Below, in pieces: positions 1 through 64,000 of a stretch of DNA of 64,000 nt. Each line of letters starts with the position of its first letter. Position 1 is the first letter of the stretch. A program made the position numbers and the translations under genes. Below the pieces are notes generated by a model. It worked only from the letters and a program-made list of their open reading frames with translations, was not told where the DNA came from and made no database searches. The DNA is taken from sequence record DRR723986_5073; one strand, written 5' to 3'.

Positions 1-161
1 CAATCTGTCACCCATGTCTCGAGCCGCTCAGATTATCCGACATCCTGTGGCCAAATATCCTGATGCCTGCGCCAAAGTATTGCGCTGGGGCCATGTTGCC
101 TGTGTAGTCGTCGCTCTGACGCGGGAGAGGTGAGAGCGTGAGCGAACCGGATGGCATTATA

Positions 162-1127
162 ATGACCGAACGGATGGACTGGGATAATATGCGTGTGTTC
201 CGCATTGTTGCGGAACTCGGCAGCATGAACGCTGCGGCGCATCGCCTCCAGGAATCCGCGCCAACGATCGGCCGCAAAATCGACCAGCTGGAAAAGGACC
301 TGAACACGGTCCTGCTCGTGCGCACGACCCGCGGGGTTGAACTGACAGACGCCGGCCGGATCGCGCTCAGCCATATTCACGCCATGGCGGAGTCGGTCGG
401 CGAGGTCTTCGAAAATGCCGGCAATCGCGACCGGGACGTCGAAGGCCGCATCGTGCTGGCTACCGGTGACGGCCTTGGGCCGTACTGGATCGCGCCGCGC
501 CTGCCGGAGTTCCAGGCCGCCAATCCGCGTGTCCAGCTGCGTCTGAGGGTGGTCGATACCGTGCCGGACGTTCTGGAAGGCGAAGCGGACATCGCGATAC
601 AGTTCACCGAGCCGAAATCACCGGAAATCATCGGCCGGAAGCTGGGCGTTCTTCATTATATGAGTTTCGCATCCGAGGCTTATCTGGCTGAGTATGAAGA
701 ACTGCCCAACAGCCTGTTCGAATACTACCGCTACAAGACCATCCTTCATGAAGGCTATGTGCACCAAATCGAGCGCTGGGCGCCGCGCGTCGCTGAACTC
801 AAGAAGATGATCGACTACTCGCTGGTCACCAATTCTGCCGCTGCCATGATTGAGGTTTGCGCGCATGGCGGGGGCATTGCGGTGCTGCCGTCCTATATCG
901 GCGAGATCGACAAGCGGGTGAAGCCGCTGAACCTGCCGGAAATCGCGCCGATCCAGTTCTGGCTGACCTATACCGAACGGGTGCGCCGCCTGCCTCAGGG
1001 CCAAGCTGTGCTCGATTGGCTGTGGACCATTTTCGATGAGCGCCGGGTCGCCTGGTTCCGGGATGCCTTCGTGCATCCGGATCAGGTGAAGTATGGTGCA
1101 GAATCGCAAGTCGCCCGGACTTTCTAG
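162..1127 (+). CDS. LysR-family transcriptional regulator
   Basis: N-terminal HTH (WDNMRVFRIVAELGSMNAAAHRL...GRKIDQLEKDL..LLVRTTRGVELTDAG) followed by a substrate-binding domain. The start could also be GTG 138. Confidence 0.93.
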   Translation: MTERMDWDNMRVFRIVAELGSMNAAAHRLQESAPTIGRKIDQLEKDLNTVLLVRTTRGVELTDAGRIALSHIHAMAESVGEVFENAGNRDRDVEGRIVLATGDGLGPYWIAPRLPEFQAANPRVQLRLRVVDTVPDVLEGEADIAIQFTEPKSPEIIGRKLGVLHYMSFASEAYLAEYEELPNSLFEYYRYKTILHEGYVHQIERWAPRVAELKKMIDYSLVTNSAAAMIEVCAHGGGIAVLPSYIGEIDKRVKPLNLPEIAPIQFWLTYTERVRRLPQGQAVLDWLWTIFDERRVAWFRDAFVHPDQVKYGAESQVARTF

Positions 1128-1173
1128 GCGGACCTGAAAGCCGGACGACCGGATATTCGCGAGCGGGCAGGGA

Positions 1174-1557
1174 TCAGTCTGCCGACAGGGCCTTCAGCAC
1201 GCGGGCCATGGCGCCGAGCTTTTCGACGGAATTCGCCCGGTTGATCCAGGAGTGGCACTCGTTGCGGGCCTTCTCCAGCGGATCGGGCGCATTGCCCTTG
1301 TTGGCATTGGTATCTTCGAACAGGTCGGTGATCTCGACGCGCAGCACGTCAGCGACGTTCGACAGCATGCCGGCGCTCAGGCGATTGGTGCCGGTTTCGT
1401 ATTTCTGCAGCTGCTGATGAGAGATGCCGAGTTCGGATCCGAGTTCGGCAAGTGTCATGTTTCTGTCGAGGCGAAGTTTGCGGATTTTTTCGCCCACCAT
1501 CTGGTCGATTGCGGTGGGGGCGCGGGATGTAGTCTGTCGGCGAGATGGCACGTCCAA
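1174..1557 (-). CDS. XRE/Cro-family HTH regulator (alphaproteobacterial PraR/Rtr-like type)
   Basis: VGEKIRKLR...TLAELGSELGISHQQLQKYETGTNRLSAGML signature. The start codon is uncertain. Confidence 0.9.
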   Translation of the reverse strand: MDVPSRRQTTSRAPTAIDQMVGEKIRKLRLDRNMTLAELGSELGISHQQLQKYETGTNRLSAGMLSNVADVLRVEITDLFEDTNANKGNAPDPLEKARNECHSWINRANSVEKLGAMARVLKALSAD

Positions 1558-1816
1558 TATCCTCAGAAGTTTACGGATTATGGGATAGTAAACTCTTCTC
1601 TCTTAGGATGTAGAAGCAAATCGTGTGCTTATAACAAATTTGAAACACTGCTCTGTTGACGCTATTCGATAGCGAATATTACATTCTTTTGGTTGGTATG
1701 CATAGGGACCCTAATCGCCTATAAATTCAGGGATTATTCCAAAGCGTATCGATGCGCTACTTTCTGTAGCAATTCTTATAGAAGTTGCTGTCGTGCCCGG
1801 GGTATTTGGAGGACGA

Positions 1817-4800
1817 TCAATAGTCTCTTTTCCACCGGATAGAGACTTTGCTGTCGCCCGTCGCATTTGTCTCTGACGTTACGGAGACCTGGGGTCTGGG
1901 CTGCCACTCGACCTCGACAGAGCTGCCTTCGGCCCCTGCAGATTTCAGCTCCAGATAAACATCATCACTCAGATATTGACCAACACCGATTTCCGCGCCG
2001 CCAGTTTCAGAGGTGCCGATAGAGAATCGGTCGATCCCGAGCGCCGCCTGAAATTCGCTTGCCGGATCGAATCCGGTGGAGTTTCCGGACAGCCGCGCAA
2101 TGGTGTTGGCAAGCTGGGCAGCCTCCAGAGCGGACAAGTCCATCGAGGAGCGGCCGAACAGCAGCCGGGAGAGGATCTCATCCTGGGGAAGGTCAGGGGA
2201 GCTTGAGAGCTCGATCACAGGCTTCACGGGCGAGCCCGTCACATTCACCTGTACATCAAAGTCGTTCACCGACCGTTCGGCGGAGAGATTGATCTGGGCT
2301 CTGCTCACAGGGCCATCGAACGTGATGGTTCCCGTGTCGAAGACGAAGGGCCGGCCGGCGAGATCCAGATCACCACGGACCAGCGTTGTTGTGCCGTTGA
2401 AGCGAAGTGCTGCAGGCGTGCCGGTCAGCTTCAGGTCGGCCCGCCATTCACTGTCGAGGCCCCGGCCGGTGACATAGACCCGGCGGTCGGCATTGATGTC
2501 GATATCCAGCGACAGCGTCCGGCGGAGCCGGCTGGCGTCGGGCTCGGACCGCGGGTCATCGGTCCAGCGCACATCGAGCGCGTGTGGGCGCGAGGAAGGC
2601 AGATTGTCCAGCGAGTAGCGGGCCTGCGTGATCGTTACGTCTCCCGTCAGGCTGCGAGCGTCAGGGCTGTCGGCCAGGATCAGCTTGCCGCTGCCTCGGG
2701 CGTGATCGCCATCGCGATTGAACAGGAGCAGGTTGCGGAACTCGGTCTCAAGGTCTGTGCCTTCGCCAGCGAGACGGCCATCCAGAGAGAATGTGCCGCC
2801 GCCCGGCGCACCTGCCTCGCCAGTGACGCTGAGCGCTTCGCCGTCATAAGCGGCGTCTGCGGTAATGTCTGACAATTGGAAGCCCATGCTGCCCAGTTCA
2901 TAGGTACCGTTCCGGAGGCTGGCCTTGGCGTCATAGGCAGGGGCCTCCAGCGTACCGGTGAGGTTTGCGGAAGCGTTGATGGTGCCGCTGACGTCATGGC
3001 CAAAGGCAAGGGCAGCGGTGCGCAGCACGGCGAGATCGCCGGTCAGGCTGGCCTGGCCTTTCAGGGGAGCTTTCCGGTCTGGTGCAACCAGATTCCCGGC
3101 CTCGGCTGTGACAGGCACGACCGTGCTGCCGCTCAGGACCAGGCGGCCACCATAATCGCTCCTCAGGTCAATGGTGAGGCCGCTGCGGGTCAGCGTCCCA
3201 TCGAGGTTCATCATGAAGGAGGAATCAAGTCCCGGCACATCGCTGGCCGCGACGACATGGATGGTGCCGGACGGGTCCGCGCCGAAGACGCGCAGGTCGC
3301 CATGGCCTTCCATGCGGGTACGGTTGGTCGTGGTTTCGAAGAGCGCAAGGACTGGACTGAGGTCGATGCCGGTTGCGTCAAAGATGAGGCGGGTGTCGTC
3401 ACCGCCACCGGTCAGTCCGGCCTTGATGCGGCCGCTGAGAAGGGAAACGTCGGCATCGAGTTCCGGAGCGACGCCAAGCCGCCAATGCGCCGGAGCTGCC
3501 GTGTTTATGGGCTCTCCCAGTGCGGAGCCGGAAAGCTCGAACATGCCGGTTGCTGCAGGCGCGCCGAAACTGGCGGACGCGATGAAGGTCAGGTCGGTCG
3601 GGTAGGACGGCACGTCGGAGATGAACCGGGCGCGGATGTCGTAGCCTTCCGGCGCATTGCGCAGGGTGGCGCTGGCCTTGTCGAAGACGAGTGCGCGGCC
3701 GGGGCCGAGGGCGAGGTCCGTGACATTCAGGTTTGCCATCAGGGCGAAGGGGGCGGCGCCTTTGCGCTCGAAATGGATGGTGCCATTGGCCTCGCGGACT
3801 TCACCGCCGCTCCAGGAGAGAGCCGTGCCGTCGACATTGACGTCACCTGTCAAATCGCCGGAATCTGCAAGGGTGACAGCGCCGGTGAACGTGCCCGGGC
3901 CGAGGGTGCCGGACAGGTCGGTGATCTGGGTGGTGCCATCCGCCCGGATGAGGTTGGCATCGGCGGACACCGGTTCCCCATCGGCAATGGCGCTGAGGGT
4001 GAGCGGGCCGGAAATACGGCCATGGGCGTCCGTAAGCTTTGCCGTCAGGGCCAGATCATTGACCTGTCGCCCGGCGCCATTTGCAGTGCCGCCGGAGGTG
4101 CCGATGTCATAACGAAGGGCGCCTGAGCGGCCACCAAGCCGGACTTGTGCATGACCAAGGGAGACTTCCCAGCCACTCAGCGTGACCGGTGTGGACTGTG
4201 TCAGTTCGGCCCGCACATCGCTGTTGCCAGACCATGCCCAATCGCCGGCCGCGGTGACCACGGCCCGCTGGCCGGAGAGCCGCGCAGACGAAATCCCGAG
4301 TGCGCCGGACTTCACCTGAAGCGAGGCGTTCAGGGTCGGCGCCGTTCCGGTCAGCTGCAGGAGCGGATCCGGCAGATCGGCAAGGTCCTTTGCGGCGAGA
4401 CTGAATTCAATGGCAGGGCGGGCGAGGGCGCCGCTCAGCGAGAAGGGACCGCTCAGCTGGCCGCTTGCGCCGCCCGGCAGCGGGTCAAGCGCGGTCGTGA
4501 GTGTGCCGGAGAGGTCCAGCCTGTTTTCTGCAAGAACGATGGTGCCAGTGGCGCCGACGCGGCCCTTCGAGAGGGCGGCATCGGTCTGCTCCAGTATGAG
4601 GCGTTGGGCGGCGCGGTCGTAGCGGCCTTCGGCGTGGAGGGCGGTGATTTCGCCGAACAGCGGCGCGGCGGCACTGACGCGGCCGAGGAGTTTGGTGATC
4701 TTCAGGTCGCCGGTGAAGGCAATGTCCGGCTGCCCGATGGACACTTTCACAGGACCTTCGGCCCGTTCGAAGGGGATGGCGTTCTCGCCGCTGACTTTCA

Positions 4801-5935
4801 GTCCGGCCTTTCCTTGCAGCAGCCAGTCTTTCCGGTCCTTCGCCGCTTTGCCGATGAAGGAGAGCTTGCCCGGCTCGCCCAGAATCGGCTGGAGGTCCGT
4901 GACCTCGACATCGAGATCCGCCGCCCCGGTCAGCGCCCAGCTGCGCGTATCGACCTTGCCGCGAACGGACAGGGTGCCTGCACGCAGGGAGGTCTCTATG
5001 CCGAATGGCGCTTCCCGTAGCCCGGTCGTGCTTTCGAGGCGGACGGTGGTGGCATCGCCGACAAGCGACACGATCTGGCTGCCCAGCATCGGCAGGCGCG
5101 TTGCGTCGAGCGTCGCATCGGCGGTCAGGCGCTTGTCCTTGATCTTCAGCGCTGCGGTCGCGGCCGGCTGGTCGCCGATGGTCAACGTTGCATCGCCTGT
5201 GGCTGTGTCAGGCGTGCCGGAGGCCGATGCTTTCAGCGTCACACCGGTGCCGTTCTCGAGGCCGATCAGGTTCGCAATCACGCCGCCGGGGGCGCCATTG
5301 ATGTCAGCGTCTAGGCTGAACGGACCGGTGGCCTCGCGGCGCAGGTCGATCAGGAACCGGTCGGTGCCCGCATCACGCGGGGACGCGTCGAGCTTTGCCG
5401 CCAGAGTACGTCCGGCCTGGTCGTAGCGGCCAGTCACATCGAAGTGCGCTTCCGGCCCGGCAAAGCCTTTCTGGAAGGCGAGGTCCGGAATGGTCAGGCT
5501 ACGGAGCTTGATGCGGATGTCGCTGCTACCGCCACTCGATGGCGGCTGCTTCTCCGTCACCGGGCGGCGGATGAAGTTGAGTTCGCCTGCCGACAGGGCC
5601 TTCACATCGACGAGGCCGAAGACGAGCGCCATGGGCGCCCAGTCGACCGAAATGTTCTGCGCAACGACCCAGTCTCCGTTAGCGTCGCGCACGGCCAGCC
5701 GCCGCAGGTACATCTTGCCGAGCGGGTCGCCCGACAGGCCTTCGGCGTCAATCGCGCCATAGGCGCCCGCCTTGCGGCCATCGATCTGTGAGAGCAGCCA
5801 GGCTCGCCCGCCATCGCTGGCGATCCACACGCGTGCCGAGATGACCACGATGATGATCGTCAGCAGCAGGGCCGCGACCGCTGAGAGCCACGGGTACTTC
5901 CGGATCGGGGCGATAAGCGTTTTCAGGGCAGGCAT
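1817..5935 (-). CDS. tamB: Translocation and assembly module inner-membrane subunit TamB
   Basis: 1372 aa, N-terminal TM anchor, beta-rich body, C-terminal DUF490-type motifs (GRGLDSEW, SSPDLPQDEILSRLLFG, GQYLSDDVY, WKRDY). Adjacent to tamA. Confidence 0.93.
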   Translation of the reverse strand: MPALKTLIAPIRKYPWLSAVAALLLTIIIVVISARVWIASDGGRAWLLSQIDGRKAGAYGAIDAEGLSGDPLGKMYLRRLAVRDANGDWVVAQNISVDWAPMALVFGLVDVKALSAGELNFIRRPVTEKQPPSSGGSSDIRIKLRSLTIPDLAFQKGFAGPEAHFDVTGRYDQAGRTLAAKLDASPRDAGTDRFLIDLRREATGPFSLDADINGAPGGVIANLIGLENGTGVTLKASASGTPDTATGDATLTIGDQPAATAALKIKDKRLTADATLDATRLPMLGSQIVSLVGDATTVRLESTTGLREAPFGIETSLRAGTLSVRGKVDTRSWALTGAADLDVEVTDLQPILGEPGKLSFIGKAAKDRKDWLLQGKAGLKVSGENAIPFERAEGPVKVSIGQPDIAFTGDLKITKLLGRVSAAAPLFGEITALHAEGRYDRAAQRLILEQTDAALSKGRVGATGTIVLAENRLDLSGTLTTALDPLPGGASGQLSGPFSLSGALARPAIEFSLAAKDLADLPDPLLQLTGTAPTLNASLQVKSGALGISSARLSGQRAVVTAAGDWAWSGNSDVRAELTQSTPVTLSGWEVSLGHAQVRLGGRSGALRYDIGTSGGTANGAGRQVNDLALTAKLTDAHGRISGPLTLSAIADGEPVSADANLIRADGTTQITDLSGTLGPGTFTGAVTLADSGDLTGDVNVDGTALSWSGGEVREANGTIHFERKGAAPFALMANLNVTDLALGPGRALVFDKASATLRNAPEGYDIRARFISDVPSYPTDLTFIASASFGAPAATGMFELSGSALGEPINTAAPAHWRLGVAPELDADVSLLSGRIKAGLTGGGDDTRLIFDATGIDLSPVLALFETTTNRTRMEGHGDLRVFGADPSGTIHVVAASDVPGLDSSFMMNLDGTLTRSGLTIDLRSDYGGRLVLSGSTVVPVTAEAGNLVAPDRKAPLKGQASLTGDLAVLRTAALAFGHDVSGTINASANLTGTLEAPAYDAKASLRNGTYELGSMGFQLSDITADAAYDGEALSVTGEAGAPGGGTFSLDGRLAGEGTDLETEFRNLLLFNRDGDHARGSGKLILADSPDARSLTGDVTITQARYSLDNLPSSRPHALDVRWTDDPRSEPDASRLRRTLSLDIDINADRRVYVTGRGLDSEWRADLKLTGTPAALRFNGTTTLVRGDLDLAGRPFVFDTGTITFDGPVSRAQINLSAERSVNDFDVQVNVTGSPVKPVIELSSSPDLPQDEILSRLLFGRSSMDLSALEAAQLANTIARLSGNSTGFDPASEFQAALGIDRFSIGTSETGGAEIGVGQYLSDDVYLELKSAGAEGSSVEVEWQPRPQVSVTSETNATGDSKVSIRWKRDY

Positions 5936-7782
5936 CAGAATGCCTGCCCGATGGAAATGTAGATCTGTACCGGATCGTCGCCGTCGCGTGGGCTGATCGG
6001 CGTCGCGATGTCGAGCCGGATCGGGCCGAAGCCCGGATAGTAGCGCACGCCGACACCGAAGGCGCTGCGCAGGTCACCGAAGACTTCGCCGAAATCGGCT
6101 GCGGCAGCGCCAGAGTCGACAAAGGCAACATAGCCCCAGCGTTTCGATTTGCGCCAGCGCAGCTCAAGGGACGCATCAAACAGCGCTTCGCCGCCGACAT
6201 AGTCGCCATCTGCGTTGGTCGGTGACAGTGACTGGTAGGCATAGCCGCGCACCGTGCCGCCGCCACCCGCGAAGAACAGGCGGTCTGCCGGCACGTCCGT
6301 GTCGCCGAGGAAGCCGCCGGCTTCGATGCGTGCGGCAGCGATCAGGCTGTCCGTGAACGAATGGTAGGTTGTCGCATTGGTGAGGTAGCGGGTGTAGACG
6401 GCATTCACCGTGCCGGTGGAGACACTGGGCTCAAGCGTCAGGAACAGGCGGTTCCCGTCCTGCGGGTCCAGCGCGTTCTTGACCGTATTGTATGTGCCGC
6501 TCAGCGGGGTGGAGAAGGTGACCTGGTCGATCGGGTCGGAGGGGCCGGATCGCGTCAGCTCGTATTCGACCGTGCGGGTCACATCGACATAGGCGCCGGC
6601 CGAGATCGTGAAATTCTTGTTGAACGGCTGGGACAGGGTCGCACCGGTTTTCAGGCCGGTCAGATCATAGGCGTCGGTTTCTTCCTGGCGGGCGCCGATT
6701 TCCGCATCCAGCGTCCGGCCATAGCGGCCGATGTTCGGCAGTTCGTAACTGGCGGTCAGGTGGCGGCTGATATTGGCGACGGCGCCTTCCACGCGCACCG
6801 TGTCACCCCGGCCGGTGATGTTGCGCTTTTCCCAGAAGGCATCGACCCCGGCGCCCTCGGTCGTGGACAGGGATGCGCCGATACCGATGGAGCGCGGTTT
6901 CGCGTCTGCCAGCAAAAGCTCGACGGCGTGGGTGCCATCTGCGTCCGGCGTCTCGGACACTTCAATGCCGATCCCATCATAGAGACCGGACGATCGGAGA
7001 CGCGTCCTCAGCGTCCGGATTTTCTCCGGAGTGTAATAGTCGCCCGTCTTCCAGGTCTGCATCACGCGGACCGAGGGCGGCCGGGTCGTGATATCGTCCG
7101 GCAGGATGAGTTCGCCGAGCTTAACCCGCGGTCCGGGGATCAGCGTGTAGGTGATTTCGACACTCGCCTCAGCGCGGGAGGCGAGCACGTCGATGTCTTC
7201 GCTCGCCGCGAAGGCGTAGCCGGCCTCCTTCATGTGGTTCACCAGCACTGTGTCCATGCGCTCAATTGAGCTTGTGTGCGCGGGCCCGCCGATCAGCAGG
7301 CCCTTTTTCGCGCGTTCGATCTCCGCGCCGGTGTCCGGATCTATCTCGCCGTCGATGGCGATGGCGACCGAAGCGATGCGGAAACGTTTGCCGGGCGTGA
7401 TTTCAACCTTTGGCGTTGTGGCAGCGGTGTCGATGGGCAGAGGCACTGCACTGGCGGCAAGATAGCCTTCTGAGGAAAGGAACTCCTCAATCGTTTCGGC
7501 GGCCCGGTCGGCGCGGCGGCGCGCCTCGAGAATGGAGGTGGGCGGCGCCTTGTAGGTTTGCAAAACCGAGTTCGCGCGAGAAGCGAGATTGTCAGGCACG
7601 CCGTCAAGCGATGCGGGGGCGTAAACCGTGCCGGAGATGCCACCATCCGCGCCGTTTCCGCCCAGCAGCGTGCATGCCGAAAGGGTTCCGGCCAGCGCGA
7701 GGCTGGCGGCTTCACGGGCAAGGCCCGCACCCTTCTGACGCGGGCGGGAAGGCATATCACGGCCGGACATCGATTTAACCAT
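5935..7782 (-). CDS. tamA: Omp85-family autotransporter assembly protein TamA
   Basis: POTRA region plus barrel with FFAGGGGTVRGY and C-terminal GPIRLDIATP...YISIGQAF. Lipobox-like LSAC. Overlaps the tamB start. Confidence 0.93.
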   Translation of the reverse strand: MVKSMSGRDMPSRPRQKGAGLAREAASLALAGTLSACTLLGGNGADGGISGTVYAPASLDGVPDNLASRANSVLQTYKAPPTSILEARRRADRAAETIEEFLSSEGYLAASAVPLPIDTAATTPKVEITPGKRFRIASVAIAIDGEIDPDTGAEIERAKKGLLIGGPAHTSSIERMDTVLVNHMKEAGYAFAASEDIDVLASRAEASVEITYTLIPGPRVKLGELILPDDITTRPPSVRVMQTWKTGDYYTPEKIRTLRTRLRSSGLYDGIGIEVSETPDADGTHAVELLLADAKPRSIGIGASLSTTEGAGVDAFWEKRNITGRGDTVRVEGAVANISRHLTASYELPNIGRYGRTLDAEIGARQEETDAYDLTGLKTGATLSQPFNKNFTISAGAYVDVTRTVEYELTRSGPSDPIDQVTFSTPLSGTYNTVKNALDPQDGNRLFLTLEPSVSTGTVNAVYTRYLTNATTYHSFTDSLIAAARIEAGGFLGDTDVPADRLFFAGGGGTVRGYAYQSLSPTNADGDYVGGEALFDASLELRWRKSKRWGYVAFVDSGAAAADFGEVFGDLRSAFGVGVRYYPGFGPIRLDIATPISPRDGDDPVQIYISIGQAF

Positions 7783-7951
7783 GCGAGTTCTGGACCAAAT
7801 TCATCGGTATTTCATGAATATGGGGGCTCAGATTGCCTGAATCCTGCATGAACTGCGGTAACTTCCTGTTAGGTCGCTGGTGAGTGATACGGACCCATTG
7901 TGCGGGACGGCCCGTAAACTATGTTTGTCCGGTTTTCCGAAAGGCCTTTTG

Positions 7952-8980
7952 ATGGACTATCTTATGGTGCTGGCGGGCCTCGGCCTCCTGATCTTTGGCG
8001 GTGAAGGACTCGTCCGCGGTTCGGTCGCGGTCGCTCGCAAGCTCAACATCTCGGAACTGGTGATCGGGCTGACCCTGGTGGGCTGCGGCACCTCCATGCC
8101 GGAACTGGTGACCAGCCTGCGCGCGATCGATACCGGCGCGGTCGGTATCTCCATCGGCAATGTCATGGGGTCCAACGTCGCGAACATCCTGCTGGTGCTG
8201 GGCGCGGCAGCGCTGGTGAAGCCGATCATGACCAATCCCAGCGCGCTGAAGCGGGACGCGGCGGTGGTCATCGTGGCGACCGCGGCGCTCTGCTGGCTAA
8301 TCTGGCTGGACGCGTTTACCCGGCTCAGCGGGTTCCTGCTGGTCACCGCGCTCGTCCTTTACATCATCCTGTCGCTGGTGGCCGACCAGAAGGGCGACAC
8401 GCCAGAGGCCGAGATGCATGCCGGAGAAGGCGAGATCGTCGAGGCGCCCTACGGGATCGTGAAAGGTCTGCTGATCGCACTGGCCGGGCTGGCGGGCATC
8501 GTGTTCGGCGCGCGTTTCATGGTCGACGGCGCTGTGGGCATTGCGCGCGACATTGGCGTCAGCGAAGCGGTGATCGGCATGTCCATCGTCGCCGTCGGTA
8601 CCAGCCTGCCTGAACTCGCGACCTCGCTGGCGGCGGCCCGCAGCGGCAAGGCGGATGTCGCGCTCGGCAACATCATCGGTTCCAACATCTTCAACATCCT
8701 CGGCATCCTGGGCGTGACGGCGCTGATCCATCCGTTCAGCGTGATGCAGAACCATGCCGGGAACATCGCAGGCGAAGCCATGCAGGCGGGCGGCCAGAGC
8801 ATCGTCAGCTCGACCGATATCGGCGCGCTGGTCCTGTCGCTGTTCTTCCTGTTCCTTTTCGGGATAACCGGGAAGAAGATCGCGCGCTGGGAAGGGGGGC
8901 TTCTTCTGGCGGGCTATGCGCTTTACATGGGGCTCCTGTTCAACATCATTCCAGTCCCGGCGCTGCTTCCCAATGTCTGA
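7952..8980 (+). CDS. Calcium/sodium antiporter (CaCA, YrbG-like)
   Basis: Two alpha-repeats (GTSMPE...GNVMGSN and GTSLPE...GNIIGSN) and about 10 TM segments. Confidence 0.92.
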
Positions 8981-9440
8981 CAATCCGATCTATCAGAACC
9001 TCGGCCAGCTCGGCCAACAGACCGCCCAGCCGCAAAGCCCGGAAGAGGCGCAGCTGGAGCGCGTGCAGAACCCACACGCCGGCACGCTGTACCTGACGCG
9101 CTTCGTGGCGCCGGAATTCACGTCCATCTGCCCGGTCACCGGCCAGCCGGACTTCGCGCACCTGGTGATCGACTATGCGCCGGGCGAGTGGCTGGTGGAA
9201 TCGAAGAGCCTGAAGCTCTACCTCACCGGCTTCCGCAATCATGGCGCCTTCCATGAGGACTGCACGGTCTCCATCGGCAAGCGCATCTTCGAGTTCACCG
9301 AAGCCAAATGGTTGCGCATCAGCGGCTACTGGTATCCGCGCGGCGGTATCCCGATCGACGTGTTCTGGCAGTCGGGTGACGTGCCGGCCGGCCTCTATGT
9401 GCCGGACACCGGGGTCGCGCCGTATCGTGGGCGGGGCTAG
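8973..9440 (+). CDS. queF: NADPH-dependent 7-cyano-7-deazaguanine reductase (preQ1 synthase)
   Basis: [29 protein letters not shown] and PRGGI motifs. Confidence 0.96.
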
Positions 9441-9449
9441 ATCCCTCCC

Positions 9450-10070
9450 TCAGGAGATTGGGCAGCTCTGGTCGCTCTTCATTTCAAACGGCTGAACAAC
9501 ATTCCGGCGCCCGCGGTGCGATGGGAATGACATTGACTGCGTCAGGCACATCGCTTCGCGTTCATATTCCGCTTTCGCCGGGCCGGGCTGGCAGGTTGCA
9601 CTCAGCTGTGTCGGGCGGCCGGCGTCGTCGATGTCGAACCGGACCTCGCAGTTTACGCGTTCGCCACACGGAATCGGGCCGACTTTCGCAAGGATGCCTG
9701 GTGCAAACTGGCCGACGCATGACGACTTCTCTACCATCGCAGAGCCTTCCCGGCAGGTGAAGAGCCGGGCGCTCCGCTCAATGTCGTAGATGTCCTTGGT
9801 GGCGAAAAAGCGCTGGCGATTATCGGGGCTTTCGGCAAGCCAGCTATTCAGCCGGGCTTCGAAGCAGGTGTTTCGGCAACTTACAGTGAGCGGTGAATCC
9901 GGATCTGACAGAACCGACTCCCGTGACCTGCTGGGCGTGCAGTTTTCTATCAGGTCGTAGATCTCGTCTTTCTCTGTGAAAACGCGTGGCCCATCCTGGG
10001 CCTGCGCAGGCAGTCCTTGAAGGAGAAGGCTCAGCCCCATGGCGGCCAGTATGTGGCGAGGCACCCCCAT
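9450..10070 (-). CDS. Secreted Cys-rich hypothetical protein with TonB C-terminal-like region
   Basis: Signal peptide (AMGLSLLLQGLPAQA), 10 Cys, C-terminal CEVRFDIDDAGRP...YEREA...F pattern. ATG at 10070 lies just past the nitroreductase stop. Confidence 0.6.
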   Translation of the reverse strand: MGVPRHILAAMGLSLLLQGLPAQAQDGPRVFTEKDEIYDLIENCTPSRSRESVLSDPDSPLTVSCRNTCFEARLNSWLAESPDNRQRFFATKDIYDIERSARLFTCREGSAMVEKSSCVGQFAPGILAKVGPIPCGERVNCEVRFDIDDAGRPTQLSATCQPGPAKAEYEREAMCLTQSMSFPSHRGRRNVVQPFEMKSDQSCPIS

Positions 10071-10072
10071 CC

Positions 10073-10696
10073 TCAGCCTTCCCAGCGGGTGATCTTTTCG
10101 GCCATGTCGGCGCGGGGGCGTTCCGGCGGGGCCACCGTGGCGGTGCCGAGATAGATGAAGCCGGCGACGCGTTCGCCGTCTTCCAGGCCCAGCAGCTTGC
10201 CGGCGTCGGCGTCGAAGGCTGGCCATTCCGACAGCCAGTTACCGGCCCAGCCGCTGGCATTGGCGGCCAGCAGAAGATTATAGCAAACCGCCCCGGCGGA
10301 GAGTTCCTGCTCCCAGACCGGCGTGCGTCCGTCATTCACCGGCGAAGAAATCACGCAAACCACGACCGGCGCGCGCAGCGGCAGTTTGCGAGCATTTTCG
10401 ACTTCGGGCTCCGGATCGCCTCGTCCGGCGCGGATGTCCGCCAGGCCTTCGCCAAAGCGGGCGCGGGCCTCGCCTTCGAACACGACAAAGCGCCACGGGG
10501 CGAGCTTGCGGTGGTCCGGCACGCGTGTTGCGATCTGCAGCAATTCATCCAGATCTGCGGGCGAGGGGCCGGGCGCGCCCATGAACTGCTTGTTCGCGGA
10601 CCGGCGCAGCGCGAGCAAGGCGCGAGCCTCTGCGCTGGGCCTGACAGGAAGCATCGGTTCACCGAGCGGCGGAGCGGGAGGAAACCTTTTCGTCAT
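10073..10696 (-). CDS. Nitroreductase family protein (YdjA-like)
   Basis: RRS...RVPDHRKLAPWRF...GWAGNWLSEW motifs. Confidence 0.92.
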   Translation of the reverse strand: MTKRFPPAPPLGEPMLPVRPSAEARALLALRRSANKQFMGAPGPSPADLDELLQIATRVPDHRKLAPWRFVVFEGEARARFGEGLADIRAGRGDPEPEVENARKLPLRAPVVVCVISSPVNDGRTPVWEQELSAGAVCYNLLLAANASGWAGNWLSEWPAFDADAGKLLGLEDGERVAGFIYLGTATVAPPERPRADMAEKITRWEG

Positions 10697-10781
10697 ACGC
10701 CGTCCCTACAGTGAACCGATCCGGGCGAAAAGCGGGCTTTCAGACTCTGTGCTTGCCGGGAGGGCGATGGCAGTCTATTTT

Positions 10782-10798
10782 AGTGAACACTGTTCACT
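10782..10798. promoter_or_regulatory. Perfect inverted repeat AGTGAACA-C-TGTTCACT, probable TetR operator
   Basis: 8-1-8 palindrome 27 nt upstream of the TetR ATG, in a divergent promoter region. Confidence 0.75.
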
Positions 10799-10824
10799 TT
10801 TCGAACGTTGATCGTGGCTGCGGC

Positions 10825-11520
10825 ATGGATTCGGACTACACCCTCGAGCAGACCCCCGCGACGCGGCGGCGCAACAAGGTGCGCGAGGCTATCCTCGCCG
10901 CTGCCGAGCGCATGTTTGCAAAAGAGGGCGAGAGCGGCCTGTCCATCCGGCGGCTGGCCGAAGAGATCGATTACTCCCCCTCGGCGATCTACAAATATTT
11001 CGGTTCCAAGGAAGAGCTGCTGGAGGAGTTGAAGGACAGTTTCTTCGAGCGCCTGCTGGACCAGGTGGACCGCGTGTCTGCCGCCAACATGAATTTCCAC
11101 GACCGTGCCCGCGCCTGCGTCACAACTTATGTGTCCACTGCGACGGCCCGTCCGCACCACTATGCCGCCGCGTTCTCGTCGATCCCGACGCGGGAGGAAC
11201 TGGTGGCCCGCAGGCAGCTCAGCTGGGATGACTTCATTGCCACGCCGAAGGGGCAGGCCTTCAAGATCCTGGTCGATCTGGTGGAAGAGGGGCAGGCGCT
11301 CGGCGTGTTCGATCCCGCGCTGGAGCCGATCAAGACGGCCAAGTCGATCTGGGCCTCATCCCATGGGCTTGCGCTTCTGATGATCCACATGCCCATCCTG
11401 CCGGACGTCCAGCCCTGTCCGACCCAAACCGACGGCGACTTCGTCGCGTATCATGCAGACATCGTCATGCGCGGCCTGGCCGTGCCCGCTGACCCTCCGC
11501 ACAAGAACGGAACACGCTGA
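10825..11520 (+). CDS. TetR/AcrR-family transcriptional regulator
   Basis: ILAAAERMFAKEG...SIRRLAEEIDYSPSAIYKYFGSKEEL HTH. Head of the efflux operon. Confidence 0.93.
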   Translation: MDSDYTLEQTPATRRRNKVREAILAAAERMFAKEGESGLSIRRLAEEIDYSPSAIYKYFGSKEELLEELKDSFFERLLDQVDRVSAANMNFHDRARACVTTYVSTATARPHHYAAAFSSIPTREELVARRQLSWDDFIATPKGQAFKILVDLVEEGQALGVFDPALEPIKTAKSIWASSHGLALLMIHMPILPDVQPCPTQTDGDFVAYHADIVMRGLAVPADPPHKNGTR

Positions 11521-12701
11521 TGACTCACTCGCACCCTTATGAGGGCAATGAGATCAGGGAGAAGAAGCCAACCGCGCTGAAGGGGCTGGTCTTCCTGCTC
11601 CTGCTGATCGGGTTCGGCGCCGGCATGTTCTTTGCCGCGACCCGCCTGCGCAGTGCCGAAGGGCCGAAAGTGGCGCATGAGGCGCCGGCACCGCTGACGG
11701 TGGCCGTGGTCATCGTGGAGCCGACCGACGCGTTCGATCTGAAGGAAAGCTATACCGGTCTTGCCGAAGCGCGCCGCACCAGCATGCTGGGTTTTGCGTC
11801 CAGCGGTCGGATCGCCGAGATCCGCGCCGATGTCGGCGACAAGGTGAAGACAGGCGCTCTGCTGGCAAAGCTCGACACGCGCAGCCTTCAGGCGCAGCTC
11901 GCCTCGGCGAATGCACAGGTCGAGGAAGCCCGCGCGGCACATGACCTGGCGCTCAGCACCGTGCAGCGCCAGCGCCAATTGAAATTGCAGGGCCATGTCT
12001 CGCAACAGAGTGTCGATGAGACTGAAGCGCAGGCCAATACAGCGATGGCTCGCGTCGAAGCCGCCAAGGCACAGGCTGATACGCTCCGCGTCCAGATCGA
12101 TCTTGCCGCCATCACGGCGCCATTTGATGGCGTGGTGACGCAGCGCCTTACCGACGAAGGTGCCATCGCAGCAGCCGGCCAGCCAATCCTTGAGCTGGTC
12201 GAGAAGAGCCATCTCGAAGCCCGCCTGGGCCTGCCGGCCGCCAGCGCGGCACTGCTGCAGCCGGGCAAGGAATACACGCTGGTAGCCGACACCGGCGAAG
12301 TGACGGCCCGCCTGCGCAATGTGACCGGTGTGATCGATGCCAACCAGCGCACCGTGGGTGCCGTGTTCGATATCGAAAATCCGGACGCCATCGCTGCGGG
12401 CGCTGTGGTGCGCCTCGCGCTTGACCGGAGTGTTGGCGAAGAGGGCTTCTGGGTGCCGGTGAAGGCGCTCTCGGCCGCCTCCCGCGGACTGTGGACCGTC
12501 TATGTGGCGGACCCGTCGGACGCTGGCTGGACGGCCGTGCCGCGCCCGGTCGAAATGGTACACAGCGATGGCGACCGCGCCTATGTGCGCGGGCCCATCC
12601 AGCCGGGCGCGCGGGTAATCGTCGACGGCCTGCAACGCATCACGCCCGGCATGCCGGTGACGCCCCGCGAGTCCCAGCGGGCCAATCTCGCAGACGACTG
12701 A
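11520..12701 (+). CDS. RND efflux periplasmic adaptor (membrane fusion protein)
   Basis: N-terminal TM, lipoyl halves (GRIAEIRADVGDKVKTGALLAKLD; ITAPFDGVV) and alpha-hairpin. Confidence 0.93.
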   Translation: MTHSHPYEGNEIREKKPTALKGLVFLLLLIGFGAGMFFAATRLRSAEGPKVAHEAPAPLTVAVVIVEPTDAFDLKESYTGLAEARRTSMLGFASSGRIAEIRADVGDKVKTGALLAKLDTRSLQAQLASANAQVEEARAAHDLALSTVQRQRQLKLQGHVSQQSVDETEAQANTAMARVEAAKAQADTLRVQIDLAAITAPFDGVVTQRLTDEGAIAAAGQPILELVEKSHLEARLGLPAASAALLQPGKEYTLVADTGEVTARLRNVTGVIDANQRTVGAVFDIENPDAIAAGAVVRLALDRSVGEEGFWVPVKALSAASRGLWTVYVADPSDAGWTAVPRPVEMVHSDGDRAYVRGPIQPGARVIVDGLQRITPGMPVTPRESQRANLADD

Positions 12702-12707
12702 CGAGCC

Positions 12708-15700
12708 ATGGTCAAGGCGCTCAGTCTCTTCTATCGCCTGCCGCGCCTGACGGCGCTGTCGATGCTGATCATGCTGATCGGCGGCCTGGGATCGATGCTG
12801 ACGCTCGGCCGTCAGGAAGATCCGACGCTGGTCGAGCGCTATGGCAATGTGGTCGCCTTCCTGCCCGGCGCCGATGCCGAGCGGATGGAGGCGTTGGTCA
12901 CCGAGCCGCTGGAATCGGCGCTGATGGAATTGCCGGAAGTGAACGAGCTTCACTCTTCCTCCCGGGCCGGTGTGACCCAGATCTCGCTGGATATCCGCGA
13001 CGATCTCGATGCCACCGAAGTCGACAATGCCTGGACGCTGGTCCGCCAGAAGGTGAACCAGGCGCAGGCGGAATTCCCGCCCGGTGTCTCCGTACCGGAA
13101 GTGACGCAGCAATATGTCGGCGCCGCCACGCTGGTGGTCGGCATCCGCTGGGAGAATGAGGCCGTCCCCCCGCTAGCTGTAATGCGCCGCCTCGCGCTGG
13201 ACCTGCAGGACCGGTTCGAACGTCTTCCAGGCACGGAACTGACGGAGACTTACGGCCTCCCCGCAGAAGAAGTGCGCGTGGTCATTGACCCGGATGCGCT
13301 GGCGGCGACCGGCCTGTCTTTCCGGCAGGCGGCAGCGGCGCTGGCCGCAGCCGATTCCAAGGCTCCGGCCGGGCGCCTCAGGGCAGAGGGCGGCAATGTC
13401 GGCTTCCAGATCGGCGGGGAGTTCGACTCCATTTCCCGCGTGCGCTCCGTTCCCATCATCCAGCGTGGTGACGGCACGGCGGTGCGCCTCGGCGACATTG
13501 CCGATGTTCGCAAGGGGCTGGCTGATCCGCCGGTGAACATGGCCTTCGAGAATGGCCACCGGGCGATCCTGATCGGCGTCTATATCTCGCCCGGCCAGCG
13601 CGTGGACCAGTGGGCGGATACGGCGCACGCGGTTGTGGAGGATTTCGCGCGCGACACCCCGCCGGGCCTCACGATCCGGACAATTTTTGACCAGAGCACT
13701 TATACGAATGCCCGCCTGACCGGGCTCGCGCAGAACCTGCTGATCTCAGCCGGGATTGTGTTCTGCGTCCTGTTCCTGACCATGGGCTGGCGGTCCGCCT
13801 TCGTGGTCGGGGCGGCGCTGCCGCTGACCGTGGCGCTGGTGCTGATCCTGTTCAAGGTGTTCGGCCATCCTCTGCACCAGATGTCGGTGACGGGCCTGGT
13901 GATTTCGCTCGGCCTGCTGATCGACAATGCCATCGTCGTGGTGGACGATTTCGACCAGTGGCGCGTGCGCGGGCTGAACCGTCTGGACGCGATTGAGCGC
14001 AGCCTGAAACATCTTTTCGCGCCGCTGGGCGCCTCGACGCTGACCACGGCGCTGGCCTTCGCGCCGATTGCCATGCTGCCCGGCGGGGCGGGGGAGTTCA
14101 TCGGCATGATCGGGCTGTCGGTCGTGTTTGCGATCTGCTCGTCCTTCCTCATTTCCATGACGGTGATCCCGGCCATGGCGGGTTGGTTTGACCGGACGCG
14201 CGGCTGGGAACGCGGCGAGGCAACCCGCCCGCGCCGCTGGTGGCGGGACGGCATCACCTTCGACTTCCTCTCCGACGGTTATCGCGCGACGGTAGAGGCC
14301 GTGCTGCGTTTCCCGCCGCTCGGCATCGTGCTGGGCATCGCCCCGGCGTTCCTCGGCTTCTGGCTGGCCGGCCAGTTGCCCAACCAGTTCTTCCCCCAGA
14401 CTGAGCGGGACCAGTTCCAGCTGACCCTGGAACTGCCGCCCGAAGCGAGCCTGGCCGATACCGAAGCTGCGACGCGGCGGGCGACTGAACTGATCCGGTC
14501 CATCGAAGGCGTGAGGGATGTGACCTGGGTGCTCGGGGAACCTGCGCCGCGGGTCTATTATAATGCTATCAACAATACGCGCGGGGTTGAGGGACTGGCG
14601 TCCGGCTGGGTGCAGCTGGACAACAACCTCCGTACACGCCAGATTGTGGCTGACGTGCAGCAGCTGGTGCGCGCGGAGTTTCCGTCCGCGCGTTTCCTGG
14701 CACTGCCTTATGAGCAGGGGCCGCCCGCCGATGCGCCGGTGGAGTTCCGGATTCTCGGTGATGACTTCGAAACACTGAACCGGCTTGGCAATGAAACGCG
14801 CGCCGTCCTCGCGCAGACGCCAGGTGTGACCTACACGGTCGCCTCGCTGCAGCTTGGTGCGCCGACCATGAAGCTCGATGCGGACGAGACCGCTGCCGCC
14901 CTGACGGGCGAGCGGCTGACGGATCTTGCGGCAGATCTCAACGCCGAGCTGGAAGGCGTGCAGGCAGGCTCCGTTCTGGAAGGCACAGAGGAGCTGCCTG
15001 TCATGGTGATCGCGCCAGACAGCCGGCGGCGGGAATTGTCGAACCTGCGCTCGGCGACGGTCGGGTCAGGCTCCGGCGGCACCCCGCTGTCTGCATTGGG
15101 GCAGATGTCGCTTGATCCGGAGACGGCGGTGATCACGCGCTGGGACGGCCAGCGGATGAACCAGATCCTCGCCTATCTTGAACCCTATACGATCCCGGCG
15201 CCGGTGCTCGCCGATTACCAGGCGCGCCTGGAGGCGACCGGCTTCACTGTGCCTGCGGGCTACAGCATCGTCATCGGCGGCGAGGCGGAGAATTCGGCCG
15301 AGGCGGTGACCGACCTCGCCAGCGTCGGCGTCCCGCTGATCCTCGTCATGGCCGGGGCGATCATGCTGGTGTTCAATTCCTTCCGCATGATGGTGCTGAT
15401 CCTGTCGACCGGGTTCCTGTCCATTGGGCTCGCCTTCTTCGGCGTCTGGCTGTTCAACCTGCCCATGGGCTTCAACGCCATTGTCGGCAGCCTCGGCCTG
15501 CTCGGCATTTCCATCAACGCGTCGATCGTCGTGCTGAGCCTGCTGAAGGCGGATCCGTGGGCGATGGCTGACGATGTCATTCGCCAGCGCGAAATTGTTG
15601 TCGACGCGACCCGTCATATTGTGGCGACGACGCTGACGACGATGGGCGGTTTCATTCCGATCCTCTTGTCAGGGGACAATTTCTGGCTGCCGCTGGCGGC

Positions 15701-15839
15701 GGGAATCTCCGGCGGTGTGGCTGGATCGGCGCTGCTGTCGCTGTATTTCACGCCGGCAATCTTCCGGATCATGACCTACAAGCCCGTGCGCCGCCTGTTT
15801 GGCTATCGTCCCGCCATTCCGGAGACATCCGGTGAATAA
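12708..15839 (+). CDS. RND efflux permease (AcrB/AcrD/AcrF family)
   Basis: 1043 aa, 12-TM pattern, TEPLE and GLLIDNAIVVVD motifs. Confidence 0.94.
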   Translation: MVKALSLFYRLPRLTALSMLIMLIGGLGSMLTLGRQEDPTLVERYGNVVAFLPGADAERMEALVTEPLESALMELPEVNELHSSSRAGVTQISLDIRDDLDATEVDNAWTLVRQKVNQAQAEFPPGVSVPEVTQQYVGAATLVVGIRWENEAVPPLAVMRRLALDLQDRFERLPGTELTETYGLPAEEVRVVIDPDALAATGLSFRQAAAALAAADSKAPAGRLRAEGGNVGFQIGGEFDSISRVRSVPIIQRGDGTAVRLGDIADVRKGLADPPVNMAFENGHRAILIGVYISPGQRVDQWADTAHAVVEDFARDTPPGLTIRTIFDQSTYTNARLTGLAQNLLISAGIVFCVLFLTMGWRSAFVVGAALPLTVALVLILFKVFGHPLHQMSVTGLVISLGLLIDNAIVVVDDFDQWRVRGLNRLDAIERSLKHLFAPLGASTLTTALAFAPIAMLPGGAGEFIGMIGLSVVFAICSSFLISMTVIPAMAGWFDRTRGWERGEATRPRRWWRDGITFDFLSDGYRATVEAVLRFPPLGIVLGIAPAFLGFWLAGQLPNQFFPQTERDQFQLTLELPPEASLADTEAATRRATELIRSIEGVRDVTWVLGEPAPRVYYNAINNTRGVEGLASGWVQLDNNLRTRQIVADVQQLVRAEFPSARFLALPYEQGPPADAPVEFRILGDDFETLNRLGNETRAVLAQTPGVTYTVASLQLGAPTMKLDADETAAALTGERLTDLAADLNAELEGVQAGSVLEGTEELPVMVIAPDSRRRELSNLRSATVGSGSGGTPLSALGQMSLDPETAVITRWDGQRMNQILAYLEPYTIPAPVLADYQARLEATGFTVPAGYSIVIGGEAENSAEAVTDLASVGVPLILVMAGAIMLVFNSFRMMVLILSTGFLSIGLAFFGVWLFNLPMGFNAIVGSLGLLGISINASIVVLSLLKADPWAMADDVIRQREIVVDATRHIVATTLTTMGGFIPILLSGDNFWLPLAAGISGGVAGSALLSLYFTPAIFRIMTYKPVRRLFGYRPAIPETSGE

Positions 15840-15922
15840 CCCAATTGTGAGTGCGGCAGGCCTTGATGCCTGCGGCAAGCTGCCCCATGTGAGCTCCACA
15901 CCCTGAGCAAGAGGGACCCGGA

Positions 15923-16738
15923 ATGCCAGACACAAATCCCGACATCGGCGCCCCGCCGCCCGCATGGAAGCGCCTGCGCTTCGAAGCTGCCGCTGCCGCT
16001 GCAGATGAGCCTTCGCTGGCGGGCTACATCAATGCCGCGATCCTGGCCCATGACTCCCTGTGCGATGCGCTGGCCTATCACCTCGCTGAGAAGATCGGCG
16101 ACTCGACCATTGGCACCCAGCAGGTGCGGGATATCCTGTCGGATGCCTGCGAGTCCCATGACGAACTCGTCGACAAGGCTGAGGCCGACATGATGGCCGT
16201 TCTGGAGCGTGATCCGGCCTGCCGCGGCCTGCTTCAGCCCTTCCTTTTCTTCAAAGGCTTCCAGGCCCTTCAGACACACCGCATTGCGAATGTTCTGTGG
16301 CGTGAAGGCCGCGAGACGCTGGCCTTCCATTTCCAGTCCCGCGCGTCCGAGCTGTTCGGCGTCGACATCCACCCGGCCGCCCGGATCGGCAAGGGTGTCA
16401 TGCTGGACCACGCGACAGATATCACCATCGGTGAAACGACCGTCGTCGGCGATGGCTGCTCGATCCTGCAGGGCGTGACCCTGGGCGGTACCGGCAAGGA
16501 AGTCGGCGATCGTCACCCGAAGATCGGACGCGGCGTTCTGGTGTCCGTCGGCGCGAAAGTGCTGGGCAATATCCATGTTGGCGACGAGGCCAAGGTCGCC
16601 GCCGGTTCGGTCGTCCTGAAGGACGTGCCGGCGCACTGCACGGTTGCGGGTGTCCCGGCGAAGATTGTTTCCGGCCCGTCCTGCTGCCAGCCGGCCAGGA
16701 CGATGGACCAGTCGCTGCCGGATACTGCAGAGAACTGA
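15923..16738 (+). CDS. cysE: Serine O-acetyltransferase
   Basis: RDPAC, FKGFQALQTHR, DIHPAARIG, VTLGGTGKE..DRHPKIG hexapeptide motifs. Confidence 0.96.
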   Translation: MPDTNPDIGAPPPAWKRLRFEAAAAAADEPSLAGYINAAILAHDSLCDALAYHLAEKIGDSTIGTQQVRDILSDACESHDELVDKAEADMMAVLERDPACRGLLQPFLFFKGFQALQTHRIANVLWREGRETLAFHFQSRASELFGVDIHPAARIGKGVMLDHATDITIGETTVVGDGCSILQGVTLGGTGKEVGDRHPKIGRGVLVSVGAKVLGNIHVGDEAKVAAGSVVLKDVPAHCTVAGVPAKIVSGPSCCQPARTMDQSLPDTAEN

Positions 16739-17059
16739 TCCGTTCTGAACGGACATCCGTTCCTGGAAGTCTGGTGGTGATTCTCCCCCGACGGTCCCCT
16801 GATTCCGCCTCTGTAGCGGGACCATAACCAATTCGCAGGTCGACCGTTGCCTTCATCGATCATTTCCCGCCCGGCGAGACTGCCGGAGCGGGAATTCGTG
16901 CGCTGCACGAACCTGGCGCCCCTGAGGCCGCTTTTCTGCACGGCTGACGCGTCCGCCATGGATGCACAATGTTGTTGCCCCGAAACGTTTCGACTAAACT
17001 TCGGCGGCTAGTGCGTTCGCATTCCATGAGAATTTTCCGCGTCAGAAGGAGGCGGCCGG

Positions 17060-18262
17060 GTGAGCTTTGAGACCGTCGACGGGGAAGAGGGCGAGCGCGT
17101 TGTGCGCATGCGCCGGCTTGTCCGCCGGGAGGGTCACCTGCCGTTTGTACCGTTCGGGTTGATCCCGCTGGCTGGGCTGGGCCTGTTGTTTCTGATTGCG
17201 CTCGTTCCTTTTGCCTTAGGTGTACAGGGCGCAACCAAGCGCGCCGTGACCGAGGCGCTCGCCGCAAACGACGTGGACTGGGCACAGACATCCGTCAGCG
17301 GACAGTCTGTCACCATTACCGGAGCAGCGGCGTCTGGCGCTGAAGCGCACAAGGCCCGGATGATTGCGAAGCGCGCCGTCTCGGCAACGCCGTTCGGCCT
17401 GGCCCGCCCGGCGACGCGCGTGACCGTTCCGCAAGGGCCCTATGCGAACCAGCCAGCCACGGAAGAGGTTGAAGCGCCGCGTCCCGCCGCACCCTTTCAG
17501 GATGTGACCGATGAAGCCATCGCGGCGCCTTCCTGGACCTTCACCCTGACCCACGGCGTCCTGACCCTGAATGGTACGATGCCGGACCAGGACACGAAGG
17601 ACACAGTTGTCCGGCACGCCTTCGACAAGATCTACCCGCCCCGTATCACGGGCGTGAACGACTATTTGGACATTGCCGGCCTCGTGCCCCCGGAGGGCTA
17701 TATCGAGGTGGCGCTGCGCGGCGTGAACACAATCACCCAATGCGACACGGGCCAGGCAGGGTTTGAGCGGGGCCGGTTCAACCTACGCTGCGAACTGCCG
17801 GACACCGAAGCCGACGATGTGCGCAATGCCGCTGTTGCCTCTATGCCATTGGGCACGATTGGCAAGATCGATATCCTGCCGCACGAAGCGGTCGTCAGCT
17901 GTGAGGCGGAACTGACCGATTTACTGAAGGAGGCTCGGATCGAGTTCGACTCCTCCAGTGCCGTCATCGACGCCTCCAGCAATGATCTGCTGGATGCGGT
18001 CGCAGCAGCGGTAAAGAAATGCCCCGGCACACTCCGCATCGAAGGACATACCGATTCCACCGGTCCGGAAGACGAGAACGAAACCCTCAGCCGCAACCGG
18101 GCGCTCGCCGTGCGCAATGCGCTGGTCGCCCGCGGTGTCGACCCGCAGCGCCTGATCGCGGAGGGCTATGGCGCGGCCCAGCCGGTTTCTTCGAACACCA
18201 CACCAGAGGGACGTGCGCGTAATCGCCGGATCGAGATCCGCGTCGTGCGGGCGTCCGAATGA
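17060..18262 (+). CDS. Membrane-anchored BON + OmpA-family peptidoglycan-binding protein
   Basis: TM helix, BON-like segments, C-terminal IEGHTDSTG...LSRNRALAVRNAL...GYG...NRRIE. Confidence 0.88.
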   Translation: MSFETVDGEEGERVVRMRRLVRREGHLPFVPFGLIPLAGLGLLFLIALVPFALGVQGATKRAVTEALAANDVDWAQTSVSGQSVTITGAAASGAEAHKARMIAKRAVSATPFGLARPATRVTVPQGPYANQPATEEVEAPRPAAPFQDVTDEAIAAPSWTFTLTHGVLTLNGTMPDQDTKDTVVRHAFDKIYPPRITGVNDYLDIAGLVPPEGYIEVALRGVNTITQCDTGQAGFERGRFNLRCELPDTEADDVRNAAVASMPLGTIGKIDILPHEAVVSCEAELTDLLKEARIEFDSSSAVIDASSNDLLDAVAAAVKKCPGTLRIEGHTDSTGPEDENETLSRNRALAVRNALVARGVDPQRLIAEGYGAAQPVSSNTTPEGRARNRRIEIRVVRASE

Positions 18263-18308
18263 CGTTTAACCCAACAGGGGGCTTCGGCCCCCGATACGAG
18301 TAAAATCC

Positions 18309-20054
18309 ATGCTGTTCCTGCTGCTCCAGATTTTCCTGCTGATGGTCCTCGCCGCCGCGTGCGGGGCGGGCCTTGCCTGGTGGTGGTTCCGCCGGAACTT
18401 CGAGGACGTCACCGTCTATCACGAGGAACTGCTGACTGGCGCCGAACGCGCAAAGGACCAGCCACCGCCGGTCACGAAGGAAGAGCTGAAGGAGAACCTC
18501 GCCAGCCTTGCCCCGCCTGACCTGTCGCCCCTGCATGAGCGCCTCGCGAAGATTGAAAGCGCGCTGTCGCTGACCGGCGGCGCCGGCCTCGGTGCGATCA
18601 ATGACCGGTTCACCGAAACGCGCGGCCTGCTCAGCCGGATGGAAACGCTGATGCAACAGCCGGACGATGCGCTGGAAGGCGTTCTGGGCCGCCTGTCCGA
18701 TATCGAAAGCTCGCTCCTGTCTGTCTCCAATGAAGTGGCCAGCCTGCAGAATGCCGATCTCGACCCGCTTGAAATTCGCATGGCCCAGCTGGAAGAACTG
18801 ATCCGTAGCCAGACTGCTCCGGAGGTCGATCTCGGCCCGGTGCATTCCGGTCTCGCGCGGCTGGAGCTGGCCATAGAGAACATGGAGTTCCCGGATGTAG
18901 ACTTCGAGCCGGTACGTACGCACATGGCGGCCATGGAAGCGCGGCTCGCCGAGTTTGCCGACCGGATCGATACGGCCCGCAAGGCCGACATCGAAGAGCT
19001 GATGATCCGCATGTCGACGCTCTCCTCCTCGCTGGCGGGCCTGCGTGTGCCGGATCTCGACTCGGTGAAGGAACGCCTGTCGAAGATCGAGGACGCGGTC
19101 GCCAACATCGAGTTGCCGGAGACGGACTTCACGCCGCTGGTCAACGAGTTCCGCAATATCGAAGGCATGCTGCGGGCGCCGTCTGAAGACATGCGCGTCA
19201 TGCACACCAAGCTCGCCGATATCGAAGGCGGCAGTGCGTCGCTGCACTCCAAACTGTCGGGCGTGGAGCATACGGTGGCGATGCTCGCCCGGTCGGGTGT
19301 GGACCTGACGCCGGTACAGACGCGCCTGTCGAATGTCGAATCCGCACTCGCCTCGTTGCGGGTCGAGTTGCAGTCGTTGCCGGATTTCGGTCCGATGGAG
19401 CGTCGTCTCGCGGCCCTGCAGGACTCCATGCTGGCGATGCGCGAGCCCGACCTGTCGCCGGTGCTGTCGTCCATGCGCAAGCTGGATGCCCGGATTGACA
19501 TGGGCGTGGTCGACAGCCGTCTGGCCAATATCGAGTACACGCTGGCCGCCCTGAACCACATCCTGCGTGCAAGGGATTTCAGCCATCTGCGCGGGGAGGG
19601 CGAATATGTTTACCGCCAGCCTGTGGCATCGCCGCCGCGGCCGGAAACGTCCGCCTTCGCCAAGATCGATCAGGTGTTTCCCAAAGCCCCGGCGCCGCAG
19701 CGCCCGGCCGATCCGGAACCAGAGCCAGAGCCGGAGGTGAAGCAGGAAAGCACAGCCCACCCGCTGGAAATCGCGCTCCGGCCCGGCGACAAGGCCAATT
19801 TGCTGATCGAGCCAGCCTTCGGAAACGAGGACGATCTGGAAGTGATCAACGGCATCGGACCGATGCTGGGCGAGCTGCTGAACGAGATCGGCGTCTATTA
19901 TTTCTGGCAGATTGCCGAATGGGGGCCGGCAGAGATTGAGTGGGTCGACAACAAACTGGAGCATTTCAAGGGCCGGATCGAGCGGGATGAATGGGTCAGC
20001 CAGGCCAAGGAGCTGGCCAAACTGCCCACGTCTGCGAAGCATCCGGCCAGCTGA
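18309..20054 (+). CDS. Membrane-anchored helical-repeat protein with C-terminal HhH-like domain
   Basis: N-terminal TM, repeated PDLxP...RLxxLE helices, C-terminal DDLEVINGIGPMLGELLNEIGVYYFWQIAEW...GRIERDEWVSQA. Confidence 0.8.
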   Translation: MLFLLLQIFLLMVLAAACGAGLAWWWFRRNFEDVTVYHEELLTGAERAKDQPPPVTKEELKENLASLAPPDLSPLHERLAKIESALSLTGGAGLGAINDRFTETRGLLSRMETLMQQPDDALEGVLGRLSDIESSLLSVSNEVASLQNADLDPLEIRMAQLEELIRSQTAPEVDLGPVHSGLARLELAIENMEFPDVDFEPVRTHMAAMEARLAEFADRIDTARKADIEELMIRMSTLSSSLAGLRVPDLDSVKERLSKIEDAVANIELPETDFTPLVNEFRNIEGMLRAPSEDMRVMHTKLADIEGGSASLHSKLSGVEHTVAMLARSGVDLTPVQTRLSNVESALASLRVELQSLPDFGPMERRLAALQDSMLAMREPDLSPVLSSMRKLDARIDMGVVDSRLANIEYTLAALNHILRARDFSHLRGEGEYVYRQPVASPPRPETSAFAKIDQVFPKAPAPQRPADPEPEPEPEVKQESTAHPLEIALRPGDKANLLIEPAFGNEDDLEVINGIGPMLGELLNEIGVYYFWQIAEWGPAEIEWVDNKLEHFKGRIERDEWVSQAKELAKLPTSAKHPAS

Positions 20055-20170
20055 TCAACTCTGCCTGAGCGGTCCTTATCTTCCCCTTTTCCCCTCCGCC
20101 GAATTGCGGTTAAGCTGAGTTTCAGTGCTGGGGACGACGGTGACGATCTCAAGGGAAGGGGACGCGTGCC

Positions 20171-21904
20171 ATGCTTCGCCTATTCCTGCTTGGAATTGCA
20201 GGTTTTTTTGTCGTGCTGGCCTCCGAGGCCCAGGCGGTCCAGCCCGCGCGCTATGCGCTGGTGATCGGGAATTCTGACTATCAGCAACGGGGATGGCAGC
20301 TGGCCAATCCCGCAAATGATGCCCGCCTGATGGCCGAAACGCTGGCGGATGTCGGCTTTCAGGTCGATCTTGTCCTGAATGCCGGGGAAGACCGGATGGA
20401 GGAGGCGTTCGCCGCCCATGGCGCGCGCCTGAAGGCCGGTGGTAACAAGGCCGTGGGCCTGATCTACTATGCCGGGCACGGGGTTCAGTCTCAGGGGCTA
20501 AACTATCTGGTGCCGGTGGATGCCAATGCGCGCTCCGAACAGGACATCTGGCGCCAGGCGCCGCGCCTCGGCGATGCGCTGCGCTATGTCGAGGATGCGG
20601 GCAATGCGGTGAACTTCGTCATCCTGGATGCCTGCCGGGACAATCCGCTGCCGAGTGCAACACGCAGTGCCGCCGGCGGGCTCGCCGAGGTGAAACCCGC
20701 CCGCGGCCTGCTGATCTCCTACTCCACTGCGCCCGGCTATGTCGCCTATGACGGCGACGGCACGAATTCCGCCTTCGCGCTCGCTTTGGCGCAGACACTG
20801 AAACAGCAGAACCTGATCGCCGAACAGGTGTTCAAGCGCGTCGCGGATAGCGTCAATGCGGCGACCGGCGGGCTGCAGACCCCGTTCTACAATTCCGGCC
20901 TGACGGGCGCGGACTTTTGCTTTGCAGGCTGCAGCGGGGCGCCCGCACCCGCGCCGACGGTGATCTCGGACTCCGTTCTGTCGACCCGCCTGCCAGCCGG
21001 AACACGGTCGACGGCATCGACCAGCGCGGCGCCCGTGACAGGTCCGGCGGCGTCTCCTGCTGCTGGCACCGTGTCCGGCCTGGTGCGCCAGGGCGCTTTC
21101 GCGGCCGCAGCCAATGGCGGCCCGGTCGAGGCGCGCAAGTTCAGGGATTGTACGGACTGCCCGCAGATGGTTGCGATCCCGGCAGGCACGTTCCTGATGG
21201 GATCGCCTGAGAGCGAGCCAGAGCGCAAGGACACTGAAGGCCCGCAATGGAAACCGCAGGTCGCCATGTTTGCGGCGTCCGAAAAGGAAATCAGCTGGGC
21301 CGATCTCGATGCCTGCATCGCCGCAGGCGGTTGCGCGGGAAACGAGGCGAAGGCCGAGACACGGTCTGACCGCTGGAAGCGGGGCGCCATGCCTGCGGTC
21401 AACATCACCTGGTGGGAAGCGATGGACTATGTCCGCTGGCTGAATGAGCAGGTGGAGGGTGAACCCTATCGCCTGCTGAACGAGGCGGAGTGGGAGTATG
21501 CCGCCCGCGCAGGCACAACGACTGCGTTCAACACCGGCGACTATCTCACCGACAAGGACGCAAACTTCAATGCCGGCGGGCGCCAGTACAATGGCGGGCC
21601 GAAAGGGAAATGGCCGCGCCAGCCGATCCCGGTCGGGTCTTATCCGCCCAATGCGTTCGGCCTGTACGACATGCATGGCAATGCCGCCGAATGGGTCGCT
21701 GATTGCTGGAGCCACGATTATATGGGCCGCACCGGCATAGCGGAAGCCGAACCGGGCGCGGAGAAATGCTCCCGCGCCGTGCGCGGCGGCAGCTGGGAGA
21801 AAATCCCGTCCTATGTCCGCTCTGCCGTGCGCGACGCCTTCCCCTCTAGCGGGCGGGACGATGCCATAGGCTTCCGGGTGGCGAGGGACCCCGATCCGTC
21901 ATGA
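20171..21904 (+). CDS. Caspase-like (peptidase C14) + FGE-sulfatase (SUMF1) domain protein with signal peptide
   Basis: [15 protein letters not shown] and ILDACR catalytic dyad; Pro/Ala/Ser linker; [42 protein letters not shown]. Confidence 0.92.
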
Positions 21905-22308
21905 TCCAGTCCATCAGCCCCCTGATCAGCCATCACCGGGACCAGCTGAAAGCTGAGTCCCGGTTGAACCGGTCTCTTCTGATCGGGGCGATGCTGGCGG
22001 CACTGGCGGCGTTCAGCGTTTTCCTGCTGACCCTGTTCGGGCACTATCCGCTGCCTGTCGGCGAGCGCATCTTTTCCGGCAATCCGGAACGGATCCTCGG
22101 TGCATCCAACTTTTTTGTGGCCACCGCCATCGGCGCCGCGCTCCGCATGTGGCGGATGCGCCAGACGCGGATCAAGCTGCTGATCGCCGAGGCCTTCCTG
22201 CGGGAAAATGAAGACGAGACGGGCCTGCGCCTGCTGCTGGAGCCGATGTTCGGCCCGGATGTCTGGCGCGGGACGAAGCTGAATGATTCAGGGGGAACGG
22301 AGTGGTGA
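21901..22308 (+). CDS. Hypothetical two-TM membrane protein
   Basis: ATGA overlap with the caspase gene and two hydrophobic segments. Confidence 0.7.
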
Positions 22309-23687
22309 GCACGGAAAACGAGACAAGCCGGTCGCCGGTCACATCGCTGGATCTGCTGATGGAGCTGCAGGGCGAGCAGCAATCTTTCCGCTTCCTCGTA
22401 CGGGCCCTGGCGGCCTTGCTGGCAACGGCTGCGGTCATCGCGGTGGGCAGCGTGATCTATTTCTATTTCGAGCTTCAGGGGCTACGCTCGGAATATGCGC
22501 GGCAGGCACAGCTGAATCAGGTGAACCTGCGAATTGTGGCAGGCGAAGCAAGCCGGCAGAGGGAGTCCACGCAGGCTCAGCTGGTTGCAATTCGTGAAGA
22601 GAACGAGGCCGCCCGCCGTCAGGCCGAGCTGTCGCGGGAGCTGCAACAGGCCGGTTCACCGGGGCAGATCGCTTCCTACAAGGACCGCGCCGTGTCCATC
22701 GCGCGGGGGCACATTCTCGGCAAGACGATGAACGAGGTGACCTCGCAAGTCGTTGCCATGGTGCTGCGCGCGGATCAGGCGGGCAGCGTCAGCCTGCTGA
22801 CAAATGGCGAGCGTGTCCTGATGCAGGCGGCGCTGGACGACTGGGGCGGGCAGGTGGAATCGGCCACCGTGCGGAGCGAGTTCCAGACGCTGCTGGATGA
22901 CAGTTCAAGCCTGACCGATCAGGGTGTCGGCGCGGCGGGTCTTGCCATGCTGGAATATCGCAAGGCGGACGGGAATTCCCTTGGCTGGAACCGGGGCTGT
23001 TCCACGGTCGTCGACTATGTGAATCAGGCCGCTGCGCGGGGGCTGAACGAGCCGATGCTGCTGCTCTGGAAAGGCCAGTGCCTGCGCAAGCGCGGCGATG
23101 CCTTGCTGGCCTATGAAGCCTTCAGCCAGGCAGCGAAGCTGATGGAAGCCGATCCGGAGGATATCACGCTGGAACAATCCCAGATGGCGCATCATGGTGT
23201 GGGCACCACGCTGATCGCACTGGCCGCGCAGTCACAATTGCCGGAAGGCCAGGACAAGAATGTCGCCCTTCAGGAGGCTCTGTCAGAACTACGCACGGCA
23301 GCCAAGATAAGGGCAGACCGTGGCTCCACCCGTGTCGGCGTGGCGTACACGGAAGAAAACATGGGCTTCATCTATATCCTTGAGGAAGACTGGCCAGCCG
23401 CGCTGTCCCATACTGAAAACATCGACAATATCCTGCCGCTGGCCTGGAACCTGACGGTGCGTAACATCGCGGCGCGCGAAAATGAGCAGGCGCTGAAGCG
23501 GGGCGGTGCCAGCCGCGAGGCTATTCGGGAAATGCGGCGTATTCAGAATGATACGGCCATGGTGCTGTCCCTGATGGACTGCGGTCAGATCGACAAGGCA
23601 GAGCTGATGCGCTTGCTGCCGCAGACCTATTCTGACGAAGTCGATGAACTTGCGGCGCATTGCCTTGTGGAATCGGGCGGAATTTGA
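22302..23687 (+). CDS. Hypothetical TM + coiled-coil + TPR-like helical protein
   Basis: GTG start after GGAG overlapping the upstream stop; single TM, Q/E/R-rich coil, TPR-like LLWKGQCLRKRGDALLAYEAFSQA. Confidence 0.75.
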   Translation: MVSTENETSRSPVTSLDLLMELQGEQQSFRFLVRALAALLATAAVIAVGSVIYFYFELQGLRSEYARQAQLNQVNLRIVAGEASRQRESTQAQLVAIREENEAARRQAELSRELQQAGSPGQIASYKDRAVSIARGHILGKTMNEVTSQVVAMVLRADQAGSVSLLTNGERVLMQAALDDWGGQVESATVRSEFQTLLDDSSSLTDQGVGAAGLAMLEYRKADGNSLGWNRGCSTVVDYVNQAAARGLNEPMLLLWKGQCLRKRGDALLAYEAFSQAAKLMEADPEDITLEQSQMAHHGVGTTLIALAAQSQLPEGQDKNVALQEALSELRTAAKIRADRGSTRVGVAYTEENMGFIYILEEDWPAALSHTENIDNILPLAWNLTVRNIAARENEQALKRGGASREAIREMRRIQNDTAMVLSLMDCGQIDKAELMRLLPQTYSDEVDELAAHCLVESGGI

Positions 23688-23756
23688 TGCAGCCTTGCTG
23701 TTGAACCCATAGAGAAACCAACTAGGTTGCGCCTCGCGAAGAAAAGGACACTTATA

Positions 23757-23966
23757 ATGACCCGCGAAGAAACGCTCCGCCTCGAAGCCTATCTCAAAGA
23801 AAAGCTGAATCCCGGCCTGCGCCTGCTGCCGCGCGACAAGACGGACGATTCTGTCGAAGTCTATCTCGGCGCCGAGTTCCTGGCTGTTGTCTACAAGGAC
23901 GTCGACGAGGGCGAGACCTCCTACCAGTTCCAGATGACCGTGCTGGAAGAAGACATCAACGGCTAA
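23757..23966 (+). CDS. DUF3126-family small protein
   Basis: LEAYLK...DDSVEVYLGAEFLAVVYKD.DEGETSYQFQMTVLEED pattern; SD AAGGA. Confidence 0.85.
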   Translation: MTREETLRLEAYLKEKLNPGLRLLPRDKTDDSVEVYLGAEFLAVVYKDVDEGETSYQFQMTVLEEDING

Positions 23967-23973
23967 GCCGTCG

Positions 23974-24003
23974 CGGGACCGTCCCATTGGTGGAACGGTC
24001 CCG
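23974..24003. terminator. Hairpin between convergent genes (probable terminator)
   Basis: CGGGACCGT...ACGGTCCCG stem followed by TTT. Confidence 0.6.
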
Positions 24004-24039
24004 TTTCAGGCTGGTTTGACCGGCCATCATGCGCACCGC

Positions 24040-24468
24040 CTAATAAGGCAGGGCGCGTTTGTCAGGCTCGACCCATTCGCGCCGGGCTTTCACGCTGAAA
24101 AGCGTGTCCCGCCGCCAATACTCGAAAACCCAGTCCGGCTTTCCGCACGGGCCTGCCAGCAGGCCAATCAGGACGGTGTGAAGCGGCGCGCCTTCGGGCG
24201 CAGCGCAGTAGGCGTGTTCGGCCGCTTTCAGCGAGGCGATGGTGATCGTTTCGTGATAGCCTTCGGTATCGGTATTCCGGCCACCCACGGATTCATTGTA
24301 GCTGCGGATCATGCTGGGCATGTCGCGATAGGCGGCCGGCGCATCCTCCGCGATCAGGCCAAGGGCGGCGGCCCAATGCGCGGCATGGGTCCACTTTTCC
24401 TTTGGCAGGGTCCGGTTGCGGAAGCCATCCAGCAAGCCGGCCATATCGGTATCGGTTTCAAAACTCAT
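24040..24468 (-). CDS. Conserved hypothetical protein
   Basis: SD AAGGA; conserved-looking WTHAAH, GYHETIT and ARREWVEPD motifs. Confidence 0.8.
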   Translation of the reverse strand: MSFETDTDMAGLLDGFRNRTLPKEKWTHAAHWAAALGLIAEDAPAAYRDMPSMIRSYNESVGGRNTDTEGYHETITIASLKAAEHAYCAAPEGAPLHTVLIGLLAGPCGKPDWVFEYWRRDTLFSVKARREWVEPDKRALPY

Positions 24469-24497
24469 CTTGTCGTTCCTTCAGTCATGGCGGGACC

Positions 24498-24529
24498 AAA
24501 AACAAAAGCCCCGCCGGGTGGCGGGGCTT
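24498..24529 (-). terminator. Intrinsic terminator in the leader of the 24040-24468 gene
   Basis: Minus strand AAGCCCCGCC-ACCC-GGCGGGGCTT followed by TTGTTTTT. Confidence 0.85.
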
Positions 24530-24558
24530 GTTGGGTCGAATGCCGATCTGACGTGCGA

Positions 24559-24642
24559 TCAGTCAGGCAGTCGCCAGGCACAAGCACGCGCCGGCTGGAT
24601 GAGCCCGGTCTGTTGCTGAACAGTGATCGCATGTTTGTGCAT
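24559..24642 (-). CDS. Putative leaderless leader peptide MHKHAITVQQQTGLIQPARACAWRLPD
   Basis: ATG 6 nt after a TTGCCA-N17-TATCCG promoter-like motif; stop 30 nt before the terminator. Confidence 0.5.
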   Translation of the reverse strand: MHKHAITVQQQTGLIQPARACAWRLPD

Positions 24643-24706
24643 ACGGGCCGGATAGCGATTCCCTCCAAGGATGGCAAGTCCGTATTTGTCCGTAGGCAGA
24701 CTCGCC

Positions 24707-26110
24707 CTAGAAAAGCGAGCCTTGCTGGCCTTTTGGCTTTGCTTTGGCTGATTTTGAGGCAGGCGTCGGGGGTGATCCGGAAGACCCGCTCGGCACGGCC
24801 GTCACATCCCCGTCTGCGAAACTGATCTTCAGGCTGGCGGCGCTGGCGGCCGAGCCGGCGGAGCGGACGAGCTTTCCGGCATCGTCCCGCACGAGGGCAT
24901 AGCCGCGTTTCAGCGTGGCCTGGTAGGACAGCGTCTCCAGCAGCTTGCCTTGAGACGCAAGCGCGGTTTCGCGCTGCTGCATCAGGCGGGTCAGCGCAGG
25001 CCGGGCGCGCACCGCCACATCGCGCAGGCGCTGTTTCGAGGTGCGGATTTCGCTGCGCAGGCTGGCCGGGCTGATGGTCAGGCGCGAGAGGCGGACGCGG
25101 GCCTTCTGCGTCAGGGCGAGCGCGGCGCGGGGCAGGGTGGCGGCGGCATAGTCCAGCCGCTGGCGCTTGGTCTGCAGCAGGCTTTCCGGGCGCGGCAGGC
25201 GGGCGGCGGTCAGCTTGTCCTTCGCCTGTCCGGTGCGGCGGGCGAGGGCGCGCTTCAGGCGCTCGCCGGCCTCGCTGGTCTGCAGCAGCAGTTCCTGGCG
25301 CACGGGCACGGCGATCTCGGCGGCGCCGGTCGGCGTCGGGGCGCGGGCGTCTGAGACATAGTCGATCAGTGTCGTGTCGGTCTCGTGGCCGACGGCGGAG
25401 ATCAGCGGGATCTCGCTTTCGAAGGCGGCGCGGACGACGATTTCCTCGTTGAAGGGCCAGAGGTCTTCGATCGAGCCGCCGCCGCGGGCGACGATCAGCA
25501 CGTCCGGGCGGTCGGTGCCGGTCATGGCGTTGAAGCCCTTGATTCCCGCAGTGATCTGCCCGGCGGCCTGATCCCCCTGCACCAGCGCGGGCCAGACGAT
25601 CACGCGCACCGGAAAACGGTCGCGGATGCGGTGCAGGATATCGCGGATGACGGCGCCGGTCGGGCTGGTCACCACGCCGATGGTGCGCGGCAGGAAGGGC
25701 AGCTGTTTCTTGTGCTCGGGCGCGAACAGGCCTTCGGCGGCGAGCTTTTTCTTGCGCTCCTCCAGCAGGGCCATCAGCGCCCCGGCCCCGGCCGGGCGCA
25801 TGGAGGCGGCGATCATCTGGTAGTTGGAGCGCCCCGCATAGATCGACAGCTTTCCTGTCGCGATGACTTCGAGGCCTTCTTCCGGCCGGAAGGGCAGACG
25901 GTCGACCTGGCCTTTCCACATCACGGTGTTCAGCACGGCCTTGTCGTCTTTCAGGTCGCAATACATGTGGCCGGAGCGGGCGATAGTGACCCGGCCCAGT
26001 TCGCCGCGCACGACGACATGGTCGTAATTGGTCTCGATCGTCCGCTTCAGGCTGGCGGCGATGTCGGAGACGCTGAGGGCGGGATCGTTGGAGGCGGGGG
26101 CATCTGACAT
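24707..26110 (-). CDS. xseA: Exodeoxyribonuclease VII large subunit
   Basis: SGHMYCDLKD, GVVTSPTGAVIRD, ARGGGSIEDLWPFNEE, AVGHETD, PTPTGAAE. Confidence 0.97.
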   Translation of the reverse strand: MSDAPASNDPALSVSDIAASLKRTIETNYDHVVVRGELGRVTIARSGHMYCDLKDDKAVLNTVMWKGQVDRLPFRPEEGLEVIATGKLSIYAGRSNYQMIAASMRPAGAGALMALLEERKKKLAAEGLFAPEHKKQLPFLPRTIGVVTSPTGAVIRDILHRIRDRFPVRVIVWPALVQGDQAAGQITAGIKGFNAMTGTDRPDVLIVARGGGSIEDLWPFNEEIVVRAAFESEIPLISAVGHETDTTLIDYVSDARAPTPTGAAEIAVPVRQELLLQTSEAGERLKRALARRTGQAKDKLTAARLPRPESLLQTKRQRLDYAAATLPRAALALTQKARVRLSRLTISPASLRSEIRTSKQRLRDVAVRARPALTRLMQQRETALASQGKLLETLSYQATLKRGYALVRDDAGKLVRSAGSAASAASLKISFADGDVTAVPSGSSGSPPTPASKSAKAKPKGQQGSLF

Positions 26111-26243
26111 GCCCCTTTTCTGGACGCGGTTGCGGACCGGGGCAAGGCCCAGAACAAGGGCAGGCTGCTAGGCTTGACCTCTGTCGCCGACTCCCTAACC
26201 AGCTTGGGGCTGTTTCCTTCTCCTGCCAGCCGGACCCTGCCTC

Positions 26244-27107
26244 ATGACCCAACCGACTTCCAGGCCGTGGTATCGCGCGGCAGCGGGCGTGCTGCCGCGT
26301 TCGTTACGGCGCCGATTGCTGTGCCTGGGGCGGGACCTGGCGAGCATTCCGGTGCGCCTGAAGCCAGGGGCGAAACCGGCGCCATGGTCAAGCCTGCACG
26401 ATGTGGGCGGTGGCGATTTCCACACGGTCGGCCGTGTGATCCTCAGCCATTTGATCAATAAGGCGGGGCTGACGCGGGACGATCATGTGCTGGACATCGG
26501 CTGTGGCACAGGCCGCGTCGCGTTTGCCCTGGCGGACTATCTGTCGCCCAAGGGCTGCTATACCGGATTTGACGTGGCCGCATCCGGACTTGCCTGGATG
26601 ATCCGCTACCTGCCGCCAGCCGCGGCGCCATTCCGCATCGTTCGGGCGGACGTGTTCAACACCGAGTACCGCCAGAAAACCGCCAGCCGGGCCGAAGCCT
26701 ATCGCTTCCCCGTCCGTGACGGCAGCGTGGATGTGGCCTTCGCCACCTCTGTCTTCACGCACCTGTTGCCAGCGGATGCAGAGAACTACATCGCCGAAAT
26801 CGGGCGCAGCCTGCGGCCCGGCGGGCGGGCCTATGTGACCGCCTTCCTGATGACGGAGGCGCGCCGAGCCCCGGCGACAAGCGGGCAGGCTTTCGTGAAA
26901 TTCCATCGTTTCGGCGACGTCGCGCATGTGGGCGACCCGCAAGTGCCGGAAGCGATGATCGCGTTCGACGAGGCGGGTTTCATGGATTGGGTCGCCAGGG
27001 CGGGGCTGGATCTCGTCCCGCCGGTGAAATACGGCCACTGGGGCGGTGAAGCCCCCGCGCCGGGGCAGGATTTCCAGGACGTCCTTGTGCTGAGGAAGCC
27101 GGCCTAG
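26244..27107 (+). CDS. Class I SAM-dependent methyltransferase
   Basis: VLDIGCGTGR, FATSVFTHL, LRPGGR. Confidence 0.88.
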   Translation: MTQPTSRPWYRAAAGVLPRSLRRRLLCLGRDLASIPVRLKPGAKPAPWSSLHDVGGGDFHTVGRVILSHLINKAGLTRDDHVLDIGCGTGRVAFALADYLSPKGCYTGFDVAASGLAWMIRYLPPAAAPFRIVRADVFNTEYRQKTASRAEAYRFPVRDGSVDVAFATSVFTHLLPADAENYIAEIGRSLRPGGRAYVTAFLMTEARRAPATSGQAFVKFHRFGDVAHVGDPQVPEAMIAFDEAGFMDWVARAGLDLVPPVKYGHWGGEAPAPGQDFQDVLVLRKPA

Positions 27108-27180
27108 GCATTCCGGCCAATAAATTCTCCTCCCGCCACAGCGCGTGAGGGAGCGGCCAGGCCTGATTTCTCTTAAAGCG

Positions 27181-27815
27181 TCAGGACGAGTCGTGGCTCT
27201 GCGCGTCCAGAGCCACCTTGTGCAGATATTGCATGTTGTCGGCCTTTTCCGGGTCCAGCGCCGGATCGGGGAAGGCTTTCGGCTGGGGCGCCAGCAGCGG
27301 CTTCAGCGGTGCAGGGAGCCGCGCGCTCATGGCCTGCAGGTAAAGCTCGCCATGCTCGAACACATGGATCCGCGCCGCGATCCGTTTCAGCAAAGGCGCG
27401 GAGGACGCCAGTCCATCCGCCGTCCGGTCTGCAGGCATGGAAACGCCAGCTGCCGGCGCCTTCAGGCAATAGTCAGGATCACCCGCACGGGGCGCGCGGA
27501 TAACGGGCACGGGCGGGCATTCATCGAGACGGAAGAGGAGGGGCTCTCACCCTCCGGCGGCGGAGGCATCGGGCCATACTCTGCGCACATGATGACCAGT
27601 ATGCGCCGGACGAGCGCCTCTAAAATGCTGAGGGTCAGCGAGATGGCGCCCGCCTCGATGCGTGGCAGGCGCGCAGCCGCCGTGTCGTTCCCGGTGTCTT
27701 GCGCGGTGCCATCTGCCGGATGGCACCGCCGCCACAGATTCTGCACCGCGTCCTGCACGGTGAACCACCAGCGGCTGATCAGATCATGGGTGCGGGCAGG
27801 GACGGGAAAGCTCAT
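27181..27815 (-). pseudogene. Probable frameshifted hypothetical gene
   Basis: Two overlapping minus-strand frames (27815-27462 and 27546-27181) that join at a Pro-rich linker near 27545. Confidence 0.45.
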
Positions 27816-27916
27816 CCCGCAAGAGTGCCCGCGGCCGGTATCCCGTTGGATTGGCATAGCCGGATCTGCTGCAGGTAAAGGCAACAGGGCGCGGAAACCG
27901 CCGCTTCTGTCCTACA

Positions 27917-28330
27917 TCAGGCCCCGGCGGCGAGCTGGACCGCGAGCGAGGCGCCCGTGCGGGTGGAGACGCGGCTGAGCGTGAAGGTGCCGGAGATCCG
28001 CGCATCTTCGGAGAAGGACCAGCGTCCCGTGAACCTGCTGAAGGACGCATCCACCGCCCCGCAATAGATCAGGTCCGGCTGGATGATGCCGGTGTCGGGC
28101 GTATAGCGTTTCGAAAGCAGGACGTGCTGGCCGCACCGGTCCCCCCGAATGGTCGCATCATATTCAGGTTCGTAGCCGAGCAGCGGGCCGAACGTCACCG
28201 GTTCCAGTGTCGTGCCGCACAGCTTGCCGTCGATTTCGGTGAGCATGGCCGTGAAGTTTACGCACTCGCCATTGGCGTCGTACCGGAACTCTCCGCTCCA
28301 CAGGCCGCTCATGTCTTTTGGTCCGCTCAT
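27917..28330 (-). CDS. Hypothetical beta-rich protein
   Basis: 137 aa ORF with SGLWSGEFRY...FTGRW...SGTFTL; divergent from purD. Confidence 0.7.
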   Translation of the reverse strand: MSGPKDMSGLWSGEFRYDANGECVNFTAMLTEIDGKLCGTTLEPVTFGPLLGYEPEYDATIRGDRCGQHVLLSKRYTPDTGIIQPDLIYCGAVDASFSRFTGRWSFSEDARISGTFTLSRVSTRTGASLAVQLAAGA

Positions 28331-28372
28331 ACCTACTTGATCTCAGACGCAGAGCCGAGCATCAAGCGCTTC

Positions 28373-29668
28373 ATGAATATTCTTCTCATCGGATCGGGTG
28401 GCCGCGAGCATGCGCTGGCCTGGAAAATGGCCCAGTCGAACCTGGTTGACGTGGTGCATTCGACGCCGGGCAATCCGGGCATGGACGAAGTGGGGCCCTG
28501 CTTCGATGTCGGCGCGACGGACATCGAGAACCTTGTAAAACTTACACTTCAGGTGGAACCGGACCTGGTCGTCGTGGGGCCTGAGGCGCCGCTGGCCGAA
28601 GGGTTGGCCGATGTGCTGAGGGCGCGCGGATTCGATGTCTTCGGGCCAAGCCGCGAAGCGGCACAACTCGAAGCATCAAAATCTTTTTCCAAAGGCCGGA
28701 TGACAGCCTATGGCGTGCCGACGGCCGCTTATGGCGAATTCACGGAAGCTGGGCTGGCAAAAGCCTTTTTGCGCAAAATGCAGGCACCCTACGTGCTGAA
28801 AGCCGACGGGCTGGCAGGCGGCAAGGGCGTCGTGATTGCGGAAACTCTGGACGACGCGGACGCCGCCGTGGACGAAATGCTGGGTGGCCAGTTCGGCGAC
28901 GCATCCGCCACGCTGGTGATTGAGGAGTTCATGCATGGCGAGGAAGCCAGCGTCTTCGTGATCACCGATGGCGAGGGTGCGATCTACCTGCCCGCCGCAC
29001 AGGACCACAAGCGCGTCGGCGATGGCGATACCGGGCCGAACACGGGCGGCATGGGCGCGTATGCGCCTGCACCTGTGGTGACCGACGAGATCATGGCCCG
29101 CGTGAAGGCCGAGATTGCCGAGCCGATGCTGCGCGGCATGGCGAAGGACGGCATGCCCTATCAGGGCGTGCTCTATATCGGCATCATGGTGACAGCGGAC
29201 GGCCCGAAAGTGGTCGAGTTCAACGCCCGCTTCGGCGATCCGGAATGCCAGGTTCTGATGAAGGGCCTGAAGGGGGACATCGTTCCGGCGCTGCTCGCCT
29301 CGGCGACCGGCGGCCTGAAAGGCAATGAAGAAGCCTTTGAGGCGCTGCTGGAACTGGACCAGTTCGAGCCGACCGCGACCGTTGTGATGGCGATGACTGG
29401 TTATCCCGGATCCGTCGAGAAGGGCTCGGTGATCAAACATGTCGGCAAGGCGAACGATCTGCCGGGCGTGCACGTCTTCCACGCCGGAACCGACCGTAAC
29501 GATCTGGGCATGCTGACCGCCAATGGCGGGCGCGTGCTGAACGTCACCGCCAGCGGAAGCACGCTGCGCGAGGCGATCGACCGGGCCTATGCCGGGGTCG
29601 ACGCGATCGACTGGCCGGAAGGCTTCTGCCGTCGCGACATTGGTTGGCGCGCGCTGGAACGGGGATAA
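28373..29668 (+). CDS. purD: Phosphoribosylamine--glycine ligase
   Basis: MNILLIGSGGREHALAWK, KADGLAGGKGV, QDHKRVGDGDTGPNTGGMGAY, EFNARFGDPE. Confidence 0.98.
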   Translation: MNILLIGSGGREHALAWKMAQSNLVDVVHSTPGNPGMDEVGPCFDVGATDIENLVKLTLQVEPDLVVVGPEAPLAEGLADVLRARGFDVFGPSREAAQLEASKSFSKGRMTAYGVPTAAYGEFTEAGLAKAFLRKMQAPYVLKADGLAGGKGVVIAETLDDADAAVDEMLGGQFGDASATLVIEEFMHGEEASVFVITDGEGAIYLPAAQDHKRVGDGDTGPNTGGMGAYAPAPVVTDEIMARVKAEIAEPMLRGMAKDGMPYQGVLYIGIMVTADGPKVVEFNARFGDPECQVLMKGLKGDIVPALLASATGGLKGNEEAFEALLELDQFEPTATVVMAMTGYPGSVEKGSVIKHVGKANDLPGVHVFHAGTDRNDLGMLTANGGRVLNVTASGSTLREAIDRAYAGVDAIDWPEGFCRRDIGWRALERG

Positions 29669-29704
29669 GGATCCCGGCCGCGCTGCGGCAGTCAGGAGAG
29701 AAAG

Positions 29705-31144
29705 ATGGCGCATACCCTCAAAAGATCAGGGGCCGCACTGGCCGTGGCGGCTCTCGCGGCCTGCGCGACCGGGCCTGAACCCGAACCGCTATCCGGGGAC
29801 CTGCTGATCCGCGATGTGCGCAAGATCGGGTTCGATGGCGAGACGCCGGCGATCCGTGAGAACGCCTATGTGCTGGTGAAGGACGGGAAGATCCTCGCCG
29901 TTCGCGATACGGCTGACGGCCTGTCGGCGCCGGAAACGGTGGACGGTGCCGGGCAGACCATGGTGCCGGGCCTGACCGACATGCATGTCCATATCTGGGA
30001 TGAGGCGGAGCTGGGCGCTTACCTTTCCTGGGGCGTGACGCGGGTGCGCAATATGTCCGGCCTGTCGTTCCATTTGCCGTTGGCGAGGCAGATCGAGGCG
30101 GGCGAGGTGATGGGGCCGCATCTCGTCACGACCGGGCCGATCCTGAACAGCCAGGGTGCAAATGCGCAGATCAATCACCAGATCGTCGAAACGGCAGATG
30201 AAGCCCGCGACTCGGTTCGCTGGCAGGCCGAGGCTGGTTTTGACCGGATCAAGGTCTACTCCAACCTGACGCGGCCGGCCTATGAAGCCATCATCGACGA
30301 GGCCGCCGCGCGCAGCATGCCGGTCTCGGGCCACACGCCGGAGGGCGTACGGGAAGACGGAATGCCGGACGAAAAGCCGTTCGACATTTCATTCGAGGAA
30401 GTCCTGGCCGATCATTTCGAGACCATCGAACACATCGAATCTGTTGTCTGGCATGGCCTGCGCAATCGGCATGATGAAGACGCCGCCCGGGAACTTGCCC
30501 GGAAGATCGCCGCAGAAGGCGTGCCGGTGACGTCCACACTTCTGGCGCACCGCAATCTGGTGCTGGTGGCCGAGACGGACGGTGCTGCTGTCAGCCGTCC
30601 GGGTACAGAGTTCCTGAATGCGGTCGAGCAGCAGACCGAGGTGGAGCACCAGACTTTCTGGGCAGGGCAGGATCCGGTACCGGCGGCAGAGGATGCCGCC
30701 TTTTATGCCCGGGTTGCAAAGATCTTCCAGGAAGAAGGCGTGACCCTGCTGGCCGGCACGGATGCGGGCATCTTCACCAATATTCCCGGCAAGTCGCTGG
30801 GCGAGGAACTTGTCCTGCTGGCCGATGCAGGCCTGACGCCTTATGAAGTGCTTCGGTCAGCGACCTACACGCCGTCAGTGGTGCTGGGCACGGCGGGGCA
30901 GGATGGCTGTGTCGAGGCCGGGTGCGCGGCGGATCTGGTCCTGCTGCCCTGCGATCCCCTGGCGGACATCGCCTGCGCCACAGAACCGGCCGGGCTCGTC
31001 TATCGCGGGGCATGGCTGGATCGCGCGGCGCTGGATGGGCTGCGCCAGTCTTCGGCCCAGCAGAATCCCGAACGGACGATGACGAACGTGTTTGGCGGGC
31101 TCGCCGAATATGGTGTCGATCTGAGCGGGCTGACGGGCGAATAG
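29705..31144 (+). CDS. Amidohydrolase-family lipoprotein
   Basis: Lipobox LAAC, PGLTDMHVH, LAGTDAG, ADLVLL. Confidence 0.88.
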   Translation: MAHTLKRSGAALAVAALAACATGPEPEPLSGDLLIRDVRKIGFDGETPAIRENAYVLVKDGKILAVRDTADGLSAPETVDGAGQTMVPGLTDMHVHIWDEAELGAYLSWGVTRVRNMSGLSFHLPLARQIEAGEVMGPHLVTTGPILNSQGANAQINHQIVETADEARDSVRWQAEAGFDRIKVYSNLTRPAYEAIIDEAAARSMPVSGHTPEGVREDGMPDEKPFDISFEEVLADHFETIEHIESVVWHGLRNRHDEDAARELARKIAAEGVPVTSTLLAHRNLVLVAETDGAAVSRPGTEFLNAVEQQTEVEHQTFWAGQDPVPAAEDAAFYARVAKIFQEEGVTLLAGTDAGIFTNIPGKSLGEELVLLADAGLTPYEVLRSATYTPSVVLGTAGQDGCVEAGCAADLVLLPCDPLADIACATEPAGLVYRGAWLDRAALDGLRQSSAQQNPERTMTNVFGGLAEYGVDLSGLTGE

Positions 31145-31159
31145 GCAAACCGGAAGGCG

Positions 31160-31260
31160 CGCCATGCCGTGGATGTGTGGTCCAGGAATGGCGGTTTGCC
31201 CGCCGCCAGGCGATTTGGGGGGAGTGCGGCGGGCAAAACGCGGGACGCTGCGAGGCGTCC
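31160..31260 (-). ncRNA. Candidate sRNA, orphan copy of the two-hairpin C-rich-loop family
   Basis: Minus strand GTCCCGCG TTTTGCCCGCCGC-ACTCCCCCCAAATCGCCTG-GCGGCGGGCAAA C CGCCAT...ATGGCG. Shares its upstream motif with array unit 4. Confidence 0.55.
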
Positions 31261-31341
31261 TTGATTTCAAACGCTTGAGCGCCTGGAATCCGTCGCGGAA
31301 ATTTGCCCGGCGGACGATTTTTTTTACCGAGCACATAGCCC

Positions 31342-32403
31342 TCAGGCGTGCGGGTCGATCAGGATCTTGATTTCATGAGGATCCTTGGCGAGCGCATCGA
31401 AAGCGGCCTCCGTGCTGGCCAGCGGCTGGCGGCTGGTAATCAGCCGGGCGGCCTGATCGGCATGGGCTTCGATCAGGTGAAGCGCCGTGCTGAATTCCTC
31501 CGGACGGTAGGCGAAGCTGAACTCCAGCGTCAGCTCCCGCGTGATCCCCTCCAGCGGCGTGATCTTCTCTTCATGCGGGCAGACGCCGACCACGATGATG
31601 TGGGCATGTGCCGGGGCCGACTGGATGATCTGACCCATGACGCCGGGCGCGCCGGTGCATTCGAAAATGTTCAGCCCATGCGGCTGGCCGCGGAAGTCCC
31701 GCGCCAGCAGCGGTGACATCAGGGCCGGATCATGGCCGAGATCGCTCCAGCGCTCGTAGGGGCTGTCATTGGCCGGGTCGAGCACGATGTCGGCGCCGAG
31801 GCTGGCGGCAACCGCGCGGCGTTCGGCCGAAAAATCCGCCGCAAGGATTGGCCCCCGCCCGGCGATCTTCAGTGCCAGAATGACGGCAAGCCCCACCGGG
31901 CCACAGCCGATCACCATGTTCGGGCCGTCATTGCGGTTTGCAAGGTTCACGGCGTGCAGTCCGACCGAGAGGGGCTCGGTCAGCGCCGCGAGGTCGTCCG
32001 GAATGCCGTCCGGCACGCGGAAGGTGCGCTCGGCATCGATACAGGAGAGCGTGGCGAGCCCGCCGCTGTGGAGAGGCGAGAGACCGATACAGGCTGGGCC
32101 ATCGTGGCTGTGCGTGAAGGGCAGGCCGGTGACCCTGTCTCCGGGTTTCAGGTCTGTCTCCGTACCCGGAGCAATGCCGATTACGCGGGCGGAGAATTCA
32201 TGGCCGGGCACGATCACGGGCAGCTGGTCTTGCGCTTCCGGCGGCGTGGCGTCTGCCAGTTCCGCCATCTGCTTGCGCAGGCTGAGGTCGCTGCCGCAGA
32301 TGCCGTTGAAAAGCGGCTGGACCAGAAGCTGGCCGGCGGCGGGGGACGGGTCGGGCAGGTCCGAGATGCGAAAGGCTTTTCCCTGCAGGGTGAGCGCGCG
32401 CAT
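31342..32403 (-). CDS. Zinc-binding medium-chain dehydrogenase
   Basis: GICGSD, GHE, LTEPLSVGLHA, GCGPVG. Confidence 0.9.
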   Translation of the reverse strand: MRALTLQGKAFRISDLPDPSPAAGQLLVQPLFNGICGSDLSLRKQMAELADATPPEAQDQLPVIVPGHEFSARVIGIAPGTETDLKPGDRVTGLPFTHSHDGPACIGLSPLHSGGLATLSCIDAERTFRVPDGIPDDLAALTEPLSVGLHAVNLANRNDGPNMVIGCGPVGLAVILALKIAGRGPILAADFSAERRAVAASLGADIVLDPANDSPYERWSDLGHDPALMSPLLARDFRGQPHGLNIFECTGAPGVMGQIIQSAPAHAHIIVVGVCPHEEKITPLEGITRELTLEFSFAYRPEEFSTALHLIEAHADQAARLITSRQPLASTEAAFDALAKDPHEIKILIDPHA

Positions 32404-33189
32404 CTAGGCCCCCGGCATGCCGGCAAACAGCGCCACTTCGGGCTGGCCTGTGTGCGCGGTGGTGCCGCCGTCTGCCACGACGATGGAGCCGGTCATGTAG
32501 GACGCGGCATCCGAGGCGAGGAAAGCGACGACGTTTGCCATCTCCTCCGGCTGTGCGCCGCGGCCCATCGGAATGCGCTTGTGCCATTCCTGCGGCAGGC
32601 CGGGCATCTCGTTCATGCCTGCGGTGATGGGCGTTTCGACAAGGCCCGGGCACAGTGCATTCACGCGAATGCCGTCGCGGGCATGATCTATGGCGAGCGC
32701 CCGCGTATAATTGATTACCGCGCCCTTGGCCGCGTTGTAGGCGGCAAACCTGTAGTCCCCACCCAGGCCTGAAATGGATGCCGTATTCACAATGGCACTG
32801 CCGCGCGGCATGTGCGGAACGGCATGGTGGCAGGCGTAGTAGACGCTGTGCAGGTCCACCGCGATCACCTGTTCCCACTGGTCGGGCAGCAATTCCACAG
32901 TGTTCGCAAAACTGCCGATACCGGCATTGTTGAAGAGAATGTCGATCCGTCCGTGTGCGTCGGCGGCGGCCTTGATCAGGGCGGCGACATCCGCCTCTTT
33001 CGAGACATCGCAGGTCACCGCCATGGCATCCGGTCCAAGCGACGCGGCAAGGGCATTTGCCGCGTCTTCGGAGATGTCGGCGAGCACGACCCTGGCACCT
33101 TCACCGGCCATCAATCGTGCGGTTGCCGCACCGATGCCAGAGGCTGCACCGGTGATGACGGCAACCTTGTCTTCAAATCTGTTTGTCAT
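32404..33189 (-). CDS. Short-chain dehydrogenase/reductase
   Basis: TGAASGIG, NNAG, YNAAK, NALCPG. Confidence 0.94.
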   Translation of the reverse strand: MTNRFEDKVAVITGAASGIGAATARLMAGEGARVVLADISEDAANALAASLGPDAMAVTCDVSKEADVAALIKAAADAHGRIDILFNNAGIGSFANTVELLPDQWEQVIAVDLHSVYYACHHAVPHMPRGSAIVNTASISGLGGDYRFAAYNAAKGAVINYTRALAIDHARDGIRVNALCPGLVETPITAGMNEMPGLPQEWHKRIPMGRGAQPEEMANVVAFLASDAASYMTGSIVVADGGTTAHTGQPEVALFAGMPGA

Positions 33190-33204
33190 CCGATGGCCAC
33201 TCCG

Positions 33205-33744
33205 TCAGGACAGGACTGAGCTGGGAGGAGACTCGTCTGCCCATGCGGAGCGGCGCTCGGAGATAACCTCCGAAATCTTCTGCCAGGCCGGCAGCGTCTT
33301 CGCGAGGAATTTGATATCGAAGTCTTCCTGGGTGCGGAATTCAAGCACTTCCACGCCGTCGGGGCCGGGCGTGTAGCGATAGGCCTTGCCCGCACCCAGG
33401 AAGAAACCGTCGCCTGGGCCCAGCGTGTCTGTGCCCAGTTGGAGGCTGCCAGCGACGATATAATAGAGACAATCGGAATTGTGCGTATGAAGAGGGAGTG
33501 GGAAACCGCTCTTGAACCAGGCATAGGTGAGGCTGAAGCCCGGCTGGGAGAAAAGGGTCTTGACCACATTGCCTTCGGCGAACCCAGCTTCTAGCGCCGC
33601 GCCGATGCCGGCTTCGAGGTCTGGTGTCATGTCCGCCACTTCCATATGCGCGGTCTCGTCCAGCGAGGGCGCCTCAGATGTCCGGAAAATCTGGTAGCCG
33701 GTTGTGGCCGGCTTTTCGGTGACGGATGCGTCGCTCATCTTCAT
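33205..33744 (-). CDS. Cupin-domain protein
   Basis: PLHTHNSDCLYYIVAGSL...LGPGDGFF; SD GGAGG before ATG 33744. Confidence 0.82.
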   Translation of the reverse strand: MKMSDASVTEKPATTGYQIFRTSEAPSLDETAHMEVADMTPDLEAGIGAALEAGFAEGNVVKTLFSQPGFSLTYAWFKSGFPLPLHTHNSDCLYYIVAGSLQLGTDTLGPGDGFFLGAGKAYRYTPGPDGVEVLEFRTQEDFDIKFLAKTLPAWQKISEVISERRSAWADESPPSSVLS

Positions 33745-33844
33745 GTTCCTCCCAGAGGCCGCGATGGGGTTCGGGCCATGATCGCAAGTGCCGGGCTTGG
33801 GCCCGTGTCTCTCTGCCTGAACTACGCTAGCGCGAAATTTAGAA

Positions 33845-33860
33845 TAGTCAACACTGACTA
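33845..33860. promoter_or_regulatory. Inverted repeat TAGTCA-ACAC-TGACTA, probable TetR operator
   Basis: AT-rich palindrome between the divergent cupin operon and the TetR gene. Confidence 0.6.
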
Positions 33861-33938
33861 GTATTGGGCGAGCGTGGTTGACGCGAGCGGACCTCTGCTC
33901 ATTATCGGCGCCGGGCAGGGCAGGAAGCGGCAAACGGT

Positions 33939-34568
33939 ATGACCGAAACGAAAGAGCGTTCAGAACGCCGGCGAACCCGCCGCGGCGAGGAAACCCGCCG
34001 GCAGCTGATCGAAGCCTGCATCGATTGCCTGAACGAGCGCGGCTATGCCGGCACCTCAATCGAAGCCGTCATGTCGAAAGCCGGGATCAGCCGCGGATCC
34101 GTCCTGAACCAGTTCCCGACCCGGCTGGACCTTATGACCGCGACCATCGAAGCTGCGATGCGCGGCATGATGGCCGACACCAGCGCCCGGTTCGCCCGGA
34201 TTTCAGATCCGGTCGAGCGCCTTCGCCGCCTGTGCGACCTCTACTGGGAAACGCAATGCCTGCCGGTGTCGGCGGCGGTGACGGAAGTGCTGCTGGCGGC
34301 GCGCTGGGACACTGAACTGGGGGCCATGCTGGGCCGAGTCACCAAGGAAATCGAGATCGAGCTGGACGCCGAAACGCGGCGGCGCGGCGAAGAAGCGGGC
34401 GTCAACGACATCGAAGCGCTGGTCGTGCATGCGCGCATGCTGATCCTGTCGCTGCGCGGCATGACGCTGGAACTCATGTTCGACCCGGACCGGCAGATCA
34501 TTCACCATGCGCTGGAGGAAATCCGCACATCGCACCAGGCTTTCTGCGACAGGATGCTGGCAGGCTAG
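33939..34568 (+). CDS. TetR-family transcriptional regulator
   Basis: LIEACIDCLNERGYAGTSIEAVMSKAGISRGSVLNQFPTRLDL HTH. Confidence 0.9.
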   Translation: MTETKERSERRRTRRGEETRRQLIEACIDCLNERGYAGTSIEAVMSKAGISRGSVLNQFPTRLDLMTATIEAAMRGMMADTSARFARISDPVERLRRLCDLYWETQCLPVSAAVTEVLLAARWDTELGAMLGRVTKEIEIELDAETRRRGEEAGVNDIEALVVHARMLILSLRGMTLELMFDPDRQIIHHALEEIRTSHQAFCDRMLAG

Positions 34569-35443
34569 GCCGGCAGCTTGTCCGGATTGCGCATGATATA
34601 GAGCCAGGCAATGCGGCCGTCGACGCCGGGGGCGAGCGTGATGACGAAATCCACCTGTCCATTCACGCGGCGCAAAATGGCCGGGGTGCCATTCGCATGG
34701 CCGGGTTCCAGCGTCCATGGTGTCGTCTCTGCCATCTTTGCGGACTTTTCCGTCACCGCGAACAGAACCTGCACGATTTCGGTCGCACCGTTCAGTGGAC
34801 GGAGGGCCGCGCGCGCTTTCTTTCCGCCGTCGGAATAAGCGATGGCGCCGGGCGAGAACAGGGAGAGAGCCGTCTCGTGGTCCTGTGCGGTAGCGGCGCT
34901 CATGAAGCGCTGCAGCAGTGAGGACACTTCGTCCGGCGAGGCGTCAAAGCGCGGGCCGCTTTCCTGCAAACGTTTGTGCGCCCGGCTGACCAGCTGGCGG
35001 CAGGCAGCCTCCGACTTGCCGGTCGCCGCCGAGATCTCGTCATAGCCGGCATCGAAGGCTTCGCGCAGGATGAAGGCGGCCCGCTCCTTTTCCGACAGGC
35101 GTTCCATCGCCCAGAGCAGGGCAAGCTCGCACTCTTGTGCCAGCGCAAAGCGTTCCTCAATGCCCAGGCTTTCGCTCTGCACCAGTGGCTCCGGTAGCCA
35201 CGGGCCGGGATAGGTTTCCCGCCGTGCCCGGGCGGACCGAAGCGCATCGATGGCGATCCGTGTGGCGGTGCGGCGCAGCCAGGCACGCGGGTTTTCGATA
35301 GCGTCGTGATCGGCCCGCTCCCAGCGCAGCCAGGTGTCCTGTACCGCATCTTCGGCGCCGGCGCGCTCGCCCAGCATGCGGTAACACAGGGCCGTCAGGG
35401 CCGGGCGTTCGGCTTCGAACAGGGCGGTGTCGGCGGTACTCAT
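34565..35443 (-). CDS. ECF sigma factor, ECF41/SigJ type with C-terminal SnoaL-like extension
   Basis: YRMLG..AEDAVQD, RRETYPGPWLPEP, ACRQLVSRA, DGGKK, MRNPDKL. Confidence 0.92.
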   Translation of the reverse strand: MSTADTALFEAERPALTALCYRMLGERAGAEDAVQDTWLRWERADHDAIENPRAWLRRTATRIAIDALRSARARRETYPGPWLPEPLVQSESLGIEERFALAQECELALLWAMERLSEKERAAFILREAFDAGYDEISAATGKSEAACRQLVSRAHKRLQESGPRFDASPDEVSSLLQRFMSAATAQDHETALSLFSPGAIAYSDGGKKARAALRPLNGATEIVQVLFAVTEKSAKMAETTPWTLEPGHANGTPAILRRVNGQVDFVITLAPGVDGRIAWLYIMRNPDKLPA

Positions 35444-35976
35444 GCGGCGAGCTTCACGACCTTGCCGCCAAAGTCCAGCCTGTGGCAGGCCTGCCCGTGG
35501 CCGAGGCCGCGCTTCAGTACCGGATAGATACGGCCCGATGCCGCCGCGAAGGCGCAGGAGAGCGCGGCTTTCCTGCCGAACTCGCTTTCGATCTCGCGGC
35601 GCAGATCGTCGGCAGCGACGTCTCCGGCGATGGCGGCGCAGGCGAAGCGGAAGCCGAGCCCCATGGCACCGGCATCTTTCGGGCGGCCTTCCGCGCAGGC
35701 CTGTAAGGCGTCCGCATCGGCGCCGTTGGCCAGCGCCATGTCGACGACCAGCTGGGCACACGGGCCGCAATCGCCTTCCAGCGTGGAGGCCAGCAGCGCG
35801 CCGGTCCAGACCGGGAGGCCGTTTGCAGGGCCGCGATATTTGTAAAAGTTCGGCAGGCGGGACAGCGAGATTGCCGCGCCGGGCGAGACATCCGCGATTT
35901 CGTGCATATAGGTCACGTCATAGCGGAAGGCGCGGCCGAATTTGCGGATCTGGGAATGAAGGAACTTGCGGATCAT
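35440..35976 (-). CDS. AhpD/carboxymuconolactone decarboxylase-like protein
   Basis: EGDCGPCAQL CxxC motif; SD AAGGAG; typical ECF41 partner position. Confidence 0.7.
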   Translation of the reverse strand: MIRKFLHSQIRKFGRAFRYDVTYMHEIADVSPGAAISLSRLPNFYKYRGPANGLPVWTGALLASTLEGDCGPCAQLVVDMALANGADADALQACAEGRPKDAGAMGLGFRFACAAIAGDVAADDLRREIESEFGRKAALSCAFAAASGRIYPVLKRGLGHGQACHRLDFGGKVVKLAA

Positions 35977-36359
35977 GTTCTGATCTCCTTGCGTGTGAAA
36001 TTGAGGGCGGCGGCGAGGGCCAGCCAGGCCGGGATCTGGATGCCGGTGAGGTTCACAAAGGCGATCTGGTCGAGCGGCACACCGCGTGCGAACCAGATCC
36101 AGATATGGAAGAGGGCATGCAGGGTGGGCCACGCTGCGCCGCAGACGGCAGCGGTGCGGTCAAGCTGCAGGGCGCCATAGGCCAGCGCGCCGGCACTCAT
36201 TCCGAAGGCAAGGGCGATGTCCCGCACGAAGTGCAGGTTGAACGGGCCCATCATCGCAACGCCGGGCACCGTCTCGTACCAGGTGTGCGGCGCGAACCAC
36301 ATGATCAGCGCATTGGTGAAGTGGGCTGCCGCAATAAGCAGAAGGATCGGTCTCCACAT
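35973..36359 (-). CDS. Small integral membrane protein
   Basis: Four hydrophobic segments, GPFNLHFVRDI; first gene of the ECF41 operon. Confidence 0.78.
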   Translation of the reverse strand: MWRPILLLIAAAHFTNALIMWFAPHTWYETVPGVAMMGPFNLHFVRDIALAFGMSAGALAYGALQLDRTAAVCGAAWPTLHALFHIWIWFARGVPLDQIAFVNLTGIQIPAWLALAAALNFTRKEIRT

Positions 36360-36384
36360 GTCATGTCTCCTGTTTCAGAGACAT

Positions 36385-36411
36385 GACGAGACAGTGCCCG
36401 GTTTTGTGACA
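36385..36411 (-). promoter_or_regulatory. ECF41 target promoter TGTCACA-N16-CGTC
   Basis: Exact match to the established ECF41 consensus, upstream of the operon that contains the ECF41 gene. Confidence 0.88.
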
Positions 36412-36415
36412 GTGC

Positions 36416-38296
36416 CTAGGAGGCAGCTTCCAGCGCTTCGGCGGCTTCGAGCCAGGCGTGTTCGGCTTCTTCGGCCGTTTCGGCGTGGGTGGCGCGGGTT
36501 TTCAGGAGCGTTTCAAGCTCTTCCGGCGGCGAGGTGCCTTCGGCGAGTTTCGCGTCGATCTTTGCGATGGCGGCGTTCGCCTTTTCCATCCGCTCCTCGG
36601 CGTCTCGGGCCTGTTTCTTCAGGGCCGAGAGGCGTTTCTTGTCTTCCGGCGAGGCGGCGGGTTTCGGGGCGGCCTGCTTCGGTTTCGTGTCTTTCGACCT
36701 GGCCTCCTTCGCCTCGGCGCGGTCGGCCTTCATGACGAGGGCGCGGTAGTCTGCGAGGTCCCCGTCATAGGTTGTCGCGCGGCCATCCTTGACCAGCCAC
36801 AGCCGGTCGGCCGTCGCTTCGGCAAGATAGACGTCGTGCGTGATGAGCAGGACGGCGCCGGGGAAGTCGTTCAGCGCGTAGATCAGTGCCTCGCGGCTGT
36901 CGATGTCGAGGTGGGAGGTCGGTTCGTCGAGGATCAGGATATGCGGCGCCGAATGGGACATGAGGCCCAGCAGCAGGCGAACTTTTTCGCCGCCCGACAG
37001 TTTCTCGACCTTGGTTTCCACTTTCTCCGCCGAGAAGCCCATGGCGGCCGCAGCGGCGCGCACTTTCGCGGGTGGCGTGTCCGGCGGCAGCAGGCGGCGC
37101 ACATGGTCCAGCACGCTGTCGCCTTCGGACAGCTCGTCCAGCTGGTCCTGCGAGAAATAGCCGATGCGCACGGCCTTGGGTGTCACGCGCTTGCCTGCCA
37201 TCAGCGGCAGGCGTTCGGCGATGGATTTAACCAGCGTCGTCTTGCCCTGTCCGTTGGCGCCGACGATGGCGATGCGGTCGTCCGGGTCCAGACGAAGGTT
37301 AACCTTCGACAGGATACGCGCGCCTTCGCCATAGCCGAGATCGGCATCCTTCAGTTCCAGCATCGGCGGGGCCAGCTTGTCGGCGGGCGGCGGGAAGTGG
37401 AATGGCGTGGTGCGGTCGGCAACGGGAATGGAGATGTCCTGCATCTTCTCCAGCATCTTGATGCGGGACTGCGCCTGCCGGGCCTTTGAGGCCTTGGCCC
37501 GGAACCGGTCGACGAAGCTCTGCAGGTGGGCGCGTTCCTTGGCCTGTTTCGCTTGCTGGGACTCCAGCTGAGCCAGCTTGGCGGCGCGAAGTTTCAGCCA
37601 GTCATCATAGCCGCCGGGCGTGATGGACAGCTTCTTGTGTTCCAGCGCCATCGTGTGGGTCACGCAGCGGTTCAGCATTTCCCGGTCGTGGCTGACGATC
37701 AGGACTGTGTACGGATATTTCCGGATATAGGTTTCCAGCCAGGCGGCGCCCTCGAGGTCCAGATAGTTGGTTGGCTCGTCCAGCAACAGGAAGTCCGGCT
37801 GGGAGAAGAGCACGCCGGCAATGGCCGCGCGCATGCGCCAGCCGCCGGAGAATTCCTTCGTGGCGCGGGAGAGGTCTTCATCCGAAAATCCAAGCCCGTG
37901 CAGCACTTCGGCGGCGCGGGCCTCTGCCGACCAGGCGTCGATATCCATCAGGCGTTCGTGGATCTCGCCGATCCGGTTCGGATCCGTCGCGGTCTCGGCT
38001 TCCTGCATCAGGGCGTGGCGCTCGGTGTCGGCGGCGAGGACGACCTCCAGCACGGTCTCGTCGGTCGGGGCGACTTCCTGGGCCACCCAGCCAAGCCGGG
38101 CGCCGGTGTTCAGCCGGATCGCGGCGTCATTGGTCGGGTGTTCCACATCCTCCCGGATCAGGCGCAGCAGGGTCGACTTGCCGGTGCCATTGCGGCCGAC
38201 AAGACCGACTTTCCAGCCGGCCGAGATCTGCGCGGAGGCAGACTCGAACAGGGGCCGGGCTTCAACCTGGAAATCGAGGTTCGTGATGGTGAGCAT
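36416..38296 (-). CDS. ABC-F family ATP-binding protein (YheS-like)
   Basis: Two ABC domains (GRNGTGKST/FSGGWRMR/LLDEPTNYLD; GANGQGKTT/LSGGEK/ILDEPTSHLD), no TM segments, C-terminal coiled coil. Confidence 0.95.
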   Translation of the reverse strand: MLTITNLDFQVEARPLFESASAQISAGWKVGLVGRNGTGKSTLLRLIREDVEHPTNDAAIRLNTGARLGWVAQEVAPTDETVLEVVLAADTERHALMQEAETATDPNRIGEIHERLMDIDAWSAEARAAEVLHGLGFSDEDLSRATKEFSGGWRMRAAIAGVLFSQPDFLLLDEPTNYLDLEGAAWLETYIRKYPYTVLIVSHDREMLNRCVTHTMALEHKKLSITPGGYDDWLKLRAAKLAQLESQQAKQAKERAHLQSFVDRFRAKASKARQAQSRIKMLEKMQDISIPVADRTTPFHFPPPADKLAPPMLELKDADLGYGEGARILSKVNLRLDPDDRIAIVGANGQGKTTLVKSIAERLPLMAGKRVTPKAVRIGYFSQDQLDELSEGDSVLDHVRRLLPPDTPPAKVRAAAAAMGFSAEKVETKVEKLSGGEKVRLLLGLMSHSAPHILILDEPTSHLDIDSREALIYALNDFPGAVLLITHDVYLAEATADRLWLVKDGRATTYDGDLADYRALVMKADRAEAKEARSKDTKPKQAAPKPAASPEDKKRLSALKKQARDAEERMEKANAAIAKIDAKLAEGTSPPEELETLLKTRATHAETAEEAEHAWLEAAEALEAAS

Positions 38297-38370
38297 GCGC
38301 GGGTGTGTAACCGGGCCTGTGGTGAAAGCAAGGCCGGGAATGATACTGAAGAAATTCTGTGCAGTGGCGG

Positions 38371-38500
38371 GAAAAGGGGCCCGCCATGCCTATCAATCCG
38401 GGGGGCAGGACTAGGCATGGCGGGCTGTTCGCTGTCCCCGAGTGCGGTGGGAGAATGGGGAAATGGTATCCACAGCGAAGAAGGCCCAAAGTGCGGGCTT
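38371..38500 (-). ncRNA. Candidate sRNA unit 1 of tandem array
   Basis: Stems (plus-strand) TTCGCTGT/ACAGCGAA (38428-38479) and GCCCGCCATGCCTA/TAGGCATGGCGGGC (38379-38425); C-rich loops and a U-run on the minus strand. Confidence 0.65.
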
Positions 38501-38554
38501 CACAGACAGGACGTTTCGGTCCGGCGCTTTATCCAGAACTTTTTCGCTGACCTG

Positions 38555-38650
38555 AGAAAAAAGAGGAGCCCGCCGTGCCGGTCAGGATTTCCGGCCCGGC
38601 GGGCAGTCCGCGTCTGACAGTTTCAGGGCTGTCACAGCGAACGGGACTCT
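38555..38650 (-). ncRNA. Candidate sRNA unit 2 of tandem array
   Basis: Starts GTCCCGTTCGCTGT on the minus strand; hairpins at 38606-38642 and 38568-38604; then TTTTTT. Confidence 0.65.
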
Positions 38651-38702
38651 TGAACATGACGCCTGGCGCGCGCGATTTATCCATATCGGCCGAAAAACGA
38701 GA

Positions 38703-38806
38703 GAAAACCCGCCATGTCGTCTATCGCGGGGGGTGAGGACGGGACGACATGGCGGGCGGTTCGCCGTTCGGTTTCCAGGGGGGGAAGAAACGTTTCGAAC
38801 GGGACC
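38703..38806 (-). ncRNA. Candidate sRNA unit 3 of tandem array
   Basis: Starts GGTCCCGTTCG; 14-bp stem CCCGCCATGTCGTC/GACGACATGGCGGG (38708-38756); C6/C7 loops; then TTTT. Confidence 0.65.
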
Positions 38807-38900
38807 TCTCTCGTCCTTTCCATATGGGAGAAGCAGGCGTCGTTTCCATGGTATTCACGCGTTCGTGAGAGGTGAAATTCCGGTAAGGAATCGGGGCCAG

Positions 38901-39010
38901 AAAATGGAGGTGCCCGCCATGCAGTCTGTTGGGGCTCAGGGGGTAAGGCAGACAGCATGGCGGGCGGTTCGCTGTGTCATTTCAGGGAGGATACAACAGC
39001 GAACGGGACC
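38901..39010 (-). ncRNA. Candidate sRNA unit 4 of tandem array
   Basis: GGTCCCGTTCGCTGT-TGTATCCTCCCTGAAATGAC-ACAGCGAAC-C-GCCCGCCATGC...GCATGGCGGGC...TTTT. Confidence 0.68.
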
Positions 39011-39117
39011 GGTTGCGGCGAACCGCTTAAAGGTCAAACGCGGCGCGCTGCGGTTCCCGTCGCAGGAATCTCAATTGTGGCGGAAGTTTAATCCGAGGGA
39101 CGCAGGGAAGCTGCCGC

Positions 39118-39606
39118 CTATTTGATCGCTTGCAGATCGTCCCAGTATTCGATGGGCGGAACGTCGCGGATCATCTCTTCGACCATCGCCGTGAAGCCAG
39201 CATTGAAATAACCGGAGGTCAGACCCCACAGCGCGCGGGCCCGTTCGGTGCCGAGCACGAAATAGATCACGCCGCGATAGGTTTCCCACGACTCCTTGTC
39301 CATGGCGCCAGACTTGTATTGCAGCCACTCATATTCGCGGGCGCGCATCTGACCGATCATCCAGAAGATCACTTTTGTCTTCTCTTCGAAACTCGGCGTT
39401 TCGACCTGCGATAGGATGCGGCCGAGTTCCGGGAACTCGACGAATTTGTAGACGCCGGTCTGGTCGTTCGTCAGCTGGGTCTGCCGCGCGTCAGACCGCA
39501 GAAGATCAGTGCCTTGCCTCACTTGCAGGGCGAGGAAGATCAGGGTCGCGGCGACGACGAGCACGCCGGCGATCTGGGCGATATAGGCAATCTGCTCAAG
39601 GGTCAT
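39118..39606 (-). CDS. Single-pass membrane hypothetical protein
   Basis: MTLEQIAYIAQIAGVLVVAATLIFLALQVRQ anchor; EWLQYKSG...W motif similar to 42037-42690. Confidence 0.8.
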   Translation of the reverse strand: MTLEQIAYIAQIAGVLVVAATLIFLALQVRQGTDLLRSDARQTQLTNDQTGVYKFVEFPELGRILSQVETPSFEEKTKVIFWMIGQMRAREYEWLQYKSGAMDKESWETYRGVIYFVLGTERARALWGLTSGYFNAGFTAMVEEMIRDVPPIEYWDDLQAIK

Positions 39607-39705
39607 GGGGGGCTCCGACTGAACCGAGCGCGCCGATCGCGCGTTCCAGCGAGGTGATGTTCCCGTCCGTATTGTTGCGGACGGCATTTGTGAAACAGTG
39701 GAGGA

Positions 39706-40467
39706 TCATCTGCGGCGCTCCAGTTCCTTGTCGATCACGGCCAGGGCGCGTTCCGCCGTCTCGTTCTGCTTGTGAAGGTCGGCGGGCGTCGAGACCATGA
39801 GGCCGGCCCATTCGGTCAGCAGCGGCTCGATATCAGGGGTGGCCGTGATCTTCTCGGCAGTTCGGCGCGCAGCCTCATCGGTGACGCCTTTCGGACAGTC
39901 GAGGATGTAGGTTTCGGCGCCATCTTTCAGGTCGTAGCAATGTTCCCAGTAGAAAGCCTGCGCATCCAGAGGGATCAGCTGGCGCACACGCGACCGGTAC
40001 GCGGGTACAAAATTTGTCACGGACAAATTGTCGTTTGTCGCGAGATATGCCTCAACGGCGTCGATGATCTCGCGTGACTGGGGCAGCCCCTGCCGGCGCA
40101 TCTCGGCATAGGTCGACCGGTCGACGTCGATGGGTTGCCACTGGGAGGCATGAAAGAAGTCCACAACGACGGGCCAGCATTCCGTCCCGCAAGAGGTACC
40201 GCTTGCCATGAAGTCGAGCGAGCGTTTCCCGGCTGCCACGACTTGTCCGATGGCATCTGCCTTCTGGTTCGTGACGCGGATGGAGGTTTCGACTTCCTCT
40301 TTCAGTTCAATGAGCAGTGCGGTTTCCCGCGCCCTGTCCGCGCGCGCTTCGTTCCAGTTGCCAAGCTGGATACCGAGGAAGACACCCAGCACGACGATCA
40401 GCGTTTCGATGAAGACAGTGAACCAGTCCTGCTTGCGGATGGAGGTGGCGAGGCGCTGGAGGATCAT
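39706..40467 (-). CDS. Single-pass membrane protein (DUF6090-like N-terminus), paralog A
   Basis: MILQRL...RKQDWFTVFIETLIVVLGVFLGIQLGNWNEAR. Confidence 0.82.
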   Translation of the reverse strand: MILQRLATSIRKQDWFTVFIETLIVVLGVFLGIQLGNWNEARADRARETALLIELKEEVETSIRVTNQKADAIGQVVAAGKRSLDFMASGTSCGTECWPVVVDFFHASQWQPIDVDRSTYAEMRRQGLPQSREIIDAVEAYLATNDNLSVTNFVPAYRSRVRQLIPLDAQAFYWEHCYDLKDGAETYILDCPKGVTDEAARRTAEKITATPDIEPLLTEWAGLMVSTPADLHKQNETAERALAVIDKELERRR

Positions 40468-41255
40468 GGCGCGGCATCGCTCTCGCGGCGCGAGCCTGAC
40501 GTGCCCAGTTCCTTCGTCAGTTCAGCATCCAGCACGGTCAGGACCGCAATGCGGTCTTCGTACCGGTCGAGGAATGACTCCAAGCGTGCGATGTTGTCGC
40601 TGTACTCGCTGAGGAGGCCCTTATTCCCGCGTATCTGGTCGATGTCACAATTATATCGCCACACCAGGCCTTTGTCGTCACGGCCCGCACTTGGAGAAAC
40701 GTAGCCTGCATCTTCAGCACGCCCCACTTCGAGCCAGATGGCGTCCGGATACCGTGTGTGAAGCCGGAAAAGTTCGTTGACCGCTTCTGCCCGCGCAGAA
40801 CGGGAACGTTCCTGCACAACAGCATAATCGCGCAGGGCCGCCTTCACGGAAGGGTTGGAAATCAGGTCAAACCGGCCGGACGAAATGAGCTCATCAAGGC
40901 TCGACAATGCTTCGGTGGGCGAGGGCATCCAGTGAGAGACGAGCAGAGCCCAGCACTCTTCATTGGTGAGTGGCCGTGACGGCGCGAGCGAGAACATGAC
41001 GGAATTAGCGTCTGTGGCCAGCCCAATGCGAGGGCTATGTACGGCCAGCTCTTCTTTCTGTGTGTCCAGAAGTGAGCGGGTCTCCTCCTGCAGGCGCAAG
41101 AGCAGGACCTGCTCGCTGTTTCGCTCAACCCGCGCCGCGTTCCAGTTGTTGACCTGCAGACCGATGAAAACGCCGAACACCACGATCAGCGTCTCGATGA
41201 CGACGGTGAACCAGTCCTGCTTGCGGAGCGCGGTGGTGAGACGGCGGAGGATCAT
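40464..41255 (-). CDS. Single-pass membrane protein (DUF6090-like N-terminus), paralog B
   Basis: MILRRL...RKQDWFTVVIETLIVVFGVFIGLQVNNWN; LDELISSGRFDLI. Confidence 0.82.
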   Translation of the reverse strand: MILRRLTTALRKQDWFTVVIETLIVVFGVFIGLQVNNWNAARVERNSEQVLLLRLQEETRSLLDTQKEELAVHSPRIGLATDANSVMFSLAPSRPLTNEECWALLVSHWMPSPTEALSSLDELISSGRFDLISNPSVKAALRDYAVVQERSRSARAEAVNELFRLHTRYPDAIWLEVGRAEDAGYVSPSAGRDDKGLVWRYNCDIDQIRGNKGLLSEYSDNIARLESFLDRYEDRIAVLTVLDAELTKELGTSGSRRESDAAP

Positions 41256-42040
41256 CGTGTTGTCTCCAGATCAGACACCAGTGATGCTGCCTGTCGGTCA
41301 AGATACTCAAGCAGTGACCGGAGCCCCGAAAGATTATTCAGACGCGCGTTCAGCTGGGATCGGAGCGCCGCCGACTCCCGGAGGCTTGCGGCTGAGCGCA
41401 TAACAAGAGCAAAATCTTCTGGCGGCTGACAGTCATTATAGAATGTCGTGGGGGTTGTAGCTGGCGAGCTGGGCTCGAGACTGTCCGCTGACAGACAGTC
41501 GGCCATAAGCATACCGACGCGGCCTTCGATTAATTGGTGCACCAGGTCGGCATAGGCGGATTTGAATGTCAACGATATTTCAATCTCGCGCGCGGAGTCT
41601 TCATAATAGTCGCGCAGCCGGCGTTGCATCGATCCGCTGGTGATGAGGTCCAGATCGCCAGCGTTCTGAAGTTCTTTGTATATTTGCGCCGAGGGTGCGA
41701 ATGGCCATTCGCCGCCGGCGATCCAGCTGTCGCGGACAAACCGCCATGCCTCATCGACCGTTTCGGCCGGACCGGACCGCAGAGCGTCATCAACGCGGAG
41801 AGCGGCTTCCAGGACTTCCTCGTACCACTGCCGACGAATGGCAAAGGCGTCGAGATCAGCGCGCAAATCGGCAATGAGCCTCTCACGCGAGGTCTCCGCC
41901 TCAATCCGATCCCTCCGCGCCTCATTCCAGTTGTTGACCTGCAGACCGATGAACACGCCGAAGACAACAATCAGGGTTTCGATGAAGACGGTGAACCAAT
42001 CCTGCTTGCGGAAGGCGTCGGTAATGCGGCGCAGGATCAT
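41252..42040 (-). CDS. Single-pass membrane protein (DUF6090-like N-terminus), paralog C
   Basis: MILRRI...RKQDWFTVFIETLIVVFGVFIGLQVNNWN; YKELQNAGDLDLI...LRDYY. Confidence 0.82.
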   Translation of the reverse strand: MILRRITDAFRKQDWFTVFIETLIVVFGVFIGLQVNNWNEARRDRIEAETSRERLIADLRADLDAFAIRRQWYEEVLEAALRVDDALRSGPAETVDEAWRFVRDSWIAGGEWPFAPSAQIYKELQNAGDLDLITSGSMQRRLRDYYEDSAREIEISLTFKSAYADLVHQLIEGRVGMLMADCLSADSLEPSSPATTPTTFYNDCQPPEDFALVMRSAASLRESAALRSQLNARLNNLSGLRSLLEYLDRQAASLVSDLETTR

Positions 42041-42690
42041 GGGGCGGGATCCGGCTCAGGCGGTGGCAGCTTCAGGCGGTCGAGATTGTTCGCGAGGAAG
42101 TTTTCATCGAGGCCGTCGACGATGGGGCCAGCGATTTCCATCATAGGGGTTCCATCCCAGCCTTGTGCCTGCAATTGCCACCAGTGTTTGGCAAAGCGGC
42201 TTCCGAAATAGTAGGGGGCCGAGTTCTGAATGTGCTGGCGGGCATGGTCGCGCGATACAAGCCCCGCCTCTTCCATCTGTAACATCTGGTCCCATTGCAG
42301 CATCAGCGCAACGAGATGGCTCTCCACCATCCGCGCTTCGGTATCCGTAAGGGCCTCAGGGGTGCGGATGGATTTGACCCAGACGTCCGCCATCTCATTT
42401 TTTGCGATGCTGAACTCGATCTGGGCGAGCAGGTCATTTTTCTGCTGCTCCATGGCGGTTCGGGTGAGCGCTGCGTTCTGGTGCACTTCAACGATCAGCA
42501 TGATCAGGCCGGCAAGAACCGCGACATTGGCGCCGAGCGTGAGCCAGCGGTTGAGGCGGTCCAGTCGCCCCGGCGCCGGTGCGGCTGGCGGGCTGCCGAT
42601 TGGGGGCGAGGCTCCGGACGCAGACGGCGGACTGTCAGCGTCCGGTTTCCTGCGGATTCCGGACAGGAAATCAGGTAGCTTCAAGCGCAT
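42037..42690 (-). CDS. Single-pass membrane hypothetical protein
   Basis: LTLGANVAVLAGLIMLIVEVHQN anchor; related architecture to 39118-39606. Confidence 0.78.
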   Translation of the reverse strand: MRLKLPDFLSGIRRKPDADSPPSASGASPPIGSPPAAPAPGRLDRLNRWLTLGANVAVLAGLIMLIVEVHQNAALTRTAMEQQKNDLLAQIEFSIAKNEMADVWVKSIRTPEALTDTEARMVESHLVALMLQWDQMLQMEEAGLVSRDHARQHIQNSAPYYFGSRFAKHWWQLQAQGWDGTPMMEIAGPIVDGLDENFLANNLDRLKLPPPEPDPAP

Positions 42691-42771
42691 TTCATCTGTC
42701 CCCCACCCACTATAGGCAGGGATTACCTTAAGAGGTTTTGTGGGGCTGACAACAAATTGTCAGGGGGCCTG

Positions 42772-43371
42772 TCACTTGCTGACGTAGATAAGCGTGCGGC
42801 GGGGCACGTCCTTCATGAAGGTCGCCAGGTCTTTCTTTGAGAAGACGATGCAGCCGTTCGAGCGCCCGAGTTTACCCCATTTCTGCAGGAAGGTCGGTTC
42901 GGCATAGTCGGCGGCGTGGATGACGATGGCCCGGGCGCGGGCATTGGCATTGGTTGGGTCGAGGCCGTCGAGGCGGAGCGACTTGCCATGCTTGCCGACA
43001 TATTGCTCGGCCAGCAGGTAGGCGCCCTCGGGGCTCGCGGATGAGCCGGGCACGTCGGAGAACTGGTCGAGGAAGCCGTCATGGTCCGGGTCGGAGCCAG
43101 ATCCATGGGCTGCGCGGAAAGCGGCTTCGACAAGGCCGGTCTCCAGATTGACCAGATAGGCCCGCTTCTCGTCAGAGCGGCGGGCATAGTCCACGACGAC
43201 GAGGTGGGTCTGGTCTGCGGTGTCGCTATGCGCATTTAGGGAAGCCAGCGCCTGGCCCAGCAGTTCTGGACGGATGAGGCCCTGCGGATCGACGGGCATC
43301 GCAGCCGCGGGCAGGGCAGAAAGGCAAAGGGCGGCGAGACTCACACCGGTGAAGGTCAGAGAACGTCTCAT
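42772..43371 (-). CDS. Murein L,D-transpeptidase catalytic-domain protein (YkuD_2-like)
   Basis: Signal peptide; AHGSGS, SLRLDGL..TNANARARAIVIHAADY, GRSNGC. Confidence 0.88.
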   Translation of the reverse strand: MRRSLTFTGVSLAALCLSALPAAAMPVDPQGLIRPELLGQALASLNAHSDTADQTHLVVVDYARRSDEKRAYLVNLETGLVEAAFRAAHGSGSDPDHDGFLDQFSDVPGSSASPEGAYLLAEQYVGKHGKSLRLDGLDPTNANARARAIVIHAADYAEPTFLQKWGKLGRSNGCIVFSKKDLATFMKDVPRRTLIYVSK

Positions 43372-43556
43372 GGTGCCTTTTTACTCCTCACAGGTGCAGC
43401 AAGCTGTGCTGTCTTTGCCGTTAGGGAAGCTGCCTTTCCATGATGCAGCATACGGCCAGCTTCTCGCCAGATCATGAACGTGACAAGCCCCGCCACGCAT
43501 ACGCTGGCGATGCAAATGATGGTGATCGCTGTGATCAGGGTTTTGATCTGGACCAT
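43368..43556 (-). CDS. Small single-TM protein
   Basis: 62 aa, hydrophobic N-terminal half, SD AAGGA, ATGA overlap with the next gene. Confidence 0.5.
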   Translation of the reverse strand: MVQIKTLITAITIICIASVCVAGLVTFMIWREAGRMLHHGKAASLTAKTAQLAAPVRSKKAP

Positions 43557-43669
43557 GTCGCGTGCCTTTCCTTGCCGGGCAGGTCACGCGGACGTCGCGG
43601 AAGGCCTTGGCGCAGCGTGGCCCGTGAGTATGGTATCCTTTGAAAAATTGCGGAAATGAGGGCAGGAAA

Positions 43670-44758
43670 ATGGCCGACGCGCCAACAGCAAACGATCTGT
43701 TCAGCGGCACCAAAGAGGTAGCTGAGACGCACAAGTTCGACGAGGCGGCCCTGGCCGCCTGGATGGAAGAAAATGTCGAGGGCTATGAAGGCCCGCTGGA
43801 AGTGCGCCAGTTCAAGGGCGGCCAGTCGAATCCGACCTACCAGCTGGTGACCCCGAAAAAGAAATATGTGCTGCGCCGCAAGCCGCCGGGCAAGCTGCTG
43901 CCCAGCGCCCACGCCGTGGACCGGGAATTCCGCGTGATTTCCGCACTTTACCCGCTCGGCTATCCGGTGGCCCGTCCCTATGGCCTCTGCACCGACGACT
44001 CGGTTATCGGCACGATGTTCTACGTCATGGACATGGTCGAAGGCCGGATCCTGTGGGACGGCACGCTGCCGGACTATGAGCCCGCCGAGCGCCGCGCTAT
44101 CTATGAGGCCAAGGTGAAGACGTTCGCCGACCTGCACAATGTGGACTGGCGCGCCGCCGGCCTCGAAGGCTTCGGCAAGGAAGGCGACTATGTTGCCCGC
44201 CAGATCCACCGCTGGACGAAGCAGTACAAGGCGTCCGAAACTCAGCACATTCCGGAAATGGAGCAGCTGATCGAATGGCTGCCGAAAAATATCCCGCCGG
44301 GCGACAAGACGACGATCGTCCATGGCGACTACCGCCTCGACAATATGGTGCTGCACCCGACGGAGCCGAAAGTCATTGCCGTGCTCGACTGGGAGCTTTG
44401 CACGCTCGGCGATCCGCTGGCGGACTTTTCCTACCACCTGATGAACTGGGTGATGCCGCCTGGCGACAGCACGCGCGGCTCGATCATGGCGATCAAGGAC
44501 CTCAAGGCCTGGGGTATCCCGACCATGGAAGAGTATGTCGATCTCTACTGCAAACATACGGGCCGTGATGGCTTGCCCGAGCTCGACTACTACTTCGCCT
44601 ATAACGGCTTCCGCCTCGCAGGCATCCTGCAGGGCATCATCGGCCGCGTCCGCGACGGCACGGCGAACAGCGCGAACGCGGAAAGCAACGCCGCCCGGGT
44701 CGTACCGCTGGCACAATTTGCCGCCAGCTATGCCCGCCGTGCCGGGATGCCGGGGTGA
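43670..44758 (+). CDS. APH-family phosphotransferase (ACAD10/11 N-terminal-like)
   Basis: GGQSNPTY, LLPSAHAVDREF, HGDYRLDN, VLDWEL. Confidence 0.92.
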   Translation: MADAPTANDLFSGTKEVAETHKFDEAALAAWMEENVEGYEGPLEVRQFKGGQSNPTYQLVTPKKKYVLRRKPPGKLLPSAHAVDREFRVISALYPLGYPVARPYGLCTDDSVIGTMFYVMDMVEGRILWDGTLPDYEPAERRAIYEAKVKTFADLHNVDWRAAGLEGFGKEGDYVARQIHRWTKQYKASETQHIPEMEQLIEWLPKNIPPGDKTTIVHGDYRLDNMVLHPTEPKVIAVLDWELCTLGDPLADFSYHLMNWVMPPGDSTRGSIMAIKDLKAWGIPTMEEYVDLYCKHTGRDGLPELDYYFAYNGFRLAGILQGIIGRVRDGTANSANAESNAARVVPLAQFAASYARRAGMPG

Positions 44759-45993
44759 GGCCCGACAAATCCGGTGACGGGGACCACCCGGCTCAACACA
44801 CACAGCGCCTGGGGCGGCGGGACCTGATCCTGCTGACCCTGGCGGGTGCCGTTGTCACGGCCAACGCCTATTACATTCATCCGATCATCGCCCTGGTGGC
44901 GAAGGATTTCGGCGTATCGCCCTCCGAGATCGGACTGGTGCCAGCCCTGAACCAGATTGCGCTGGCGCTGGGCATCCTGCTGTTGCTGCCGCTGGGCGAC
45001 CGGGTCTCGAACCGCAAGCTGGCGACCATCTTCGCCACCGGCCAGCTGGCGGGACTGATCGTCATGGCTGTGGCGACGGACTTCCGCGTCTTCGTGGCGG
45101 GCTCCACCTTTCTCGGCTTCTCCACCATCACCCCCTATTTGTTGCCGGCCTATGCCTCCAAGCGCGTGGCGCCGGAGCGGCTCGGCCAGGTGACCGCGAC
45201 GCTGACCACCGGCGTGATCGGCGGCATTCTGCTGGCCCGTGTGGGTGCGGGCTGGGTGGGGGAACATCTTGGCTGGCGCACGGTCTATTTCATTGCCGCA
45301 ACAGTGATGGCCGCGGTCACGTTCATGCTGCCCCGGATCATGGATGAACGGGAAAAGTCCGACAAGGATGCACCGAAGCATAATTATGTCGGCCTTGTCC
45401 TGTCTGTCTTTCCGATCATCCGAAAGCATCCGGAAGTGCTATTGTCTGGCACGATTCAAGGACTGGGCTTCGGCATCTTCCTGTCGGTCTGGCTTGGCCT
45501 CGGCCTGTACCTGACCAGTCCGGCCATGGGCTATGGCGCCGACACGGTCGGCTATCTGGCGGCGGTGTCGCTGCTGAACCTGATGACCACACCGCCCATG
45601 GGGGCCTGGGCCGACCGGATCGGGCCACGTAAGGCGCGGGTCTATATTGCCGTGCTGCAGTTCAGCGCTGTCTGCCTGCTGGGCTTGTTCGGCCACAGCC
45701 TTTGGCTGCTGCTGATTCCGATCATGATGATGAATGTGGTGGGCCCGCTGATCGACATCACCGGCCGGATGACATTCCTCAGCCTGCCGTCCGGCGTCCG
45801 GACGCGGCTGATGACGGCCTATATCGTGCTGATGTTCGTCGGCGGCGGCCTGGCCAGCTGGGGCGCTACCTATGCTTACGAACATGCCGGCTGGCATGGC
45901 ACGACCACGCTGACGCTTTGCCTGTCCGGCCTGTTGCTGACTTTGTCTTTCCTGGGCTGGCGGTTTGGTCCGGAGCGTGGTGGAAAGGTGTGA
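44755..45993 (+). CDS. MFS transporter
   Basis: 12 TM segments; PLGDRVSNRK and GAWADRIGPRK loop motifs. Confidence 0.9.
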   Translation: MRPDKSGDGDHPAQHTQRLGRRDLILLTLAGAVVTANAYYIHPIIALVAKDFGVSPSEIGLVPALNQIALALGILLLLPLGDRVSNRKLATIFATGQLAGLIVMAVATDFRVFVAGSTFLGFSTITPYLLPAYASKRVAPERLGQVTATLTTGVIGGILLARVGAGWVGEHLGWRTVYFIAATVMAAVTFMLPRIMDEREKSDKDAPKHNYVGLVLSVFPIIRKHPEVLLSGTIQGLGFGIFLSVWLGLGLYLTSPAMGYGADTVGYLAAVSLLNLMTTPPMGAWADRIGPRKARVYIAVLQFSAVCLLGLFGHSLWLLLIPIMMMNVVGPLIDITGRMTFLSLPSGVRTRLMTAYIVLMFVGGGLASWGATYAYEHAGWHGTTTLTLCLSGLLLTLSFLGWRFGPERGGKV

Positions 45994-46006
45994 GGAGGAA
46001 GCGGAC

Positions 46007-47230
46007 ATGGTCATCCTGAAACGCGTGAGCCTGGTCTTCGCCGCGCTGATCGTCGCGGCGGGGATAGGCTGGATCCTGATCGGGCCGGAATGGCGCGCGC
46101 TGCTGGCGCACCAGCCCTATGGTCGGGACGTCTTGTTCTGGAACCAGGCGCAGCGCGATGCGGGCTTCCGCATGATCGACCGCATTCCTTTCGTCATCGA
46201 GTCCCATACCGTTGCCCATGGCGATACGGCGCGCGACCTGCCCGAAGGCGAGCCGCTGGACCTGGGCCTTGATCTGGATGCCTATCTTGCCGCGAACCGG
46301 ACGGCAGGCCTGGTTATTTTGCAGGACGGTAAAGTCCGGCTGGAGCGCTATGAGATGGGCTTCCGTCCGGATGGCCGCTGGACCAGTTTTTCCGTCGCCA
46401 AATCCCTGACCTCCACGCTGGTCGGCGCTGCCGTGAAGGATGGAGCCATCCGCAGCCTGGATGATCCGGTGTCGGACTATATCGGTGAATTGAAGGGCTC
46501 GGCTTATGACGGCGTGACGATCCGTCAGGTGCTGACCATGACGTCGGGGATCGACTGGAACGAGGATTACAGCGACCCCCAGTCCGATGTCGCCCGGTTT
46601 GACCAGCAGGAGGCAGAGCCGGGGCGCAGCGCGCTGGCGACCTATATGGCAGACCTCGGGCGCGCGCATCCGGCTGGAGAGGTGTGGAACTATTCCACGG
46701 GCGAGACCAACCTGATTGGTGTGCTGGTGAGCCGCGCCACGGGCCGGGACCTCGCCGGGTATCTCTCCGAAAAGATCTGGGCGCCCTATGGCATGGCGCA
46801 GGACGCGACCTGGCTGCTTGGCAATGACGGGCATGAGATCAGCGGCTGTTGCATCCAGGCCTCGGTGCGGGATTTTGCGCGCTTCGGCCAGTTCATGCTT
46901 GAGGGCGGCAAGGCCGGCGGACAGGATGTGTTGCCTGAGGGGTGGGTTGAAGCCGCCACCGTGACGCAAGCCGACATTGGCTCACCCGGCGAAGGCTATG
47001 GCTATCAATGGTGGACGTGGGATGACGGATCGTACCAGGCTGATGGCATTTTTGGCCAAGGCATCTTTATCGATCCGAACCGCAACCTCGTCATCGCCTC
47101 GAATGCCAGCTGGACGTCTGCATTGGGCGACACGGGCGGCGAATGGGAAGCCCGCAAGGCATTCTACAAGGCAGTTCAACACGCCATCGATATGGAGGCC
47201 GCGTCACCGCTGGGTGACGCCGTGCCATGA
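46007..47230 (+). CDS. Serine hydrolase, beta-lactamase/6-aminohexanoate-dimer hydrolase family
   Basis: SVAK (SxxK), LTMTSG, WNYSTG, YGYQWW, GIFGQ. Confidence 0.88.
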   Translation: MVILKRVSLVFAALIVAAGIGWILIGPEWRALLAHQPYGRDVLFWNQAQRDAGFRMIDRIPFVIESHTVAHGDTARDLPEGEPLDLGLDLDAYLAANRTAGLVILQDGKVRLERYEMGFRPDGRWTSFSVAKSLTSTLVGAAVKDGAIRSLDDPVSDYIGELKGSAYDGVTIRQVLTMTSGIDWNEDYSDPQSDVARFDQQEAEPGRSALATYMADLGRAHPAGEVWNYSTGETNLIGVLVSRATGRDLAGYLSEKIWAPYGMAQDATWLLGNDGHEISGCCIQASVRDFARFGQFMLEGGKAGGQDVLPEGWVEAATVTQADIGSPGEGYGYQWWTWDDGSYQADGIFGQGIFIDPNRNLVIASNASWTSALGDTGGEWEARKAFYKAVQHAIDMEAASPLGDAVP

Positions 47231-47261
47231 TGGTGGCAGACTTCAGAAAAAGGGAAGCGCC

Positions 47262-48173
47262 ATGACCGAGACAATCAAGGGGCCGCTGCGAGCGCCCGTG
47301 CAGATGCTGCAGGAACAATCCTATGACGGGCACAAGAGCCTGCATGATGACAGCGAAGCCGAGCGTCTCGGCATCAAGGCAGGCCCCATCGAAGGGCCGA
47401 CGCATTTTTCCCAGTTTGTGCCTTATCTGGCGGACATCTGGGGTAATGACTGGTTCGAGCGGGGCTGTTTCTCCAGCCACTTCCTGAACATGGTGTTCGA
47501 GGGTGAAAAAGTGCGCGTCGAGGTCGACCGTCCGGCGCCCGGCGAAACCCGCACCCTGTGCCGCGCCTTCAAGGAAGACGGCACGCCCGTGCTTGAGGCA
47601 AGCGCCTCCATCGGGCCGGATCATGGCGAGACCCTTCTGGAAGGCCGGATGAAGAAGCTGCGCCCGCCGGGCGATCTCGTCATCCTGGAAGACATGAAGG
47701 TCGGCATGACCGGCATCGCCGACGAGACCGTGACCATGGGCATGGACCAGCATATGGGAAGCCTTTATCCGTTCTCGCTAGACGACAAGCTGAAAGTCAT
47801 CACCGAGCCGATGGCGGTTTACAGCGATGCCTCCGCTGGACCATGGGGCAAGCCGATTGTGCCGCTGGAGATGGTCAGTGTGCTGGGCAATTATTCCAGC
47901 CGCACGGCAAAGTTCCCGGTGAAACAGCCGGCGATCGGCCTGTTTGCAGACCTTGAAGTGCGCATGGTGAAGGGGCCGCTGCTGGTGGGAGAGACCTATA
48001 TCCTGCGCCGCGAAGTGGTCGCCCTGTCGGAAAGTCGCCGGGTGGAGAATTACTGGATCCGCACCAAATTCTTCGACAAGACCGGAGACAAGCAAGTCGC
48101 GGAAATGCTGCTCAATCACGGTGTGATGAAAGCCAGCTATCCCCCCTATCCAGCAGACAAGCTGCCAGCCTGA
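47262..48173 (+). CDS. Hypothetical protein, probable double hot-dog (MaoC-like) fold
   Basis: SLHDDSEAERLG...IEGPTHFSQF; GLFADLEVRMVKGPL. Confidence 0.65.
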   Translation: MTETIKGPLRAPVQMLQEQSYDGHKSLHDDSEAERLGIKAGPIEGPTHFSQFVPYLADIWGNDWFERGCFSSHFLNMVFEGEKVRVEVDRPAPGETRTLCRAFKEDGTPVLEASASIGPDHGETLLEGRMKKLRPPGDLVILEDMKVGMTGIADETVTMGMDQHMGSLYPFSLDDKLKVITEPMAVYSDASAGPWGKPIVPLEMVSVLGNYSSRTAKFPVKQPAIGLFADLEVRMVKGPLLVGETYILRREVVALSESRRVENYWIRTKFFDKTGDKQVAEMLLNHGVMKASYPPYPADKLPA

Positions 48174-48183
48174 GGAGACCACT

Positions 48184-48678
48184 ATGGCACTTTCCCCCGA
48201 ATTGCAGGCCGTGGCCAACAATATCGACCGTGATGGCTGGACCAAGGTCTATGTCCAGAAAAACCCGGCGGATCCGAATTCGCGCCTCCTGTTTACCGTG
48301 ACCGTGGGCATGCAGGAAAAATTCGGCTTGCCGGAACTGGTGGTCTTTGGCCTGAACCGTGAGACGGCCGATGGTATGATGCACAATGTCGCCGCCAAAC
48401 TGGTGCAAGAGAAGAAATGGACCGGTGAGCCGCTCCGCATGGATGGCGTGCTGAATGAAGCCGATGTCGAGCTGCGCCTGGTGCATCCGGAACATCTTGG
48501 CGAAGTCGGCGCGATCAACATCATGGTCCGCCGCGAAACGGATCGCCCGCCGCTCGGAGGGATGATCCAGATTTTCTGGCCGGGAGACGATGGCCTGTTC
48601 CCGTGGGAGCCTGACAGCACGGACGAGTTCCGCGACCAGCCGCGTCTGGATGTGTCCTGGAAGAAGGCCGGCCCATGA
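48184..48678 (+). CDS. DUF4262-like protein
   Basis: IDRDGW...TVG...GLPELVVFGL...QIFWP.DDGLFPWE...QPRL. Confidence 0.78.
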   Translation: MALSPELQAVANNIDRDGWTKVYVQKNPADPNSRLLFTVTVGMQEKFGLPELVVFGLNRETADGMMHNVAAKLVQEKKWTGEPLRMDGVLNEADVELRLVHPEHLGEVGAINIMVRRETDRPPLGGMIQIFWPGDDGLFPWEPDSTDEFRDQPRLDVSWKKAGP

Positions 48679-49586
48679 ATGGATTCGACACGATTCTCTA
48701 CTCCACGCAGGACGGTCATGCACGGATCACGCTGAACCGGCCCGACAAGCTCAACGCGCTCTCCTATGTCATGCAGGCCGAACTTTCCGCGGCCCTTTGG
48801 GAGGCGGACAATGACCGGTCCGTACACTGTGTGATCCTCGAGGGCGCTGGGCGGGCTTTCTGCGCAGGGTATGACCTCTCCGGCGCAGACGGAGACGTGC
48901 CCGTGTCCCCGGTGGAGGACAAGGAAAGCAAGTCCTATCGTGGCGGTCGAAGCATCGATGACGACGCCTGGCAGCTGGAGCGCCAGCAGCGCTGGCGGAT
49001 GGCGCTGTTCGACATGCACAAGCCGGTGATCGCCAAAGTGCATGGCTATTGCCTGGCGGGCGGATGCGACCTTGCCCTGCTGGCTGACATGGTGATTGCC
49101 GCAGATGATGCGACCTTCGGCTTCCCGCCTGCACGGGATCTCGGCGCGCTGCCCAACAATTTCTGGGTCTACAATTGCGGCCCGCAATGGGCGAAACGGC
49201 TCCTGCTTACCGGCGACACTGTGACTGGCACGGAGGCGCAGGCCATTGGCCTGATCCTGAAAGCCGTCCCGGGCGAAGACCTCGAAAACGAGGTCGTCGG
49301 CCTTGCCAGCCGCATGGCGAAGATCGACCCGGATCTCCTGTCCGCCAACAAGCGGATCGTGAACCTCGCCATGGAGCTGATGGGCGCACGTACCCTGCAG
49401 CGGCTCGCGGTCGAGAATGATGTGCGCGGGCACAATACGCGCGCGGCGGATGGCTTCCGGGCGAGCGTCGCCGAAAAGGGACTGAAAGCCACGCTGAGGG
49501 CCCGCGATGCGGCGTTCGGCGATGGACGCGCCCGGGTGTATGGTCCGGAAAAAAGAGATTCGGACGGTCGTCTGATAGAAGAGTAG
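48675..49586 (+). CDS. Enoyl-CoA hydratase/isomerase family protein
   Basis: ITLNRPDKLNAL, AFCAGYDL, KPVIAKVHGYCLAGG. Confidence 0.92.
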   Translation: MNGFDTILYSTQDGHARITLNRPDKLNALSYVMQAELSAALWEADNDRSVHCVILEGAGRAFCAGYDLSGADGDVPVSPVEDKESKSYRGGRSIDDDAWQLERQQRWRMALFDMHKPVIAKVHGYCLAGGCDLALLADMVIAADDATFGFPPARDLGALPNNFWVYNCGPQWAKRLLLTGDTVTGTEAQAIGLILKAVPGEDLENEVVGLASRMAKIDPDLLSANKRIVNLAMELMGARTLQRLAVENDVRGHNTRAADGFRASVAEKGLKATLRARDAAFGDGRARVYGPEKRDSDGRLIEE

Positions 49587-49647
49587 TGCACCGATTGCGG
49601 TGTTGTGGGGACGGGGCTAGGCTCCGCCCAACTGGAGGAATTGGCTC

Positions 49648-50928
49648 ATGAAACGCTTTGGACTGGTCGCGGCGGCGGCAATCGCATTTGCAGGCATGGC
49701 AAACGCACAGGAAGCGGTGATCCATGCGGGTTACCTGCTGGCCACGCCGGGGGATGGCTATCTGCGCAAGCAGACAATCATCGTCGAAGATGGACGGATT
49801 GTCTCTGTCGAAGCAGGCTACAAGCCCGGGCCGAAAGGCGTGCCGGTGATCAATCTGCGCAATGCCTATGTGCTGCCGGGTCTGATCGACAGCCATGTGC
49901 ACATCACCAGCGAGAACGGACCGGGCGAGCGGATCAAGACGTTCGAGGACACGACGGTGGACCAGGCCTTTGATGGCGCAGGCTATGCGCACAAGACGCT
50001 GCTGGCCGGCTTCACAACCGTGCAGGACGTGGGCGGTTCAAACGATGCCGTGTTCGGCCTGCGCGATGCCATCGCGAAAGGGCTTGTGCCCGGGCCGCGC
50101 ATGCGGGCTGCCGGGCAGGCCGTGTCCGTGACCGGCGGGCATGGCGATATCAACGGCTACGCACCGGATGTCATGGCGCTGTTTACCGGCAAGAATATCT
50201 GCAACGGCGCGGACGATTGCCGCCGGGCGGTCCGCCAGCAGGTGAAGGAAGGGGCTGACGTTATCAAGATAACGGCGACGGGCGGTGTCCTGTCCAACAC
50301 CAAGGCCGGTCTTGAGCAGCAATTCACCGCCGCCGAACTGGAAGCGATCGTCGAGACGGCGCACTCCATGGGTCGCAAGGTGACGGCCCACGCACACGGA
50401 AAGGTCGGCATCGAATCCGCCCTGCGCGCCGGCATCGATTCCATCGAGCACGGGACTTACACCGACGACGAAACCATCGCCCTGTTCAAGGAACACAACG
50501 CCACGCTGGTGCCGACCGTTTTGGCCGGGGCAACTGTGACAGGTTGGGTGAATGAGCCATGGCTGCCGGAAGCCAGCCGGGCGAAGGCCGCCATTGTCGG
50601 CCCGCTGATGCAGGACATGTTGCGCCGGGCGCATGAGGGCGGTGTGAACGTGGCCTTCGGCACGGATACGGGCGTCTCGAAGCATGGCGACAATGCGCAG
50701 GAATTTGCCCTGATGGTGGGCGCGGGCTTCACACCGGAAGAGGCCATCCGGTCCGCGACAGTGATCGCGTCCGAACATGTCGAAATGGATGCCGACATCG
50801 GCACCATCACGGTGGGCAAGTATGCCGACATCATCGCGGTCACGGCCGACCCGCTGAAGGACATCACGGAACTCGAAGATGTCGACTTCGTGATGAAAGG
50901 CGGCGTGGTCTACAAGAACGAAGACTAA
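49648..50928 (+). CDS. Secreted amidohydrolase (Xaa-Pro dipeptidase-like)
   Basis: Signal peptide; PGLIDSHVH, TGGHGD, IKITATGG, AHAHG, SIEHG, FGTD. Confidence 0.9.
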   Translation: MKRFGLVAAAAIAFAGMANAQEAVIHAGYLLATPGDGYLRKQTIIVEDGRIVSVEAGYKPGPKGVPVINLRNAYVLPGLIDSHVHITSENGPGERIKTFEDTTVDQAFDGAGYAHKTLLAGFTTVQDVGGSNDAVFGLRDAIAKGLVPGPRMRAAGQAVSVTGGHGDINGYAPDVMALFTGKNICNGADDCRRAVRQQVKEGADVIKITATGGVLSNTKAGLEQQFTAAELEAIVETAHSMGRKVTAHAHGKVGIESALRAGIDSIEHGTYTDDETIALFKEHNATLVPTVLAGATVTGWVNEPWLPEASRAKAAIVGPLMQDMLRRAHEGGVNVAFGTDTGVSKHGDNAQEFALMVGAGFTPEEAIRSATVIASEHVEMDADIGTITVGKYADIIAVTADPLKDITELEDVDFVMKGGVVYKNED

Positions 50929-51082
50929 CCGCATTTACCGGCGGCACCTCGCCCGGCCCGCGAAGGGTTTTGACAAGGCGCGGTGAACGCCGGATGCTGC
51001 GCAGGGATCAGCGGCCAACCGGCCCGGATCATGCATGGGCCCCGTGAGAAACACGGATCCTGAAGGCATAAGGAAAGACAAG

Positions 51083-51955
51083 ATGGCTCTGGCGACACGA
51101 ATGGTTACCGGCGCTGCGGCAGTCCTGGCGCTGGCCGCCTGTTCGGGGCAGGACAGCGCGCCTACCGCACAGAAGGCGGCTTCGGTCGCCGAAGCAGACT
51201 GTATTCCGATCTCCGACGGCACCTACCAGATCCGCAATGGCAAGATCCTGGTCATGCGGGCGGACGCATCGTCCCGTCCTGAACCAGCCCCGATCACCGA
51301 CATGTCGGGAGAACCGGTCGGCTGGGCAGCGAAACTGGAGCAGACCTTCGAAACCTCCGGCTATCCCTGGCTCGGCCTGCAGGTCCGTGATGGCGTTGCC
51401 GCCGTCGTCGGGACAGCGCCGGGACAGGCCGCCCGGGACGTCAGCTTCCTCACGGCGAAAGCGGCGATCCAGAATGATCCGGAAGGCGCCGAAAAGGTCA
51501 GCCTGATCGTCAATGCGATGGCGGTCGAGGGACGGGAAGACACGCTGGGGGCGGGCCTTTCGCGTCTCATGAACAGCGACCTGACGCTGGACGATTGCCA
51601 GCAGGCGTTCAATCAGACCCTGCGCGTCGACGACATCGACTTCCCGGTGAACATGGCTGCGCTGAATGCTGCTGAGCTGCCTGTGGTGGATACGGCGACC
51701 AGCATCGCCCGTCTTTGTTCCGCCTACAATATCGAGATTGCCGAGCACACTGAATCGCGTGGGTCCGACAGCTATAACCTCCAGCTTTCGCGCCAGCGCG
51801 CCGAAGCAATCCGCGACTACATGATTGAACGTGGCGTGGATGAGGCTGTCCTGACGGCTGAAGGCTATGGCGAATCCCGGCCGATCGACAGCGGCAGTTC
51901 CGCCGCGGCCCGCGACCGGAATGAGCGGACAGAGTTCATCGTCACGGCGCGCTGA
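51083..51955 (+). CDS. OmpA-family lipoprotein with BON-like segment
   Basis: Lipobox LAAC; IEIAEHTESRG...NLQLSRQRAEAIRDY...GYGESRP...NERTEF. Confidence 0.85.
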   Translation: MALATRMVTGAAAVLALAACSGQDSAPTAQKAASVAEADCIPISDGTYQIRNGKILVMRADASSRPEPAPITDMSGEPVGWAAKLEQTFETSGYPWLGLQVRDGVAAVVGTAPGQAARDVSFLTAKAAIQNDPEGAEKVSLIVNAMAVEGREDTLGAGLSRLMNSDLTLDDCQQAFNQTLRVDDIDFPVNMAALNAAELPVVDTATSIARLCSAYNIEIAEHTESRGSDSYNLQLSRQRAEAIRDYMIERGVDEAVLTAEGYGESRPIDSGSSAAARDRNERTEFIVTAR

Positions 51956-52222
51956 CCGGGGAGACTTCGGCGGGTTTTCTCATCCGCTTCATTGACTGTT
52001 CATACAAACGGGGCCATGTGGCCAATGTCGACGCGCCGGAACCGGTGCATGGGGCAGGCAGCGTGAAACGTGCAGCGGGCATTCCCGCCGCGACCGGCCA
52101 GCCCCTTCAGGCATTAAATCAATGCCGTTGTCCCTGATCGCGCGGGGCTTCCACAAAATCAAACCCTCCAGGGCTGGCAGCGCGCAGGCATGCCGCGCGC
52201 CAGCTCGAATGAAAGACACTAC

Positions 52223-53572
52223 ATGACCAAGTTTTCAGACCTCGGCCTGAACCCGCTGCTGATGCGGGCAATTACGGAAGAAGGCTATGAAACGCCGACT
52301 CCGATCCAGGCACAGGCCATTCCGCTGCTACTGGAAGACAAGGATCTTCTGGGCATCGCGCAGACCGGCACCGGCAAGACGGCAGCCTTCGCGCTGCCGA
52401 CGCTCGACTTCATGCTCGAGTTCCCGCAGAAGCGCCGGGCACGGAGTGCCCGCGTACTTGTGCTGGCGCCAACGCGTGAGCTTGCCGGACAGATCGCCGA
52501 GAGCTTCCGTACCTATTCCCGCCACATGGACTGCAACGTGCAGTCGGTATTCGGCGGTGTGAACATCAATGCTCAGCGCCGCGCCCTTCAGGGCGGTGCA
52601 GACATTCTTGTCGCAACGCCGGGCCGTTTGCTGGACCTTGTCGGGCAGAAGGCAGTCAGCCTTCAGGAAATCGAAGTCCTGATCCTCGACGAAGCCGACC
52701 AGATGCTCGATATGGGCTTTATCCACGACCTGAAGAAGATCGTGGCGCAGGTGCCGAAAGACCGCCAGACACTCCTGTTCTCGGCCACCATGCCGAAGCT
52801 GATCTCCGATCTTGCTCAGCAATTTCTGGATAACCCGGTGCGCGTCTCGGTGACTCCGCCTTCCACCACGGCAGAGCGTGTGGACCAGGGCGTCTATCAC
52901 GTGTCCAACAATGACAAGCTCGAACTTCTGTTCGATGTCCTGAACAATCCGGAAATCGATCGGGCCCTCGTCTTTACCCGGACGAAACACGGTGCCGACA
53001 AGGTTGTCCGCAAGCTTCTGGCCAAAGGCCTGGATGCCCGCGCTATTCACGGCAACAAATCTCAGCCGCAGCGTATGAAGGCGCTGGATGCATTCAAAAA
53101 CGGCACCTGCAAAGTGCTGGTGGCAACCGACATCGCCGCACGCGGCATCGACATCGATGGCATCAGCCATGTCGTGAACTTCGAAGTGCCGAACGTGCCT
53201 GAACAATATGTGCACCGTATCGGACGTACGGCTCGTGCCGGCCGGACGGGTCTTGCCGTCTCCTTCGTGGCGGAAGACGAGCGCTATTTCCTGCGCGACA
53301 TCGAGAAGACGATCGATATGCAGATCGATGTTCTGAAGGCCCCGGAAGGCACCAAAGTCGACCTGTTGCCGACGCCTGACCCGAACGAGCGTCTCTACAA
53401 GCCCAAAGGCCCGGCGCGCGGTACCGGTGGGCGCGGTGGCCAACGCCGTCCGCAGAATTCTTCCCGTCCGCAAGGCAAGGGAAAGCCTCAAAGCACAGGC
53501 AAGGCCGGCGGTAAGCCGGGTAGCCGCAGCCGCGGTGGCAAGAAGCGGAAACTGGAAGGTGCGCGCGGCTAG
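52223..53572 (+). CDS. rhlE: DEAD-box RNA helicase (RhlE-like)
   Basis: Q motif, AQTGTGKT, PTRELA, DEAD, SAT, HRIGRTAR, basic G/R tail. Confidence 0.9.
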   Translation: MTKFSDLGLNPLLMRAITEEGYETPTPIQAQAIPLLLEDKDLLGIAQTGTGKTAAFALPTLDFMLEFPQKRRARSARVLVLAPTRELAGQIAESFRTYSRHMDCNVQSVFGGVNINAQRRALQGGADILVATPGRLLDLVGQKAVSLQEIEVLILDEADQMLDMGFIHDLKKIVAQVPKDRQTLLFSATMPKLISDLAQQFLDNPVRVSVTPPSTTAERVDQGVYHVSNNDKLELLFDVLNNPEIDRALVFTRTKHGADKVVRKLLAKGLDARAIHGNKSQPQRMKALDAFKNGTCKVLVATDIAARGIDIDGISHVVNFEVPNVPEQYVHRIGRTARAGRTGLAVSFVAEDERYFLRDIEKTIDMQIDVLKAPEGTKVDLLPTPDPNERLYKPKGPARGTGGRGGQRRPQNSSRPQGKGKPQSTGKAGGKPGSRSRGGKKRKLEGARG

Positions 53573-54828
53573 AGGCTGGCGCGCAGCTTCGACCAGGCTC
53601 TCGCAAGGTCGTTCCGGAAATCCGGCGCGGCGATGGCGATCAGGCGTTCGGCGCGCTGGTCGATGTCGGCCGTGGTAAGGTCCGCAACTCCGTATTCTGT
53701 GACGACATAGCCGGCTTCTGCCCGGCTGAGCGTCACCGTTGGTGAGGCAAGCTGCACGACGATCCGGGACAGGCTGCCGCCACGGGCGGTGGCCGGCAGG
53801 GCAATGATGCTGCGCCCGCCTTCGGACAGTTGCGCACCGCGCACGAAGTTACCGAGCCCGCCGGTTGACGCAACCTGACGTCCCTTGACCCATTCGGAGT
53901 TCAGCTGTCCGAACAAGTCGACTTCCACGCCGCCATTGATGGCGGCAAGGCGGGGGATGGCGGCCAGCACAGGCACGGAATGGGTGACGCTCACAGGCTG
54001 GAAATTGAAGCGCGCATCCTTGCCGGCTGTCGTGTAGAGCGGCGGTGTACCAATGGCCGTGCCCGTCAGGATCGTGCCGGGCTCTGGTGCGATCGACCCG
54101 GCATTCAGAGCTTCCAGCGTCGCGTCAGTGATCATGCCTGTATGAATACGGATATTTCGATGGTGCGCTGCCGCAGCCATCGCGATCTGCTGCACGCTGC
54201 CGATACCGGACTGGATGGTGAACCCTTCATCCAGCAGTGTTGCAACATGTGCCGCGATAGCTCTTGCGTCATCCGAGAGAGGCGGGTCGGTGAGCGTGAT
54301 GAGCGGCGTGTCGTCTTCCAGAACATCCGTAAAATCCGAAAGAGGCAGGCGGGGGGCACTTGCCGGGAACGGCATGTCCGGCCGGACTACAGCGATCCGG
54401 CGGATATATCTGCGATCCGTGAGCGCCGGCGACATGTCGGTGCCGAGGCTGAGAGAGACGTCTCCCTGCTCGTTCGGGGCAGAGACGGGAATGAAAGCGG
54501 CATCCAACGGAACCGACTTCAGCCATTCATAGGCTTCCGAATAATGGATTGGGCACAGCCTGTAACGGCCTTCCTCGAATGCGGTGCGATATTCCGAATA
54601 GAGGAATGTCCCTTCAGCAGACGCGTTCGGGTGAAAATCGGTCCAGGCGGTCCGGTTGATGCCTGGCAGCCAGTGACCCACGAAGGTGGCACCGTCCGCC
54701 AGGTCGGGGGTTTCGCGAAGGGCGTCCGCTACGCAGGCGGGTTCCGCCGGGCCGCCGGGCACATAAATCCGCAGCGCGCCGTTTGCGGCGTCCCTCAACT
54801 CGGCAAGCAGTTGCTTTGCGCATTTCAT
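53569..54828 (-). CDS. Acetyl-CoA hydrolase/CoA-transferase
   Basis: TIQSGIG, AINGGVEVDLFGQLNSE, GGLGNFVRGA, VVTEYGVADL. Confidence 0.9.
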   Translation of the reverse strand: MKCAKQLLAELRDAANGALRIYVPGGPAEPACVADALRETPDLADGATFVGHWLPGINRTAWTDFHPNASAEGTFLYSEYRTAFEEGRYRLCPIHYSEAYEWLKSVPLDAAFIPVSAPNEQGDVSLSLGTDMSPALTDRRYIRRIAVVRPDMPFPASAPRLPLSDFTDVLEDDTPLITLTDPPLSDDARAIAAHVATLLDEGFTIQSGIGSVQQIAMAAAAHHRNIRIHTGMITDATLEALNAGSIAPEPGTILTGTAIGTPPLYTTAGKDARFNFQPVSVTHSVPVLAAIPRLAAINGGVEVDLFGQLNSEWVKGRQVASTGGLGNFVRGAQLSEGGRSIIALPATARGGSLSRIVVQLASPTVTLSRAEAGYVVTEYGVADLTTADIDQRAERLIAIAAPDFRNDLARAWSKLRASL

Positions 54829-54835
54829 GTCCGCC

Positions 54836-55906
54836 TCACGGCGTGAGGATCAGACCGGAGGAGGGGCTCACATCCGCATCCAGCGTTTTCTGCCAGGCGG
54901 CAGAGACGGCTTGGTGTCCCTTGGCTTGTTTCGGTTTCACGAACTTGCGTGACGCCTTGTAGAAACTCAGGAGCGACTGGCCGAGCTTCGCATTGAGCGT
55001 GCTGGCCCCGAGTTGCTTGGTACGCTCCGCCGCATAGGTTGGTACGAAGAAGAACTCCGGCTGCGGATCGGGTAGTTGGATCGGGGTACGGTTGCCTTCC
55101 CAATCCGTCACACCAATGACAAGGCTGCGCACGAGCCGGTCTTTCAGGGCATTGTGCACGTCTGCCGTCAGGGTGGGGCGGCCGAGAAAATCGACAAAGG
55201 CGGTCAGTCCGCGTGCATGCAGACGGTCCACATCGCCATAGGTTCTCACCCGGCCATACAGCCCGGTTGATTCCACGAAGGATTTGTTGCCTTTGGAGGT
55301 CAGCCCCACAGTATCCACATTGCCACGCTGTTTCAGGCAATGGGCGAGGGCCAGAGCGGTCTTGGAAGAGGCCGAGGATATCACAACCGTTTCCGGGATC
55401 GGATCGCCGGTTTCCATCAGCGAGTCGTCGATCATCCAGCCGGTGGTAAACAAGGGCCGGAACAGCATCTGCTGTGCTTCGGACTCTGCGTCGTAGGAAG
55501 GATCCGCGGCTGTGAAGATATAGGTGTTGTAGATGGCGGCCATGGGTTGGCGGTGCGCGGCGCCGTCCACGAAGCTGGCTTTGCTCACTTTCGAGGGCTC
55601 GACATCGAAGCGATCCGAGATCGGAAGGTATCCGTAGACCCGCTGGCCAGCCGTCACGCCTTCGGCCTTGGATTCTTCAACCGTCGCAAAGCCCCAGACC
55701 GGGACGCGCCCGTAAGCCGGGTCAGCCGCCGGGAAAAAATCCCAGTATTTCATCGCATCACCAAAGGTGGCGTAGGTGACATTGTTGGCGGTCAGGGCGA
55801 AGGCTTCGATCTTGAGCCGCGCGCAACCATCGGCCAGCGGTGCTGCGGGCTGATCGGTCCATTTGACGTCGCGCAGATCGTCGCGCCGGATGAGAAAATT
55901 GCTCAT
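54836..55906 (-). CDS. DUF2855-like protein
   Basis: FALTANNVTYA..G...YWDFFP, VPVWGFA, FRPLFTT, SSASSKTA, PEFFFVP. Confidence 0.82.
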   Translation of the reverse strand: MSNFLIRRDDLRDVKWTDQPAAPLADGCARLKIEAFALTANNVTYATFGDAMKYWDFFPAADPAYGRVPVWGFATVEESKAEGVTAGQRVYGYLPISDRFDVEPSKVSKASFVDGAAHRQPMAAIYNTYIFTAADPSYDAESEAQQMLFRPLFTTGWMIDDSLMETGDPIPETVVISSASSKTALALAHCLKQRGNVDTVGLTSKGNKSFVESTGLYGRVRTYGDVDRLHARGLTAFVDFLGRPTLTADVHNALKDRLVRSLVIGVTDWEGNRTPIQLPDPQPEFFFVPTYAAERTKQLGASTLNAKLGQSLLSFYKASRKFVKPKQAKGHQAVSAAWQKTLDADVSPSSGLILTP

Positions 55907-56661
55907 GTCTTTGCTTTCGGTGACTTTCCTGTAAAGGCCCCAATTCGAGCCTGCATGTCAGGCCCCACGCCCTCATTGTTGAGTACTTCCCATTGCAGGC
56001 CGCTGTCCATATCGCGTGCATCGGTGGCTTCCAGAAGCCGCTTGTTGGCCGCATGAGAAAAGGCAGAGTTTTCCGTGATCTGTCCGGCCAGTTGTTCGAT
56101 CGCGGTGTCGAACGCGTCGTCCGGTACGACCATTTCGGCGAGCCCGATGCGGAAGGCTTCGTCTGCACGGATCATTTCGGCGGTAAACATCAGGCGCTTT
56201 GCGGTCGCGATGCCGACGCGGCGGGGCAGGCGCTGGCTCATGCCCCAGATCGGCGTCAGGGCCCATTTGGCGTGTGTGTCGCCAAAACGCGCACTCTCGG
56301 CGGCGATGATGAAGTCTGCCGCCAGCGCGACTTCCAGCGCGCCGGTGTAACAGTGCCCGTGCACGGCGGCGATCACAGGCTTCGGCAGGCGCTCCATCAG
56401 GCGCAGCGTTTCCGAATGCCAGCCACGTGACGGCACGGCTTCGCCTTCGGCAATGTCTGCCAGATCGTGCCCGGCGGAGAAGCACTTGCCGGCACCGCGC
56501 AGGACGACACAGCCAATCGAGTCGTCCTTATAGAGATCGGACACATGCGAGCGGAGCTCCCGGAACATGCCGACTGTCAGCGCATTCAGCTTGTCCGGGC
56601 GGTTCAGGGTCAGGATGGTGCAGCCATCCTTGTCCTGCCGGGTAACGAGTGTGTCAGTCAT
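55903..56661 (-). CDS. Enoyl-CoA hydratase/isomerase family protein
   Basis: LTLNRPDKLNAL, FSAGHDL, KPVIAAVHGHCYTGALE. Confidence 0.92.
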   Translation of the reverse strand: MTDTLVTRQDKDGCTILTLNRPDKLNALTVGMFRELRSHVSDLYKDDSIGCVVLRGAGKCFSAGHDLADIAEGEAVPSRGWHSETLRLMERLPKPVIAAVHGHCYTGALEVALAADFIIAAESARFGDTHAKWALTPIWGMSQRLPRRVGIATAKRLMFTAEMIRADEAFRIGLAEMVVPDDAFDTAIEQLAGQITENSAFSHAANKRLLEATDARDMDSGLQWEVLNNEGVGPDMQARIGAFTGKSPKAKT

Positions 56662-57989
56662 GATCCGAGATCCACCATGAGGCTGGAGATTGCGTGAACG
56701 AAATTGTTCGGTGCAATGGTCTGCTCACCGGTCCATTTCACATCCGGGAAGCGCGTCAGAATCTGCCGGTAAGCCGCTTCAAGCTGCATGTTGGCGACGC
56801 GCTGGCCCAGGCAGACATGAGGGCCGTGTCCGAAGGCGAGGTGTTCTTTCGCATTCTCCCGGGTGATGTCGAACCGGTTCGGATCCGGGAATTTCGCCGG
56901 GTCGCGATTTGCAGCGGCATAATACATGACCACTTTGTCGCCTTCGGCGATCGGCTGGCCGCCGAGCTCTGTGTCGGTGGTCGCCGTCCGGCGCATATAG
57001 GTGACCGGTGAGACCATGCGGATGGCTTCGTGGACGAAGTTCGGGAACAGGTCCGGGTTCGCCTGCAGCTTGGCCTTCTGGTCCGGGAATTCCGTCAGCA
57101 GGCGCATCGTTCCGGAAAGGGAGTTCCGGGTCGTGTCGTTTCCGGCGAATACGATCAGAAGCCAGGACCCGTCGAGGAATTCCGGGCTGAGCGGTTTGCC
57201 GTCGATCTCGACATTGGCGATGGCCGACAGCAGGTCTTCTTTCGGCTCCTTGCGGCGTTCGGCCAACAGATGACGGCCAAAGTCGAACATCGCCTGGATC
57301 TCGTTGACGAATTCCATCATCTCTTCCGGCGTCACATTGCCGAGGCCTTCCTGCTGGGCCCGGTATTGCGATGTCTCCAGGAAGTGCATCCAGTGGACCA
57401 GTTTCGGCCGGTCTGCCGCCGGAACGCCGAGGATTTCGCATAGGGTGAACAGCGGCAGTTCGGCGGAGAACATCTCCACCATGTCCACGACGGGGCCTTG
57501 TTTCTCCATCGCGTCGAGCAGTTCGGTCACATAGACATCCACGCGTTTACGTAGTTCCGCCACGAATCCGGGGCGGAAGAAGTGCATGTGCTCCATCCGC
57601 AGCGGCGTGTGATAGGGCCGGTCAAGATTGATCAGGCTGTTCAGGCTGGAGGAATGCAGCAGCGGATGGCGCGGCTGATCCGGCAGGCCATAGGTCATCA
57701 GGATACCCCCGCGCTGTGACGAGAAGGTCGCCGGGTCCAGTTCGACCTTTTTCACCAGTTCATACGGTGTGACGGCCCAGAAGCCGGCGGCAGCCTGTTC
57801 CGGATGCCACATGACCGGCGCTTTCTCGCGCATCATGGCAAACGCTTCGTGCGTGTAGCCGCCATGACTGGAAAACACTTCCGGATCGGTCAGGTCGACC
57901 GGCGGGGCGAGGTCGTAGACCGGTTTGTTGGCCGGCGCGTGGGGCGGCACCTCTTGCTGGTAGGTGTCGGTCACGTTCTGAAGCGTCAT
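56658..57989 (-). CDS. Cytochrome P450
   Basis: I-helix AGNDTT, ExxR (EAIR), heme motif FGHGPHVCLG. Confidence 0.96.
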   Translation of the reverse strand: MTLQNVTDTYQQEVPPHAPANKPVYDLAPPVDLTDPEVFSSHGGYTHEAFAMMREKAPVMWHPEQAAAGFWAVTPYELVKKVELDPATFSSQRGGILMTYGLPDQPRHPLLHSSSLNSLINLDRPYHTPLRMEHMHFFRPGFVAELRKRVDVYVTELLDAMEKQGPVVDMVEMFSAELPLFTLCEILGVPAADRPKLVHWMHFLETSQYRAQQEGLGNVTPEEMMEFVNEIQAMFDFGRHLLAERRKEPKEDLLSAIANVEIDGKPLSPEFLDGSWLLIVFAGNDTTRNSLSGTMRLLTEFPDQKAKLQANPDLFPNFVHEAIRMVSPVTYMRRTATTDTELGGQPIAEGDKVVMYYAAANRDPAKFPDPNRFDITRENAKEHLAFGHGPHVCLGQRVANMQLEAAYRQILTRFPDVKWTGEQTIAPNNFVHAISSLMVDLGS

Positions 57990-58039
57990 GCAATGCCTCC
58001 CTTACGGCGATGACCACGGGCGGCGTGTTATGCGCCGTC

Positions 58040-59149
58040 TCAGCGTGGCTTGCTGCGTTTTCTGCTGCCTGACAGCTTACCGGAAGGCGGCTTGGTGCCA
58101 AGGCGTGACTTGGGGGAAGTGCGATCGGGACTGGTCGACCACTCTTCCTCTGGCTTCCGGCCTTTTTTGCCACGTGTTTTGGCCGCAGGTTTCGAGACAG
58201 GCTTCGTCGCTTTGCGCGGGTCGGGTCTGCCTTGGCCGGAGCCGGTCCTGGCGCTGCCAGCAGGCGCGCCTCTGGAGGCTGGAGCAGGGGTGCCTGTGGC
58301 CGAATGCAGGTGTCCGATGGCCTGCTGGACAAGGTCTGGGGGGATTTCATCGACCATGCCGGGTTTCAGGTCGGCGAGTTCGAACGGGCCGTAGGAAACG
58401 CGGATCAGGCGGTTCACGATCAGGTTCACCGCTTCGAGAGCGCGGCGCACCTCGCGCTTCTTGCCTTCCGACAGGGTAACGGTCAGCCAGGTATTGGCGC
58501 CCATTTCGCGGTCCAGAACCGCGGTGATGGGCTGGTATTTCACGCCCTCCACCGTGATGCCGCTCGCGAGTTCCTCGATCTTCTGCGGCGTCACAGTGCC
58601 CTTGGCACGCACCCGGTAGGTCCGCTCCAGGCCGCTGGAGGGCAGCTCAAGTGTGCGTGCCAGCTCGCCATCATTGGTCAGAAGCAGCAAGCCTTCGGTC
58701 GTCAGGTCCAGGCGCCCCACCGTCACGACGCGGGGCAGGGAGCGCGGAAGCTCGTCAAAGATCGTGCGCCGGCCTTCGGGGTCGGAATTGGTCGCGATCA
58801 GGCCGGAAGGCTTGTGATACCGCCAGAGACGGGTCGCATCCGGGGCGGAGATGGTGCGCCGGCCGACGCGGATCAGTTCCTTGCCGGTCACCTTGAAGGC
58901 AGGGGACGTCAGTTTCTTGCCGTCGACGCTGACTTTGCCCTCTTCGATCAGGCGTTCGACTTCGCGGCGGGAGGCGACGCCGGCCCGCGCGAGGTATTTC
59001 GCAATCCGCTCGCCTTCGCTCCAGTCGGGTTCAGCGGCAGGGCCGCGTGCTTGGGGGGATTTGTGTCCGGGGCCGGGCTTGCCGCCCGGTTTGCCTTTCA
59101 CGCCAGAAGGTTTGCGGCGCGGGCGGCCCGTCTCTCGACGCTCCGTCAT
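58040..59149 (-). CDS. rluB: 23S rRNA pseudouridine synthase (RluB-like)
   Basis: S4 domain (RIAKYLARAGVASRRE), VGRLDLTTEGLLLLTNDG, EGKKREVRR. Confidence 0.9.
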   Translation of the reverse strand: MTERRETGRPRRKPSGVKGKPGGKPGPGHKSPQARGPAAEPDWSEGERIAKYLARAGVASRREVERLIEEGKVSVDGKKLTSPAFKVTGKELIRVGRRTISAPDATRLWRYHKPSGLIATNSDPEGRRTIFDELPRSLPRVVTVGRLDLTTEGLLLLTNDGELARTLELPSSGLERTYRVRAKGTVTPQKIEELASGITVEGVKYQPITAVLDREMGANTWLTVTLSEGKKREVRRALEAVNLIVNRLIRVSYGPFELADLKPGMVDEIPPDLVQQAIGHLHSATGTPAPASRGAPAGSARTGSGQGRPDPRKATKPVSKPAAKTRGKKGRKPEEEWSTSPDRTSPKSRLGTKPPSGKLSGSRKRSKPR

Positions 59150-59222
59150 GATGGCTTCCTTTCAATGTCAGCGGCCCGAATCCGTCATCCGGGCCGTTGA
59201 TGCAAGGGATTTTGACTGCCGG

Positions 59223-60605
59223 TTACTTCGATAGTTCAGTGATCAGCACATACCAGTGGTCCAGTGCGCCGGGGATGGAGGCGACCGGCACGCGCTCGTT
59301 CAGGCCGTGAGCATACTCGTCCGACGGCTTCATGAAGATGCCTGTGACGCCATAGGTGTCGATGCCTTCCTTGCGGAAGAACAGGCCGTCCGTCGTGCCG
59401 GCGGACATGGACGGGATGATCGGCAGGCCGGGGGCCTGGGCATCGACGGCCTTGCGCAGCGCGGTCATGACCTCCGGGTGTAGTGGTGAGGTTTCAGATT
59501 GCGGGAAGACTTCCGGGAATGTCACCTGTGCGTTGTCGCCCGCCAGTTCCTGCAGCTTCGCCATTACGTCGCGCGGTGGAATGCCGGGGAAGATACGGCA
59601 GTTGATGTTCGCCACCACGCTCTGCGGCAGGGCGTTTGGTGCATGGCCGCCGGTAATCTCGGTTGGCACGCACGTGGTGCGGACCTGACCGACATATTCC
59701 GGATGTTTCGACAACTCTGCTGCGGATTCGGTGTCATCCGGGTTTGCCGAGAAGCGCGCCATCGCTTCGCCCAAACCGCCTTCCGTGCGCTTGGCCGTTT
59801 CGGCGAAGAAAGCGCGCGTCAGTTCACTTGAGCGGACAGGGAACTGGTAAGTGCCGATCCGTTCCAGCACCCCTGCCATATCGACGATTGCATTGTGCGC
59901 GGTCGGGCGGCTGGAGTGGCCGCCGGGATTGGTGATGGTGATCTTGAAGTCTGCATAGGTCTTTTCGCCGGCCTGCAGGCTGTAGAAGGCGAAGCTGCCA
60001 TCCTCGTTCAAGGTGCCGCCGCCGCCATCGGCGTTCAGAACGTAACGTGCGTGCCGATAAATCGGGGCAATCGTCTCGGCTGTCTTCTGCGCGGTCTCTT
60101 CATCGCCTGTCAGGATAAGGATGATGTCGTTTTCAGGTTCGAACCCTTCGCGCTTCAGGCGCAGCATGGTGGTGACCAGCATGGTGAGGCCGAACTTGTC
60201 GTCCAAAACGCCGCGTCCATAATAATAGGTGCCGTCGGTCTCCATTGTAAACGGTGCGCGTTCCCAATCGGCCGGGTTTGCCTCGACCACGTCCATATGG
60301 GCGTTTAGCAGGATCGGCGCGTCGGAGTTCCGGCCGTGGTACGTTGCGATCAGGGTGGCGGTCTCACCCAGCGGGACGATTTCTATGTCTTCCTCCGGAA
60401 AGCCGCCAGCCTTCAGTTCGCCTGCAAGGTATTCGGCATAAGCCGGGACCTGCCCGCGGCCCGCAACCGTGTCGTACGCCACCGATTTGCCGAGGATCTC
60501 GGTTGCCTTCTCGACGTCGACCTGCTCAGCGTTGGCGAAAGTTGGGGCTGACACGCAGCCAACGAGGAAAAGCGCCGCAAGGCTGGTGAGGAGTTTCTGT
60601 GTCAT
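59223..60605 (-). CDS. M20/M25/M40 metallopeptidase lipoprotein
   Basis: Lipobox LVGC; AHMDVV, GRGVLDDK, GDEE, GGHSS, AHGLNERV. Confidence 0.9.
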   Translation of the reverse strand: MTQKLLTSLAALFLVGCVSAPTFANAEQVDVEKATEILGKSVAYDTVAGRGQVPAYAEYLAGELKAGGFPEEDIEIVPLGETATLIATYHGRNSDAPILLNAHMDVVEANPADWERAPFTMETDGTYYYGRGVLDDKFGLTMLVTTMLRLKREGFEPENDIILILTGDEETAQKTAETIAPIYRHARYVLNADGGGGTLNEDGSFAFYSLQAGEKTYADFKITITNPGGHSSRPTAHNAIVDMAGVLERIGTYQFPVRSSELTRAFFAETAKRTEGGLGEAMARFSANPDDTESAAELSKHPEYVGQVRTTCVPTEITGGHAPNALPQSVVANINCRIFPGIPPRDVMAKLQELAGDNAQVTFPEVFPQSETSPLHPEVMTALRKAVDAQAPGLPIIPSMSAGTTDGLFFRKEGIDTYGVTGIFMKPSDEYAHGLNERVPVASIPGALDHWYVLITELSK

Positions 60606-61030
60606 TGCATGAAGGTCCGGATCGTTTCGTAAATCGGGATGAGGTTGGATCCAATCGCCAGGCCGATGATAATTTCAAGCGGAATCCAGACGGGGATGAG
60701 GCCGCGGGCGCGGTTTTTGTCCTTGTCGGCCAGCAGAGAGATCGAGCGTCCGATGCCGGCGCCGATCCATCCTAGGGCGAGGGGCAGGGCGGCAAATCCG
60801 GCATAGATGGCGGGCAGGTAGATCGCGACCAGGAGCGCCGACAGGTGCGCCATCAGGAACAGGCCGCCATATGTGGCGCGGAATTCCGAATAGCCGCCCG
60901 GGCGGGCCGGGTCAGGGTCTTCGACGAGGCGAACGACACCGGACGCCCATCGCGGGGAGATCAGGGCGCCAAGTCCCATCGCCGCGCCGGAGGCGAGGGC
61001 GATACACGAAATGATCTGGCCATAGTGCAT
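60602..61030 (-). CDS. Small membrane protein (DUF4345-like)
   Basis: SEFRATYGGLF; four hydrophobic segments. Confidence 0.72.
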   Translation of the reverse strand: MHYGQIISCIALASGAAMGLGALISPRWASGVVRLVEDPDPARPGGYSEFRATYGGLFLMAHLSALLVAIYLPAIYAGFAALPLALGWIGAGIGRSISLLADKDKNRARGLIPVWIPLEIIIGLAIGSNLIPIYETIRTFMQ

Positions 61031-61109
61031 GACGTTTCATCCTCTCAGTCGGCAGGAACATTAGGCTGCTTTGCGCCTGTGTCTAACGGCCAATCCAGTT
61101 GGCCGTGCC

Positions 61110-61141
61110 AAAAAAAGCGCCGGTCGTTTCCGACCGGCGCT
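61110..61141 (-). terminator. Intrinsic terminator downstream of the EAL gene
   Basis: Minus strand AGCGCCGGTCG-GAAA-CGACCGGCGCT followed by a T-run. Confidence 0.88.
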
Positions 61142-61165
61142 GAAAGAGGGGATGGGTTAGTATGC

Positions 61166-62395
61166 CTACGCTTTACGTAGCTCTTCTTTCGGCGGACCGA
61201 ATGCGTTAATGCTTGGGCGGCCGAGGAAGTAGCCCTGGCCGCGGCGGACGCCGAGCAGCTTCAGGGTACGGAGTTCGGCTTCGGTTTCGATACCTTCTGC
61301 AACGATCTGGGCGCTCGTCTCGCGGGTATAGTGCAGAAGGGCGGAAATCAGCGCGCGGCGGGCAAGGTCGGCGTCGACATTGCGCGTCAGGCTAATGTCC
61401 ACTTTCACGAAATCCGGGCTCAGCTGGATAATGTGGCGCAGCGAGGAATGGCCGGCACCGGCATCGTCGACCGCGATACGCAGGCCGCGCTTACGCAGCG
61501 GGGCGAGGCATTTCGTGAACAGGTCGTAGTCCTCGATGATCGCGTGTTCGGTAATCTCAAGCACGATCCGCGATAGCGGAAGGCCGGAGAAGGCTGGCGC
61601 AAAGGCCGGATTGATCACGGTCTGCGGCGAGGCGTTGACCGACACATACTGGTCTGCCGGCAGGACATTCAGCGCCCGTACGGCATGGCGGATGGCAGCG
61701 AGTTCCAGTTCGGCGGCAAGGCCGACTTCGGCAGCTTCAGCGAACCAGATGTCCGGTGTGCGGTAAGGCTCCGCGGAGAAGCGGGACAGGGCCTCAAAAC
61801 CCTTCGGCTGCATGTCACCCAGATCGACAATCGGCTGGTAGGCGATTTCGAAGGCTTTTTCTTCCAGCACGGATTCGATGCGGATACGCTTCTCGCGCAT
61901 CAGCCGCTCGGTGCGGTGATTGGCGTGGATTTGCTGTGTCGCCAGATTTGCGAACAGGCGCATCGTTTCCAGGTCGCGCGAGTTCAGGCTCGTGTTCGGT
62001 TTTGGGCTGAGACAGGCGAACATGCCGTAAACCGTGCCGTCTTCCAGATGGATCGGAATGGCGATGTGCGAGCCGATCGGCAGTGTGCGGGTGATCGGCA
62101 GGGACGACGCCAGCTGGTTCTCGGACGTGTCCGGGATCATCTGCGGGAGCCGGCCGGCGATGATGAGGCCGCAATAGCCTTCATCCATGCTGCGGCTGGC
62201 GCCGGCACGGATCAGGTGTTCATAGCCCGGCGCGTCGACATGGCGGTAGACAACGCGACCGTTCACGAATTGCGAAAGATACGCCACCGGCATGTCGAGG
62301 TGCTCGCGGATCGCCCTCAGGGACGATTCAATGATTTGCGGCGAACTCTCCGACGGCCCCTTCAACATGGATGGGTCGAGTTGGAATGCGTTCAT
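61166..62395 (-). CDS. GAF + EAL c-di-GMP phosphodiesterase
   Basis: N-terminal GAF-like region; YQPIV, FEALSRF, LEITE, DDAGAGHSS, AEGIE, QGYFLGRP; SD GGAGG before ATG 62395. Confidence 0.9.
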   Translation of the reverse strand: MNAFQLDPSMLKGPSESSPQIIESSLRAIREHLDMPVAYLSQFVNGRVVYRHVDAPGYEHLIRAGASRSMDEGYCGLIIAGRLPQMIPDTSENQLASSLPITRTLPIGSHIAIPIHLEDGTVYGMFACLSPKPNTSLNSRDLETMRLFANLATQQIHANHRTERLMREKRIRIESVLEEKAFEIAYQPIVDLGDMQPKGFEALSRFSAEPYRTPDIWFAEAAEVGLAAELELAAIRHAVRALNVLPADQYVSVNASPQTVINPAFAPAFSGLPLSRIVLEITEHAIIEDYDLFTKCLAPLRKRGLRIAVDDAGAGHSSLRHIIQLSPDFVKVDISLTRNVDADLARRALISALLHYTRETSAQIVAEGIETEAELRTLKLLGVRRGQGYFLGRPSINAFGPPKEELRKA

Positions 62396-62565
62396 CAGTG
62401 CCCTCCCGGCGAGCGCCTGGTAAAAAGTAAATCCCCCTGCCGTCCTGGCAGCTACCGGGGAAACATAATTAGCTTTTTTTAAGCAAGCGGTGCCGGAAAC
62501 GGGGGAATTCGGAAAGTAGAGTTGCCGACTTGGAAACCATGTTGAGCTAAGACAGGCTCGGGCTA

Positions 62566-63531
62566 TCAGGTGACGCCGGCGTCTTTCCAGGCTTCCTTGG
62601 GCCAGCGGCGATGTTGCCAGAACCATTGTCCGGGATGGGCTCGGACCTGCGCTTCCAGGAAATTGTTGATCCGCGTGACCGAGCGCAGAATGTCGGCGTC
62701 TGAATCGCCGGTATCCTCTGGCACATAGGGCTCGTGGAACTTGATCCGGAAACGGGCAGGGCCGGTGCGGATGGTTGAAACAGGTACAATTGGCACCTGG
62801 TATTTCAAGGCGAGGCGCGTCGGGCCCGGTGCGGTCATTGCCTCGCGGCCGAAGAAGGGGACGGCCACGCCTTCGTTGAACTTCTGGTCGTTCATGAGCG
62901 CAATGGGAGAGCCCCTGGCGAGCGCGCGCATCAGTTCCCGTGTGCCGATGCCCTTGGGCGCGTTGATGGCTGTGCCGTAGTCGTTGCGCAGTTTTGAAAT
63001 GCGCCGGTCGATGTGTGGATTGTTGAGCGCCCGGTAGGTCATCACCGCATGCGGGATCCGCTTGGTGATTGCGGCCGGCATGATTTCCCAGTTTGCGAAG
63101 TGGCCGGAGATGAACACCGCACCTTTCCCGCTGTCGCGGATGCGGTCCAGGATATCGAGGCCGACGATTTCCACCCGCCCGGATGTGTACGGATCGATCT
63201 TTGGCAGGTGCGGCAGCTCGCCCGCTGTGCGTCCGGCAGATTCCCAGGCGGCGAGGGCGGTTTCCTCCACCTGCTTCTCCGTCCATTCGGGAAATGCCAT
63301 TTTCAGGTTCCGCCGCATCGTCTTGTGCTGAGACAGTCGCGGGCCGATCTGGCGCAGCAGCCAGCCGCCAAAGTTGGACGCGCGTTCTGGCCCCATCGCC
63401 TTGACCGGGGCCCAGTAGATCCAGTCCCAGGCAATCGTTTCCAGCCGCCACTGGACCCGCTGCCAGAAACTGGCGCGGTTATCGATGTCCTTCGGGCGGA
63501 CATATCCGGATTTCTGCTGCGGATCGCTCAT
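62566..63531 (-). CDS. lpxL: Lipid A late acyltransferase (LpxL/HtrB family)
   Basis: GHFANWE, NDQ, VPFFG, PGQWFWQHRRW; directly downstream of lpxK. Confidence 0.88.
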   Translation of the reverse strand: MSDPQQKSGYVRPKDIDNRASFWQRVQWRLETIAWDWIYWAPVKAMGPERASNFGGWLLRQIGPRLSQHKTMRRNLKMAFPEWTEKQVEETALAAWESAGRTAGELPHLPKIDPYTSGRVEIVGLDILDRIRDSGKGAVFISGHFANWEIMPAAITKRIPHAVMTYRALNNPHIDRRISKLRNDYGTAINAPKGIGTRELMRALARGSPIALMNDQKFNEGVAVPFFGREAMTAPGPTRLALKYQVPIVPVSTIRTGPARFRIKFHEPYVPEDTGDSDADILRSVTRINNFLEAQVRAHPGQWFWQHRRWPKEAWKDAGVT

Positions 63532-64000
63532 GCTTTATCCGGCGTGAGAACTGGCTTGAGAATTGGGGCGAGGAGCGCGGCGAGCGCTGCCTCATCCTCA
63601 AAGCGGGCTTCGACGGGAAAGACAAGAATGCGCGCGCGTTCTTCCGCAGGCAAGCGCACATGGTCTTTCGACGTTGTAATCAGGCGTGCCCCACGCTGGG
63701 CGGCGAGGTCATGCAGGAATTTGAGATCGCTTGCGGTATAGGCGTGATGGTCGCCATAGGGCACGCTGTCCTGCAGGTCAGCGCCCGCGGCGGTGAGGCT
63801 GTCGAAGAATTTCACCGGGCGGCCAATGCCGGCAAACGCGACCAGCGGGCCTTCCGGCACATTACCTGCGGGGGCCAGTCCGGCCCGTACCACAGGCAAT
63901 CGGGACTTTTGCACCGCCGTCAGTTCCTTGCCCTCTCCCATCAGGATCACGCCATCGGCGCGGGCCAGGCCGTCGGCGACCGGTTCGCGCAGCGGCCCCT
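63528..64000 (-). CDS. lpxK: Tetraacyldisaccharide 4'-kinase, 3' part (truncated by window edge)
   Basis: GPLREP, AFAGIGRPVKFF, DHHAY, ITTSKDHVRL. Confidence 0.92.
   Translation of the reverse strand, partial: GPLREPVADGLARADGVILMGEGKELTAVQKSRLPVVRAGLAPAGNVPEGPLVAFAGIGRPVKFFDSLTAAGADLQDSVPYGDHHAYTASDLKFLHDLAAQRGARLITTSKDHVRLPAEERARILVFPVEARFEDEAALAALLAPILKPVLTPDKA

Follow-up and report, generated by a model that had tools for sequence, protein, structure and literature searches.

The 64,000-nucleotide stretch of DNA analysed here (sequence record DRR723986_5073, called the window) carries on its minus strand four tandem units, U1 to U4, which by their sequence conservation represent a family of sibling sRNA-like genes that is restricted to a single marine bacterial genus, and there to a part of it. 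To judge from model searches the family is absent from Rfam. New is the family alone, as its kind is known from CcsR, LhrC and GsrN. We regard it as rather probable that the array comprises four paralogous, independently transcribed genes for trans-acting sibling sRNAs, which would pair with G-rich or Shine-Dalgarno (SD) regions.

Four units upstream of an ABC-F gene

The array occupies a gap of approximately 820 bp, bounded by the start of an ABC-F gene (38296) and the stop codon of the ORF upstream (39118). This agrees with the ORF-poor gap of about 800 bp in which a first-pass annotation, made from the letters of the window, had seen four units; all four lie on the minus strand. When five four-copy arrays were compared, no ORF in the array was held in one frame. 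The linked neighbours of the array are the ABC-F gene and unknown paralogues; a 189-aa neighbour gave only unnamed clusters among its protein atlas matches. In the following list, bits are scores of the covariance model R1 described below.

38898-39014, minus strand: unit U1; R1 99 bits; fold z = -6.88; orthologues comprise 15 units in 14 genomes
38693-38810, minus strand: unit U2; R1 99.3 bits; fold z = -6.53; the sole type in single-copy genomes
38554-38652, minus strand: unit U3; R1 81.2 bits; fold z = -5.20
38365-38490, minus strand: unit U4; R1 87.3 bits; fold z = -5.48
36416..38296, minus strand: ABC-F family ATPase gene, 626 aa; Pfam ABC_tran twice plus ABC_tran_Xtn; syntenic downstream neighbour

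An inverted-repeat scan located the four second hairpins at the same sites (38379, 38568, 38708 and 38912) that had been proposed before:

38379-38392/38412-38425: second hairpin of U4
38568-38581/38591-38604: second hairpin of U3
38708-38721/38743-38756: second hairpin of U2
38912-38928/38949-38965: second hairpin of U1

Within the 64 kb, GCCCGCCATG has five exact matches and GTCCCGTTCG has three, every one of them inside the array. With up to one mismatch allowed, GCCCGCCATG gives 33 matches compared to 16.7 expected, a number that was reached in none of 100 shuffles.

Secondary structure of the units

Each unit folds into two hairpins (z = -6.9, -6.5, -5.2 and -5.5 for U1 to U4, rounded), and for each of the four not one of 200 shuffles folded as stably as the real sequence. 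In U1, the first hairpin is formed by GUUCGCUGU and ACAGCGAAC with the apical sequence UCCUCCCUGAAA, and the second by GCCCGCCAUGCUGUCUG and CAGACUGCAUGGCGGGC around the loop CCUUACCCCCUGAGCCCCAA, followed by a short U-run. U2 has the apical sequence UUCUUCCCCCCCUGGAAAC in hairpin 1 and the loop CCCGUCCUCACCCCCCGCGAUAG in hairpin 2, after which UUUUCUCUCGUUUUU follows; the pairing register of its first hairpin is shifted relative to the scheme of the first-pass annotation. The hairpins of U3 are shorter, with CAGCCCUGAAAC at the apex of hairpin 1 and CUCCUCUUUUUUCU after hairpin 2, and in the G014 orthologue compensatory changes rebuild both stems. U4 possesses a long hairpin 1 with CCAUUUCCCCAUUCUCCCACC, and a hairpin 2 with the loop GUCCUGCCCCCCGGAUUGA and then CCCCUUUUCCC.

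The C-tracts previously noticed in the loops (CCUCCC, C5 and C7) are present in the apical regions, and they recur throughout the family. CCC is found in apical region 1 of all 50 units inspected, and CCCC in loop 2 of 46; C makes up 52% of loop 2. CCCTG occurs in apical region 1 of 31/50 units, whereas CCUCC is seen in 18/50 apical-1 regions and 10/50 loop-2 regions.

The stems of hairpin 2 are strong. The U-runs, however, measure 4-6 nt, are short or interrupted, and in some orthologues are offset or absent. A simple consensus scan called neither a sigma-70 promoter nor a terminator at the units; hairpin 2 escapes such a terminator scan because its loops exceed 8 nt. With terminators this weak, read-through or co-transcription may therefore occur.

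Covariation and distribution in the genus

R1 was built from 13 units: the four of the window, the orthologous units of two relatives with 96% (G001) and 80% identity across the region, and one unit from a third relative. In a MAFFT alignment of these 13 units, 89.2% of the cells are paired, compared to 32-41% when the partners are slid, and double changes affect 6 of 22 pairs. A model-fitted alignment of 51 matches, one row of which is antisense, has 90.8% paired cells and double changes in 15 of 22 pairs, values that none of 500 shuffles equalled. Pairing is kept while the bases change, as the first-pass annotation had noticed for the upper stems of the units.

Genome-wide statements rest on the genomes of relatives. 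Among 80 genomes of the genus searched with R1, the family is present in 20 (16 of the 51 high-quality genomes). Its copies are confined to one short stretch of a single contig, the exception being G046, where the array is found at two contig ends. Six genomes have four sense copies, one has three, seven have two and six have one; the window holds the seventh four-copy array. Outside the genus, R1 had no match in 140 genomes of the order, 120 of them from five other families, and a broader model, R2, had none among 17 further genera of the family (123 genomes). Both sets were sampled and searched with strict filters, and absence therefore means that the RNA was not found among those searched. 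Five genomes of the genus that lack the RNA, and whose ABC-F proteins are 74-83% identical to that of the window, gave no R1 match even with the filters switched off; the intergenic region upstream of their ABC-F gene is short and unrelated.

This distribution bears on the notion that the units are REP- or MITE-like elements, or stacked terminators of the upstream gene. GC-rich palindromes are common, and the generic hairpin pattern GCCCGCCATG-N14-44-CATGGCGGG matched more than 123 unrelated loci in many phyla. Those unrelated hairpins, however, score at most 39 bits with R1, whereas family members reach 43-112 bits. Moreover, loop sequences and upstream motifs are conserved, and 1-4 copies at a single syntenic locus in 20 of 80 genomes is not the pattern of a dispersed repeat. 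We consider an origin as repeats or terminators scarcely credible.

Paralogue-specific promoter-like signatures

When the 85 nt upstream of each unit were aligned per paralogue type, three signatures emerged that are conserved inside a type but differ between types:

39037..39092, minus strand: U1 signature; ATTAAACTTCCG at 39092-39081, GCGACGG at 39063-39057, N16, CGTT at 39040-39037
38855..38886, minus strand: conserved block preceding the U2 promoter; TTACCGGAATTTCACCTCTCACGAACGCGTGA, in which TCACG-N4-CGTGA forms an inverted repeat
38822..38849, minus strand: U2 sigma-32-like promoter motif; ATGGAAA-N13-TCCCATAT, conserved in U2-type units
38658..38683, minus strand: U3 ECF-like motif; TGGATAA-N15-CGTC, in 7/7 U3 units
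38510..38535, minus strand: U4 ECF-like motif; TGGATAA-N15-CGTC, in 8/10 U4-type units (G066 and G046 differ)

In front of U1, GCGACGG and CGTT are invariant in 15/15 U1-type units, and we read this signature as an ECF-type promoter-like motif. GCGACGG-N16-CGTT occurs at 9-12 sites per genome compared to 4-9 for the control, and it is also found upstream of a fifth, more diverged element (U5, see below) and at conserved intergenic sites in three genomes. One such site, for example, lies upstream of an EF-hand-like secreted protein, and another upstream of a PepSY-like membrane protein.

The U2 motif is termed sigma-32-like on the basis of the sigma-32 consensus, with dnaK as the comparator from within the genus: its promoter reads CTTGTGA-N13-CCCCATAT and resembles the U2 motif. 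Single-copy genomes carry the U2-type motif as CTTGG(A/C)C..CCTA(A/T/C)AT, and in distant species it is CTTGGAC..CCTATAT. Searches for TGGAAA-N14-CCCATAT, exact or with one mismatch, returned only the sRNA sites and intragenic chance matches. We also considered groES as a sigma-32 comparator, but its upstream region combines a TTGACG..CCCTACGT promoter with a CIRCE-like repeat and is not clean. The block upstream of the U2 promoter may be a regulator-binding site; TCACgAAnGCGTGA is kept in 18/18 U2-type units, including that of the most distant single-copy species.

The motif shared by U3 and U4 can be written as GGATA-N16-CGTC, with a spacing equal to that of the canonical EcfG sites, GGAAC-N16-CGTT, beside the phyR-nepR-ecfG locus of the genus. 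Apart from such in-genus comparisons, the ECF label of the U1 and U3/U4 motifs follows the general ECF consensus. Genome-wide, GGATAA-N15-CGTC is about as frequent as expected by chance (5-6 sites per genome compared to 2-5 for the control), and no regulon emerged in support of the motif. In G001 and G085, cTGGATAA is also read at three further sites between genes.

The first-pass annotation had tentatively assigned individual promoters and terminators to the units. The conserved, paralogue-specific upstream motifs support the promoters; the terminators are weak, with short and interrupted U-runs. Its further proposal that each copy is wired to a different sigma factor is overstated, as U3 and U4 share one motif and U1 has its motif in common with the fifth element.

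Independent genes or one precursor

RNA libraries from estuary water and seawater contain parts of the region, and their contigs match the units at 90-99% likeness. In two seawater RNA libraries (X2 and X3) the contig depth is 8.9-18.1 on the array and 2.5-5.5 on the flanking genes. This is a weak hint at expression of the array, as contig depth cannot rank genes, DNA may be in the library, and contigs give neither ends nor strand. One long contig of X17 that comprises the whole region is probably genomic.

Two of the contigs bridge unit boundaries (X3 record 26, corresponding to 38708-38989, and X1 record 2, corresponding to 38335-38614). Together with the weak U-runs and the lack of a called terminator, they speak for a single precursor that would start chiefly at the U1 promoter, or else come from the upstream gene, and be cut by RNase E, the inter-unit motifs then being processing or regulator sites. 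There is also a precedent, as CcsR1-4 are cut from one transcript according to the part of the report consulted (PMC8034643). Yet a contig over two genes is no proof of one transcript. In addition, the motifs between the units have the look of -35/-10 pairs at a constant spacing and are specific to the unit type, that of U2 resembles the dnaK promoter of the genus, and single-copy genomes retain the same motif directly upstream of their only unit. We therefore think a common precursor unlikely and continue with the reading of four independently transcribed genes. Their transcription and transcript ends, as well as the assignment of sigma factors to motifs, are what we infer from these patterns.

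The adjacent ABC-F gene

Of 21 loci, 19 have the ABC-F gene immediately after the RNA; two single-copy genomes are exceptions, in which either another gene intervenes between the unit and ABC-F, or the flank ends. This gene has a conserved element of its own:

38305..38332, minus strand: ABC-F promoter-like element; CTTGCTTTC at 38332-38324, GTTACAC at 38311-38305, with the ATG (38296) 8 nt further on

In the form cTTGCnTTC..GyTACAC, the element precedes the ABC-F ATG by 7-8 nt in 21/21 RNA-bearing loci, and a similar one is found in two of five RNA-less genomes. Because of this short distance to the start codon, the ABC-F mRNA is suggested to be leaderless.

Some ABC-F genes of other bacteria have attenuator leaders, and in 19 of 21 loci the array immediately precedes ABC-F and shares its strand, so that one might regard it as a cis-acting leader or attenuator array for ABC-F. 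We hold this to be very improbable. ABC-F has its own conserved element, which makes the array unlikely to be its leader; the units possess promoter-like motifs themselves; relatives with ABC-F proteins 74-83% identical to that of the window have no such RNA; and in two genomes another gene is counted between unit and ABC-F.

Relation to known small RNA families

Rfam 15 detected no family at gathering score in the whole window. Over the region of the array, a cut-off of E <= 10 yielded only four matches at chance level (F6, snoU83B, DUF3800-IX and mir-128), and seven orthologous loci gave nothing at E <= 0.1. The first-pass annotation had noted that the units lack the exact cuckoo motif and an upstream DUF1127 gene, and the Rfam scan that it suggested gave no cuckoo/ar14 match. 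The exact cuckoo motif CCUCCUCCC is present in 0/50 units, noting that this count refers to the exact motif while the published matcher also takes variants. Likewise, DUF1127 (PF06568) is absent from all three complete genomes of the genus that were searched, the E. coli control being positive. A literature search on Hyphomonas small RNA gave nothing relevant by title or abstract among the matches listed. As for the claim of a possibly undescribed system, the family is new inasmuch as no Rfam model matches it, but sibling sRNAs with C-rich loops are a well-known kind.

The closest parallel is CcsR1-4/cuckoo (Rfam ar14) of Rhodobacter sphaeroides and the Rhizobiales. Both are alphaproteobacterial sets of four homologous tandem sRNAs, and each RNA, in the portions of the reports drawn upon, has two hairpins side by side whose loops are C-rich and anti-SD-like (PMC8034643, PMC4615179). 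These portions define the cuckoo/CcsR family by two to four hairpins, each with CCUCCUCCC in its loop, and the CIN1 subgroup by a DUF1127 neighbour; they also describe stems that vary by compensatory change while the loops are conserved, as is the case here (PMC8034643, PMC4615179). The matches of the 2015 cuckoo screen, as far as these excerpts go, were confined to Rhodobacteraceae, four families of the Rhizobiales, and Polymorphum (PMC8034643, PMC4615179). In contrast to cuckoo, the array has neither the exact loop motif, nor a match to the Rfam model, nor the DUF1127 gene of CIN1. According to the same excerpts, CcsR1-4/cuckoo has a heat-shock, RpoH-type promoter, with expression dependent on RpoHI/HII; in the array family a sigma-32-like motif lies upstream of the U2-type units only. 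Moreover, CcsR depends on one operon promoter and RNase E processing, whereas the array has a promoter-like motif per unit.

A second parallel is found in an unrelated phylum, without sequence relation to the array family: LhrC1-5 of Listeria monocytogenes, of which LhrC1-4 are in tandem. In the sections of the LhrC report used here, UCCC motifs in the first and the terminator loops bind the SD region (PMC4132741). Like the array, these RNAs are multicopy siblings with two stem-loops and redundant C-rich motifs; all LhrC copies are under one regulator, LisR, whereas the array shows three upstream signatures.

GsrN of Caulobacter crescentus and other Caulobacteraceae belongs to the same order. 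It is described, in the part of the report available to us, as an EcfG/SigT-driven RNA of approximately 100 nt, in which a cytosine run of the 5' hairpin pairs with G-rich mRNA leaders (PMC5869019). The U3/U4 motif shares the EcfG-like geometry: the GsrN promoter GGAAC-N16-CGTT and GGATA-N16-CGTC have equal spacing, and two of nine specified bases differ. Outside C. crescentus, GsrN is usually located near phyR-nepR-ecfG, but the array is not adjacent to this locus. In G085 about 286 kb separate the array (2.545 Mb) from nepR (2.260 Mb), and in G001 and G014 the two are on different contigs. R1 and R2 had no match in other families of the order, which for R1 comprised 120 genomes of five families. 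Finally, sX13, RepG, RsaE and RNAIII, whose C-rich loops target G-rich or SD sequences, are analogous but non-homologous in the excerpt cited (PMC4615179). They are single genes of unrelated lineages, and no Rfam model matched the array region. In its presumed action the array thus resembles CcsR, LhrC and GsrN, but it appears to be a member of none.

Proposed mode of action

Under the reading of four independent sibling sRNA genes, the locus would give rise to four minus-strand RNAs of approximately 100-130 nt, each with a first hairpin, a terminator-like second hairpin and C-rich single-stranded apices. Each gene would have its own promoter, of the sigma-32 type for U2, of one ECF type for U3 and U4, and of a second ECF type for U1. 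By analogy with the sRNAs discussed above, we infer action in trans and pairing targets: the C-rich loops (CCUCCC, C5-C7, CCCUGAA) would pair with G-rich or SD regions of target mRNAs. Pairing would alter the translation or stability of the targets, and several stress inputs would converge on overlapping targets. It is important to note that many genes in the region have no obvious SD sequence, which counts against SD pairing. In a bolder version, the anti-SD-like loops and the ribosome factor encoded by the adjacent ABC-F gene may jointly affect translation.

Alternatively, the C-rich loops could serve to titrate another RNA or a protein that binds RNA, in which case they would not pair with mRNAs. 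The several redundant C-rich loops per locus are decoy-like, and no mRNA target has been identified here. Yet no candidate gene for a protein partner is linked to the array, whose neighbours are ABC-F and unknown paralogues, and DUF1127 is missing in each of the three genomes searched. Furthermore, the described sRNAs with C-rich loops (CcsR, LhrC, GsrN) work by base pairing, at least in the parts of the accounts cited above. Such a sponge function seems quite improbable to us.

Fifth element and origin of the array

Outside the array, at about 31.2 kb, we found a fifth relative:

31190..31296, minus strand: U5, diverged relative; R1 19.5 bits, E = 0.0037; motif GCGACGG-N16-CGTT at 31296-31270

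Its hairpins are GGACGC/GCGUCC and a second one in which GCCCGCCGC and GCGGCGGGC enclose the loop ACUCCCCCCAAAUCGCCUG; a U-run is lacking. Blastn detects U5 in 7 of 80 genomes, and a pattern search adds G085. Three of nine aligned sequences carry a compensatory change from GCCCGCC/GGCGGGC to GCCUGCC/GGCAGGC. We take U5 for a diverged sibling with moderate confidence, given that it scores 19.5 bits with R1 compared to 81-99 bits for the four array units. The five copies mentioned in the first-pass annotation can thus be counted, although the fifth is much more diverged and lies outside the array.

Within the genus, RNA copy number follows relatedness, expressed as ABC-F identity to the window:

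74-83% identity: no RNA copy
about 87-89% identity: one copy, U2-like, with the sigma-32-type motif
above 90% identity: two to four copies

The simplest history appears to be that a single sigma-32-type gene by ABC-F underwent tandem duplication, which was followed by divergence of promoters and loops. One may go further and propose that a single heat-shock sRNA next to ABC-F multiplied into four or five siblings, and that a different alternative-sigma promoter (sigma-32 and two ECF classes) captured each of them while the C-rich scaffold was kept, so that different stresses would be funnelled onto shared G-rich/SD targets. We advance this extension tentatively, though it is by no means far-fetched.

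If the units are expressed as proposed, they would constitute an uncatalogued sRNA family in this genus, and the covariance model would serve to annotate its genomes; the general picture of bacterial riboregulation is unchanged. Genomes with one, two, three and four copies, a U2/U4 chimera and paralogue-specific promoters would make the family a small natural model in which to study the origin of sibling sRNAs by duplication and their rewiring to different stress sigma factors. The chimera is a unit of G067, which combines a U2 first hairpin with a U4 second hairpin and fits a recombination between repeats.

A fifth element and the GCGACGG-N16-CGTT motif

Besides the four minus-strand two-hairpin units of the array (U1-U4), the window holds a diverged relative, U5, which is kept in at least nine genomes.

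31190-31296, minus strand: U5, a diverged two-hairpin element between two convergent genes

Its second hairpin shows a compensatory change among relatives, and the element has no U-run. The motif upstream of U5, GCGACGG-N16-CGTT, is the same as that of U1, and conserved intergenic copies of it were found at further loci in genomes of the genus:

L214, L216, L227
L212, L226
L210, L211
L219

The genes downstream of these sites encode an EF-hand-like secreted protein, riboflavin synthase, a 379-aa unknown protein and a PepSY-like membrane protein. The sites may form the regulon of an unassigned ECF sigma factor. An ORF with ECF-type sigma domains lies between the array and U5.

34565-35770, minus strand: ORF with Sigma70_r2 and r4_2 at residues 117-270

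The protein extends about 130 residues C-terminally beyond the sigma domains, and the ORF has none of the three array motifs upstream. At the phyR-nepR-ecfG locus of three related genomes (L177, L178 and L179, from G085, G014 and G001, respectively) two divergent neighbour genes are preceded by canonical GGAAC-N16-CGTT sites. Since each of these genomes contains three NepR-like matches, the genus may possess paralogous EcfG-type systems.

Probable recombination between repeats

One related genome, G067, carries a chimeric unit.

L012:1501-1612: U2-type first hairpin joined to a U4-type second hairpin

This hybrid structure implies a deletion that arose through recombination between repeats. 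In a contig of the seawater RNA library X2 (record 17), window positions 38400-38596 (U4/U3) are joined to 38669-38807 (U2), with 72 nt missing in between; the junction may reflect variation between strains, or the assembly may have collapsed the repeats.

Sequence elements at U2 and at the flanking genes

Upstream of the sigma-32-like motif of U2 there is a highly conserved block, a candidate transcription-factor site. Among the single-copy species, those most distant from the window still retain it.

38855-38886, minus strand: block with the inverted repeat TCACG-N4-CGTGA

The terminator loop of U2 (loop 2) contains a homopolymeric C tract whose length differs across species, between about 6 and about 14 C, as exemplified by two orthologues:

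L010:1501-1620
L011:1501-1619

The ABC-F ATPase gene downstream of the array has a conserved -35/-10-like pair of its own.

38305-38332, minus strand: -35/-10-like pair, also present at 21 related loci

Because the pair ends 7-8 nt 5' of the ATG and the start region lacks a Shine-Dalgarno sequence, both in the window and at the 21 related loci, the sequence suggests that the ABC-F mRNA is leaderless. Five consecutive ORFs flank the array on the other side.

39118-42690, minus strand: ORFs of 189, 253, 263, 262 and 217 aa

A Pfam search gave no match for any of the five. Several of them are paralogues, with N-termini reading MILQRL or MILRRL, and otherwise syntenic genomes differ in the number and identity of these ORFs.
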